From assembly GCA_048940925.1 (NCBI GenBank), contig JBHLOC010000054.1, forward strand, positions 1 through 32,110: a DNA stretch of 32,110 nucleotides, in the 5' to 3' direction. This document shows, one piece after another, positions 1 to 32,110 of the stretch. Source of the DNA: Promethearchaeota archaeon (GTDB taxonomy: Archaea; Asgardarchaeota; Lokiarchaeia; Sigyniarchaeales; SOKP01). Positions within the stretch are counted from its first letter, which is position 1. Each line of letters starts with the position of its first letter. Below the pieces are notes generated by a model. The model was given only the letters and a program-made list of their open reading frames with translations, did not search any database and was not told where the DNA came from. The position numbers and the translations under genes were made by a program.

Positions 1-430
1 CGGTGCCAGAGGGTACATTTGAATTTCCTGAGCAGGAACCCATAGATGATCAAGAACAAGAACCAGAATTTGAGGATGTACCAGAGTGGGTTCCCCCAGA
101 AGATTTAGCGGGAGACAATGATCCTGAAATTCCTGTTCCAGAAGGTATTTTTGAGCCTGCTGAATCAGAACAAGAACCAGAATTTGAAGATATTCCAGAA
201 TGGGTACCCTCTGAAAAATTAGCGGGTGATTATATACCTGAGATTCAAGTGCCTGAAGAAACGTTTGAACCTGTAAAACCAGAATCAGAACCAATTGATG
301 ATCAAGAACTTGATTTAGATTCTGAATATGTACCAGATTGGGTTCCTCCAGAAGAGTTAGCGGGAGATAATATCCCAGAAATTTTAGTTCCAGAAGATAC
401 TTTTGAATTTCTTCAACCTGAGTTAGAATC
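1..430 (+). repeat. Intragenic imperfect tandem repeats (38-46 aa units, P[ED]WVPxExLAGDxxPEIxVPExxFE)
   Basis: Three recognisable copies plus a partial copy at the window edge; 'ttagcggg' recurs at ~106, ~220 and ~357. Confidence 0.85.
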
Positions 431-3257
431 CATATATGACGAAGTACAGGAAGATTTAAATTCAACAGAAGAAAAATGTGAGCAGGAAAATCATAATGAT
501 ATTGTTCAAAAATATCCGCATGAACATTCTTCTGATGTTCTTCAAAAACAAAATGACATTTTAATTATGGGAAATAGTTTCTATTCCAGTCATAATGACA
601 CTGACTCTTTTAGAGATTTTAAACCAAAAGAAGAGGGAAAAGATCAACAAAAACCAGAAAGAAAATTGCCAATAAAGACAAGAAAAACTCAAACTAATAA
701 AAAAAAATCAGGATCTGATAGAAATACTATAAATAAGCAAAAATCAGGTCAAAGAACCATTCTTGTTTTAAAACCAGAAATAAAGGAGAAGAAAACAGAG
801 AATAAAAATAAAGCGAAGCCTATAAAAAATGAAAAAGACGAAAAAGAGACTCAAAAAGAAAATGAGGAGGAGGTCCCGCAAGAACTTAGAGAAAGATATA
901 AACGTGAGACAGGAAAGAGAGCTATATATGCAGGTAAAAATACTAAAGGTTTTGATGAATGGCAAAAAATACAAAAGAAATCAGAAACAGTAAAAGAAAA
1001 TAAGGAAAAAAGAGAGTTAAAAGAAGATTGGGAGCTATTATTAGAAAAATGGATAAATGAGGCGAATGAAAAAGTAATTTCTAAAGAGATTAAGAAAAAG
1101 CTTTTAGAAAAAATTAGAAAATATAGGCGCCTAAAGGATTTAAGTAGAAGGCTCTTCTACTTGTTAAGAAAAGAAAATCTAACAGAAAAAGAGACTGATG
1201 AAATTGAAACTTTGATTCAGCAAATTAAGAATATGGAGCCGATTCGAGAAGAGATTTTTAATAACTTAAGAGCTTTTAAAAAGTTCTATGAAGAAAATAT
1301 AAAATGGTTTGAGTATCGAATTCAAGCCGAGAGAGAGAAATTTACAAAATTCCTTGCTGAAAAATTAGAAAAACTTAAAGAAAGTAATGAGCTAAGGGAT
1401 AATTCTTCTAATTGGAAAGATCTATTGAAAAGGGCTTTAGGCTCATCAAAAGAAATTGACAGTTATGAAAAAATCTTAGTTGTCAATATCTTGAAAAAAT
1501 CTGATTTAACTGATAAAGATATCAAAAATTTATCGCTAATATTAAGCAAACTTGAGACGAAGGTATTGGTTGACATTTTTGGAGAAACCTTCTATTTACA
1601 AACACAAAATTATGTGAGATGGGGTTGGGACTTCTATAGAAATATAAAAATGGAGATCTTACGAGATTATTTTTCTTTAATAAAGGAAAAATCAAAATTA
1701 TTAGAAATTAATAAATCCGAGAAAATAATCAAGAATAAATTAGATTTGTTAAGAAGTATTGTTGAAATAATATCTAATAATGAAGATTTATCAAACTTAA
1801 ATGATAAAGATATTAAATTTCTATTTTTATTATCAGAATTAATAGGTATAATTCTTGGGGATGGAAATATCCGAAGATATAGTTTTAGAATAGATTTGAA
1901 TAAGGAAGATGAAATAGATTATGTAAATTATGTTAGTAATTTGATTTATCAAGTTTTAGGTAAATTTCCTCAAAAAAGGGACAGGAGAGGTATAGATGAA
2001 GAACATGAAGGGAAGGGCATTAGACTTATAATTAATGGTAAAGGAATAATAGACTTATTGACTAGAATTGGACTTAAAAGAGGGGATAAAATTAAGAATG
2101 CTGCAAAGGCTCCTGAATGGATTTTAGAAAATAAAATTTTAATCCCATATATATTAAAAGGCTTATTTGATACTGATGGAAATATTGATATACATAAAAA
2201 ATGGAGGGCACTCATTTTAAGATTTGTTAGTGGTTCTCAAATCCTTATAAAGAATTTCAAGTTAATGTGTGAAATATTAGATATAAAAACTTCGAATATT
2301 AGACCAATTAAAATAAAAAGTAAAAAATACAATAAGGTGTATGACGCTTGGGTTGTTTCAATAGGCTCTAAAGAAGCTATTAAAAAATTTATTGAAATTG
2401 TCGAACCTAAGAAATTCTTGTATCGCAAAAAGTTAATAGCAATGTTATTATTTATCCTTAAAAATTCTGAAAGAAAAGAGATAATAGATGAGGAGAAAAA
2501 AAAGGCATTCCCGAAGAAAAAAAAAATAAATCAATTTACTAAAGAATATATGGATTTCCTTCAGAAAATGTTTAAAAAATACAATTGGAACATTAATAAT
2601 GATCTTATAGAAAATCTTATAAAAGAAGCCTTGACTCTTAGAACACACAATTATAATATTTTAATAGGAGAAAAGTTAAAGGAGCTTTTTGAAATGCTTG
2701 GAACTGTTAAATTGGTTGTCGATTTTTTTATGAATAAAGGAGAAAAGTTATCTTTTCAGACTGTTAAAAACCATATAAAAAAATTATTGAGTAGAGAAAA
2801 ATATATAAACATATTCAGTAGTTCTAAATATAATCCGTTAGAAATTTTAGGAGATTCTTTCTATGATAAATGGGAAATAAACAACTCTAGAATTATTATC
2901 GATAAAGATAAAAGAAAAATCAATCAATTTAACTCAATATTAAGAATTAAAATAGCTCTTGAAATTTTTAATTTTCTAAAAAAAAATATTGATCCTTATT
3001 CAGTTAAAAATAATTTGATTATAAACCATTTAAAAGAATTAATTGAAAAATCTCCTTATTTTGGAAGATTAAATTATCTTTTGAATGATATTGATTATGC
3101 CCCAATAGTAAAAAATTATTTTATACGTCTAATAATTGTTGTAAAAGAAATAATAAAAAGTCCCAATGAGACAGCTTTCAGCATAGGTAAGAAATCAAAT
3201 CTGAAGGCAGATACAGTTCAAGATATAATGAATAAATTAAAAAAAAAGGTTGATTAA
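1..3257 (+). CDS. Large multidomain protein (5' partial): acidic Pro/Glu repeats, K/E-rich helical region, double-motif LAGLIDADG (DOD-type) endonuclease domain, possible C-terminal HTH
   Basis: Frame is open from the window edge. LAGLIDADG motifs LSELIGIILGDGNI (~1830-1870) and ILKGLFDTDGNI (~2150-2186), with the typical intervening 'GLKRGDK...PEWI' and the downstream 'LCEILDIKTS...W.V.I.SKEAIKKFIEIVEP'. No Hint splicing blocks recognised. Confidence 0.85.
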   Translation, partial: VPEGTFEFPEQEPIDDQEQEPEFEDVPEWVPPEDLAGDNDPEIPVPEGIFEPAESEQEPEFEDIPEWVPSEKLAGDYIPEIQVPEETFEPVKPESEPIDDQELDLDSEYVPDWVPPEELAGDNIPEILVPEDTFEFLQPELESIYDEVQEDLNSTEEKCEQENHNDIVQKYPHEHSSDVLQKQNDILIMGNSFYSSHNDTDSFRDFKPKEEGKDQQKPERKLPIKTRKTQTNKKKSGSDRNTINKQKSGQRTILVLKPEIKEKKTENKNKAKPIKNEKDEKETQKENEEEVPQELRERYKRETGKRAIYAGKNTKGFDEWQKIQKKSETVKENKEKRELKEDWELLLEKWINEANEKVISKEIKKKLLEKIRKYRRLKDLSRRLFYLLRKENLTEKETDEIETLIQQIKNMEPIREEIFNNLRAFKKFYEENIKWFEYRIQAEREKFTKFLAEKLEKLKESNELRDNSSNWKDLLKRALGSSKEIDSYEKILVVNILKKSDLTDKDIKNLSLILSKLETKVLVDIFGETFYLQTQNYVRWGWDFYRNIKMEILRDYFSLIKEKSKLLEINKSEKIIKNKLDLLRSIVEIISNNEDLSNLNDKDIKFLFLLSELIGIILGDGNIRRYSFRIDLNKEDEIDYVNYVSNLIYQVLGKFPQKRDRRGIDEEHEGKGIRLIINGKGIIDLLTRIGLKRGDKIKNAAKAPEWILENKILIPYILKGLFDTDGNIDIHKKWRALILRFVSGSQILIKNFKLMCEILDIKTSNIRPIKIKSKKYNKVYDAWVVSIGSKEAIKKFIEIVEPKKFLYRKKLIAMLLFILKNSERKEIIDEEKKKAFPKKKKINQFTKEYMDFLQKMFKKYNWNINNDLIENLIKEALTLRTHNYNILIGEKLKELFEMLGTVKLVVDFFMNKGEKLSFQTVKNHIKKLLSREKYINIFSSSKYNPLEILGDSFYDKWEINNSRIIIDKDKRKINQFNSILRIKIALEIFNFLKKNIDPYSVKNNLIINHLKELIEKSPYFGRLNYLLNDIDYAPIVKNYFIRLIIVVKEIIKSPNETAFSIGKKSNLKADTVQDIMNKLKKKVD

Positions 3258-3931
3258 ATTTTTAAAGGCTCACCGCCTTGTTCTAAAATTTCTACTTTAA
3301 TATTTGGATCTTTTTTCTCTAGTAACTCTTTGAATTTGCTGAGATCCTTACCCCAATTTTGCCTTTATATATGACCTGTATATAAATTATGCATTGGAAT
3401 TGCAATCTTAGGTTTTACATCAATAATAGAATCAGTAGATTCGTCAAAATCCATTGTATAGGTTCCTCCGCACGGCATCATTGCGACTGTAATGTGTTTG
3501 CTTGCTAAATCTTTCATTTCTGGAATTCTTTCAGTGTCACCAGCATGATATACACTTTTATCTCCAGATCTTACAATAATCCCTGCCCATTCATTACTTT
3601 TAGGGTGATTTGGTTTTTTTATATTATATGCGGGGATTAGTTCAATTGAAAGATCCTTATAATCGAAAATTTCGCCAAATTTTAAGGGTTTTCCGTTAAA
3701 TTTGCTTAAATCACTTGAGATACTTGCTGGACCTATAACCACAGTATCGTCTTTAAATATTTTTTTGATACTTCCTGCATCAAAATGATCACCATGAGAG
3801 TGTGTTGAAACCACAACATCAGCTTTCTCTTCTCCTTTTTTAATTTGGTAAGGATCTAAATAAATCACATTCCCACCCTCTGTCTTTATCTTGAATGCGG
3901 CATGGCCTAACCATGTAATTTCCATAGTCAT
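3254..3931 (-). CDS. MBL-fold metallo-hydrolase (UPF0173/Lactamase_B_3-like); exons 3931-3388 and 3357-3254, 215 aa if spliced
   Basis: Motifs WLGHAAF, DPY, THSHGDHFD, YHAGDT, GGTYTM, PMH. The reading frame continues past the TAA at 3365-3367 as NWGKDLSKFKELLEKKDPNIKVEILEQGGEPLKI*, which resembles the usual MBL C-terminal helix-strand. Its stop (3254-3256) overlaps the stop of the convergent gene. Confidence 0.88.
3358..3387 (-). other. Putative 30-nt bulge-helix-bulge intron in a protein-coding gene
   Basis: mRNA reads AUUCCAA-UGCA-UAA-UUUAUAUA-CAGGUCA-UAUAUAAA-GGCA-AAA-UUGGGGU: 7-bp outer helix, two 3-nt bulges, 4-position central helix (3 Watson-Crick pairs + A.G) and an 8-bp inner helix. 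Cutting after the 2nd nt of each bulge restores the frame and removes the stop. Confidence 0.82.
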
Positions 3932-3940
3932 TTTTTTATT

Positions 3941-3945
3941 TCACC
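3941..3945 (-). promoter_or_regulatory. Shine-Dalgarno (GGTGA) of the MBL gene
   Basis: GGTGA ends 9 nt before the ATG at 3931. Confidence 0.6.
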
Positions 3946-4107
3946 ATCTAATATTATTTCTTTAAACAATTTTTATTGTATCATTATGATTTAATATAAG
4001 ACCTAATATAACTTTATCACTTTCAGAATAGTTTTGAAACACTTTAATGATGACTGTTGAAAATTAAAATAAATTGATTAAAAAAAATCAGACTTTAATA
4101 AGTAAAA

Positions 4108-4467
4108 TCACTTTTCTTCTTCAAATTTCCATTCAGGGCTTTCGAGCTGAATTTTCTTAGAAATCCCAAATATGTCCTCATTCGAAATATCTATTTCTTT
4201 TGTTCGTTCCAAAAACAATTTATTCTGAAAATCAGGAATTTCGTTTATTAAAGGAGGTTTCTGAAAAGAAGGAGTGAAACTCATTAACTTCATCGCAATG
4301 AGTTCTTTTGAGATTTGATCATTTAATTTTGTATTTTTTTTGAAGGAAGGATTTTCAATATGGGAAAAATGAGTTTTATTAATATTAAATGAATCTTTTG
4401 GGGCAGTAGATTTTAATATTCGGCAGGTGGGGCAATTTATTTCATCTAAACCATGAATACACGTCAT
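4108..4467 (-). CDS. Hypothetical protein with N-terminal CxHG-x5-CxxC putative Zn-binding motif
   Basis: MTCIHGLDEINCPTC start; non-overlapping ORF. Confidence 0.75.
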   Translation of the reverse strand: MTCIHGLDEINCPTCRILKSTAPKDSFNINKTHFSHIENPSFKKNTKLNDQISKELIAMKLMSFTPSFQKPPLINEIPDFQNKLFLERTKEIDISNEDIFGISKKIQLESPEWKFEEEK

Positions 4468-4603
4468 TTTTTCTATAATAAAAGATTTTTTAAATTCTAA
4501 GTATACCGAATTATTTGTCTCATTTAATTTTTTTTATTATAATTTTTTAAATATTTTAAAAAAACTGGCTTCTCTAAAGAATTAAATATAGATTTAATTA
4601 AAT

Positions 4604-5371
4604 ATGAATATGATGTTAAAAGGTGTTTTTTTTGATCTCTATGGAACATTATTAATACCTAAAAATAGTAAAAAAGCATGGAACAACTGGTTTTATACCT
4701 TTTATAAAATTATGAGAAGCTATGGATTAAAATCATCAAAAGCAGATTTTTCAAATGAATGTAATGGCTTTTTCTCGAGAGCAGAACCTCAGGAAAACAT
4801 TGAGGGATTAACGATTTATGAAAATCAGATAAGAGATTTTGCTAGAGATTTAAACTTAAAACTCGAAAAATTTAAGATTAAAAAAATTGCGAATGAATGT
4901 GTCAATGCGTGGCATAAATATATAAAAATTGATCCAGAAACAGTGCCATTATTAGAATCTTTGAATAATAAGAAATCTTTAGCCCTTATAACTAATTTTG
5001 ATCATCCGCCGTATATTTATTCAGTTTTAACTAAATATAAGCTTTCCAATTATTTTGAATTTATAGCCATTTCAGGAGAGATTGGTATTAAAAAACCTGA
5101 TCCATATATTTTTCACATTACCCTTAAAGAGACTGGATTGAAGCCTGATGAAGTAATATTTATAGGGGATAGTAAAGAAGATATCGAAGGAGCTAACTAT
5201 GCTAATATTAAACCGATTTTAATTCAGCGCCAAAGCTCTAAAAGGTTATTGTCTGCTAATGATTATGCTTCAAAAAGAATGATTAAAAATGAAAATATAC
5301 AGAATTATGATAACAAACCGTGGAAAATCATTTCGAATTTAAGGGATTTATATAAAATAATTAATTTTTAA
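4604..5371 (+). CDS. HAD-superfamily hydrolase (subfamily IA)
   Basis: FFDLYGTL motif I, ITN motif II, KPDP motif III, IGDSKEDIEGA motif IV. Confidence 0.92.
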   Translation: MNMMLKGVFFDLYGTLLIPKNSKKAWNNWFYTFYKIMRSYGLKSSKADFSNECNGFFSRAEPQENIEGLTIYENQIRDFARDLNLKLEKFKIKKIANECVNAWHKYIKIDPETVPLLESLNNKKSLALITNFDHPPYIYSVLTKYKLSNYFEFIAISGEIGIKKPDPYIFHITLKETGLKPDEVIFIGDSKEDIEGANYANIKPILIQRQSSKRLLSANDYASKRMIKNENIQNYDNKPWKIISNLRDLYKIINF

Positions 5372-5537
5372 ACAATTTTAGATAAATTACAGACCCAAAT
5401 CTCGAGTAAACAACTTAGAAACTAAAATTTTGTAAAATTTTTAAATCTAAATCAATTAATTTTAATATTCAAAATTATTAATAAAAATTTGAAATCTCTT
5501 TAAAAAACAACTTTAAAACCGAAAAAGTGAAAAAATA

Positions 5538-7304
5538 ATGGCTGAATGGCAAGTAAATGAAGAAAAGGCTTGGTTTAAAAAATGGTGGCCTGAAAAAACT
5601 CCTAAAAATTATGATTTCGAAAAAATTTCTTTGGGAGAAATATTTGAGAGACAACGAAAGAAATATCCTAATGAGCCTATGATGTGGTTTTTAGAGTCAT
5701 GGATGACTTATGATGAAGCTGGTAGTGCTATAGATTCATTAGCGACAGCTTTTCACAAATTAGGGATTAAAAAAGGTGATGTAGTAGCATTTTTAATGCC
5801 AAATTGTTTTCAGTATGTAATTAGTTTCTATGCCTCTGTAAAACTAGGTGCAATAGCGACTGGTATAAATCCAACTTATAAACCTTTAGAAGTATTACAT
5901 CACTTAAAATTGACTAATGCCAAAGTGTTAATTACTTTAGATGCTTTATACGGCGAACTAGCTCGACCTATTATCAATAAAACAAATGTTGAAATGGTTA
6001 TTTATACTAATATTGCTGATTTAGCATCCGGATTGCCAAGCTGGAAAAAAAGTCTAGGAAAAATGGTTGGAAAAATTCCAAAAGGGAAAATTGATTTTCC
6101 AGGAGCAATAAAATTCTTAGACCTTCTCGATACTGAATCTGATTTACCAAAAGTAGATTTTGATCCCATTAAACATACAGCAACATATTTGATGACCGGT
6201 GGAACCACAGGAGTCCCTAAAGCTACTGTTTTAACCCATTTCAATTTAGTAACAAATGCAATTCAATGTGTTTTATGGGTGGGTGGAGAAGATCCCGGAG
6301 TTGGTGATATTGGAGCAATTCCGTTATTTCATTCATTCGCAATGACCGCTGTTATGAATGTCGGAATAGCTTTGGGAGGATGGATGATGCTATTTCCAAG
6401 ACCTCCTCCAATAGAAGATTTCTTAAAAGAAATTTCTCATATTCCTGCCCCAAAGGGTCTTTTTTATGCTGGTGCTGAAATTTTATTTAAAAGAATAGCT
6501 GATTTTCCAAATCTAAATAAATTTCCGAATTTAATGGGAAGATTAAGACTTTGTATTTCAGGTGCTGGGCCTTTACATGCGCCAGTACAGCAATCATTTC
6601 AAAAGAATACAGGTGGACGAATAGTAGAGGGATATGGTCTTTCAGAAGCAAGTCCAGTTGTAAGTGGGGGCAATTTATTTGGCGAAAGTCCTGTTGGAGT
6701 AATTGGTATGCCATTTCCAGGTACTGATTGGGCAATTTTTGATGCGGATAACTTTGAGAAAGGACCAATAGCAGATGGGCTACCCAGTTCTAATTATGGA
6801 GAAGAACATACTGGGGAATTATGTGTTTGCGGTCCGCAAGTCATGCAGGAATATCTAAATCAACCAGAAGAAACAGCAGAAACGCTTAAAAAATGGGATG
6901 GACGAACATGGCTTTTAACTGGGGATATTGGTTTTATGAATGAAGATGGAACTGTTACTCTTAGAGACAGAAAGAAACAGTTAATTAAAGTAGCAGGGCA
7001 TTCAGTATTTCCTGCTGAAGTTGAAACTATGCTTATGAGTAATGAGGCTGTTTCTGAAGCCGCAGTAGCAGGATTACCGGATCCAGCTGGAAAAGTTGGA
7101 GAAATAACCAAGGCATGGGTTGCATTAAAACCACAATATAAAGGTAAAATTACTGAAAAAGAATTGATTGCATGGACTGAAAAAAACATGACAAAATGGA
7201 AATGTCCAGCAATGATAGAATTCGTTGATGAAGTCCCTAAAAGTGCTATGGGAAAGGTTGAAAGGCGTGTTTTACAAGAAGCAGATCCATTATTTAATAA
7301 GTAA
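5538..7304 (+). CDS. Long-chain fatty acid-CoA ligase (AMP-binding, FadD-like)
   Basis: MTGGTTGVPKA P-loop, PLFHSFA, EGYGLSEASP, WLLTGDIG, DRKKQLIK, PKSAMGKV. Confidence 0.95.
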   Translation: MAEWQVNEEKAWFKKWWPEKTPKNYDFEKISLGEIFERQRKKYPNEPMMWFLESWMTYDEAGSAIDSLATAFHKLGIKKGDVVAFLMPNCFQYVISFYASVKLGAIATGINPTYKPLEVLHHLKLTNAKVLITLDALYGELARPIINKTNVEMVIYTNIADLASGLPSWKKSLGKMVGKIPKGKIDFPGAIKFLDLLDTESDLPKVDFDPIKHTATYLMTGGTTGVPKATVLTHFNLVTNAIQCVLWVGGEDPGVGDIGAIPLFHSFAMTAVMNVGIALGGWMMLFPRPPPIEDFLKEISHIPAPKGLFYAGAEILFKRIADFPNLNKFPNLMGRLRLCISGAGPLHAPVQQSFQKNTGGRIVEGYGLSEASPVVSGGNLFGESPVGVIGMPFPGTDWAIFDADNFEKGPIADGLPSSNYGEEHTGELCVCGPQVMQEYLNQPEETAETLKKWDGRTWLLTGDIGFMNEDGTVTLRDRKKQLIKVAGHSVFPAEVETMLMSNEAVSEAAVAGLPDPAGKVGEITKAWVALKPQYKGKITEKELIAWTEKNMTKWKCPAMIEFVDEVPKSAMGKVERRVLQEADPLFNK

Positions 7305-7465
7305 AAAATAAGCTCTTTCTTTTTTATTTAAATATTTAATTTTTTAATTTTTTTATCGAATCTTCTTATTCAAATCTATTACATCCTAAATTCGATTAAT
7401 AAAATAAATAATACATTCTAATTTTTAGAAAATAAAGCAATTTAATTATATTTTACACTTAACCG

Positions 7466-8737
7466 ATGCATTCAAAACCAAGTGACAAAACATTTAAGAG
7501 CTACTTATTCTTTTGGCTTGGTCAATTATTTTCATTATTAGGATCATCAATAATAGGATTTGCTATTACGTGGTGGATTGCGGATACAACTGGAAGTGCA
7601 ATATATCTATCAATTGCGGCGTTTTCTTCTTCTCTTCCAATGGTAATATTAACTCCGTTTATGGGTGTCTTTATAGACAGATGGAATCGGAAAATCACAA
7701 TAGGATTAACTGATTTTCTCCAGGCGTTTACAACTTTTTGGATAATTATTATGTTTTTATTAAATATTGAAAATATATGGCTTCTTATAGTGTTGAATAT
7801 GGTGCGTGCTATTTTTCAAGCAATTCATTACCCAACTGTAAATGCAATTATCCCAATAATGATACCGAAGAAACATTTGAGTAGAATGAATGGGATAAAT
7901 TACTTCTTTACTGGAATGATACGCACTATAGGACCAGTAATAGCAGCAACATTATTACTATTTTTGGTGATTGAGCAAATTCTTTGGATTGATATAGTAA
8001 CTTTTATTATAGCAATTATCCCATTACTTTTGATTACGATTCCTCCGATACAGAAAAATTCCGTTCAAGCTAATAAGGAACCTTTTCTCAAAGAAATGAA
8101 ATTTGGAATTAAGATTCTTAAGGCAGTGCCAGGGCTACTTACTTTATTAATATTGATTTCTATAATAAATCTACTAAATAATCCATTCAATACGTTAATG
8201 CCTTTATTTATCAAGATTAATCATTCTGGTGGAGCATTTGAGTTTGCAATAGTATCAGCACTTATTCAAGTAGGAGTTGTTATTGGAGCTCTTATAAGCT
8301 CGCTTAAGAAAGAATGGAAACATAAAGAAATGATTATTTTACAGTCAATTATCATTGGCATTATTGGGTATTTAATTACGACAATTGCTCCACATGGTAA
8401 TTTTCTACTGATAGGTATTGGAGGTTTAATTCATGCTTCTATGATGCCTATCGCAAATACAATGTTTCTTACAATTATACAAACTAGGGTACCAACAGAA
8501 ACTCAGGGAAGAGTTTTCTCAATCGTAGTATCAATTGCATTTTCTGTGATGCCTATTGGAATGATTCTTTCTGGACCTTTAGCAGAATTATTTGGTATAT
8601 ACATACTTTTCATAAGCAGTCTTATATTACAAACAATTATTCTAATACTCACATGGTTATTTTCAGATATAAGGCACATTAAAAATGAAAATGTGTCAAT
8701 TGAGAATAAAGATAATAAAGATCCAAGGGAATTTTAG
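7466..8737 (+). CDS. MFS transporter (MefA/DHA3-like efflux)
   Basis: About 12 hydrophobic segments; FWLGQLFSLLGS, GVFIDRWNRK (motif A), QTRVPTETQGRVFS. Confidence 0.92.
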   Translation: MHSKPSDKTFKSYLFFWLGQLFSLLGSSIIGFAITWWIADTTGSAIYLSIAAFSSSLPMVILTPFMGVFIDRWNRKITIGLTDFLQAFTTFWIIIMFLLNIENIWLLIVLNMVRAIFQAIHYPTVNAIIPIMIPKKHLSRMNGINYFFTGMIRTIGPVIAATLLLFLVIEQILWIDIVTFIIAIIPLLLITIPPIQKNSVQANKEPFLKEMKFGIKILKAVPGLLTLLILISIINLLNNPFNTLMPLFIKINHSGGAFEFAIVSALIQVGVVIGALISSLKKEWKHKEMIILQSIIIGIIGYLITTIAPHGNFLLIGIGGLIHASMMPIANTMFLTIIQTRVPTETQGRVFSIVVSIAFSVMPIGMILSGPLAELFGIYILFISSLILQTIILILTWLFSDIRHIKNENVSIENKDNKDPREF

Positions 8738-8837
8738 TTCAAAATTCTATAATCAGAATCAAACTTAAAACAATAATAACTTTTAATTTTTATATTAATT
8801 ACTTTATTACATACAAGTTTCATATAATTGTTTTCTT

Positions 8838-9980
8838 ATGACTAAAGGAATAATTCTGTCTGGAGGTTGGGGTACGCGATTACGCCCATTAACCTGCACA
8901 CTACCTAAAACATTAATCCCCATAGTAAACAAACCCGTTATTGAACGTCAAATTTTATTATTAAAAGCAGCTGGTGTAAAAGATATCATACTTGCTATTA
9001 GTGTAATGGGTGATATATTGCAAAATTATTTCAAAAATGGTGAAAAATGGGGGATTAATTTACAATATACAGATGAAAAAAGACCAATGGGAACTGCTGG
9101 AGCAGTAAAATTAGCTGAAGATTTACTAAAAGATGATAAATTTTTCATGTTAAATGGAGATGTGATTTTAAATTTTGATTTTACTCAAATGATAAAAATT
9201 CATAATCAATATGGAGGAATTGGAGTAATTGCAAGTAAGTTAGTAGATGATCCTTCCAGATATGGTGTTTTGATTGTAGAGGAAAATTCAAGTAAAATCT
9301 TAAAATTCCTTGAAAAATCAGAATATGCTCCATTAGATGGTAAATATATTCCAATGCCTATAAACGCAGGTATATATCTTTTTGAGCCTGAAATTCTTTC
9401 ATATATAGAACCTTTGAAGAAGGTTTCGATTGAAAGGGAAATTTTTCCAAGACTTGCAGGAGAAGGGAAACTTTACCACTATGCAATACCAGGAGTTTGG
9501 AAAGATATAGGAAAGCCCGAAGAATTATTAGAAGGAAATATTTCATTATTGAATGATATTTTAAAAAATAGTGAAAAAAAAAATTTAATTGATGATAATC
9601 TTGATATAGAAGATAAAGTGATAATATATCCTCCTGTTGCTATTGGAGAGAATGTAGTAATTAGAAAAAATTGTAAAGTTGGGCCAAATACTATAATTGG
9701 AAATAATGTATATATCGACACTAATAGTGAAATTAAAGAAAGTCTAATTTACAATGAAGCATATATTAACAAAAATGTAAAAATAGAAAACGCTATCATA
9801 TCTGATAACTGCCTAATCCATGACAATGTAGTATTAAAAGGGAATGGACATAATTTGGTAATTTTAGCTTCATATGTAGAGGTAATGGAGAATCTTAAAC
9901 TAATTGCACCATCTAATAATTCAATTACCGTGTGCCATCATGAAATTGTTAAAGAATGGGAGCTATTAAAAAATGTTTGA
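8838..9980 (+). CDS. NDP-sugar pyrophosphorylase (mannose-1-phosphate guanylyltransferase-like) with hexapeptide-repeat C-terminal domain
   Basis: LSGGWGTRLRPLT.TLPK, GTAGA, LNGD, WKDIG, left-handed beta-helix repeats. Confidence 0.93.
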   Translation: MTKGIILSGGWGTRLRPLTCTLPKTLIPIVNKPVIERQILLLKAAGVKDIILAISVMGDILQNYFKNGEKWGINLQYTDEKRPMGTAGAVKLAEDLLKDDKFFMLNGDVILNFDFTQMIKIHNQYGGIGVIASKLVDDPSRYGVLIVEENSSKILKFLEKSEYAPLDGKYIPMPINAGIYLFEPEILSYIEPLKKVSIEREIFPRLAGEGKLYHYAIPGVWKDIGKPEELLEGNISLLNDILKNSEKKNLIDDNLDIEDKVIIYPPVAIGENVVIRKNCKVGPNTIIGNNVYIDTNSEIKESLIYNEAYINKNVKIENAIISDNCLIHDNVVLKGNGHNLVILASYVEVMENLKLIAPSNNSITVCHHEIVKEWELLKNV

Positions 9981-10152
9981 TTTTAATTTTTTCAAATGAA
10001 AATAAGATGACATTTGGAAAATTGAATAATAGTGAATGATTCCTAAAAACAATAATTAATATTCAGAATATAAAAACTTCTAAACAAAAATGTAAAAAGA
10101 AAGAAGATATTATAGCTCATGATACAATTATAATATAATGTGATGTTGAAAG

Positions 10153-10434
10153 ATGGAAAATTTACAGGAAAAAGGTTTAACAATATATAATGCTATTTTT
10201 CAAGGAAAAAAAGATGTGAAAATTGATGATATTGAATATCCTATTAACAAATTTTCAAGTGGTATTAAATATGTTGACTTATTTGGATATCGCTTTATAG
10301 AACAAAATCGTAATAAAAAATCAGAATGGGGCAAGAAAGCAAGAGAAGGACATAAGATCATGTGGATTATAAAAGGGAGACGATATATGGCAAGAATTAT
10401 GGATGGAAAATATAATGATTTAAAAAAAAAATAA
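10153..10434 (+). CDS. Small hypothetical protein
   Basis: Clean 93-aa ORF with normal composition (FIEQN..KKSEWGKKAREGHKIMWI). Confidence 0.75.
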   Translation: MENLQEKGLTIYNAIFQGKKDVKIDDIEYPINKFSSGIKYVDLFGYRFIEQNRNKKSEWGKKAREGHKIMWIIKGRRYMARIMDGKYNDLKKK

Positions 10435-10551
10435 AAAAAATTTAATGAATTTTAACAAAATACAAATTTCTAATAATTATTAATTCTTTTCCTTCTAATC
10501 TTTTTCTATTCATTTCTTTTTTCACCATTTTTTTATTCGAGCTTTTCCTTC

Positions 10552-10668
10552 TTTTTCAAACGTTCGAATTTTAATAATAATATAGAACATAATATATTTA
10601 AATGTTTCGTTTTTACAAAATTTTTCTAACGTTCGAAAAATATAAATAATATAAAACATATATATTAA
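10552..10668 (+). promoter_or_regulatory. Two ~50-bp imperfect direct repeats upstream of an ArsR-type regulator (candidate operators/promoters)
   Basis: tttttcaaacgttcgaattttaataataatatagaacataatatatttaa (10552-10601) vs tttttctaacgttcgaaaaatataaataatataaaacatatatattaa (10621-10668). Confidence 0.6.
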
Positions 10669-10673
10669 GTAAG

Positions 10674-11396
10674 ATGACTACTAATGATAAAAAACTCAAT
10701 AATAATCATTCTTCAATTATTGATGTGTTAAAAAGTGATATCCGATTCCGTATTTTTTCATTATTCAATCTTTATCCTGAATTGAGTTTAGCTGAGCTGA
10801 AGGATATACTGAGTAAGAGTAAATCGACTATTCATCATCATTTGGAAAAACTAAAAGAAGCGGATTTAATTGAGGTCTCCCGAGAGGAAAAAGTACGAGG
10901 TAACATTTTGAAGAAATATTACTCGTTAAAACCTGGATATCAAAAAAAGTTAGAAAATACTGATTCTAGTTTACAAGAAGTTAATAAGAGTACGTTTGCA
11001 TTTTATGGGACGTATTTGAACTTTGCTATTAGAACTCTCGAAATGTACAAGAAATTCTTTGAAATACTTGAACAAAAAAAGAAAGGATATGAACAATTAA
11101 GAGAAATTATGCAGGAAGAAGAAGGCTTTAGCAGTATGTTCTTTTTTAGCAAAGAGCAATTTAAAAAAGTGATGCTGCTCTTTAAGGAATTTGCTGATAA
11201 CCTTAATAGAATAGAAATTGAATCTAACAGTATTCAAATTGAGAAGCCTTATTACTTTTTTACTTTTGGAATGCCCTTAAAAAAAGTAATTGAAGAAATT
11301 GGGAAAACATCACTGCCGCCATCACCACCATCACCACGATCACCATCATCACCACGACCACCATCGCCACCACGTAAAACTAGAAGAAATAAATAA
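10674..11396 (+). CDS. ArsR/winged-helix transcriptional regulator with Ser/Pro-rich basic tail
   Basis: DIRFRIFSL...LSLAELKDILSKSKSTIHHHLEKLKEADLIEV...KKYYSL wHTH. Confidence 0.88.
   Translation: MTTNDKKLNNNHSSIIDVLKSDIRFRIFSLFNLYPELSLAELKDILSKSKSTIHHHLEKLKEADLIEVSREEKVRGNILKKYYSLKPGYQKKLENTDSSLQEVNKSTFAFYGTYLNFAIRTLEMYKKFFEILEQKKKGYEQLREIMQEEEGFSSMFFFSKEQFKKVMLLFKEFADNLNRIEIESNSIQIEKPYYFFTFGMPLKKVIEEIGKTSLPPSPPSPRSPSSPRPPSPPRKTRRNK
11310..11375 (+). repeat. 9-bp degenerate tandem repeat (tcaccacca/tcaccacga/tcaccatca) encoding SPP-SPR-SPS-SPR
   Basis: Directly visible; GC-rich relative to its surroundings. Confidence 0.85.
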
Positions 11397-11553
11397 ATTT
11401 TCGAAAAAATCTCTCTTTATTAAAATCTTAATTAATAGCTTTCTATGAATTAACCTTAATTCTAAAAATTGGACTCCAATTTATTTTTATTCCTATTTGA
11501 GAATTAATTATTTAGTAATAAGAAAAATAAATCATAATGATATGTGATTAGAG

Positions 11554-11742
11554 ATGGAAGCTAAAGTAAAGATGAATATGAACTATTATGAATTTTTAGG
11601 GGTAGTTCAAGAAGTTTCCAAAAAATCAAAAGCCATCCAGAGAAATCTTATAAATAAAATATATGAAAACTATGATATTCAACAAGTTAAAAATAGATTA
11701 ATTAAGCAGATTGAAAATCTGGATAGATTAATAATAAAATAA
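11554..11742 (+). CDS. Small hypothetical protein (62 aa)
   Basis: ATG-started ORF in an otherwise empty intergenic region; amphipathic-looking sequence. Confidence 0.55.
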   Translation: MEAKVKMNMNYYEFLGVVQEVSKKSKAIQRNLINKIYENYDIQQVKNRLIKQIENLDRLIIK

Positions 11743-11885
11743 TATTCCTCGTGATAAAAATGTATAAGGAAAAAAAATTGGAAAAAAAGGAATTAATAAT
11801 TATAAGAAGTGTCATTGAAGGAAATTTTAGGTTTAGATAAATAATTTCTTTTTTTTTTTTTATGATTATTTCTTTTTCATTTCCT

Positions 11886-11913
11886 AATTGAGTACTCAAT
11901 TGAGTACTCAATT
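11886..11913. repeat. Perfect 28-bp palindrome built from a tandem 12-mer (aattgagtactc)x2 + aatt
   Basis: aattgagtactcaattgagtactcaatt equals its own reverse complement. Confidence 0.9.
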
Positions 11914-11953
11914 TTTACTTATTTTCGTTGAAATTGTCATATTAATTAGCATA

Positions 11954-12391
11954 CTAAATTCTTTCAAGAATAAACGATGGTAATTTCCCTTCTTGAACTA
12001 GAATTTTCACCAAATTAGGCATACTATTCCATTGCTGAACACAGTAGTTAAATTCTTCTTCTGTGATATCTTTAAATTTAGACGCTCTATAAACTAACAT
12101 TCCTACAGGAGTTGCGAAGAGATGATTTACTTTATCACAAGGGAAATCATCACATTGTGCACAACTATCTAATCCTTTATTACGAGCACACGGGCGAGCC
12201 TTACACTGCTTATCTGCAATCTTATTTCCTTTGCTCTTGCATCCTTCACACGCTACATTCTCAGCAGTGTAGTTCTCATGTCCAAGATATTTTTTCCAAG
12301 CATCAACCATTTTTTGTCGAACACTTTGGTCATTGGAACGAGCAGCACATAAATAGCAATTATAACCACAATAACCAATCATTCTTTCCAT
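11954..12391 (-). CDS. DUF3795-type cysteine-rich protein
   Basis: GYCGYNCYLC...CEGCKS...CKARPCA...SCAQCDDFPC pattern. Confidence 0.85.
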   Translation of the reverse strand: MERMIGYCGYNCYLCAARSNDQSVRQKMVDAWKKYLGHENYTAENVACEGCKSKGNKIADKQCKARPCARNKGLDSCAQCDDFPCDKVNHLFATPVGMLVYRASKFKDITEEEFNYCVQQWNSMPNLVKILVQEGKLPSFILERI

Positions 12392-12438
12392 ATCAAAATC
12401 ACAAAATACTATTTTTCTCTAAATATAACAAACTAAGA

Positions 12439-13038
12439 TTAACTTAAATTTAACTTTTTTGCGATCAATTCCAAATATGATTCTCTAATCGATTCTTGTT
12501 TCGATATTCCAAAATGTTCTAAAAATTCAAAAAGTATGTTTTTTATAAACTCTATATTATTCAGTGTATCTGATAAAACCTCAACCTCCAAAAAATGTTG
12601 GTTCAGGATTGGTATATAATCAATTAAAGCATCAATGTGAAAATTCTTGAATACAAACTTATATAACTCACGTTCTTTTTTAATGGTAAAAATTTCTTTA
12701 AATCCGAGATTATTTAACAATTCTCTCATCTTATCTAAATTTTCAATCTTAACCTCTAATTCTTTACGAGTTTTGGTTGCATCATCAATTTTTCTCCCTT
12801 TATATGTCAGAAAATAAACGACTTCTTGATTTATTTCATTATTATTCTTATTAAATTCAATAGATTTTCTAAGTCTTAAAGCCTCATCTGTTTTTTTAAA
12901 ATCTCTTAATCCTTTTGGCATGTTAAAATAAGTATCTTCATGAAATAATGATATTTTATATATTCCATTATATTTTTTAATTTGTTTTCTCAACAATTCT
13001 GGATTTGAGATTTTGGCTTTAATTTCTATTTCTATCAT
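12439..13038 (-). CDS. cyaB: Class IV adenylate cyclase / CYTH-domain protein
   Basis: EIEIKAK (ExExK), EDTYF, DEALRLR, LTYKG, TRKELE, KERELY, FLEVE, SYLEL. Confidence 0.92.
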   Translation of the reverse strand: MIEIEIKAKISNPELLRKQIKKYNGIYKISLFHEDTYFNMPKGLRDFKKTDEALRLRKSIEFNKNNNEINQEVVYFLTYKGRKIDDATKTRKELEVKIENLDKMRELLNNLGFKEIFTIKKERELYKFVFKNFHIDALIDYIPILNQHFLEVEVLSDTLNNIEFIKNILFEFLEHFGISKQESIRESYLELIAKKLNLS

Positions 13039-13180
13039 ATAAGTACTTTCTAATCTGATAACAATTATAATTTATTCTTTTTTATATGTATTTAAAAGAT
13101 TTATTTGAGTTGACTTATCAATTTCTCATTTTCAAGAAGACATATTAAAGCTTGCCAAAGAATTTGGATATCTTCCTTAT

Positions 13181-14086
13181 ATGATTAAAAGATACATTGA
13201 ATTTTTAGGATTTGATGACACTATTAATCTTTTAAAAGCAAATGAAAAACCTTTAACACCAGCTATACGGATTAACACTCTTAAAACTAGTAGTGAAGAA
13301 TTAAAACAAAAATTAGAACAAAAAGGTTTTGAATTAGAACCAGTTGAGTGGGTTCCTTATGCGTATAAGGTAATCAAAGAAACGTACAATTTAGGCTCAA
13401 CTCATGAATTTCTCCAAGGTTATTATTATTTACAAAATATAGCATCGATGCTTCCTGCTATAATTCTCGATCCGAATCCTGCTGATATAGTTATCGATAT
13501 GTGTGCAGCACCTGGAAGCAAAGCAACACATATAGCACAATTAATGAAAAATCAAGGAGTTCTAATACTAATTGACAGAAATAGAAAGAGAATCCCTGCT
13601 TTAAAAGTTAATTTGCGCAGAATGGGAATCATTAATTCTATAGTTCTAAACATGGATGCTAACGATATATCTAAATTAAATATTAAAGCAGATAAAATTT
13701 TATTAGATGCTCCCTGCACAGGAGAAGGATTGATAAGACAAGATCCAACCAGAAAAAAAAGTAAAAAACTAAAAGATATCCAAAAGATGTCTAAAATTCA
13801 AAAGTTATTACTTAGGGCTGGTTTGAAAGTTTTAAAACCGGGAGGTAAAATCTTATATAGTACTTGTTCAATCGCTCCCGAAGAAAATGAATTAGTACTA
13901 AATGATGTACTTCAAGATGAGTCAGATTTTTCGATAATAAAGATTGAAAATCAATATGGTATTAATGGACTTACCAATTTGTTTGATAATCCATTAATGG
14001 AGAGTTTAGAGTTATCTCAACGGCTATATCCCCACCTACATGATACTATTGGTTTTTTCTTATGTCTTATTGAAAGAACTGATTAA
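13181..14086 (+). CDS. RsmB/NOP2 (NOL1/Fmu) family RNA m5C methyltransferase; true start may lie upstream (frame open from 13109)
   Basis: IRINTLK, QNIASM, DMCAAPGSKA, DAPCTGEG, YSTCS, PEENE, RLYPHLHDTIGFF. Confidence 0.93.
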   Translation: MIKRYIEFLGFDDTINLLKANEKPLTPAIRINTLKTSSEELKQKLEQKGFELEPVEWVPYAYKVIKETYNLGSTHEFLQGYYYLQNIASMLPAIILDPNPADIVIDMCAAPGSKATHIAQLMKNQGVLILIDRNRKRIPALKVNLRRMGIINSIVLNMDANDISKLNIKADKILLDAPCTGEGLIRQDPTRKKSKKLKDIQKMSKIQKLLLRAGLKVLKPGGKILYSTCSIAPEENELVLNDVLQDESDFSIIKIENQYGINGLTNLFDNPLMESLELSQRLYPHLHDTIGFFLCLIERTD

Positions 14087-14142
14087 AAATCATCCTATTA
14101 TATTAAGACTAAATAATAGAGATCCTCTTTACTTCAATTTAT

Positions 14143-14175
14143 TTTTGTAAAAAATTGGTCCTTATACATTTATAT
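14143..14175 (+). promoter_or_regulatory. Copy 1 of a ~33-bp direct repeat with a TATA-like end
   Basis: ttttgtaaaaaattggtccttatacatttatat matches 16608-16640. Confidence 0.65.
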
Positions 14176-14457
14176 TTGTAGTATGACTAAAAATCATACA
14201 TTTAGATTCGCTCTAAAATAATTCTTCTTTAAAAAGAGATATCCAATATTTTGCTTAATCGCACTAAAATAAGTAATAAAAATTACCCATTAATCTCTAA
14301 TCAGCATGATTTATTAAAGAATGTCAAAATATTACTTTTTATAAGATTTTATATTAATAACTCTCTTAATATTATCTTAGCCAATATAGTTTTAAGAAAT
14401 AAACTCAAACCTGAAATATTAAAAGCACGATTAGTAAGTCCTGTAAACTTTTTAAAT

Positions 14458-15183
14458 ATGAAAATTGAGATAATCAAACGTTCAATTGGATTACAACATC
14501 CTAGTGTTCAGAGAGTATTAGAAATTGCTCAAGAACTTTTGAATCAAAATAAAGTATTAAACATAGAAAATTTATATAACTTAGCTAAAAGACGCTTAAA
14601 ACTACCTCGGAATGGGCTTCTAAATATTATTCAATTTTTAATAAATAAAAAAGTATTAATTGAGGGTTCAAAATTCTCAAAAAAAAATGTACTCACTAAT
14701 AATTATCGAAAAAAAATTTTTAATTATATTAATACCTATCCAGGAATTCATTTCTCACTCCTAAAAAAAAGAGCACTTTCTGATAGTTCAGAAGAAACTG
14801 GAAGTTCCGGCCAATTAATTTGGCATTTAGAAATGTTATTGAGATTTGATTTCATAAAGAAGACAAAGGTTGGCCATTACACAGTTTTCCTCCCTTCTGA
14901 TATGGGTGAGGAAGAAGGAAAACTAATTTTCTTGCTAAGAGATGAGATTAACAATAAAATCTTACACTTATTAACAGAACAAGATTTAACTATAAAATCG
15001 GAAGTTTATAAAGATATCAATGAAAAAAGAGAAGATGTATATTATCGTATCAAGAATTTAATAGATCAAGATATTATTTCGTTAGATGAAGAAACTAACA
15101 AGGAACTATCTATAAATTCAAATCTTAAGGAGATTCTTCTCAAGATATTAAAAGAAAGTAAAATGAAAAAGTTAAAAACTTAA
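14458..15183 (+). CDS. Multi-winged-helix DNA-binding protein (COG3398-like); likely start at ATG 14458
   Basis: RKKIFNYINTYPGIHFSLL...GQLIWHLEMLLRFDFI and KSEVYKDINEKREDVYYRIKNL. The TTG-started extension from 14251 looks non-coding. Confidence 0.82.
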   Translation: MKIEIIKRSIGLQHPSVQRVLEIAQELLNQNKVLNIENLYNLAKRRLKLPRNGLLNIIQFLINKKVLIEGSKFSKKNVLTNNYRKKIFNYINTYPGIHFSLLKKRALSDSSEETGSSGQLIWHLEMLLRFDFIKKTKVGHYTVFLPSDMGEEEGKLIFLLRDEINNKILHLLTEQDLTIKSEVYKDINEKREDVYYRIKNLIDQDIISLDEETNKELSINSNLKEILLKILKESKMKKLKT

Positions 15184-15216
15184 TTTTAAAAATTAAAAAG
15201 AGGGAAAGGAGCAAAA

Positions 15217-16527
15217 GTGGTATTGAATTGGAATATCGAAGTGATTGTTGATTTTATTATAGCTTTTGGTGTCTTAATCAACACAATAGTAACCTATTTT
15301 ATGCCAAAGTCTCAGAAAATTACATCATTACTCTATATTAGATTGTCAATTTTTGGCATGGCTGTTTTTATGGCCATGGATGGGTTATCATTTCTTTTTG
15401 TTAGTGAATTGCTTGCTAGAATTACAGGGATTGTCCTTTTCCCAACCACAATTTTCATGATAATAGGAATTAATTATACAATTAGGGAAATATTTTATTC
15501 TAAAGGTCTCATTATTTGTTTTGGATTAGGTATGTTATTTATATACTTAGCATTTCAACCTAGAGTTGCCAAATCCAATTTAGAAACAGGTTATGTTAGG
15601 ATGAGTTGGGTTGGAGCTTTTAATATTCTTGGAATTATGTTTACAGCAATAATGGCACTTTATTTATTTTATTGGGGGTTAAAAACATGGCTAAACGCTC
15701 CAGTTCTGATAAAAAAAGAAGCATCTATTTTCTTTCTAGGTATCATAGTAGCTTCACCATTAGCTATGATTTTCTATTTATTTTATCTGTTAGAACCAGT
15801 TTTTATTTTAGTCTCTGATTTTGCTATTATAATCGGTATTGTGATTTTTCTTTTAGCTATACTACGTGAACCAAAACTCCTCTATATATTACCTTTTACT
15901 GTTTATAGAATTAGTGTAAAAGATAGAGAAGGTTTTCCGTTGTTCGATCATGATTGGTCTAAATCCAATATAAATGATATAATCTTTACAGGATTTTTAA
16001 ATGCGGTACAGCTTATGAGCGAAGAAGTTATGAATATTGGGGGATTGTTAGATATAAACTTAGAAGAAGGGATTTTAGTAGTAAGAGAATCTAAATTAAT
16101 AACAGTTGGTTTAGTTGCTTCTAAATCTTCTAAATTATTAAGTGAATCTGTAGTAAAATTCGCAAATGATTTTGAGAAAAAATTTGAGAAAGAATTAAAA
16201 AAGTCAATTAAAGATATGTCCCAATATGAGGATGCTTTTGAACTCATAGAAAAATACTTCTCTAACTTCCCCTATAAGATCATTAAAAGCAAAAAACAAC
16301 CCTTAATTCTAACAGGAAAATTTGCACGAATTCCTTTAGAAATAGAAAATAAGTTAAAAAGTATATTTACAGATGAACAGGAATATGAATTTATAAAAAC
16401 AGAACTACAAAGATCTCCCTACTATTTTTCTAAACAGTTTTTATCATTATATGATGAATTGAAAAAAGAGGATCAAATTTCTGAAGAAGAACCAAAACGT
16501 CTGGGTAAAGAATTAACTAATGACTAG
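15217..16527 (+). CDS. About 7-TM membrane protein with C-terminal longin-like domain
   Basis: Seven hydrophobic segments, then YRISVKDREGFPLF...IFTGFLNAVQLMSEEVM..GGLLDINL..GILVV..SKLITVGLVASK...VVKFANDFEKKF (beta-beta-alpha-beta-beta-beta-alpha-alpha pattern). Confidence 0.75.
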   Translation: MVLNWNIEVIVDFIIAFGVLINTIVTYFMPKSQKITSLLYIRLSIFGMAVFMAMDGLSFLFVSELLARITGIVLFPTTIFMIIGINYTIREIFYSKGLIICFGLGMLFIYLAFQPRVAKSNLETGYVRMSWVGAFNILGIMFTAIMALYLFYWGLKTWLNAPVLIKKEASIFFLGIIVASPLAMIFYLFYLLEPVFILVSDFAIIIGIVIFLLAILREPKLLYILPFTVYRISVKDREGFPLFDHDWSKSNINDIIFTGFLNAVQLMSEEVMNIGGLLDINLEEGILVVRESKLITVGLVASKSSKLLSESVVKFANDFEKKFEKELKKSIKDMSQYEDAFELIEKYFSNFPYKIIKSKKQPLILTGKFARIPLEIENKLKSIFTDEQEYEFIKTELQRSPYYFSKQFLSLYDELKKEDQISEEEPKRLGKELTND

Positions 16528-16607
16528 AGAGTTAAATCAATATTTATCAATATACTACTTTTTCTTATTAACAAAGATTTTTTCAGTTAACATTTTTGTA
16601 AAATCAC

Positions 16608-16640
16608 TTTTGTAGAAAATTGGTCCTTATAGTTTTATAT
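16608..16640 (+). promoter_or_regulatory. Copy 2 of the ~33-bp direct repeat
   Basis: ttttgtagaaaattggtccttatagttttatat. Confidence 0.65.
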
Positions 16641-16799
16641 ATTCAACTAATGTAACTGATCATGGTTTCACTTCTATAAGTCTTTAAGGGAGAAAAGAGT
16701 GAAATCTAATGTTTATAGAATTAAGAGGAAAATAAAACTATATTGGTGCTTTTAATATTATTACTTTTTCCTCTTAGTGTAAAATATTCATTTTTCATA

Positions 16800-17384
16800 T
16801 TATTGTCTTTTCCTTAAATATGAACCTTTATCAACTAGATTAATAGCAATAATCTTATTAGGTTCTAGAATTTGGATATCCTCTTTATCTATTGCTGATC
16901 GCCCTAATGCTATTATCTCATTTAACATATTGAAAATGACTAAGAAATCATCTTTCTTTAAAACAGTGGGGCTTTCAACAATCATATTCTTCGAAATATC
17001 ATTTCCATAGAGAATTGACTTTTCTCCTTTATTATTTATATGTAATTTTTTGAAATTAGAAATAATTTTATGTTTATATAAAAATTCTGCGCCTTCTAAG
17101 CTTATGTAGAATTTCCCTTTCTTGATAAAACCAAAATAAAGACCAGCAAAAATAACATTTTCTTGTTCCTTTACAGTATCAATGATTTTTGATATATCAT
17201 CAGAAATTAGATAAAGTTTAGGATATTTATTTTCCATAATTGAATCTTCTAAAGAGATATACAAATAATTCCTATACCTTTCCACTGAAAAACTTGAGGA
17301 AATATTAGCAAACCATGTAGCAATAATACTTATTTCCATTTGATTTATTCTGCGAAAATTTTTAGAATCAATCATCATCAACAA
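16800..17384 (-). CDS. nip7: Ribosome biogenesis protein Nip7-like (PUA domain)
   Basis: AGLYFG, ISLEG, GEKSILYGNDI, IIALG, NLVDKGSYLR. Confidence 0.85.
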   Translation of the reverse strand: MLMMIDSKNFRRINQMEISIIATWFANISSSFSVERYRNYLYISLEDSIMENKYPKLYLISDDISKIIDTVKEQENVIFAGLYFGFIKKGKFYISLEGAEFLYKHKIISNFKKLHINNKGEKSILYGNDISKNMIVESPTVLKKDDFLVIFNMLNEIIALGRSAIDKEDIQILEPNKIIAINLVDKGSYLRKRQ

Positions 17385-17452
17385 AAAAAAAGAAATAAGA
17401 AGTGTTATTAATATTAATCTATAAACGCATTAAAAAATAGTGATATCTAAAA

Positions 17453-18166
17453 ATGGGTATTCGAAAAATAGAAGACGAGATTGATTTAAGGGAAGCAATG
17501 AAAAAAAAAGCTGCTGAATTGAAAATGAAAGATATGGAAGCTAAGGCTGCGGTGGAAAGATTTACAAAAGACCAACTCAGAGCTCTAGCAAAAAAACATG
17601 GAGTTCTTTTAGCGTTAACTCCCGAATTAAGAGAAGAAGTTAAAGAATTACAAAAAAAATATAGTATTCCATCCTCAAAAATAATTACAGAACAAATAAC
17701 TGAGCATGATGTATTAAAAAAGTTCTTTAAAATCGACCATGAAAAATTAGGAATGCTTGCTTACCAAAGAGTTTTAATGAGTAAAGAAGAAACTGGTGGA
17801 ATTATTCCCTTATCTGAGGTTTTTGAATTAGTAAATACTGGAATTTTAAAAGGAAATGTTTCGGTTAAAGATGTAGAAAAATCAATGAAACTCTTAAAAA
17901 AGACTAAGGTAATTGAGGATGTTTCCCAATTAGATTCTGGTGCAATGATAGTTCGCTTTTTTCCTATTCAATATACAGATGATGAGGTAAAAGTTGTTGA
18001 AATCGCGAAAGAAAAAGGAGTTGTTTCTTTAGAGGATGTATGTACTAAATTAGAATGGTCTCAAGATCGGGCTTTTAGAGCCTTGGACTCGCTGGAAAAG
18101 AGTGGAGTTGCAAAATTCAGAGAATCAGTTCTCACAGGAAAGCAATGGTTTTTCCCATCTTTATAA
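17453..18166 (+). CDS. ESCRT-II Vps22/Vps36-like (EAP30 domain) protein
   Basis: EKLGMLAYQRVLMSKEETGGIIPLSEV..LVN...VSVKDVEKSMKLL and C-terminal wHTH LEWSQDRAFRALDSLEKSG...WFFPSL; lies in the ESCRT cluster. Confidence 0.88.
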   Translation: MGIRKIEDEIDLREAMKKKAAELKMKDMEAKAAVERFTKDQLRALAKKHGVLLALTPELREEVKELQKKYSIPSSKIITEQITEHDVLKKFFKIDHEKLGMLAYQRVLMSKEETGGIIPLSEVFELVNTGILKGNVSVKDVEKSMKLLKKTKVIEDVSQLDSGAMIVRFFPIQYTDDEVKVVEIAKEKGVVSLEDVCTKLEWSQDRAFRALDSLEKSGVAKFRESVLTGKQWFFPSL

Positions 18167-18178
18167 GTTATACTTAAA

Positions 18179-19081
18179 TTATTCTAACTTAATTTTAAAA
18201 GCTAATTGCCCATTTTCTAATTTGAACACTTCAGCTTTATGGTTTTTTGCCATTATTTTAAATATTTCTTCTAAATCTTCAAGAGGAAGCGAGCTAAAAT
18301 CTTCCTGTTTTGCCTCTCGAAGTTCATATATCATAACAGGTTCAATTTTTCCATTTTCATATGCCCAATTATATATATCCTCGGACCATCCTTCAAGTGT
18401 CTTCCAATATATTCGTAATCTTTCTTTATTTTTTGAAAGCCATTCAGCTTGGTTTTGGTCGATTAATTCCTCAGCAATTTCTATTATATATTGCTCACGG
18501 TTGGTAAATTTAGAAAAAGGTTTTTGATAATTTAATTCTCTAATATAAATAATATGAAGTACTGCAAATCGTGCGTAATCAAAAAGAACTTTTGCCCACA
18601 GTATTTTCCATGAAACATAATCAGTTTTCTCTCTTTTCTTATCTGGCATGGAATACATAAATTTTTTTCTCTCTTCTTCTAACCAGGGATAAGCATCAAT
18701 CAACTTTTCATAAGCTGTTATTTTCTTTTCTATAAGTCCCTTTTCTCCTACGATTTCTTCCTCAAGTTCCAGTAATTCTGCTTCTATTTGGTCAGCATGT
18801 TGTTTGTATACTTTTTGGTCTACTTTATCAAGTTCAGCACTCAATATACTTTCAAGCTTGTCGAATTCTTCTTCAATGTGGCTTAAATCTGCAATTTTTA
18901 CATCTTCTAGTTTAATAATTTCCTTTTGTGCAGCTTCTTTTTCTAATTCTTCTTTTTCTTTTTTTAATTGTCTTAATCGAGCTAATTCTTTCCGTAATTC
19001 TCCTAACTCTAGTTCAGTCTTTTCTTTAATCTCTTTTGGAACTTCTCTTGATTTTTCTCTTTGTCTCTCCATATTTACCAT
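18179..19081 (-). CDS. vps25: ESCRT-II Vps25-like protein with long N-terminal coiled coil
   Basis: WKILWAKVLFDY, AEWLSKNKERLRIYWKTLEGWSEDIYNWAYENG..PVMIYEL, LEEIFKIMAKNHKAEVF..AFKIK. Confidence 0.85.
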   Translation of the reverse strand: MVNMERQREKSREVPKEIKEKTELELGELRKELARLRQLKKEKEELEKEAAQKEIIKLEDVKIADLSHIEEEFDKLESILSAELDKVDQKVYKQHADQIEAELLELEEEIVGEKGLIEKKITAYEKLIDAYPWLEEERKKFMYSMPDKKREKTDYVSWKILWAKVLFDYARFAVLHIIYIRELNYQKPFSKFTNREQYIIEIAEELIDQNQAEWLSKNKERLRIYWKTLEGWSEDIYNWAYENGKIEPVMIYELREAKQEDFSSLPLEDLEEIFKIMAKNHKAEVFKLENGQLAFKIKLE

Positions 19082-19092
19082 TTAATTTTTTC

Positions 19093-20307
19093 TTATTCTC
19101 CGAATTCTTTTGCCCAATTATTATATTCGTTTAATAAAGTTTCATTAATCATTGGTTTAACTTTTTTGAGAGAATTTTTAAAGTCCTTTAAATTGATATC
19201 TCTTACTTTGACTTCCTTACTTGAATTATCTAAAAGTCCACTCATATCTAACTCTCGAACAGGTAGCATAATCACTTCGCGACATACATTGGCGATATCT
19301 CTACCAGAGTATCCCTCAGTCCTTACTGCTAATTCAACAAAATCTTCTTCCGATAATGCTGAATCTACTCCTTCAGTATGGATTTTAAAAATACCTGCTC
19401 TTGCTTTTAGGTCTGGGAGAGGCACATGTACTCTTTTTTCAAATCTACTTAACATAGCCATATCAATATCCCATGGACGATTTGTTGCTCCTAAGACTAA
19501 TAATGGTTTGTCATGAGTGGATTTTAATCCTTGTATTTCACTTAAAAGTTGAGTCTTAACTCTTCTCTCACCACCACTCTCCGCACCTTCTCCTCGTTTT
19601 GTAGCAATAGAATCTATTTCATCCATAAATATTAAACTAGGTGCTTTTAATCGTGCGATTTTAAATAATCCACTGATTAGCTTTTCACTTTCACCAAGCC
19701 ATTTACTTAATAAATCAGCAGAAGAAGCACTGAAAAATGTAGCATTGCATTCAGTCGCAGCAGCTTTAGCTAATAATGTTTTACCGCATCCAGGTGGTCC
19801 AAAAAGCAAAATTCCTGACCAAGGTTTTCTTGCTCCAGTAAAAAGTTCTGGTTTTACTATTGGTAATACTATAGCTTCTCTTAATGCCTGTTTTACTGCT
19901 TGTAATCCTGCAATATCATCCCATTTAACATTGGGAGATTCTGTAACTATCGTACCCGATATCATATCTAATAATTCTTGTTCTTCTGAAGATACAGCTT
20001 CAATACCCGACTCTGTACTAACCTCATCTTTCGAAACACTTCGTCTTTCAGCGGGTCTTGCCCTAGGCTTTGTTCCACTAAGATGGGATTTTAATACTTT
20101 AGCTCTCTCTAAATATTCTTCGATATTCTTCTTACATAATGCTCTCATTTGAGGATTTTTATTGTATTTCATAAATTGCATTAATATATCTGCTGCACGG
20201 AAATACTTATTCATTGCTTGGCGATATTTTCCTTGACCATCTAAAGTAACTGCTTCCTTTGCTTCTCTAACAGCATATTGATAAAGTTTTGAGTCTACTG
20301 ATGACAT
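19093..20307 (-). CDS. vps4: Vps4 AAA+ ATPase with N-terminal MIT domain
   Basis: MIT-like helices (EAKEAVTLD...EEYLERAKVLK), PNVKWDDIAGL, GPPGCGKT, SKWLGESEK, FMDEIDS, ATNRPWDID, YNNWAKEFG. Confidence 0.96.
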   Translation of the reverse strand: MSSVDSKLYQYAVREAKEAVTLDGQGKYRQAMNKYFRAADILMQFMKYNKNPQMRALCKKNIEEYLERAKVLKSHLSGTKPRARPAERRSVSKDEVSTESGIEAVSSEEQELLDMISGTIVTESPNVKWDDIAGLQAVKQALREAIVLPIVKPELFTGARKPWSGILLFGPPGCGKTLLAKAAATECNATFFSASSADLLSKWLGESEKLISGLFKIARLKAPSLIFMDEIDSIATKRGEGAESGGERRVKTQLLSEIQGLKSTHDKPLLVLGATNRPWDIDMAMLSRFEKRVHVPLPDLKARAGIFKIHTEGVDSALSEEDFVELAVRTEGYSGRDIANVCREVIMLPVRELDMSGLLDNSSKEVKVRDINLKDFKNSLKKVKPMINETLLNEYNNWAKEFGE

Positions 20308-20485
20308 ATTATCTATATGAAAATAATTTTAATATTTATAACTAATCAAATTTAGCTATCTGTGTAAATAATAATCTTAAGATTATATATCAAATTTACC
20401 CTTTACGCTACAAAAATAAATATTGGTCTCCAAAAAATTATATATAAATCATAGCTATTTATATATTATATAATTAGCAAAGTTT

Positions 20486-21124
20486 ATGATAAATATGAGT
20501 TTTCTAAAAGATATTTCAAAATGGCTCTCTGGCGGGAAGCGAGGTAAGGATACAACTCGATCTGCAGCTGTAAAATTGAAAGTCTTTAATAAAAGATTAA
20601 TGCGTCAGACTAAAAAGTTAGAGATGAGTGCCAAATTGGCAAGGGATAAGGCAATTACCCTTCGAAAACAGGGTGATATGGATGGCTCTAAATTCCACGC
20701 AAGGAATTATCTACAAGTTAAAAAGCAAGCGAGAGCCGTGGAAATGTTTCGGACAAACTTAGAGGGGCTATTATTTAAGTTAGAACAAGCAACAGCAGTT
20801 AAAGATGTGGGCCAGATCATGACAGGAATTGCTCAGTCTCTATCAACTCTTAAATCTCAGCTTTCAGTTCCACAAATTACAGAAATAATGAGTCAGATCG
20901 ATATTGATATGGAAGAATTCGCTTTAACTGCTGATATCGCAACAGAAGGGATGGATAGTATTCAATTAGATACAGCTGTCACAGATTCTGATGTGGATGA
21001 GGTGTTGGGAGAAATAGATGCCGAAATCCAAGTTGAAATGGGAGTAGCACTCCCCAGTGCAGGTTCTGATGAAAAAATAGCAGAATTGGAAAAAGAATTG
21101 AACCGTCTTAAATCAGATGAATAA
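20486..21124 (+). CDS. ESCRT-III (Snf7 family, Vps2/24/46 class); possible start at 20495
   Basis: N-terminal amphipathic MSFLKDISKWL, basic helical hairpin, acidic C-terminal half, C-terminal MIM1-like ELEKELNRLK; divergent from vps4. Confidence 0.9.
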   Translation: MINMSFLKDISKWLSGGKRGKDTTRSAAVKLKVFNKRLMRQTKKLEMSAKLARDKAITLRKQGDMDGSKFHARNYLQVKKQARAVEMFRTNLEGLLFKLEQATAVKDVGQIMTGIAQSLSTLKSQLSVPQITEIMSQIDIDMEEFALTADIATEGMDSIQLDTAVTDSDVDEVLGEIDAEIQVEMGVALPSAGSDEKIAELEKELNRLKSDE

Positions 21125-21361
21125 ATTCTTATTTTTAAATTAATATGCTGAGTTTTATTGTTTTTATTTAGAAATAAATAAGAAATTACATAAGTTTAAT
21201 TCATTTTGAATAACTAATATTCTTTACATATCTTTTGCTTCAAAGATCACAGATTTAATTAAACCCTATATCTAAGATAAGATTTCGTTCTTAGTAAAAT
21301 TATTATAAGACTCAAGTCTATTTTTAAATTATTCAATTAATCAAAATTATTGCATTGATAA

Positions 21362-22384
21362 GTGAATATTTTGGATTTTCCAGAATTAATTACAATTGGA
21401 AGTAATACTTTAGATATTATAATAGAAATTGATGATATCTTACGGTTTGAATTATTCGATAAAGACATCATAAAAAAGTATACTGCTATTGAATACTCTC
21501 GCAAATTAAATGTTAAGAATGTTAGGTTTGTTCCAGGAGGGTCAGGAGCTAATATAGCTGCTAATAGTTCTATGTTGGGGTTAAATTGTGCATATGTGGG
21601 AGTTATGGGGAAAGATTTCTCTGCAGATATTTGTTTAACTGACTTAAAAAAGAGAGGAGTGGATTTATCTCAAGTAATTCAGACTAATGATGACACTACG
21701 GCACTGTCAATCATTTTGCGGACTCCTTGGGGAAAAGATAGGAGTATTTTAGCATATAAAGGAGCTAATAATCTATTAAAACCTTCAGATCTGAAAGATG
21801 AATTATTTAATGAAATTAAAGCTTTCGCATGGACATCTTTAACGAATGATAATGCATGTAAAACTATAGAGAAAGCAATAACACTCACAAAAGATAAGGG
21901 AGGAATGGTATTCGCTGCTCCTAGCATGTCAATAATAAAAAATGCCCCGAATTGGGCAAAAACTCTAATTTCCAATTCTGATGTAGTATCAATGAATTTA
22001 GAAGAAGCTCAAGAGTTTACAGGGGAAAAGAAAAAAACTCTTATGATTAATAACTTCTTAGATATGGGTATAAAACTGATTTCTATCACTGATGGTCCTC
22101 ACGGTTCAATTATTTCAGATGGTAAAAAAATTATAAATAGTGGAGTTTATAGCGCAGGAGATGTTGAGGATACTACAGGTGCTGGTGATGCTTTCTTAAC
22201 TGGTATCTTAATCTCTCGATTGAATAATTTATCTCTTGAAATGACTTCAAAAATGGCTACTGCGATGTCCTTCTTAGAATGTAAAGAAATTGGAGTTCGT
22301 GAGGGTTTACCAACAAGTTTTTCACAGTTAGAGGATTTCGTGTCTAATAATACAATAAAGCAAGTTATTTCAGAAATAGTATAA
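21362..22384 (+). CDS. PfkB/ribokinase-family carbohydrate kinase
   Basis: PGGSGANIA, VGVMGKD, NLEEA, ITDGPHGS, DTTGAGDAF. Confidence 0.93.
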   Translation: MNILDFPELITIGSNTLDIIIEIDDILRFELFDKDIIKKYTAIEYSRKLNVKNVRFVPGGSGANIAANSSMLGLNCAYVGVMGKDFSADICLTDLKKRGVDLSQVIQTNDDTTALSIILRTPWGKDRSILAYKGANNLLKPSDLKDELFNEIKAFAWTSLTNDNACKTIEKAITLTKDKGGMVFAAPSMSIIKNAPNWAKTLISNSDVVSMNLEEAQEFTGEKKKTLMINNFLDMGIKLISITDGPHGSIISDGKKIINSGVYSAGDVEDTTGAGDAFLTGILISRLNNLSLEMTSKMATAMSFLECKEIGVREGLPTSFSQLEDFVSNNTIKQVISEIV

Positions 22385-22503
22385 TGTATCCTTAATAACG
22401 CGAAACTTTTTTTCTCTTTTTTTAATACTTGAACAACTAATTCTAATTGAGATTTTAAATAATTGTTCAAATCATCTTTAATTATTTTTATGACACTTAA
22501 TAA

Positions 22504-22600
22504 TGACCTATGGTCAGTTGATGACTTAAAGTGCAAACATTTAAATATGAGGGCATATTTTTATATATTAAACCCTTGGTCACCTAATGACCCCGAGTTG
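22504..22600. promoter_or_regulatory. Candidate TetR operators TGACC-N3-GGTCA (one perfect, three degenerate)
   Basis: TGACCtatGGTCA 22504-22516, TGACTtaaAGTGC 22522-22534, AAACCcttGGTCA 22570-22582, TGACCccgAGTTG 22588-22600. Confidence 0.6.
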
Positions 22601-22609
22601 ATGTTAAAT

Positions 22610-23296
22610 ATGAATGACACTAATCAAGAAAAAACACTGGCAATGAGTAGATTAGAACGTGAACGTGAAGAAATGAAGGAGAAACGGAGACATGATATAT
22701 TAAGTGCCGCAGAAAAATTATTTCTTTCACAAGGATTTGACGAAGCCACAATGCAAGATATTGCTGATGAAGCTGAATATAGTAAAGGGACCTTATACAA
22801 CTATTATAAGTCAAAAGACGAATTATATATCGCAATTGGTAGTAAAGCTTATAGGTTGATAATTGAGTATACTAAAGAATTTACAGAAAAAGAGAAGGCT
22901 GGTATAAAGCAGATTATGGCGATAGGATATGCATACTACGAATTTACTAAGAAATACCCTGATTATGCTTCGATATTCCATGATATTGCTGTTAAATTCC
23001 CTGATATAACAGTAAAACCTAAAAGTAAACTTTCTTTGATTGAGAAAGAATATCTTTCATTAAGTAATTCATATAGGGATATTTTTATAAAAATTTTATC
23101 CGATGCTATGAAGGATAAAGCAATTCGAGCTGATAAGAATCCAAATATGATTGGTTATGTACTTTCCACTGTAACAAGAGGAATAGTTGAGGATTTAAGC
23201 CAGAGTGAAAATGTAGTTAAGAGATTAGGATTAAACTCAGATGAAATAATTGATTTCATATTTGAGATACTTGGAGATGGATTAAAACCAAGGTAA
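22610..23296 (+). CDS. TetR/AcrR family regulator (start approximate; the ORF-track start at 22463 is probably too early)
   Basis: ILSAAEKLFLSQGFDEATMQDIADEAEYSKGTLYNYYKSKDELY. Confidence 0.92.
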   Translation: MNDTNQEKTLAMSRLEREREEMKEKRRHDILSAAEKLFLSQGFDEATMQDIADEAEYSKGTLYNYYKSKDELYIAIGSKAYRLIIEYTKEFTEKEKAGIKQIMAIGYAYYEFTKKYPDYASIFHDIAVKFPDITVKPKSKLSLIEKEYLSLSNSYRDIFIKILSDAMKDKAIRADKNPNMIGYVLSTVTRGIVEDLSQSENVVKRLGLNSDEIIDFIFEILGDGLKPR

Positions 23297-23322
23297 AAGT
23301 AAAATTTAGGAGGTATAAAAAA

Positions 23323-23820
23323 ATGTTAAAAGTTTTAGTAGTATTTTACTCATTGACAGGAAATACTAAATTAATTGCAGAAGCAATACAAAAGACTGCT
23401 AATGCTGATATTCTCGAAATAAAACCAGTTAAAGAACTTAAAGATGAAGGATCAATGAAATATTTTTGGGGGGGATTTCAAGCAATAATGAAAAAGAATC
23501 CTAAATTGAAACCATTCGATATTAATCCCCTTGAATACGACATAATATTCATAGGATCTCCTGTATGGGCATGGAGATACACTCCTCCAATTCATTCATT
23601 CATGAAAAAATATGATCTTTCAGGGAAAAATTTAGCTCTTTGGATGTGTTCTGGAGGAGATGGCGAAAAAGCAATGGGTAGATTTAAAGATGCTTTAAAA
23701 AGTACTAATATTATTGGTGATATCAGCTTTCAGGAACCTTTACAAAAAGGATCGGAAGAAGCAGCAGAAAACGCGATAGCTTGGGCAAAATTAATTATTG
23801 AAAATGTTAAAAATAACTAA
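23323..23820 (+). CDS. Flavodoxin
   Basis: YSLTGNTKLIA FMN loop, YDIIFIGSPVW; AGGAGGT RBS upstream. Confidence 0.92.
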   Translation: MLKVLVVFYSLTGNTKLIAEAIQKTANADILEIKPVKELKDEGSMKYFWGGFQAIMKKNPKLKPFDINPLEYDIIFIGSPVWAWRYTPPIHSFMKKYDLSGKNLALWMCSGGDGEKAMGRFKDALKSTNIIGDISFQEPLQKGSEEAAENAIAWAKLIIENVKNN

Positions 23821-23844
23821 AAATAAAACTAAGAGAGATATAAA

Positions 23845-24627
23845 ATGGTACAAAATCTTAAATTATTCAGATTAAGAAAAGTAATAATGTTTTTATGGGT
23901 AATTGCTTTGCCCATTACTTTTAATTGGATGTCACCAGTTCTTATTATTATGGCTGGTTTTGAAGGATATATTAATTTGAGTTTTATAATATTTGGAATT
24001 TGGTTTGTATCTTCCCTATTTTTTGGCAGGGCATTTTGTTCCTATGCGTGTCAATGGGGGGCTGCTCAAGAAGTAATGGGTGATGTTGTTCCAAAACCAT
24101 TAGATCCTGAAAAGAAGGCAAACCGTAGAAAAATCAAATATATAGTATTTGTAATTTGGATAATCTTTATTGTATTAGGACCAATATTAGCTATGGGTTA
24201 TGTTAATGGTTTTAATCCATATTATCCAAGTCCGGTTGATGATCCATCAGGTTTAATTTCTTTAAGTGAAGTTGTTATAGGGCAATTTATTTTCTACTTT
24301 GGAATCATTGCGTCAGTTGTAATTTTATTTACATTAGTTGGAGGTAAGAGATCCTTTTGTAATTATGCTTGTCCTATGGGAGTTTTAGGAATTATCGGAA
24401 CTAAAATAAAAAATGCACTTAAGTATCCTTCTTTACATTTAGAAGCTGAATCTGAGAAATGTACAAATTGTAAACAATGTTCAAAAGCTTGTGAAATGGG
24501 ACTTGATGTTAATCAACTTGTTCAATCAGGGGATATGTACAATGCGGATTGTATCTTATGTGGTAGATGTATTGCCACTTGTAAGCAAGATATTATAAGG
24601 TATGCATGGAAATGGGACAAATATTAA
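23845..24627 (+). CDS. Membrane 4Fe-4S protein (NapH/MauN-like)
   Basis: GRAFCSYACQWG and KRSFCNYACPMG motifs, plus CxxCxxCxxxC twice. Confidence 0.9.
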   Translation: MVQNLKLFRLRKVIMFLWVIALPITFNWMSPVLIIMAGFEGYINLSFIIFGIWFVSSLFFGRAFCSYACQWGAAQEVMGDVVPKPLDPEKKANRRKIKYIVFVIWIIFIVLGPILAMGYVNGFNPYYPSPVDDPSGLISLSEVVIGQFIFYFGIIASVVILFTLVGGKRSFCNYACPMGVLGIIGTKIKNALKYPSLHLEAESEKCTNCKQCSKACEMGLDVNQLVQSGDMYNADCILCGRCIATCKQDIIRYAWKWDKY

Positions 24628-24764
24628 CCTAAATATGAGTAATCATTTAAAAAAATTTACGGTATTACTAATTTTTTTTCTATTATTTTCTTATATACTT
24701 TAAAAACCTAGCTCTTAAACAAAATATTTTAATTCTTTACAAAATATTAAAATATCATAAACAT

Positions 24765-24897
24765 GCGCTCTTAGTATAGTGGTCAGATTCTGTTGGATTT
24801 ACCGCTAAATGATTAATATGCCAGGTTGCCATAAACTAAGACTTCTTTATTGCTTTGCAAAAACCTGGCGACCCGGGTTCAATTCCCGGAGGGCGCA
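24765..24897 (+). tRNA. tRNA-Gly(GCC) with two introns (D-arm ~24787-24816; canonical 37/38 at 24832-24862); CCA not encoded
   Basis: Acceptor GCGCUCU/AGGGCGC + A73, anticodon stem CCAGG/CCUGG, GCC at 24828-24830, T arm CCGGG-UUCAAUU-CCCGG. Intron 2 forms a BHB (UUGC/GCAA helix; bulges CAU and AAA). Confidence 0.93.
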
Positions 24898-24937
24898 TAT
24901 TCTTCCTATCGATTAATTTAAAAAACTTTGAAAAAAA

Positions 24938-26110
24938 TCATAAAAATATGTTAATTGGAGGGATCTTAGTAATTAGAGAGTGAGATTCTGAATCATAAAT
25001 ATATTTCTTTATATTTTTTAACTTTATATTTTTAGCTTCATAGAATTGTTTAATTATTTCTTTCTGGAAAGATTTGGTATTATGATAATCAAATCCATTA
25101 ACTTTTTTGAGCCGAATAATAACAGTATCATGATTTTCAGCGATTTTTTTTTTTATTTCATCTCGGTTTCGTTGTATTAAAAATTCCTCATAATTTTTAT
25201 GAAACGCATTTGGATATTTATCATGTTGTTCACCATCATATTCAAATGCAATTTTAAAAATTTTTCCATTAATTACAACATGACCATTAAATCCATCAAA
25301 TTTTAATCTCCCTCCCTCATTCGCTAAGATATTATAAGCTTTAATTAATGGAGTTTCTGGAAATCTACATTCAAAAATTTTTTCCATAAACATACGCATA
25401 ATACTTTCAGTTTTGGATTCTAGACAAATAGGACACCATCTACCTTGATATAACAAATTATCAACCCTAATTCTCCAAGGATGACTATTTTTGCACTCAA
25501 TCTCAACATATTTGAACTTTTGATTTCCTTCCTTAATATTAAAGTGGTTTTCTTTAGTTAAAAGCTTCGCACCTCTGTTCTCAATGAAGGTTTTAAGACG
25601 ATCAATTGTAATTGATTTATATGTTGCTTGTTTTAAACTCCAAATTTCTTTATATATTTCGAGAGCTCTTCTTTTCCCATAAATATGACTAAGAGATTTT
25701 ATTATCCATCTAGTAATTGTTCGTTTTGACACTCCTATTTTTTTCTCATAACCATTTATACTGTCAAAATTGTTAATTCTTTTAGGATAGTATATAAGTT
25801 GAGATTCAAACATTTCTAAAAATTTGAATTTTTTATTTTGAATTAATTCATCAGAAGTTGGCCATAAAATTTTGCGAATTCTTTTTGCTTCTTTTTCTCC
25901 ATATCTTGAATCCATATAATTATCAAACCATTTTCTGAAAAATCCTCTTGTGATCTTAAAATATTTAGGATATTGTCGTAAAGACATTAATTTTTCTTTT
26001 GCTATTTTTTTAGGATTATCTCCAATTAGTTCATCAAAAAAAGATTTCAATTCTTTATGTTTTTCTGACACCTTATATAAAATCTCTTTTTTACCACATA
26101 AACTATACAA
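24938..26110 (-). CDS. Free-standing putative endonuclease: tandem HTH-like repeats, Zn ribbon, PD-(D/E)XK/Vsr-like nuclease domain (start uncertain)
   Basis: ECKNSHPW...QGRWCPIC; ESKTE; LKFDGF...IAFEYDGEQH...QRNRDEIKKKIA....IIRL. Confidence 0.82.
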   Translation of the reverse strand: MYSLCGKKEILYKVSEKHKELKSFFDELIGDNPKKIAKEKLMSLRQYPKYFKITRGFFRKWFDNYMDSRYGEKEAKRIRKILWPTSDELIQNKKFKFLEMFESQLIYYPKRINNFDSINGYEKKIGVSKRTITRWIIKSLSHIYGKRRALEIYKEIWSLKQATYKSITIDRLKTFIENRGAKLLTKENHFNIKEGNQKFKYVEIECKNSHPWRIRVDNLLYQGRWCPICLESKTESIMRMFMEKIFECRFPETPLIKAYNILANEGGRLKFDGFNGHVVINGKIFKIAFEYDGEQHDKYPNAFHKNYEEFLIQRNRDEIKKKIAENHDTVIIRLKKVNGFDYHNTKSFQKEIIKQFYEAKNIKLKNIKKYIYDSESHSLITKIPPINIFL

Positions 26111-26397
26111 CCCTTATAATTTACTGAATTTGCGTACTCAAAGGATTCAATTTTTTAAAATTTTGATTAAGAACTCTACAATTAACCCCTATTGAGAGCT
26201 TCAAGTATGAGTTGTATTAATAAAATTTTTATTGATACAAGATATTTGATCTCTATCTTGAAGGATATTTCATAAGAAGTTGAAACTAATCGAATACTCT
26301 ATTTCAATAGAGGGGTATTATAGATTTCAAAATTTAAATTTAACCAATTTTAGTTAAAATCCTTTGATTTTTAATAGAAAGAAGCGAATAATTGAAT

Positions 26398-27213
26398 ATG
26401 TTTCAAAAAGAGTTAGGAATAATCGGTCTCGGAAAAATAGGATCTACCTTATTAAAAGTATTTATTGAATCAAAAACAATAGAAAGGGAAAAAATAATTG
26501 TTTATGATATTGATCAAAATATACTTCATCAGAGAATTGAAGAATTTAAAATTAAATCAGCTAAAGATAATAAACAATTAGTTAAAGATACTAAATATAT
26601 TTTAATAGCTGTGTTACCTCAAGTAATAGATAACGTCCTAAATGAGATTGGCCCATTGATAACTGAAGAGCAGATAATAATTTCAATTGCAGCAGGAATT
26701 TCTATAACACATATCAGCAAATATGTAGATAAAAAAGTAGGTATCTTAAGAATAATGACCAACACTCCTGCGTTAGTAAGAGCAGCAGCCTCTGCTATAT
26801 CATCAAATGAAAATATTAAACAATCTGATTTAGATTTTGTTAAAAATTTATTTAATTCTTTAGGTCTTGTTGTAGAATTAGAAGAAAAACATCTAGACGC
26901 AGTCACTGGCTTATCAGGGAGCGGTCCAGCATATCTTTTTATTATTATGGAATCGTTGGCAGATGGAGGTGTAAAAATGGGACTCCCAAGAGAAATAGCT
27001 TTAAAGCTTGCGGCACAAATGGTACTAGGTTCAGCAAAATTAGTATTAGAAACTGGTAAACATCCTGGTGAATTGAAAGATATGGTTGCAACTCCTGGAG
27101 GTACAACTATTACCGCTATACATGAAATTGAATCAGCTAAATTAAGAGCAACACTTATAAGAGCTGTAGAAGCAGCAACATTAAAATCTAGATCTATGAA
27201 TAAAAAAAATTAA
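26398..27213 (+). CDS. proC: Pyrroline-5-carboxylate reductase
   Basis: IIGLGKIG, ISIAAGI, RIMTNTP, DAVTGLSGSGPAY, HPGELKDMVATPGGTTI. Confidence 0.96.
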   Translation: MFQKELGIIGLGKIGSTLLKVFIESKTIEREKIIVYDIDQNILHQRIEEFKIKSAKDNKQLVKDTKYILIAVLPQVIDNVLNEIGPLITEEQIIISIAAGISITHISKYVDKKVGILRIMTNTPALVRAAASAISSNENIKQSDLDFVKNLFNSLGLVVELEEKHLDAVTGLSGSGPAYLFIIMESLADGGVKMGLPREIALKLAAQMVLGSAKLVLETGKHPGELKDMVATPGGTTITAIHEIESAKLRATLIRAVEAATLKSRSMNKKN

Positions 27214-27347
27214 TTATCGCAACCTAAAGAAAATCTAAAATTATTTTTTGTTTTTGATCAATTTAGTTAAAACTATATGTATAAAATTATCACATATAAA
27301 TAAATTTGAAAAAACAAATAAGGGATTTAAAGTATTCTTAGGATGCT

Positions 27348-27641
27348 TTATGGAAGGTTTTTAATAAGATCTACTCCTTTTTCTAATGGGATAGCCTGTA
27401 AAGTTTCTGTCCTTATAGCACCTGTACTACCTATCGTTATAAGACCTGTCATCATCACCTCATAACTGGGAGCCTCAATTATCGAAACAAAATCATAACG
27501 TCCCATAGTATAGTAAAACTCCTTAATTTCTCCACCAAGTGATTCAGTCACTTTTTTCGCAGCCTCAAAGCGCTGTGGAGATTCCTTAATTTTAGTGACC
27601 CCTTCTTGAGTAAATCTACCAAGAACTATGAAAATAGCCAT
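27348..27641 (-). CDS. GYD domain protein
   Basis: GGEIKEFYYTMGRYDFVSIIEAP...GAIRTETL; GAGGTGA RBS. Confidence 0.9.
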   Translation of the reverse strand: MAIFIVLGRFTQEGVTKIKESPQRFEAAKKVTESLGGEIKEFYYTMGRYDFVSIIEAPSYEVMMTGLITIGSTGAIRTETLQAIPLEKGVDLIKNLP

Positions 27642-27894
27642 TCTCTCACCTCAAAAATTTATTAATGATTATGTTTAGTTATGTTCATTGGCTACTTAAT
27701 AATTACTATTTTGTAAAAACTCAAAAAAATTAAGTCTAAGCCATAATCTTTCTCCCTTTTGCATATATCGGAAAATTCGTGAAATGGAACTTTCACGATC
27801 ATCTTCTAAAATTATTAAAACTTTATAAAAAGCAGATAGAATAGAAAATTATAATAAATTTAACAATGTATTGAAATAGTTTCGAGATTATAAG

Positions 27895-28866
27895 ATGTTA
27901 GCTATTTTATTATGGATCTCTTTATTCATTATTGGTTACATCATTATATTTTTCGCTGCTGACGTTTTTTTAGATAATTTAAAGGAATTATGTATACTTT
28001 ACAATATATCACCATTTATTATCGGATTGATTATACTGGGTATAGATCCTGAGGAATCGATTGCATCAATATTTGCAGCTATTAATGGACTTACTTATAT
28101 TGCACTTGGAAATGTTATAGGAAATTCAATTATAGCATTGACTATACCTTTTGCCATTCCCCTTTTTTATTATAAGGTAGAATTTAATTCGGTATCGCAG
28201 TATTACTTTAATCTTATCTATTTTTCTTTGATTCTTATTTTAGCAGGGGTTTATTTTCATTTTGGATTATTGTTTGCTGGGATTTTTTGTATTTTAATAT
28301 ATTTTTTTTATCTAATTAGAAATTTGAGATCTATTTCAAGAGAAGATCTTGATAGAATTCTAATTAGTGAAGATTTAAAACAAATTAAATTAGAAGTACA
28401 AAAAGAAGAAAAAAATTCAAAATTCAAAAAATTCATTTTGGTTTTTATTGGATTAATTTTAATATTTTTAGGAGGAGAATTACTTATTTTCTCAGCAGGA
28501 AATATCATTTTATTAACAAAAATCCCTGAAACTTTTTTTGGATTTGTAATTATAGCGATTGTTACGAATGTAGAAGAAATAACATTACTCTTAAAATCAA
28601 TTAAAAAAAAGAGTTTTGAGATCGGTTTAGGAGGTATGATAGGGAAATTAATTTGGAATTTGACACTAACTTTCGGAGTCAGTGGAGTTATTGCTATGAA
28701 TACTTCTTTTATGTGGATTATATTATGGAATTGGTTTATTTTGCTATTTTTAATTATCTATTTTAATTATCTTTCTGTTAAAAAGAATTTAGGAAAAACA
28801 GAAGGACTAACATTATTAATTTTCTTTATACTCTTTATTTCAATCAATTTTGTTACAATTATTTAA
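27895..28866 (+). CDS. Sodium/calcium exchanger-family antiporter (YrbG-like)
   Basis: Two alpha-repeat-like segments (GIDPEE...LGNVIGNS; VTNVEE...LGGMIGK); about 10 TM segments. Confidence 0.88.
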   Translation: MLAILLWISLFIIGYIIIFFAADVFLDNLKELCILYNISPFIIGLIILGIDPEESIASIFAAINGLTYIALGNVIGNSIIALTIPFAIPLFYYKVEFNSVSQYYFNLIYFSLILILAGVYFHFGLLFAGIFCILIYFFYLIRNLRSISREDLDRILISEDLKQIKLEVQKEEKNSKFKKFILVFIGLILIFLGGELLIFSAGNIILLTKIPETFFGFVIIAIVTNVEEITLLLKSIKKKSFEIGLGGMIGKLIWNLTLTFGVSGVIAMNTSFMWIILWNWFILLFLIIYFNYLSVKKNLGKTEGLTLLIFFILFISINFVTII

Positions 28867-28880
28867 TAATTAAATAACTT

Positions 28881-29729
28881 TCATAAAAATCCAAGAAAAT
28901 CAGTAACTCCATCAATTTTCGGTATTTCAACTTTAAAATAACTTTTAACAATCTCAATTAAGAGTCTCAACAAGGGCATTTGTATAGTTTCTCCATATTT
29001 CTCTTCTATATAATCAATTAATAATTTTGAGCTAATAGGTTTATTTTCTCGATGTTTTATAAATTCAGCTATGGTCTTTGAAAATTCAAACACTTTTTGA
29101 ATCTCATTTCTCAAAATAATTAAAGATGGAACTAATTCAAGTTCAGATGTGAATTTTTTAGCAATACTTTTTTCAATATTTAGTTTTTTTGGATTAATTA
29201 ATTTGTTTTTATCTTGAACTATTTCCCGATTCTTAAACACAATATAGTCCTTATATCTCTTTCTATTATCTCTGTAATTTTCATTTGATATAGTGGTGAT
29301 ATCAATTTCAAAAAACCCATGCATTATGTATTTAAAGAATTTAACAACATGAGTATCAAGATATTCATCTTCAGAAATTATAAGTATTTTATCACCTAAA
29401 AATGCAGATTTAAAAACATACGCCATCAAGATCTCTGGAATATTTAACTTTACAAGCTCAAATTTGATAGTTTCTGTTTCATAATTAGGTGATTCTTCAG
29501 CTTCTTGAGCAATTGAAGTTTCAGTTGTTTCAATTTTAAAATCTGCTATGAAAGTATCTCTTACTATCAAATTTTTGTCTACATAAACAATAAAAGAATG
29601 TTCGCATATCATTCCAGCAGTAATATTTAATGCTAGAAGTCCTTTAGTAACATTTTTTGTGACATTATCTGCTATTTCGATTTTATCCCATTTTGAGCAT
29701 ATAGGACAACGAACATCTATTTTTGCCAT
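28881..29729 (-). CDS. Hypothetical protein with N-terminal CxxC...CxH Zn-binding module
   Basis: VRCPICSK...ICEHSFIVYVDKNLIVR; followed by an alpha/beta domain. Confidence 0.8.
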   Translation of the reverse strand: MAKIDVRCPICSKWDKIEIADNVTKNVTKGLLALNITAGMICEHSFIVYVDKNLIVRDTFIADFKIETTETSIAQEAEESPNYETETIKFELVKLNIPEILMAYVFKSAFLGDKILIISEDEYLDTHVVKFFKYIMHGFFEIDITTISNENYRDNRKRYKDYIVFKNREIVQDKNKLINPKKLNIEKSIAKKFTSELELVPSLIILRNEIQKVFEFSKTIAEFIKHRENKPISSKLLIDYIEEKYGETIQMPLLRLLIEIVKSYFKVEIPKIDGVTDFLGFL

Positions 29730-29876
29730 AAATATATTAAGTTGAATGTTATTCGATTATCTAAAAATATGGGTTAAGTTTCCCCAATTCCCAATACTTC
29801 GTATATATATAATAAATGAATTGATATCAATATATAAATTTGTTATAATCGTACAAAATGGAATTAAACTGTTTTA

Positions 29877-30356
29877 TTAGTATTTTCGAACTCTACCGTA
29901 ATTCTTTTCTATAAGGTTTGCAATAAGAAGGCATATAATCGCACTAAAGTTTTCCGCAATTAAAAATGACAAAGTATTGTCAAGAAATGTAACACAAATA
30001 AAATGTGTGCTAAAAAATAAAGCAATAAATATAAGAAATACAATTAGTAATGGCTTAGTTATAGGAAAACTTAAAAATTTCTCTAACTTCGTAGATGCTA
30101 TTTTTGATTTACGGAATTGACTCCTTAATTTCTCTCTCCTCTCAACTTGAGCATAACTTTCAAAAATTATCATTGTTGCAAAAAATAACGCAACAGTTAT
30201 TCCTATAGGCACTAAAATAACTACAAAATAGTTGCCTATTGCTAATACATATTGGCCAATAAATATAAAGAAAAGTTGAAATAAACCACACATTCCTAAT
30301 AATAATAATCCAATTCCAATATATTCCTTAGATTTCCAACGAATTCTAATCGGCAT
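29877..30356 (-). CDS. Hypothetical 4-TM membrane protein (start at ATG 30356, MPIRIRW)
   Basis: Four hydrophobic segments. The longer ORF-track start lies inside tRNA-Val. Confidence 0.78.
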   Translation of the reverse strand: MPIRIRWKSKEYIGIGLLLLGMCGLFQLFFIFIGQYVLAIGNYFVVILVPIGITVALFFATMIIFESYAQVERREKLRSQFRKSKIASTKLEKFLSFPITKPLLIVFLIFIALFFSTHFICVTFLDNTLSFLIAENFSAIICLLIANLIEKNYGRVRKY

Positions 30357-30382
30357 CTTTATTATTCGTTTGAATTTTATAG

Positions 30383-30456
30383 TGGGCCCGGCGCGATTTG
30401 AACGCACGACCTTCCGCACGTCAAGCGGACGTCATACCAGGCTAGACCACGGGCCC
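30383..30456 (-). tRNA. tRNA-Val(GAC), intron-less
   Basis: GGGCCCG/CGGGCCC acceptor + A73, anticodon arm UCCGC-UUGACGU-GCGGA, T arm GUGCG-UUCAAAU-CGCGC. Confidence 0.96.
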
Positions 30457-30578
30457 TTCTTATGCAATAAACACTGAAATTAAATGATATGTAATTTATA
30501 ATATTAAAAAATAAATATTTTATTAATATCATTAAAATCTTCACTGTATGTTCAAAATATTAAAAAAAAAAGATAAAT

Positions 30579-32110
30579 TTAAATTTTTAACTTCTTCTTA
30601 TCATATACTAATATACTAATCCAAGTTATTATAATACATATTGAGATAATTAGTATTTCAAATCCTGAAATTGCAGGTGGTTGAGAAGTTGATTTTTCAA
30701 CGGTTATTTTGATGGTAGCAGATATAACGTTACCATATGGATCTTCGGCGGTGATTTCCAACCAATACTCGCCAACTGAAAGAGCAATGGCGTTTGTTAT
30801 TAACCCTGTTCCACTATTAATAGCAAAATGTGTAGTATCATTTATAGAATAAATAACTCCAGAAAGATCATCGGCATTAACCTCGTAGTTGAATGGATCT
30901 CCTAATTCAATTGTCTGATCTTCAGGGTCCGGATTCCATACTGGATCAGTAGTATCTTCCACAGTAATCTTTATGACTGTAGTAATAGCATGCCCATATG
31001 GATCTTCAGCGGTGATTTCCAACCAATACTCGCCAACCGAAAGAGTAATAGCGTTTGTTATTAACCCCGTCCCACTATTAATAGCAAAATGTGTAGTATC
31101 ATTTATAGAATAAATAACTCCAGAAAGATCATCGGCATTAACCTCGTAGTTGAATGGATCTCCTAATTCAATTGTCTGATCTTCAGGGTCCGGATTCCAT
31201 TCTGGATTAATAGTATCTTCCACAGTAATCTTTATTACCGTAGAAATAGCGTGCCCATATGGATCTTCGGCAGTGATTTCTAACCAATACTTGCCAACCG
31301 AAAGAACAATGGCGTTTGTTATTAACCCCGTCCCACTATTAATTGCAAAATGTATAGTATCATTTATAGAATAATAAACTTCAGAAAGATCATCAGCATT
31401 AACCTCATAGATGAATGGATCTCCTAATTCAATTGTCTGATCTTCAGGTTCAGGATTCCATACTGGATCTGCAATATCTTGGAACATAAACTCGATATTT
31501 GAAGTATTGCTTTCACCCATATGACTGTAAGCGCTAATTCCATAATATATAATACCAACCTCTACTTCGCTATCATTAAATTCTGTGTTACTCGAAGTCG
31601 CTATCAATTTCATTTCTCCTCCTTCACTTTCATTCTTATATATATTATAATAAAGAACTGGAGCACCATATGTATAAGAATCGTCCCACCTCAAACAAAT
31701 TTGAAAGGGTGTTTGATATGCTATAAGATTCGGGGGTGGATCTGGTGGTGGAATTTTTATTTGTATGAAATCTATTTTAATTTTGTAATTGGTATAAGGT
31801 CTGCCATCCCAGTAATCATTTTGCTCAAATCCCAGGATAAAAAGCTCATCATTATCGAAATAATCGTCAGCACTACTGTCTATATTATAACTATAAAACC
31901 CTGAACTAGGAATCTGATTGATATTGTCCCACTGAGATGTTTCAAAATTCCAGAAATTAATGTTTAAATCACCAACTGTTTCCATAATGTCAAGATTCAC
32001 ATCAAATTCGATTATATTTTCAAAACCATATTCAGAACAATTAAATTGATATTCAAAGTTGATATCAGGTTTGTCGAAAATATAGTAAATATCAACAAAA
32101 TCAACATTTA
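30579..32110 (-). CDS. Cell-surface protein (5' partial): FN3-like domain, three cadherin/Ig-like repeats, C-terminal Loki-CTERM-like anchor
   Basis: Frame is open to the window end. PPDPPPNL...LRWD...YNIYK...YYGISAYS (FN3); 3x PxWNPxPEDQTIELG..F.Y.VNADD; tail AISGF + hydrophobic helix + KKKLKI. Confidence 0.88.
   Translation of the reverse strand, partial: NVDFVDIYYIFDKPDINFEYQFNCSEYGFENIIEFDVNLDIMETVGDLNINFWNFETSQWDNINQIPSSGFYSYNIDSSADDYFDNDELFILGFEQNDYWDGRPYTNYKIKIDFIQIKIPPPDPPPNLIAYQTPFQICLRWDDSYTYGAPVLYYNIYKNESEGGEMKLIATSSNTEFNDSEVEVGIIYYGISAYSHMGESNTSNIEFMFQDIADPVWNPEPEDQTIELGDPFIYEVNADDLSEVYYSINDTIHFAINSGTGLITNAIVLSVGKYWLEITAEDPYGHAISTVIKITVEDTINPEWNPDPEDQTIELGDPFNYEVNADDLSGVIYSINDTTHFAINSGTGLITNAITLSVGEYWLEITAEDPYGHAITTVIKITVEDTTDPVWNPDPEDQTIELGDPFNYEVNADDLSGVIYSINDTTHFAINSGTGLITNAIALSVGEYWLEITAEDPYGNVISATIKITVEKSTSQPPAISGFEILIISICIIITWISILVYDKKKLKI
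30700..31482 (-). repeat. Three near-identical 261-bp (87-aa) intragenic tandem repeats
   Basis: 'ggattcca' recurs at 30931, 31192 and 31453 (period 261). Confidence 0.92.

What the first reader, a model, noticed from the sequence alone, without database searches (positions are those of the whole stretch)
1830..3400. Free-standing LAGLIDADG endonuclease tail-to-tail with the intron-bearing gene: possible collaborative homing
Seen: the double-motif LAGLIDADG gene ends at 3257. Its stop overlaps the true stop of the MBL gene (TTAA, 3254-3257), 100 bp from the micro-intron, which interrupts the conserved PMHN motif. Established: LAGLIDADG enzymes mobilise archaeal BHB rRNA introns and inteins, homing elements favour conserved motifs, and in phages free-standing endonucleases can spread together with a nearby ORF-less intron that destroys their target site (collaborative homing). 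Inference: this enzyme cuts the intron-less MBL allele, and the 30-nt intron provides immunity and is co-converted with the endonuclease gene.
Basis: inference. Interest (0 to 1): 0.85.

Follow-up and report, generated by a model that had tools for sequence, protein, structure and literature searches.

The report
Homing-endonuclease cassette at a mini-intron site
In this Asgard (Promethearchaeota) archaeon, a selfish DNA-cutting-enzyme gene has inserted into a hydrolase gene exactly where a 30-base tRNA-type intron sits, bringing a replacement gene end and stranding the old end elsewhere, which suggests how such mini-introns and nuclease genes spread together.

Summary
A double-motif LAGLIDADG ORF (3-3257, +) ends in a TTAA stop overlap with a metallo-beta-lactamase-fold (MBL) gene. 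That gene is interrupted after PMHN by a 30-nt bulge-helix-bulge (BHB) intron.

New here: the nuclease gene is a mobile cassette, and its insertion boundary coincides with the intron site.
- In G000 and six related loci the nuclease gene lies between two direct copies of the MBL 3' exon.
- The far "orphan" copy begins 0-9 nt from the intron site in most of these loci.
- G000's orphan (contig C37) and its flank match the intron-less sister G067 (90%). The functional 3' exon is foreign (79%).
- So intron, replacement exon and nuclease gene most likely entered together.
- Two paralogues at a second locus show the same architecture.

The intron/nuclease correlation is imperfect:
- Three loci have an intact nuclease gene but no intron. 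All three carry unusual junction codons.
- Six intron-bearing alleles show no nuclease trace.

Cleavage of the junction and immunity from the intron remain untested.

Unchecked earlier notes from this scan describe similar cassettes on other DNA (an Asgard hutU gene, DPANN tRNA genes).

Verdict: a new variant of collaborative homing, with high interest.

The parts
3..1799 (+). N-terminal part of the LAGLIDADG ORF: acidic ~45-aa repeats, then a Lys/Glu-rich coiled-coil-like region. It is open at the contig start, so the true start is unknown. This part varies among orthologues.
   Evidence: translation. Searches find no family. Orthologues P0001-P0008 are 494-606 aa and align only from about aa 490-600. 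Paralogues G022 and G010 share aa 310-460.
1800..2402 (+). Single-chain double LAGLIDADG nuclease domain, with motif 1 at 1839-1868 and motif 2 at 2154-2183.
   Evidence: Pfam PF14528, E 1.5e-6. GDG and TDG Asp are invariant in 9 orthologues and 18 family members. The AF2 model has pLDDT 91. Foldseek matches TliVMA, PI-PfuI and PI-SceI intein endonucleases, I-DmoI and I-Tsp061I at E 5e-8 to 1e-5. NCBIfam matches the RtcB intein endonuclease part at E 3e-8.
2403..3257 (+). Conserved C-terminal ~285-aa all-helical domain of the nuclease protein, function unknown (perhaps extra DNA binding), plus the TAA stop at 3255-3257.
   Evidence: Many invariant columns in A1. AF2 pLDDT 89.7. No PDB fold match at E<0.001.
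3254..3357 (-). MBL 3' exon, functional copy A (33 codons plus stop). It is foreign relative to the G000 lineage. Its stop overlaps the nuclease stop in TTAA (3254-3257).
   Evidence: Copy A is 0.79 identical to the G000 orphan and at most 0.82 to any other allele. Its 3' flank diverges from G067 right after the stop.
3358..3387 (-). 30-nt BHB micro-intron (boundaries can slide about 3 nt). It carries an in-frame TAA at 3365-3367. Helices: outer 3394-3400 with 3350-3356; central 3390-3393 with 3360-3363 (U-A, G-C, C-G, A.G); bulges 3387-3389 and 3357-3359; inner hairpin 3379-3386 with 3364-3371.
   Evidence: The A.G pair becomes A-U in G068 and L075. L077 has a 4-bp central helix shifted by 1 nt (read by hand). 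The genome encodes two EndA-type splicing endonuclease genes.
3388..3931 (-). MBL 5' exon (metal-dependent hydrolase, Lactamase_B_3). It is resident and groups with sisters G067 and G018.
   Evidence: Pfam E 1.3e-27. NCBIfam PRK00685, E 4.6e-27, below that model's cutoff. Trees. About 88% nt identity to G018.

Best explanation
The 1084-aa ORF encodes a free-standing LAGLIDADG homing endonuclease. It travels as a cassette with the layout: BHB intron, replacement MBL 3' exon, nuclease gene on the opposite strand.

Proposed mechanism:
1. The enzyme cuts naive MBL alleles at or next to the PMHN|WGK junction.
2. The break is repaired from a cassette-bearing genome. The 5' exon provides one homology arm. 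The displaced orphan 3' exon on the far side of the cassette provides the other.
3. The whole cassette is therefore copied in, and the host gene stays intact.
4. The 30-nt intron sits at the cassette's left edge, splitting the presumed recognition site. It is co-converted with the cassette and probably protects carriers from self-cleavage.
5. Carriers without the intron are protected instead by junction substitutions.
6. The nuclease gene is later lost, either by internal deletion (leaving 3' remnants) or by recombination between the two exon copies. The intron is left behind.

Shown: cassette architecture, insertion boundary, foreign origin in G000, decay states, intact nuclease fold and motifs.
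Inferred: that this enzyme makes the cut, where it cuts, and that the intron gives immunity.
For: 1. Orphan copies. Orphan copies of the MBL 3' exon lie beyond the nuclease gene in L073, L075, L076, L078, L084, L144 and G000 (C37:30790-30882). One also lies in G068, where the nuclease gene is gone. None is found in the other 38 genus loci, including those carrying other insertions.
2. Boundary. Orphans start at codon 1 (L078), codons 2-4 (L144, L076, L084, L073, G000), about 7 (G068) or about 11 (L075) of the 3' exon.
3. Foreign origin in G000. The G000 orphan plus its downstream flank is collinear with sister G067's MBL 3' end (0.90 identity), with homology starting 9 nt after the intron site. 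G000's functional exon is 0.79 identical to the orphan and has a different flank. Sisters G067 and G018 have neither intron nor nuclease gene.
4. Linkage. A nuclease gene or its 3' remnant adjoins 7 of 13 intron-bearing genus alleles and 0 of 26 intron-less ones. In 9 independent contrasts the two traits go the same way about 6 times and the opposite way about 0.5 times.
5. Decay and re-invasion. G041 equals L073 minus the segment between the repeats. The L073 orphan carries an older nuclease 3' remnant.
6. Odd junctions. The three nuclease-positive, intron-less alleles have unusual junctions: L076 AAT to TCG, L078 CAC AAC|TGG AAT GAG, L084 TGG AAT.
7. Enzyme integrity.
8. Second locus. G013 and G019 paralogues show the same architecture with a 561-aa FAD protein gene.
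Against: - No biochemical evidence exists for cleavage, target site or immunity.
- An intact nuclease gene coexists with an intron-less MBL in 3 of 7 loci, so the intron is dispensable for carriers.
- Six intron-bearing alleles lack any nuclease trace.
- Nuclease divergence follows the rank order of host MBL divergence. This fits long vertical residence with losses as well as it fits homing.
- The synonymous-site comparison for recent transfer is inconclusive because of extreme AT bias.
- The MBL 3' exon is also hyper-divergent between intron-less sisters (G067-G018 22/99, G008-G021 21/99). Recombination there is therefore not tied to the intron.
- In L075, copy A rather than the orphan resembles sister G022.
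- In G000 at least 6 kb of other ORFs lie between the nuclease gene and the orphan, if contigs C54 and C37 abut. A larger element cannot be excluded.
Confidence: 0.55

Rival explanations
1. The cassette is a homing element that targets the MBL junction, but the intron plays no protective role. It is a neutral passenger. For example, it could be junction filler from an early insertion that happens to fold as a BHB and is spliced, or an older intron that merely marks a favoured break site.
For: - Three intact nuclease loci do without the intron.
- The second-locus cassettes (G013, G019) have no intron in the host gene.
- The intron persists after nuclease loss in 6 or more alleles.
- The L077 intron resembles the genus introns although its exons are far diverged. 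This could reflect an old intron under structural constraint.
Against: - The intron sits exactly at the cassette boundary.
- All nuclease-positive, intron-less alleles have unusual junction codons, as expected if something must replace the intron's protection.
- The intron and nuclease traces are linked in the genus.
Confidence: 0.25
2. The LAGLIDADG protein is no longer, or never was, the agent. It would be a domesticated DNA-binding or regulatory protein of the WhiA kind, or cargo of a larger integrating element that uses the MBL 3' end as its attachment site. The exon duplication would then come from an integrase or from unequal recombination.
For: - The protein is large (over 1000 aa in G000) with a conserved extra C-terminal domain and a long N-terminal tail, which is unusual for homing enzymes.
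- WhiA appears among the fold hits.
- G000 has at least 6 kb of extra ORFs between the nuclease gene and the orphan.
- Paralogues sit at stable syntenic positions in different species.
- Purifying selection has acted over long divergence.
Against: - Both catalytic Asp are invariant, unlike WhiA.
- In L075, L076 and L078 the only gene called between the two exon copies is the nuclease gene; no integrase gene is called there.
- The same architecture recurs at a second locus with a paralogue.
- The gene is present or absent between close sisters.
Confidence: 0.12
3. Purely vertical history. The intron and nuclease gene were both ancestral at this locus and have been lost many times independently, with no homing and no horizontal movement.
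For: - Nuclease divergence parallels host divergence.
- The intron is present in basal branches of the 34-allele clade.
Against: - G000 keeps a displaced resident 3' exon that matches sister G067, next to a foreign functional exon.
- The intron needs 9-12 changes on the MBL tree, at least 7 of them forced by well-supported branches.
- Intron-less alleles never carry nuclease remnants. Changes are therefore allele swaps, not independent deletions.
- L073 shows two successive cassettes.
Confidence: 0.05

Closest known systems
Collaborative homing in phages: free-standing F-CphI beside the ORF-less psbA group I intron of cyanophages, and the T3/T7-like cases of Bonocora and Shub (from my own knowledge; summarised in PMC6279837 and PMC2790892)
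   Same: A free-standing endonuclease gene lies next to a gene with an ORF-less intron. The presumed target is the intron-less junction. Intron and nuclease gene are transferred together.
   Different: - The intron is a 30-nt protein-spliced BHB intron, not a self-splicing group I intron.
- The host is an archaeal chromosome, not a phage.
- The enzyme is LAGLIDADG.
- The cassette also carries a replacement 3' exon and leaves an orphan exon.
- Cleavage is not demonstrated here.
Free-standing LAGLIDADG/GIY-YIG ORFs with partial C-terminal duplications of cob and atp6 in fungal mitochondrial genomes (PMC6279837)
   Same: Endonuclease ORFs lie between a host gene and a partial duplicate of its C-terminal segment.
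   Different: That system is an organelle genome with group I/II intron biology. No BHB intron sits at the duplication boundary there. Here the setting is an Asgard chromosome, and the same architecture occurs at two loci.
Archaeal rRNA BHB introns encoding LAGLIDADG enzymes (I-DmoI, I-Tsp061I) and intein endonucleases (PI-PfuI, TliVMA)
   Same: The nuclease domain has the same fold. A LAGLIDADG enzyme is associated with a BHB-spliced intron.
   Different: - Here the enzyme is encoded outside the intron, on the opposite strand, downstream of the host gene.
- No Hint domain is present.
- An extra ~285-aa C-terminal domain and a long N-terminal tail are present.
cbf5 pre-mRNA BHB intron of Crenarchaeota, with gain and loss among species (PMC2738675)
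   Same: A BHB intron in a protein-coding gene with patchy distribution.
   Different: To my knowledge (I did not read the paper for this), no nuclease gene is linked to the cbf5 intron. Here the intron is 30 nt, in an Asgard MBL-fold hydrolase gene, and coincides with a cassette boundary.

Membership tests
Single-chain LAGLIDADG homing endonuclease | Two LAGLIDADG motifs, each ending in a catalytic acidic residue | tested here: met
   LIGIILGDGN and LKGLFDTDGN. Both Asp are invariant in 9 orthologues and 18 family members.
Single-chain LAGLIDADG homing endonuclease | Two alpha-beta-beta-alpha-beta-beta-alpha half-domains forming a DNA saddle | tested here: met
   AF2 pLDDT 91. Foldseek matches TliVMA, PI-PfuI, PI-SceI, I-DmoI and I-Tsp061I with probability 1.00 and target-normalised TM up to 0.71.
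Single-chain LAGLIDADG homing endonuclease | Site-specific double-strand cleavage of a long target lacking the element | not testable with these tools
   Only indirect evidence: the cassette boundary lies 0-9 nt from the junction in most loci.
Single-chain LAGLIDADG homing endonuclease | Mobility: presence or absence at one fixed site among close relatives, with evidence of insertion | tested here: met
   G000 versus G067/G018, L073 versus G041, L075 versus G022. The resident exon is displaced.
Collaborative homing (free-standing nuclease plus ORF-less intron) | The nuclease gene is outside the intron but adjacent to the intron-bearing gene, and the intron has no ORF | tested here: met
   The intron is 30 nt.
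Collaborative homing (free-standing nuclease plus ORF-less intron) | The enzyme cuts the intron-less allele at the intron insertion site, and the intron-bearing allele is immune | not testable with these tools
Supporting hints only: boundary coincidence, and odd junction codons in nuclease-positive, intron-less alleles.
Collaborative homing (free-standing nuclease plus ORF-less intron) | Intron and nuclease gene are co-inherited or co-converted across genomes | tested here: inconclusive
   Nuclease gene or remnant adjoins 7 of 13 intron-bearing alleles and 0 of 26 intron-less alleles in the genus. However, 3 of 7 intact-nuclease loci are intron-less, and the sign test gives p about 0.06.
Archaeal BHB intron | Two 3-nt bulges on opposite strands separated by a 4-bp helix, flanked by helices, with cuts that restore the reading frame | tested here: met
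   The model fits, with one A.G in the central helix (A-U in G068 and L075). Cuts after RNA positions 28 and 58 remove 30 nt and give PMHN|WGK.
Archaeal BHB intron | Splicing shown at the RNA level | not testable with these tools
Indirect evidence: the 3' exon is conserved in frame in all 16 carriers, and EndA genes are present.
Intein | Hint splicing domain flanking the endonuclease, in frame within a host protein | tested here: not met
   No Hint family in Pfam or NCBIfam. Only the endonuclease part of an RtcB intein model matches.
Endonuclease cassette with duplicated host-gene C-terminus (fungal mtDNA type) | A partial C-terminal duplicate of the host gene on the far side of the endonuclease ORF | tested here: met
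   Seven MBL loci with the nuclease gene, G068 without it, and two loci of a second host gene.

The most novel reading that the evidence does not exclude
LAGLIDADG cassettes that carry a replacement gene end are a general delivery route for BHB mini-introns into archaeal genes, both protein-coding and tRNA. The intron arises or is kept at the cassette edge because it destroys the enzyme's target. It then outlives the nuclease gene. This would explain part of the otherwise unexplained repeated intron gains in Asgard and other archaea.
Probability: 0.3. Interest if true: 0.9.

Novelty: new variant of a known kind. Interest (0 to 1): 0.8.

Why it matters
How archaeal BHB introns arrive at new sites is an open question. 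[quoted passage not shown]

This locus gives a concrete, testable DNA-level route:
- A free-standing homing endonuclease cassette whose insertion point is the intron site.
- All stages of its life cycle sampled in one genus: naive allele, invaded, nuclease decayed, nuclease lost with intron retained, re-invaded.

It also extends collaborative homing and "replacement gene end" cassettes from phages and fungal mitochondria to the chromosome of an Asgard archaeon. It adds a protein-coding BHB intron outside the cbf5 case. The enzyme would be a new long-target nuclease with a predictable recognition site.

Tried and rejected
- Recent horizontal transfer of the nuclease gene judged from synonymous divergence. 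For G000 versus L073, nuclease dS is 0.76 against MBL 1.6-2.0. But HAD is 0.68, and third positions are strongly AT-biased, so this is inconclusive.
- Co-conversion tracts from sliding-window divergence. The 3' exon is just as hyper-divergent between intron-less sisters, so this is not specific to the intron.
- Intein hypothesis: rejected, because no Hint domain is present.
- Function of the C-terminal domain: no PDB fold match.
- Scans for more orthologues. The metagenome scan added the L084 junction (L082 and L085 duplicate loci already held; L083 ends before the MBL gene), and the genome scan added L144.
- Flanking repeats at nine other paralogue loci: none found by blastn. At the HAD-flanked locus (G000:C73, G012) a follow-up protein search found only a full paralogous gene, not an orphan.
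- Joining contig C54 to C37: not resolvable.
- The first-look MFE fold does not show the BHB. The BHB was parsed by hand and then tested by pair counts.
Full report
**Observation.** The window is the start of contig C54 of a Promethearchaeota (Lokiarchaeia-type Asgard) MAG. The taxon comes from record titles of related loci.
- ORF 3-3257 (+) encodes 1084 aa and is open at the contig edge. Its only Pfam hit is LAGLIDADG_3.
- The two motifs are LIGIILGDGN (1839-1868) and LKGLFDTDGN (2154-2183).
- Its stop overlaps the stop of a convergent metallo-beta-lactamase-fold (MBL) hydrolase gene in TTAA, 3254-3257.
- The MBL frame reads PMHN-LYTGHI*RQN-WGKDL...KI*.

**The 30-nt insert is a real BHB intron.**
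- I examined 39 orthologous loci from the 54-genome genus (47 genomes have the gene). Thirteen carry exactly 30 extra nt at PMHN|W, each with an in-frame stop and a conserved, in-frame downstream exon. Three metagenome loci do as well.
- The hand-parsed model has a 7-bp outer helix, a central helix of U-A, G-C, C-G and A.G, two 3-nt bulges, and an inner hairpin. Cuts fall after RNA positions 28 and 58.
- This model removes window 3358-3387 and restores PMHN|WGK.
- On 15 alleles, 90.7% of cells pair, against 24-55% when partners are slid. Seven pairs show double changes, which 0 of 500 shuffles reach.
- The A.G pair becomes A-U in G068 and L075.
- Two EndA-type genes are present in the genome.
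- RNA reads could not be consulted.

**The nuclease protein.**
- Nine orthologues (45-75% identity) keep both catalytic Asp and a conserved ~285-aa C-terminal helical domain.
- dN/dS is 0.18-0.42.
- The AF2 model (pLDDT 91) has a complete double LAGLIDADG fold. It is closest to archaeal intein endonucleases and to I-DmoI and I-Tsp061I.
- There is no Hint domain.
- The C-terminal domain has no PDB fold match.

**Distribution.**
- Every orthologue whose contig reaches the neighbouring gene sits at the same place, convergent with MBL and between MBL and a phosphorylase gene.
- Intact nuclease gene plus intron: G000, L073, L075, L077.
- Intact nuclease gene without intron: L076 (PCHS|WDK), L078 (PMHN|WNE), L084 (PMHN|WNK).
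- In the genus, only G000 has the intact gene. Six other intron-bearing alleles keep its last 20-80 codons. None of the 26 intron-less alleles keeps any of it.
- On the MBL tree the intron needs 9-12 changes.
- Independent contrasts link the intron to the nuclease gene or its remnants: about 6 go the same way and about 0.5 the opposite way, p about 0.06.

**Key new anatomy.**
- The nuclease gene lies between direct repeats of the MBL 3' exon.
- Orphan copies sit beyond the nuclease gene in L073, L075, L076, L078, L084 and L144, and in G068, where the nuclease gene is gone.
- G000 has its own orphan at C37:30790-30882, next to the phosphorylase gene.
- Orphans begin at codon 1 (L078), codons 2-4 (most loci), about 7 (G068) or about 11 (L075) of the 3' exon. 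In most loci this is within 0-9 nt of the intron site.
- The G000 orphan and its 3' flank are collinear with sister G067 (0.90 identity).
- G000's functional exon is 0.79 identical to the orphan and has a different flank.
- The G000 lineage therefore received foreign DNA at the junction, comprising the intron, a replacement exon and the nuclease gene. Its own exon was displaced.
- L073 shows a new cassette in front of an older orphan-plus-remnant. G041 is L073 minus the segment between the repeats.
- Paralogues in G013 and G019 show the same layout with a 561-aa FAD protein gene.
- Fungal mitochondria offer the closest precedent for such C-terminal duplicates (PMC6279837).

**Interpretation.**
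- The best reading is a homing cassette that targets the PMHN|WGK junction. The orphan exon serves as the far homology arm.
- The intron at the cassette edge is necessarily co-converted.
- That the intron protects carriers is plausible, because intron-less carriers all have odd junction codons. It is unproven.

**Caveats.**
- Nuclease divergence tracks host divergence.
- The MBL 3' exon recombines often even between intron-less sisters.
- In G000, at least 6 kb of other ORFs may lie inside the cassette.

**Context.**
- I found no paper linking BHB introns to free-standing endonucleases.
- Earlier unchecked notes from this scan describe similar cassettes at an Asgard hutU gene and at DPANN tRNA genes.

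Noticed in passing
G000:C37:30883-37154 (locus L081 2884-9155): Between the orphan MBL exon and the end of contig C37 lie six ORFs: a CDC48_N/CDC48_2 domain protein, a 508-aa Zn-ribbon-like protein, and four ORFs with no Pfam family. If C37's end abuts C54's start, the G000 cassette is at least 9.7 kb and carries cargo besides the nuclease gene.
   Followed up: partly
L050 5638-5760 and 8373-10058 (G013); L047 5933-6049 and 8313-9998 (G019): Paralogous LAGLIDADG genes are convergent with a 561-aa FAD-type protein gene. Each has an orphan copy of that gene's last ~40 codons on its far side. This is the same cassette architecture at a second host gene, without an intron.
   Followed up: partly
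MBL 3' exon across the genus (for example G067 versus G018, G008 versus G021): The last 99 nt of the MBL gene are 2-5 times more divergent than the rest, even between intron-less sister species (22/99 against 1-6/93). This points to a recombination hotspot at the border of the variable MBL-phosphorylase spacer.
   Followed up: partly
L076 3213-3299 and L078 527-619 (orphan exons): The orphans of L076 and L078 differ at only about 8% of nucleotides (7 of about 85 positions after the first 10), while synonymous divergence of the flanking genes is about 0.4-0.5. The orphan seems to be conserved, as expected if it serves as a homology arm, or overlaps a promoter.
   Followed up: no
L077 6812-6892 (minus strand): The intron of the distant L077 lineage looks similar, by eye, to the genus introns. 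Its exons are far diverged and its sisters L076 and L078 lack it. Its BHB is shifted by 1 nt and has four standard central pairs.
   Followed up: partly
MBL-phosphorylase spacer in G003, G001, G021, G016, G004, G002, G023, G024, G053: The same spacer holds other unrelated insertions: a 421-aa ORF family, a 964-aa histidine-kinase-like ORF, and a 3-hydroxyacyl-CoA dehydrogenase gene. None has orphan exon copies.
   Followed up: partly
G012:C48:37838-39042 (also G043, G057): Tandem duplication of the whole MBL gene (two copies, 63-67% identical to G000's). Both copies are intron-less.
   Followed up: no
window 3-520: The N-terminus of the ORF consists of about four acidic ~45-aa repeats (PE..FE.PE.EP...EFEDVPEWVPPE.LAGDN.PEI.VPE). 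This probably caused the contig break. Orthologues lack it.
   Followed up: no
window 24765-26110: First-stage notes report a tRNA-Gly with two introns converging on a Zn-ribbon/PD-(D/E)XK nuclease gene. This may be a second intron-plus-convergent-nuclease layout in the same window. I did not examine it.
   Followed up: no

What the first reader, a model, noticed from the sequence alone, without database searches (positions are those of the whole stretch)
3350..3400. Candidate bulge-helix-bulge (tRNA-type) intron in an Asgard protein-coding gene
Seen: the MBL gene stops 7 codons after its PMH motif, but the same frame continues to a plausible C-terminus. The minus-strand RNA parses as AUUCCAA|UGCA|UA^A|UUUAUAUA|CAGGUCA|UAUAUAAA|GGCA|AA^A|UUGGGGU. 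That is an outer helix of 7 bp (two G-U), a 4-position central helix with one A.G, two 3-nt bulges in the correct geometry, and a perfect 8-bp inner stem. Established: the archaeal splicing endonuclease EndA cuts after the 2nd nt of each BHB bulge and RtcB ligates; the crenarchaeal cbf5 pre-mRNA intron is the known protein-gene precedent. Applying that rule removes 3387-3358 (30 nt, including the TAA) and gives AUU CCA AUG CAU AAU UGG GGU = IPMHNWG, a 215-aa protein instead of 188 aa. Inference: mRNA splicing by the tRNA machinery in a Lokiarchaeon. Gene callers would miss it, and it may be more widespread. I cannot tell from here whether it has been reported.
Basis: partly seen in the sequence, partly recalled or inferred. 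Interest (0 to 1): 0.95.

Follow-up and report, generated by a model that had tools for sequence, protein, structure and literature searches.

The report
tRNA-type mini-intron in Asgard hydrolase gene
A 30-base insert carrying a stop codon interrupts a healthy metal-hydrolase gene of an Asgard archaeon; it has the shape that the tRNA-splicing enzymes cut, so the messenger RNA is very probably spliced, which papers describe inside the coding part of only one archaeal gene (cbf5).

Summary
The minus-strand MBL-fold (UPF0173) hydrolase gene stops at TAA 3367-3365, but its frame runs on to 3254. Most orthologs listed are 211-219 aa. All ten full-length ones aligned read PMHN|WGKD with a 10-residue gap exactly opposite the insert.

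The same 30-nt, stop-bearing insert sits at the same codon in 27 distinct variants, including 13 of 46 gene-bearing genomes of the window's genus and 2 of another genus. Its 9-bp inner stem has compensatory changes at 6 pairs. The downstream exon is under purifying selection (pN/pS 0.17).

In one variant only the canonical bulge-helix-bulge cut (after the second bulge base) rebuilds the conserved Asn codon. An independent assembly carries the insert, so it is not an assembly artefact. The genome encodes two EndA-domain proteins and RtcB.

My own genome scan found a second, perfect 30-nt BHB intron in an AIR-synthase-related gene, verified against orthologs. It also found likely ones in RNase HII, an EF-2-like gene, a small GTPase and a mutase-like gene.

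No RNA data could be laid, so excision itself is inferred. This scan has noted the same class, and this same MBL intron, on other Asgard DNA. I found no published report. Verdict: a real BHB mRNA intron with about 0.85 confidence, and a new member of a known kind.

The parts
3388..3931 (-). Exon 1 of the UPF0173/MBL-fold hydrolase gene. It runs from ATG 3931-3929 through His181 (3391-3389) plus the first base of the Asn codon (3388).
   Evidence: ORF list and translation. Pfam PF13483 E=2.4e-27. Ortholog alignment A1.
3358..3387 (-). 30-nt BHB intron. It holds the third 5' bulge base, the 8-bp inner stem with a 7-nt loop, the 3' strand of the central helix (GGCA) and the first two 3' bulge bases. 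It contains the in-frame TAA at 3367-3365.
   Evidence: A 10-residue gap lies exactly here in intron-less orthologs. 27 same-site variants, all 30 nt, show compensatory stem changes. The site scores 18 of 19 BHB pairs.
3254..3357 (-). Exon 2. It supplies the last two bases of the Asn codon, then WGKDLSKFKELLEKKDPNIKVEILEQGGEPLKI and the stop at 3256-3254.
   Evidence: The frame is intact in all 27 intron-bearing variants and pN/pS is 0.17. Solved UPF0173 structures align across the junction to residue 204-212.
3394..3400 (-). 5' strand of the outer (exon-exon) helix h, AUUCCAA.
   Evidence: It pairs with 3356-3350. 92% of cells are paired over 27 variants.
3350..3356 (-). 3' strand of the outer helix h, UUGGGGU.
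   Evidence: RNAalifold predicts this helix on its own.
3390..3393 (-). 5' strand of the central helix H (UGCA, exonic). It is followed by the 5' bulge U3389 A3388 ^ A3387.
   Evidence: Three invariant pairs with 3363-3360. The fourth position is A.G here and A-U in 5 of 27 variants.
3357..3363 (-). 3' strand of the central helix (GGCA, 3363-3360) and the 3' bulge A3359 A3358 ^ A3357.
   Evidence: Sequence. The cut register is confirmed by variant L026, where only this register yields His-Asn-Trp.

Best explanation
The 30 nt at 3387-3358 (minus strand) are an archaeal bulge-helix-bulge intron inside the coding sequence of a UPF0173 MBL-fold hydrolase gene.

Inferred mechanism:
1. In the pre-mRNA, exon bases on both sides pair to form the outer helix.
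2. Four exon bases (UGCA) pair with four intron bases (GGCA) to form the central helix, and the intron forms its own 8-9 bp hairpin.
3. This presents two 3-nt bulges to the heteromeric splicing endonuclease EndA, which cuts after the second base of each bulge.
4. RtcB joins the exons and probably circularises the 30-mer.
5. The joint A|AU recreates the Asn codon, and the mRNA encodes the 215-aa protein that intron-less relatives encode directly.

Shown here: the insert, its exact boundaries, its structure and covariation, selection on exon 2, and the presence of the enzymes.

Inferred: the cutting and joining themselves, and any regulatory role of the stop-bearing unspliced form.
For: - Boundaries: all ten full-length orthologs aligned read PMHN|WGKD with a 10-aa gap exactly at the insert. 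41 intron-less genes fetched as DNA show the same.
- Recurrence: the same site, the same 30-nt length and an in-frame TAA, TAG or TGA occur in 27 distinct variants from genomes and metagenomes.
- Structure: 90.7% of cells are paired. The inner stem has double changes at 6 of 9 pairs. 0 of 500 shuffles reach the observed values, and slid controls reach only 24-55%.
- Cut register: in L026 the 30-nt registers give HHW, HNW or HIW, and only the BHB rule gives the conserved HNW. L023, L101 and L213 vary the bulge bases and still give HNW.
- Exon 2 is translated: pN/pS is 0.17 against 0.25 for the tail of exon 1. The insert shows no codon-position bias.
- Chance: about 3e-7 to 2e-6 per position for a motif this good at length 30.
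- Enzymes: two EndA-domain ORFs and RtcB are in the genome. Asgard EndA is the broad-specificity (alpha-beta)2 type (PMC5829648).
- Cut rule: cleavage falls between bulge residues 2 and 3 (PMC2738675).
- Not an artefact: an independent study's contig spans the site without a gap.
- Other genes: the same genome has a perfect 30-nt BHB intron in an AIRS-related gene, where the junction A|CG rebuilds the Thr that is invariant in the intron-less orthologs aligned. Another, in RNase HII, rebuilds GIDEAG|RG.
Against: - There is no RNA-level evidence for this gene.
- The central helix has only three standard pairs plus A.G in the window and in most variants. It is a relaxed, not a strictly canonical, BHB.
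- Thermodynamic folding does not itself predict the central helix.
- The wobble base of the exonic Pro codon shows no extra constraint in intron-bearing genes (P=1.0).
- In most variants the junctions share AAUU, so the product alone cannot fix the cut.
Confidence: 0.85

Rival explanations
1. Translational bypass (ribosome hopping, as in phage T4 gene 60). The peptidyl-tRNA leaves the Asn codon AAU before the hairpin and re-pairs with the AAU 30 nt downstream, so the mRNA is never cut.
For: In the window and most variants an AAU precedes the hairpin and another AAU precedes UGG. A stable stem-loop starts right after the first AAU.
Against: - In L026 the first codon after His is AUU and the downstream one is CAU, so a matched hop would give PMH|WG and lose the conserved Asn.
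- In the AIRS-related gene a GUA-to-GUA hop would give HVS, not the invariant HVT. RNase HII has no matched codons at all.
- The stop is 7 codons after the take-off codon, not adjacent to it.
- This model does not explain the precise BHB geometry, which is rare by chance.
- From my own knowledge, not searched here: I know of no archaeal example.
Confidence: 0.04
2. The RNA is processed at this hairpin, but by something other than EndA and RtcB: another nuclease and ligase pair, or cuts shifted by a base or two within the shared AAUU.
For: The junction repeat leaves several registers open in most variants. The central helix is imperfect.
Against: L026 fixes the register to the BHB rule. Bulge size, helix lengths and polarity match the EndA substrate. 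The enzymes are present. From my own knowledge: I know of no other archaeal RNA cut-and-join system for such sites.
Confidence: 0.05
3. The gene is truncated or decaying. The 188-aa product is the real protein, or the gene is dead, and the downstream frame is not translated.
For: Gene callers report 186-192-aa proteins for these loci.
Against: - Exon 2 is intact to the same stop in 27 diverged variants, with pN/pS 0.17.
- Solved homologs show that this segment belongs to the fold.
- The insert length never varies.
Confidence: 0.03
4. Stop-codon read-through gives a protein with a 10-residue insertion.
For: The insert is a multiple of three. In the AIRS-related gene two relatives carry a stop-free insert that gene callers read through.
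Against: - Three different stop codons occur at the position.
- Substitutions follow stem pairing, not codon position.
- No intron-less ortholog has any residues there.
Confidence: 0.02
5. Assembly or sequencing artefact.
For: None found.
Against: A contig from a different study spans 3255-3931 with 3 substitutions and no gap. The insert recurs in dozens of unrelated assemblies.
Confidence: 0.01

Closest known systems
BHB intron in the cbf5 (pseudouridine synthase) pre-mRNA of Crenarchaeota: Desulfurococcales and Sulfolobales (Watanabe 2002; Yoshinari 2006; Yokobori 2009, PMC2738675)
   Same: - It is an intron inside a protein-coding sequence with a BHB-like, often relaxed, motif.
- Cuts are predicted between bulge residues 2 and 3.
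- The host has a hetero-oligomeric splicing endonuclease.
- Presence among relatives is patchy, implying gain and loss.
   Different: - A different gene (UPF0173 MBL-fold hydrolase) and a different phylum (Asgard/Promethearchaeota).
- A fixed 30-nt minimal size.
- It is one of several such introns in the same genome, whereas a 2020 paper (PMC7714728) still calls cbf5 the only coding-gene case.
- Splicing of cbf5 was shown by cDNA and in vitro cleavage. Here it is inferred.
Archaeal pre-tRNA introns with the hBHBh' motif, abundant in Asgard tRNA genes (bioRxiv 10.64898/2026.10.13.758758)
   Same: The architecture is the same: exon-exon outer helix, central helix, two 3-nt bulges and an intron hairpin. 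The presumed enzymes are also the same. This genome's tRNA genes are intron-rich by ARAGORN.
   Different: The host RNA is an mRNA, so the exon halves of the motif must also encode protein (Ile-Pro-Met-His / Asn-Trp-Gly). The joint must keep the reading frame.
BHB intron in the 5' UTR of Haloferax volcanii HVO_1309 mRNA (PMC7714728)
   Same: An mRNA is cut at a BHB by the splicing endonuclease.
   Different: That intron lies in the untranslated leader and does not interrupt the coding sequence. The host is a euryarchaeon with a homodimeric enzyme.
HAC1/XBP1 unconventional mRNA splicing in eukaryotes (IRE1 cut, RtcB or Trl1 ligation)
   Same: A small stem-loop-defined intron is removed from a coding mRNA by a protein endonuclease and a tRNA ligase, changing the C-terminus of the product. 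This comparison rests on my own knowledge.
   Different: The endonuclease is different (IRE1, not EndA/TSEN) and so is the motif. That system is stress-regulated. No regulation is shown here.

Membership tests
Archaeal BHB (tRNA-type) intron removed by EndA and RtcB | Two 3-nt bulges on opposite strands, each 3' of its strand of the central helix | tested here: met
   The bulges are UAA (3389-3387) and AAA (3359-3357). Both are 3 nt in all 27 variants, and the bases vary (CAA, UAU, UAG; AGA, ACA).
Archaeal BHB (tRNA-type) intron removed by EndA and RtcB | Central helix of 4 base pairs between the bulges | tested here: inconclusive
   There are three invariant standard pairs plus A.G in the window. 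A full 4 bp (A-U) occurs in 5 of 27 variants, and one variant has C.A at pair 3. It counts as a relaxed motif, which (alpha-beta)2 EndA is reported to accept (PMC5829648).
Archaeal BHB (tRNA-type) intron removed by EndA and RtcB | Flanking helices h (exon-exon) and h' (within the intron) | tested here: met
   h is 7 bp with 92% of cells paired. h' is 8-9 bp with 95% paired, and 6 pairs have compensatory changes. RNAalifold finds both helices.
Archaeal BHB (tRNA-type) intron removed by EndA and RtcB | Cutting after the second bulge base on each side yields the functional product | tested here: met
   The product equals the intron-less ortholog sequence. In L026 only this register gives His-Asn-Trp.
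Archaeal BHB (tRNA-type) intron removed by EndA and RtcB | Host encodes the splicing endonuclease and the RtcB ligase | tested here: met
   PF01974 hits two ORFs (102 and 70 bits). PF01139 hits once (556 bits). The alpha and beta assignment of the two EndA ORFs was not tested.
Archaeal BHB (tRNA-type) intron removed by EndA and RtcB | Spliced RNA and excised (circular) intron observed | not testable with these tools
   No RNA run was listed for this stretch. The single run search and the single read-laying run were both used.
UPF0173 / Lactamase_B_3 MBL-fold metal-dependent hydrolase (host gene) | Match to the family profile, with HxHxDH and downstream His motifs | tested here: met
   PF13483 E=2.4e-27 over profile positions 1-160. 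STHSHGDH and PMH are present. PDB UPF0173 proteins 3kl7 and 3x2z match at E 7e-24 and 2e-20.
Programmed translational bypass (T4 gene 60 type) | Matched take-off and landing codons that give the conserved product, with a stop directly after the take-off codon | tested here: not met
   Matched AAU codons exist in most variants but not in L026. The stop lies 7 codons downstream. The AIRS-related and RNase HII introns lack suitable matches.

The most novel reading that the evidence does not exclude
Lokiarchaeia-type Asgard archaea routinely splice ordinary protein-coding mRNAs with the tRNA machinery. A genome-wide population of minimal introns of about 30 nt sits in conserved motifs of metabolic and information-processing genes: here the MBL hydrolase, a PurM-like protein, RNase HII, an EF-2-like gene, a small GTPase and a mutase-like gene. 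These introns are gained and precisely lost many times. Because the introns examined carry stops, the spliced fraction may set the level of active protein.
Probability: 0.65. Interest if true: 0.9.

Novelty: new member of a known kind. Interest (0 to 1): 0.8.

Why it matters
Splicing of a coding mRNA by the tRNA endonuclease and ligase pair is documented in print for one archaeal gene, cbf5, in a different phylum. [quoted passage not shown]
- Interrupted protein genes and an mRNA cut-and-join step existed on the archaeal side of the eukaryote lineage.
- There is a compact, testable system (a 51-nt substrate, two enzymes) for studying how exon sequence can serve both coding and splice-site structure.
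- There is a systematic annotation error. Gene callers truncate these genes (186-192 aa instead of 215). Where the intron lacks a stop, they read it through as a false 10-residue insertion (P0123, P0163).

Tried and rejected
- RNA evidence: no RNA holder was listed for window:3255-3931.
- Pattern scans of genome contigs and metagenome contigs: 15 fixed bases were too few. After filtering for the MBL context they still added 8 new intron variants. They cannot be used to state how far the intron is distributed.
- ARAGORN -i on the genome, meant as a positive control for BHB geometry: its intron calls were too noisy. Only tRNA-Ser(CGA) on C19 could be read by hand, and it fits the geometry used here.
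- Genome scan for introns up to 120 nt with a 6-bp outer helix: 1250 sites against 1107 expected. The top long candidates are ordinary intergenic spacers holding a stop, a ribosome-binding site and a start codon. I rejected them as introns.
- Extra constraint on the Pro wobble base in intron-bearing genes: none (P=1.0). The His (CAT) and Asn (AAT) codons are more uniform in intron-bearing genes (P=0.011 and 0.035). Kinship inflates these values, so I give them little weight.
- Search for an intron-less database protein identical to a spliced intron-bearing gene, which could have been an RNA-derived contig: none above 96%.
- Rfam on 3200-3550: no match.
- Register shifted by one base (8-bp outer helix, as in the minimum-energy fold): it would remove 28 nt and break the frame, so I rejected it.

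Full report
**1. What is in the sequence**

On the minus strand an ORF runs from ATG 3931 to TAA 3367-3365. It gives 188 aa ending PMHNLYTGHI. Reading the TAA through, the same frame continues RQNWGKDLSKF...EPLKI to a stop at 3256-3254. The protein is a Lactamase_B_3 / UPF0173 MBL-fold hydrolase: PF13483 at E=2.4e-27, and PDB 3kl7 and 3x2z at E=7e-24 and 2e-20.

- Outer helix: 3400-3394 with 3356-3350, 7 bp including two G-U.
- Central helix: UGCA (3393-3390) with GGCA (3363-3360), three pairs plus A.G.
- Bulges: UAA (3389-3387) and AAA (3359-3357).
- Inner stem: a perfect 8 bp around a 7-nt loop.

ViennaRNA folds the 71-nt region at -15.4 kcal/mol (z=-3.1). It forms the outer and inner helices but leaves the central helix as a 6x6 internal loop.

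**2. The boundaries are set independently by orthologs**

A protein search returned 1820 relatives. Most of the 120 listed are 211-219 aa, from MAGs labelled Promethearchaeota, Lokiarchaeota, Hodarchaeota and the like. All ten full-length ones aligned read PMHN|WGKD, with a 10-residue gap exactly opposite LYTGHI*RQN. This is the predicted spliced product of 215 aa. In 41 intron-less genes fetched as DNA, His is followed directly by Asn (Ser in four) and Trp. Solved UPF0173 structures align straight through the junction to residue 204-212, so exon 2 is part of the fold.

**3. The insert recurs at the same site**

Seven called proteins of 186-192 aa end about six residues after PMHN. Their DNA shows the same arrangement each time: a 30-nt insert with an in-frame stop, then an intact WGKDL...LKI frame.

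A six-frame survey of 400 genomes of the phylum found the gene in 162. After inspecting the flagged matches, the insert is in 13 of the 46 gene-bearing genomes of the window's genus. It is also in two genomes of another genus of the same family. No interrupted copy appeared among the listed matches from other families.

With metagenome hits, 27 distinct variants were collected. All are 30 nt. The stop is TAA, TAG or, once, TGA.

**4. Structure is conserved, not peptide**

I scored the 51-column alignment A2 against the BHB structure.
- 90.7% of cells are paired.
- 8 pairs have changes on both sides.
- 0 of 500 shuffles reach any of the five measures.
- Sliding the partners drops pairing to 24-55%.
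- The intron's inner stem carries the signal: 9 pairs, none invariant, 6 with compensatory changes, 95% paired.
- The central helix has three invariant pairs. Its fourth position is A.G in most variants and A-U in five.

RNAalifold, run independently, recovers the outer and inner helices. Read as codons, the insert varies equally at all three positions (7/9/7). Exon 2 varies mostly at third positions. Exon 2 has pN/pS 0.17, and the last 60 codons of exon 1 have 0.25. So exon 2 is translated in these lineages, and the stop must be removed or passed.

**5. The cut register**

Most variants share AAUU at both junctions, so several 30-nt registers give the same product. Variant L026 breaks this tie. 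It reads CAU AUU at the 5' side and GCAAC AUU GG at the 3' side. The three 30-nt registers there give HHW, HNW or HIW. Only a cut after the second bulge base gives the conserved His-Asn-Trp. That is the rule stated for BHB introns (PMC2738675).

L023, L213 and L101 change the bulge bases and still yield HNW. A register shifted by one base, which the minimum-energy fold would suggest, removes 28 nt and breaks the frame.

**6. Chance and artefact**

At length 30, only 18 of 9.6 million positions in this 29.7% G+C genome reach 18 of 19 pairs. A locally shuffled genome gives 3.

An independently assembled contig from another study spans 3255-3931 with three substitutions and no gap. One substitution lies in the hairpin loop. 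Contig ends in the same data show an intron-less relative and a relative with a variant intron.

**7. Machinery**

The genome encodes two EndA-domain ORFs of about 205 and 209 aa, and one RtcB. Asgard archaea are reported to have the (alpha-beta)2 endonuclease with the L1 insert, which is linked to broad specificity for relaxed motifs (PMC5829648). By ARAGORN, many tRNA genes here carry introns.

**8. It is not alone in this genome**

My scan for BHB geometry combined with rescue of a reading frame gave 16 sites at length 30, against 5.7 expected (P=3e-4).

- AIR-synthase-related gene (G000:C30; the 5' exon ends at 66094; L271:1096-1125). This is a perfect 19/19 motif. Its insert carries TGA. 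Orthologs read GFH|VTRAAL with a 10-residue gap exactly there. The junction A|CG rebuilds the Thr found in every intron-less ortholog aligned. Two relatives carry the insert without a stop, and gene callers read it through.
- RNase HII (C40). Removing the 30 nt rebuilds GIDEAG|RG (PF01351 E=1e-43).
- Unchecked but plausible: an EF-2-like gene (C32), a small GTPase (C78) and a 31-nt case in a methylmalonyl-CoA-mutase-like gene (C71).

**9. History**

On a tree built from exon 1 only, intron presence is scattered. The best tree needs 19 changes, and well-supported branches force at least 6. The window's nearest relative (P0002, 93% identical) lacks the intron. Position, length and sequence are shared among the introns. 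One old gain followed by repeated exact losses, or spread by recombination between alleles, is therefore more likely than many separate gains. The tree cannot tell gain from loss. The flanking AATT repeat offers a DNA-level route to exact loss, but that is my inference.

**10. Rivals**

- Translational bypass fits the AAU...AAU pattern of most variants. It fails in L026 and in the AIRS-related and RNase HII genes, and it does not explain the BHB geometry.
- A truncated or dead gene is excluded by selection on exon 2.
- Read-through is unlikely given three different stop codons and structure-driven substitutions.
- An assembly artefact is excluded.

**11. Known or new**

In the searchable literature, a BHB intron inside an archaeal coding sequence is reported only for cbf5 of Crenarchaeota. 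A 2020 paper says so explicitly, and adds a 5' UTR case in Haloferax (PMC7714728). Six full-text searches found nothing on Asgard mRNA introns.

Earlier notes of this scan describe the same class in other Asgard genomes and in this genome, and this same MBL intron in two other genomes. I treated those notes as leads. My own scan independently recovered the EF-2-like and GTPase sites. I confirmed the same-site MBL introns in other genomes directly.

**12. Verdict**

[quoted passage not shown] Its removal by EndA and RtcB is very probable (0.85) but is not shown at the RNA level. It is a new member of a known kind, and part of what looks like a wider Asgard phenomenon.

Noticed in passing
G000:C30:66095-66124 (+) = L271:1096-1125: A second 30-nt BHB intron, perfect at 19/19 pairs, interrupts an AIR-synthase-related (PurM-like, PF00586/PF02769) gene with an in-frame TGA. 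Orthologs read GFH|VTRAAL with a 10-residue gap exactly there, and the junction A|CG rebuilds the conserved Thr.
   Followed up: yes
proteins P0123 and P0163 (relatives of the AIRS-related gene): These relatives carry the same-site insert without a stop codon. Gene callers read it through and report a false 10-residue insertion (GFHV-ISCKEDVWSI-SRAAL type). This is an annotation trap for stop-free mini-introns.
   Followed up: partly
G000:C40 minus strand, 5' exon ends at 190893 (L272): A 30-nt BHB-shaped insert with TAA lies in RNase HII. Removing it rebuilds the catalytic motif GIDEAG|RGSVLGP. Pfam PF01351 E=1e-43 on the read-through translation.
   Followed up: partly
G000:C32(-)27925; C78(-)59797; C71(+)54628: Three further frame-rescuing BHB candidates came from my scan. 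They are an EF-2-like gene (TDSD|DEEQERGITI, 30 nt), a small GTPase (WDIAGQ|PQF, 30 nt) and a methylmalonyl-CoA-mutase-like gene (FSGHG|TPEETN, 31 nt).
   Followed up: no
G000:C37:30790-30882 (-) = L008:1498-1596: A stand-alone relic of the MBL gene's exon 2 (MRDLNTFKELLEKKDPNIKVEILDQGGEPLKI, 84% identical) sits next to a glycogen phosphorylase gene. That is the neighbour of the intact MBL gene in relatives L001 and L003. The window's copy therefore seems to sit at a new locus, and the old locus kept only a piece that starts a few codons after the intron site.
   Followed up: partly
window 3-3257 (+): A 1084-aa ORF converges on the MBL gene. It has acidic tandem repeats at the N-terminus (PEGTFEFPEQEP...VPEWVPPEDLAGDN, about three copies), a Lys/Glu-rich middle, and two LAGLIDADG-like motifs (ILGDGNI, LFDTDGNI).
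   Followed up: no
window 24764-24898 (+): ARAGORN in intron mode calls a 135-nt intron-bearing tRNA with anticodon tta ('tRNA-Stop', 61-nt intron). The default run reports only tRNA-Val at 30382-30456. It is probably a mis-parsed multi-intron tRNA gene.
   Followed up: no
alignment A2 (27 intron variants): An in-frame stop is kept at the same codon of the intron in every variant, although its spelling changes (TAA, TAG, TGA). A-to-G changes opposite U keep the stem paired, so structure alone may explain this. Selection for a stop in the unspliced message is not excluded.
   Followed up: partly

What the first reader, a model, noticed from the sequence alone, without database searches (positions are those of the whole stretch)
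24765..26110. Second instance of the same layout: double-intron tRNA-Gly converging on a Zn-ribbon/PD-(D/E)XK endonuclease gene
Seen: the nuclease gene's stop (24938) is 40 bp from the tRNA 3' end, and about 75 and 120 bp from the two introns. So both intron-containing genes in this window have a convergent stand-alone nuclease gene, while the intron-less tRNA-Val does not. Inference: a general 'micro-intron + convergent endonuclease' selfish module using different nuclease families, which would offer a mechanism for the spread of archaeal tRNA introns. Caveat: n=2, and tRNA 3' ends attract foreign genes anyway.
Basis: partly seen in the sequence, partly recalled or inferred. Interest (0 to 1): 0.75.

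Follow-up and report, generated by a model that had tools for sequence, protein, structure and literature searches.

The report
Homing-type nuclease docked on intron-bearing tRNA-Gly
A selfish-looking DNA-cutting enzyme gene sits 40 bases behind a glycine tRNA gene that carries two mini-introns in a Loki-type Asgard archaeon. Its relatives in other Asgard genomes almost always sit beside one particular intron-bearing tRNA gene, or beside the ribosomal protein S11 gene, so the pairing is not chance, but whether the nuclease spreads the introns is still unproven.

Summary
tRNA-Gly(GCC) lies at 24765-24897 and has a 30-nt D-arm intron and a 31-nt anticodon-loop intron. It converges on a 390-aa ORF (24938-26110, minus strand) whose stop is 40 bp from the tRNA 3' end.

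The ORF has helical HTH-like repeats, a treble-clef zinc ribbon and a Vsr-like nuclease domain. Its best structural match is the homing endonuclease I-Bth0305I (Z 9.5). It belongs to a sporadic, Asgard-only family. Family clades map one-to-one onto the neighbouring gene: 11 tRNA species plus rps11. All these neighbours carry tRNA-type introns. Family members also show broken copies, displaced target-gene fragments and islands of similarity with unrelated flanks. These traits mark a free-standing homing endonuclease.

The intron link is suggestive only:
- About 76% of this genome's tRNA genes have introns anyway.
- The same introns occur in nuclease-free relatives.
- A LAGLIDADG gene in this genome sits beside an intron-less tRNA-Arg.
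- Against that, both nuclease-docked tRNA-Gly alleles carry private introns missing from 21 relatives.
- The docked rps11 carries a rare intron.

The orientation is not always convergent. This scan has already noted the same phenomenon on other DNA (61 notes, mostly LAGLIDADG).

The parts
24765..24897 (+). tRNA-Gly(GCC) gene, 133 nt, the only GCC copy found in the genome
   Evidence: Rfam RF00005 scores 43.1 bits over model positions 1-71 with two inserts. My scanner finds the acceptor pair GCGCTCT/AGGGCGC and an intact T arm. The other Gly genes found are TCC and CCC.
24787..24816 (+). Intron 1, 30 nt, D-arm position 22/23, with a relaxed BHB (central helix GGUC/GAUU with two G-U pairs)
   Evidence: Absent from all 21 syntenic tRNA-Gly(GCC) genes of the genus. 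Its removal restores the D arm seen there. The local fold is not better than shuffles.
24832..24862 (+). Intron 2, 31 nt, canonical position 37/38
   Evidence: The minimum-energy fold shows helix, 3-nt bulge, helix (z -2.6). It is about 80% identical to the intron at the same site in 8-9 relatives.
24898..24937 (.). 40-bp AT-rich spacer between the tRNA 3' end and the nuclease stop codon
   Evidence: Read directly from the sequence. No terminator-like site was found.
24938..26110 (-). Free-standing nuclease gene, 390 aa (377 aa from the internal start used by gene callers)
   Evidence: Open frame. It has only about 30 full-length relatives, all in Asgard assemblies or metagenomes. Within the genus it was found only in G000 and G010.
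25556..26110 (-). N-terminal helical region of about 185 aa with repeated HTH-like units; presumed DNA-binding module
   Evidence: The AF2 model is all-helical with pLDDT 75-93. VIA-align gives weak matches to homeodomain, winged-helix and TrpR folds at residues 84-165. Pfam HTH_23 is only marginal.
25415..25513 (-). Treble-clef zinc ribbon (C204, H210, C226, C229)
   Evidence: H210, C226 and C229 are invariant. Pfam DUF4379 matches 3 of 16 members, best E-value 7.9e-7.
25025..25417 (-). Vsr-like (EDxHD-type) PD-(D/E)XK nuclease domain. Invariant residues: D272, E290, Y291, G293, H296, D317, K320
   Evidence: The domain model has pLDDT 91.4. VIA-align top matches: I-Bth0305I catalytic domain 3r3p_B (Z 9.5, rmsd 2.8, 97 of 98 residues), FASTKD4 RAP (9.2), Vsr 1cw0 (9.1), NGO0050 (8.5).
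26111..26391 (.). Upstream spacer between the nuclease start and proC. It holds no displaced tRNA-Gly fragment.
   Evidence: Local alignment of the tRNA against this stretch scores below the shuffled controls. No flanking repeats were found.

Best explanation
The ORF is a free-standing homing-type endonuclease docked at the 3' end of the tRNA-Gly(GCC) gene. It has an HTH-like DNA-binding array, a zinc ribbon and a Vsr-like (EDxHD-type) nuclease domain.

It belongs to an Asgard-specific family in which each lineage is tied to one highly conserved target gene: 11 tRNA species and rps11.

Inferred mechanism: the enzyme cuts nuclease-free alleles in or next to the target gene. Repair from the nuclease-bearing allele then copies the nuclease gene together with the adjacent part of the target gene. 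In this way it carries whatever introns, or intron-less segments, that allele holds.

Shown here: the protein architecture, the neighbour rule, the patchy distribution, decayed copies, displaced target fragments and islands of similarity.

Inferred only: DNA cleavage, the position of the cut, and any role of the introns. The two introns may be passengers, or may interrupt the recognition site and so protect the host allele. For this window the data lean slightly towards a link, but do not prove it.
For: **Fold**
- The top four structural matches are all Vsr-like nucleases. They are led by the homing endonuclease I-Bth0305I at Z 9.5, with 97 of 98 residues aligned.
- The acidic, His and Lys residues are invariant across the family.
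- The layout is the same as in the EDxHD family: an N-terminal DNA-binding region and a C-terminal Vsr-like domain (PMC3239194).

**Neighbour rule**
- Docked targets:
  - Gly-GCC: window, L158
  - Lys-UUU: L001, L015, L159, L167
  - Ser-GCU: L011=G010, L160
  - Asp-GUC: L012, L155, L162, L169
  - Thr-GGU: L153
  - a 151-nt tRNA with anticodon UAU: L014, L165, L168
  - Val-CAC: L002, L013, L166, L173
  - His-GUG: L017, L164
  - Ile-GAU: L019
  - Ser-CGA: L175
  - Leu-GAG: L009, L010
  - rps11: L151
- With 45 tRNA genes in 4.8 Mb, the chance of lying within 300 bp of one is about 0.7% per gene.

**Tree**
- Nuclease clades match the neighbouring gene with 95-100% support.

**Patchiness**
- Full-length copies occur in 2 of 31 genomes of the genus, at different tRNA genes.
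- Each genome has only 1-2 copies.

**Mobility signs**
- L012 vs L162 and L013 vs L166 are 85-92% identical across the nuclease gene, with unalignable flanks.
- Frameshifted copies occur in L164, L165 and L175.
- L155 has a displaced tRNA-Asp 3' half on the far side of the nuclease. L010 has a duplicated tRNA-Leu 3' half. L006 has an rps11 N-terminal fragment.

**This window's locus**
- In 21 relatives the tRNA follows the PfkB-like kinase gene directly and has ordinary neighbours.
- G000 alone has the nuclease, and proC has been relocated here.

**Hints of an intron link**
- Both nuclease-docked Gly-GCC alleles carry private introns (22/23 in the window, 30/31 in L158), against 1 of 21 nuclease-free alleles. 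The hypergeometric probability is 3/253 = 0.012, computed post hoc.
- The docked rps11 has a 29-nt intron at a junction that is uninterrupted in 26 of 28 relatives.
Against: - No biochemical evidence of cleavage exists. No sequence-level match to EDxHD or Vsr families was found. Foldseek E-values are weak.
- The window shows no displaced tRNA fragment and no flanking repeats.
- L015 and L016, from two different species, are uniformly about 88% identical through the nuclease and its flanks. There the gene was inherited vertically and kept intact, so it may be domesticated.
- Against an intron link:
  - 76% of tRNA genes here have introns anyway, so 0.76^11 is about 0.05.
  - The Ser-GCU and Asp introns occur without a nuclease.
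  - The nuclease-proximal T-loop intron is missing in L012 and in the full tRNA-Asp copy of L155.
  - A LAGLIDADG gene lies beside an intron-less tRNA-Arg.
- Five family loci showed no recognisable target. Four are metagenome or assembly loci, some on short or cut contigs (L157, L161, L170, L174). The fifth is the G000 paralogue at C43, which lies 44 kb from any tRNA gene.
Confidence: 0.75

Rival explanations
1. Collaborative homing or immunity. The nuclease recognises the uninterrupted target gene at or near an intron insertion site. A BHB mini-intron splits that site and protects the host allele. Nuclease and intron then spread together by repair of the cut intron-less alleles.
For: - Every identified neighbour gene carries at least one BHB-type intron.
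- Both nuclease-docked tRNA-Gly alleles have private introns.
- The docked rps11 has a rare intron. An unrelated 30-nt insert lies only 4 nt away in G022, which also has foreign DNA in place of S4 upstream. This looks like a hot spot.
- All four nuclease-docked tRNA-Asp genes have the D-loop intron, against about 5 of 29 nuclease-free ones. These are not phylogenetically independent.
- There are phage precedents for free-standing endonucleases beside introns that lack an endonuclease ORF (PMC6083498, PMC2790892, seen).
- Other agents of this scan report block transfer for LAGLIDADG cassettes. Those notes are unchecked.
Against: - The base rate of intron-bearing tRNA genes is 76%.
- The same Ser-GCU and Asp introns occur in nuclease-free relatives with no nuclease remnant within 1.5 kb.
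- The T-loop intron is lost, not gained, next to the nuclease in L012 and L155.
- Closely related nucleases (L013, L166) flank tRNA-Val genes with different intron sets.
- A LAGLIDADG gene lies beside an intron-less tRNA-Arg.
- The statistics are post hoc.
Confidence: 0.4
2. The nuclease is a homing-type element that targets conserved genes or their flanks. The introns are unrelated bystanders, common in these genomes for other reasons.
For: - Intron base rate.
- Introns occur without nucleases.
- Intron loss occurs next to the nuclease.
- A LAGLIDADG gene lies beside an intron-less tRNA-Arg.
- A recent census found repeated intron gains in Asgard tRNA genes with no mobile-element signal within 5 kb (bioRxiv 10.64898/2026.10.13.758758).
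Against: - The rps11 case: the intron there is rare, yet present at the docked copy.
- Both docked tRNA-Gly alleles carry private introns.
- No intron-less neighbour was seen among 11 tRNA species.
Confidence: 0.4
3. The gene is a remnant of an integrase-type island that used the tRNA 3' end as its attachment site. On this view the nuclease is cargo, for example a defence gene.
For: tRNA 3' ends are classical integration sites. L155 and L010 show duplicated tRNA 3' halves, like att sites. The stretch downstream of tRNA-Gly varies among relatives.
Against: - The neighbours in the window show no integrase or other island gene: TetR, flavodoxin, Fer4, ProC, GYD.
- The unit between the duplicated tRNA halves in L155 is the nuclease gene alone, about 1.4 kb.
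- A one-to-one match of nuclease clade to target is not expected of cargo.
- rps11 is not an att-type target.
Confidence: 0.07
4. The protein acts on RNA, as a helper or processing factor for the neighbouring, oddly interrupted transcript. This would resemble RAP-domain proteins or intron maturases.
For: The second-best structural match is the RAP (Vsr-like) module of the RNA-binding protein FASTKD4, at Z 9.2. The D-arm intron has only a relaxed BHB. The neighbours are always intron-bearing genes.
Against: The architecture (HTH-like array plus zinc ribbon) and the best match point to DNA. Patchy distribution and broken copies are unlike a needed processing factor. Relatives splice similar introns without it.
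Confidence: 0.05

Closest known systems
EDxHD / Vsr-like homing endonucleases (prototype I-Bth0305I, PDB 3R3P; PMC3239194)
   Same: The C-terminal Vsr-like nuclease fold is the best structural match (Z 9.5). Acidic and His residues are conserved. The N-terminal region is a modular DNA-binding part. The family is known to include free-standing genes.
   Different: No detectable sequence similarity. An extra treble-clef zinc ribbon (DUF4379) sits in front of the nuclease domain. The N-terminal array is longer and not NUMOD-like. The hosts are Asgard archaeal chromosomes rather than phages or bacteria. The neighbours are genes with protein-spliced BHB mini-introns, not group I introns or inteins. 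Activity is untested.
Collaborative or trans homing in phages: free-standing F-CphI beside the psbA group I intron (PMC6083498); MobE with the defunct I-TevIII intron in T4 nrdB (PMC2790892)
   Same: A stand-alone endonuclease gene lies next to a conserved gene that carries an ORF-less intron. The distribution is patchy. Flanking DNA is co-converted.
   Different: The introns here are 29-31-nt BHB introns removed by the host splicing endonuclease. Targets are chromosomal tRNA genes and rps11. Co-mobility of intron and nuclease is not shown for this family, and in part it is contradicted.
T4 SegB, a free-standing homing endonuclease in the phage tRNA gene cluster (PMC13096335 mentions it; function from my own knowledge)
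   Same: A free-standing endonuclease gene embedded among tRNA genes that promotes inheritance of the adjacent tRNA region.
   Different: SegB is a GIY-YIG enzyme of a phage. No introns are involved.
Mobile endonuclease ORFs of fungal mitochondria that bring a replacement gene end (Allomyces atp6 type). Lead from scan note e1-5383928 and my own knowledge.
   Same: In L155 the nuclease gene lies between a complete target gene and a displaced copy of its 3' part. L006 and L010 show similar spare pieces.
   Different: No spare piece was seen in this window. The targets are tRNA genes. The nuclease family is different.
LAGLIDADG endonucleases inside archaeal rRNA BHB introns (I-DmoI, I-PorI type; my own knowledge)
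   Same: Archaeal BHB introns associated with homing endonucleases.
   Different: There the ORF lies inside a long intron. Here the introns are far too small to hold an ORF, and the nuclease gene stands outside the host gene.

Membership tests
EDxHD / Vsr-like homing endonucleases | Vsr-like PD-(D/E)XK catalytic fold | tested here: met
   VIA-align: 3r3p_B Z 9.5 (97/98 aligned, rmsd 2.8), 1cw0 Z 9.1, 3hrl Z 8.5. This held on both the full model and the domain model.
EDxHD / Vsr-like homing endonucleases | Composite catalytic motif E-D-x-H-D at equivalent positions | tested here: inconclusive
   D272, E290, H296, D317 and K320 are invariant, and the core block reads EYDGxQH(D). No residue-by-residue superposition on D196/H213/D222 of I-Bth0305I was made.
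EDxHD / Vsr-like homing endonucleases | Detectable sequence homology to family members | tested here: not met
   Profile searches of PDB sequences and of Pfam, NCBIfam and PHROGs give no Vsr or EDxHD hit.
EDxHD / Vsr-like homing endonucleases | Site-specific double-strand cleavage of the nuclease-free allele | not testable with these tools
   Needs a cleavage assay.
Free-standing homing endonuclease genes | Patchy presence among close relatives at an otherwise conserved locus | tested here: met
   Present in G000 only among 22 syntenic PfkB-tRNA-Gly loci. Full-length copies occur in 2 of 31 genomes of the genus.
Free-standing homing endonuclease genes | Lineage-specific association with one conserved target gene | tested here: met
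   Tree clades match the neighbouring gene with 95-100% support. The window's own protein is an unplaced orphan, with L158 at the same site (40% identity).
Free-standing homing endonuclease genes | Evidence of movement independent of flanks | tested here: met
   For the family: L012/L162 and L013/L166 show islands of 85-92% identity with unrelated flanks. For the window's copy this was not testable, because no close relative exists.
Collaborative homing unit (nuclease plus ORF-less intron) | Intron and nuclease co-occur across alleles more than expected | tested here: inconclusive
   For: Gly 2/2 vs 1/21 private introns, and rps11 1/1 vs 1/28. Against: Ser-GCU and Asp introns occur without a nuclease, and the T-loop intron is lost beside the nuclease. 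The base rate is 76%.
Collaborative homing unit (nuclease plus ORF-less intron) | Cleavage site coincides with the intron insertion site; the intron-bearing allele is resistant | not testable with these tools
   Needs biochemistry.
Cassette with replacement gene end (mORF type) | Displaced copy of the target-gene end on the far side of the nuclease | tested here: not met
   Not present in the window. It is present in family members L155, L010 and L006.
Integrase-mediated tRNA-targeting island | Integrase gene and direct repeats bounding the element | tested here: not met
   The neighbours are TetR, flavodoxin, Fer4 protein, ProC and GYD. No flanking repeats were found.
Archaeal BHB (tRNA-type) introns | Precise removal restores a standard mature tRNA seen in relatives | tested here: met
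   The 72-nt product equals the exons of the genus orthologues.
Archaeal BHB (tRNA-type) introns | Bulge-helix-bulge motif at both splice sites | tested here: inconclusive
   The 37/38 intron folds as helix, 3-nt bulge, helix, with a 3-bp central helix. The 22/23 intron has only a relaxed motif with two G-U pairs, read by eye.
Archaeal BHB (tRNA-type) introns | Spliced RNA observed | not testable with these tools

The most novel reading that the evidence does not exclude
Vsr-like and LAGLIDADG free-standing endonucleases of Asgard archaea form homing units with BHB mini-introns. The enzyme cuts the uninterrupted tRNA or protein gene at the future intron site, and a mini-intron that splits the site gives immunity. 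Repair then spreads the nuclease, the adjacent gene segment and the intron together. This would give the first concrete DNA-level route for the arrival and spread of protein-spliced introns in the archaeal relatives of eukaryotes.
Probability: 0.4. Interest if true: 0.85.

Novelty: new variant of a known kind. Interest (0 to 1): 0.68.

Why it matters
Asgard tRNA genes are among the most heavily interrupted known. A 2026 census concluded that introns were gained many times and that "how they arrive remains open". That study tested mobile elements only through hallmark proteins and did not consider stand-alone nucleases (bioRxiv 10.64898/2026.10.13.758758).

A nuclease family whose lineages each dock on one intron-bearing tRNA gene or on rps11, and which demonstrably reshuffles parts of those genes, makes the question testable at the bench. 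The test needs one enzyme, natural alleles with 0, 1 or 2 introns, and one cleavage assay.

It also:
- adds an archaeal, chromosomal branch with a new architecture to the small Vsr-like homing endonuclease group;
- explains stray tRNA fragments in these genomes;
- warns that standard tRNA finders miss these genes.

If the intron link fails, what remains is an ordinary though undescribed homing endonuclease family.

Tried and rejected
- **Standard tRNA finders.** ARAGORN and Rfam at gathering score miss or misread most of the relevant tRNA genes, so their negative calls were discarded. I wrote an acceptor/T-arm scanner that tolerates introns, including in the T loop. It needs an intact acceptor stem and T stem, so its census is a lower bound.
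- **Family searches.** Pfam, NCBIfam and PHROGs searches on the whole protein gave nothing useful. Profile searches of PDB sequences were also empty.
- **Foldseek.** Foldseek against the PDB gave only E-values of 0.05 or worse, with scattered PD-(D/E)XK hits. VIA-align was needed.
- **Synteny through proC.** This failed because proC lies elsewhere in relatives.
- **Nuclease remnants.** A search beside nuclease-free tRNA-Gly, tRNA-Ser, tRNA-Asp and rps11 loci found none at E <= 1e-3 within 1.5 kb.
- **Window flanks.** No displaced tRNA-Gly fragment or flanking repeats were found in the window.
- **Unresolved loci.** The GC-rich 200 bp upstream of the L006 nuclease could not be assigned to any RNA family or gene. 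Loci L157, L161, L170 and L174 and the G000 paralogue (C43) showed no identifiable target.
- **Errors.** One structure prediction failed and was repeated. Two calls were returned for wrong frames or handles and corrected.
Full report
**1. What is in the window.**

The window is a whole 32-kb contig (C54) of a 4.8-Mb, 29.6% G+C, Loki-type Asgard assembly.

*The tRNA gene.*
- Rfam's tRNA model matches 24765-24897 (+) end to end at 43.1 bits, with two inserts.
- Removing 24787-24816 (30 nt, D-arm 22/23) and 24832-24862 (31 nt, 37/38) gives a 72-nt tRNA-Gly(GCC). Its exons equal those of orthologues in the same genus.
- The 37/38 intron folds as helix, 3-nt bulge, helix. The D-arm intron has only a relaxed motif.
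- It is the only GCC copy found in the genome, so both inserts must be removed from the RNA.

*The ORF.* The minus-strand ORF 24938-26110 ends 40 bp from the tRNA 3' end.

**2. What the protein is.**
- Sequence libraries are silent.
- The AF2 models (pLDDT 82.9 for the whole protein, 91.4 for the C-terminal 193 aa) show three parts:
  - an all-helical N-terminal half with repeated HTH-like units;
  - a small beta zinc ribbon with invariant H210, C226 and C229, which is Pfam DUF4379 in some members;
  - an alpha/beta nuclease domain.
- VIA-align against 48,161 chains ranks four Vsr-like nucleases first:

| Match | Z | Detail |
|---|---|---|
| I-Bth0305I homing endonuclease catalytic domain (3r3p_B) | 9.5 | 97 of 98 residues aligned, rmsd 2.8 |
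| FASTKD4 RAP module | 9.2 | |
| Vsr | 9.1 | |
| NGO0050 | 8.5 | |

- D272, E290, Y291, G293, H296, D317 and K320 are invariant.
- The layout parallels the EDxHD family, which has an N-terminal DNA-binding region and a C-terminal Vsr-like domain (PMC3239194).
- The nuclease domain alone belongs to a very large superfamily (13,164 representatives at E <= 0.001). The full architecture has only a few dozen members, all from Asgard assemblies or sediment metagenomes.

**3. The neighbour rule.**

Standard tRNA finders fail on these genes, so I scanned all fetched loci with my own scanner. Nearly every full-length relative lies beside an interrupted tRNA gene.

| Layout | Neighbour gene and loci |
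|---|---|
| Convergent, 1-90 bp | Gly-GCC (window; L158, 12 bp); Lys-UUU (L001/L015/L016/L159/L167); Ser-GCU (L011=G010, L160); Asp-GUC (L012, L155, L169); Thr-GGU (L153, 8 bp) |
| Convergent, one small ORF in between | A 151-nt tRNA with anticodon UAU (L014, L165, L168) |
| Convergent, a LAGLIDADG ORF in between (about 1 kb) | Asp-GUC (L162) |
| Tandem | Val-CAC (L002/L018/L171, L013, L166, L173); His-GUG (L017, L164); Ile-GAU (L019); Ser-CGA (L175) |
| Divergent | Leu-GAG (L009, L010) |

*The rps11 lineage.* One lineage sits at rps11 instead of a tRNA gene.
- In L151 the nuclease is followed by rps11, which is broken by a 29-nt frame-shifting insert. Pfam S11 positions 2-47 and 51-110 lie on either side of the insert.
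- In L006 a 14-residue rps11 start fragment follows S4. A cassette holding the nuclease comes next.

*Tree and chance.*
- A maximum-likelihood tree shows that nuclease clades match the neighbouring gene with 95-100% support.
- G000 has 45 recognisable tRNA genes in 4.8 Mb. A random gene end therefore lies within 300 bp of one about 0.7% of the time. The association is not chance.
- Convergence is common but not a rule.

**4. Signs of mobility.**
- Within the genus, full-length copies occur only in G000 (at Gly-GCC) and G010 (at Ser-GCU), out of 31 genomes. Genomes hold one or two copies.
- L012 vs L162 and L013 vs L166 are 85-92% identical across the nuclease gene and unalignable outside it.
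- L164, L165 and L175 are frameshifted.
- In L155 the nuclease lies between a complete tRNA-Asp and a displaced copy of its 3' half. The copy runs from the anticodon onward, carries the T-loop intron and ends in an encoded CCA. L010 has a duplicated tRNA-Leu 3' half.
- By contrast, L015 and L016, from two species, are uniformly about 88% identical through the gene and its flanks. Vertical inheritance with retention also occurs.
- In L162 a LAGLIDADG ORF is wedged between the Vsr-like gene and tRNA-Asp, 21 bp from the tRNA end. Two nuclease families therefore use the same dock.

**5. The window's locus compared with relatives.**
- In 21 genomes of the genus, tRNA-Gly(GCC) directly follows the PfkB-like kinase gene (orthologue of window 21362-22384).
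- Its downstream neighbours there are ordinary: an MBL-fold hydrolase, enoyl-CoA hydratase, Fic and flavodoxin.
- Intron states in those 21 genomes:

| State | Genomes |
|---|---|
| Intron-less | 7 |
| 37/38 intron homologous to the window's | 9 |
| A different ~31-nt intron one position away | 4 |
| Two other introns (G045) | 1 |

- None has the 22/23 intron, and none has the nuclease or a remnant of it.
- G000 also has three extra genes upstream of the tRNA and a relocated proC downstream.
- A metagenome contig (L158) from a relative (PfkB 75% identical) has a 40%-identical family member at the same dock. Its tRNA-Gly carries a single private intron at about position 30/31.

**6. Is the nuclease linked to the introns?**

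*For a link.*
- All identified neighbours are interrupted.
- Both docked tRNA-Gly alleles have private introns, against 1 of 21 undocked alleles (3/253 = 0.012, post hoc).
- The rps11 junction is uninterrupted in 26 of 28 relatives, yet interrupted at the docked copy.
- G022 has an unrelated 30-nt insert 4 nt away and also lacks S4 upstream. This suggests a hot spot.

*Against a link.*
- 34 of 45 tRNA genes in G000 have introns, and 10 have T-loop introns. Eleven interrupted neighbours therefore give only p of about 0.05.
- The two Ser-GCU introns of the docked G010 allele also occur, singly or together, in six nuclease-free genomes.
- The D-loop intron of docked tRNA-Asp occurs in about five nuclease-free genomes.
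- The T-loop intron is present in most nuclease-free tRNA-Asp genes but missing from the docked L012 gene and from the full copy in L155. There the cassette replaced an intron-bearing end with an intron-less one.
- G000's second LAGLIDADG gene lies 158 bp from an intron-less tRNA-Arg(GCG).

*Reading.* The data fit a nuclease that moves parts of its target gene between genomes, carrying introns in or out. A specific immunity role of introns remains possible (I put it near 40%) but is not shown.

**7. Comparison with what is known, and novelty.**
- The closest family is EDxHD/Vsr-like homing endonucleases. The fold criterion is met, sequence membership is not, and activity is untested.
- In behaviour the gene resembles free-standing phage endonucleases (SegB in the T4 tRNA cluster; F-CphI and MobE beside introns). 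It also resembles mitochondrial endonuclease ORFs that bring a replacement gene end.
- I found no paper describing such genes beside Asgard tRNA genes. The 2026 census of Asgard tRNA introns leaves the arrival route open and did not test nucleases.
- This scan has, however, already recorded the same phenomenon many times on other DNA (61 notes in at least 35 genomes, mostly LAGLIDADG). Those notes are unchecked, and I used them only as leads.
- What this report adds:
  - a second nuclease superfamily;
  - the clade-to-target map over 12 genes;
  - explicit counter-evidence on the intron link.

**8. Limits.**
- Loci come from draft assemblies and short contigs.
- My tRNA scanner is heuristic.
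- Relatives are not independent.
- The favourable statistics are post hoc.
- No RNA or read data could be consulted.

Noticed in passing
L162:3210-4082 (metagenome contig Ga0315542_1000453): A 290-aa LAGLIDADG ORF (Pfam LAGLIDADG_3) is wedged between the Vsr-like nuclease gene and tRNA-Asp(GUC). It ends 21 bp from the tRNA 3' end. Two unrelated nuclease families are stacked at one dock.
   Followed up: partly
G000:C73:64660-65620 (L299:861-1819): A 241-aa double-LAGLIDADG gene, paralogous to the window's ORF at 3-3257, lies 158 bp 3' of an intron-less tRNA-Arg(GCG). It also converges on one of two flanking HAD-hydrolase paralogues. This is a counter-example to 'nuclease only beside intron-bearing genes', unless its partner is the HAD gene.
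   Followed up: partly
L151:1596-1624 and L282 (G022:C56), rps11: rps11 carries a 29-nt frame-breaking BHB-like insert in L151. In G022 an unrelated 30-nt insert lies 4 nt upstream. 26 of 28 relatives are uninterrupted at exactly this junction. No rps11 match at all was found in the G000 assembly.
   Followed up: partly
L002:5604-5760 (minus strand) and 5830-5931: Next to the complete tRNA-Val(CAC), which has a T-loop intron, lies an inverted second Val-CAC-like piece. It has two other introns and an encoded CCA end, and no 5' acceptor strand was found.
   Followed up: no
L006:5800-6000: About 200 bp of G+C-rich, RNA-like sequence lies directly upstream of the nuclease gene. It matches no Rfam family and no protein. 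An rps11 N-terminal fragment sits at 5172-5213 after S4.
   Followed up: partly
L006:7278-7976, L014, L165, L168, L174: A ~200-230-aa ORF (weak Pfam Cyclophil_like2, shared motif ESGEIKPGD) follows the nuclease gene in the tRNA(UAU) and rps11 lineages. It may be a second cassette gene.
   Followed up: no
window 26392-27213 (proC) and 22463-24627: proC lies in a conserved, different neighbourhood in ten relatives. In G000 it sits next to the nuclease. Three genes (TetR, flavodoxin, Fer4 protein) are inserted between PfkB and the tRNA. The tRNA-Gly locus is therefore a rearrangement point.
   Followed up: partly
G000 genome-wide: Ten of 45 tRNA genes carry a 29-34-nt intron inside the T loop. 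ARAGORN and Rfam at gathering score miss or truncate many of these genes, including the window's tRNA-Gly in the whole-genome search.
   Followed up: partly
L014, L019, L168, L174, L176: In several loci the nuclease reading frame stays open far upstream (698-1030 codons). Database relatives of 1000-1375 aa also exist (P0024, P0029, P0051). Some family members may be fused to large N-terminal regions.
   Followed up: no
L153:1007-1182 (minus strand): A multi-intron tRNA-Met-like gene, including a T-loop intron, lies about 320 bp upstream of the Thr-docked nuclease. That nuclease therefore sits between two interrupted tRNA genes.
   Followed up: no
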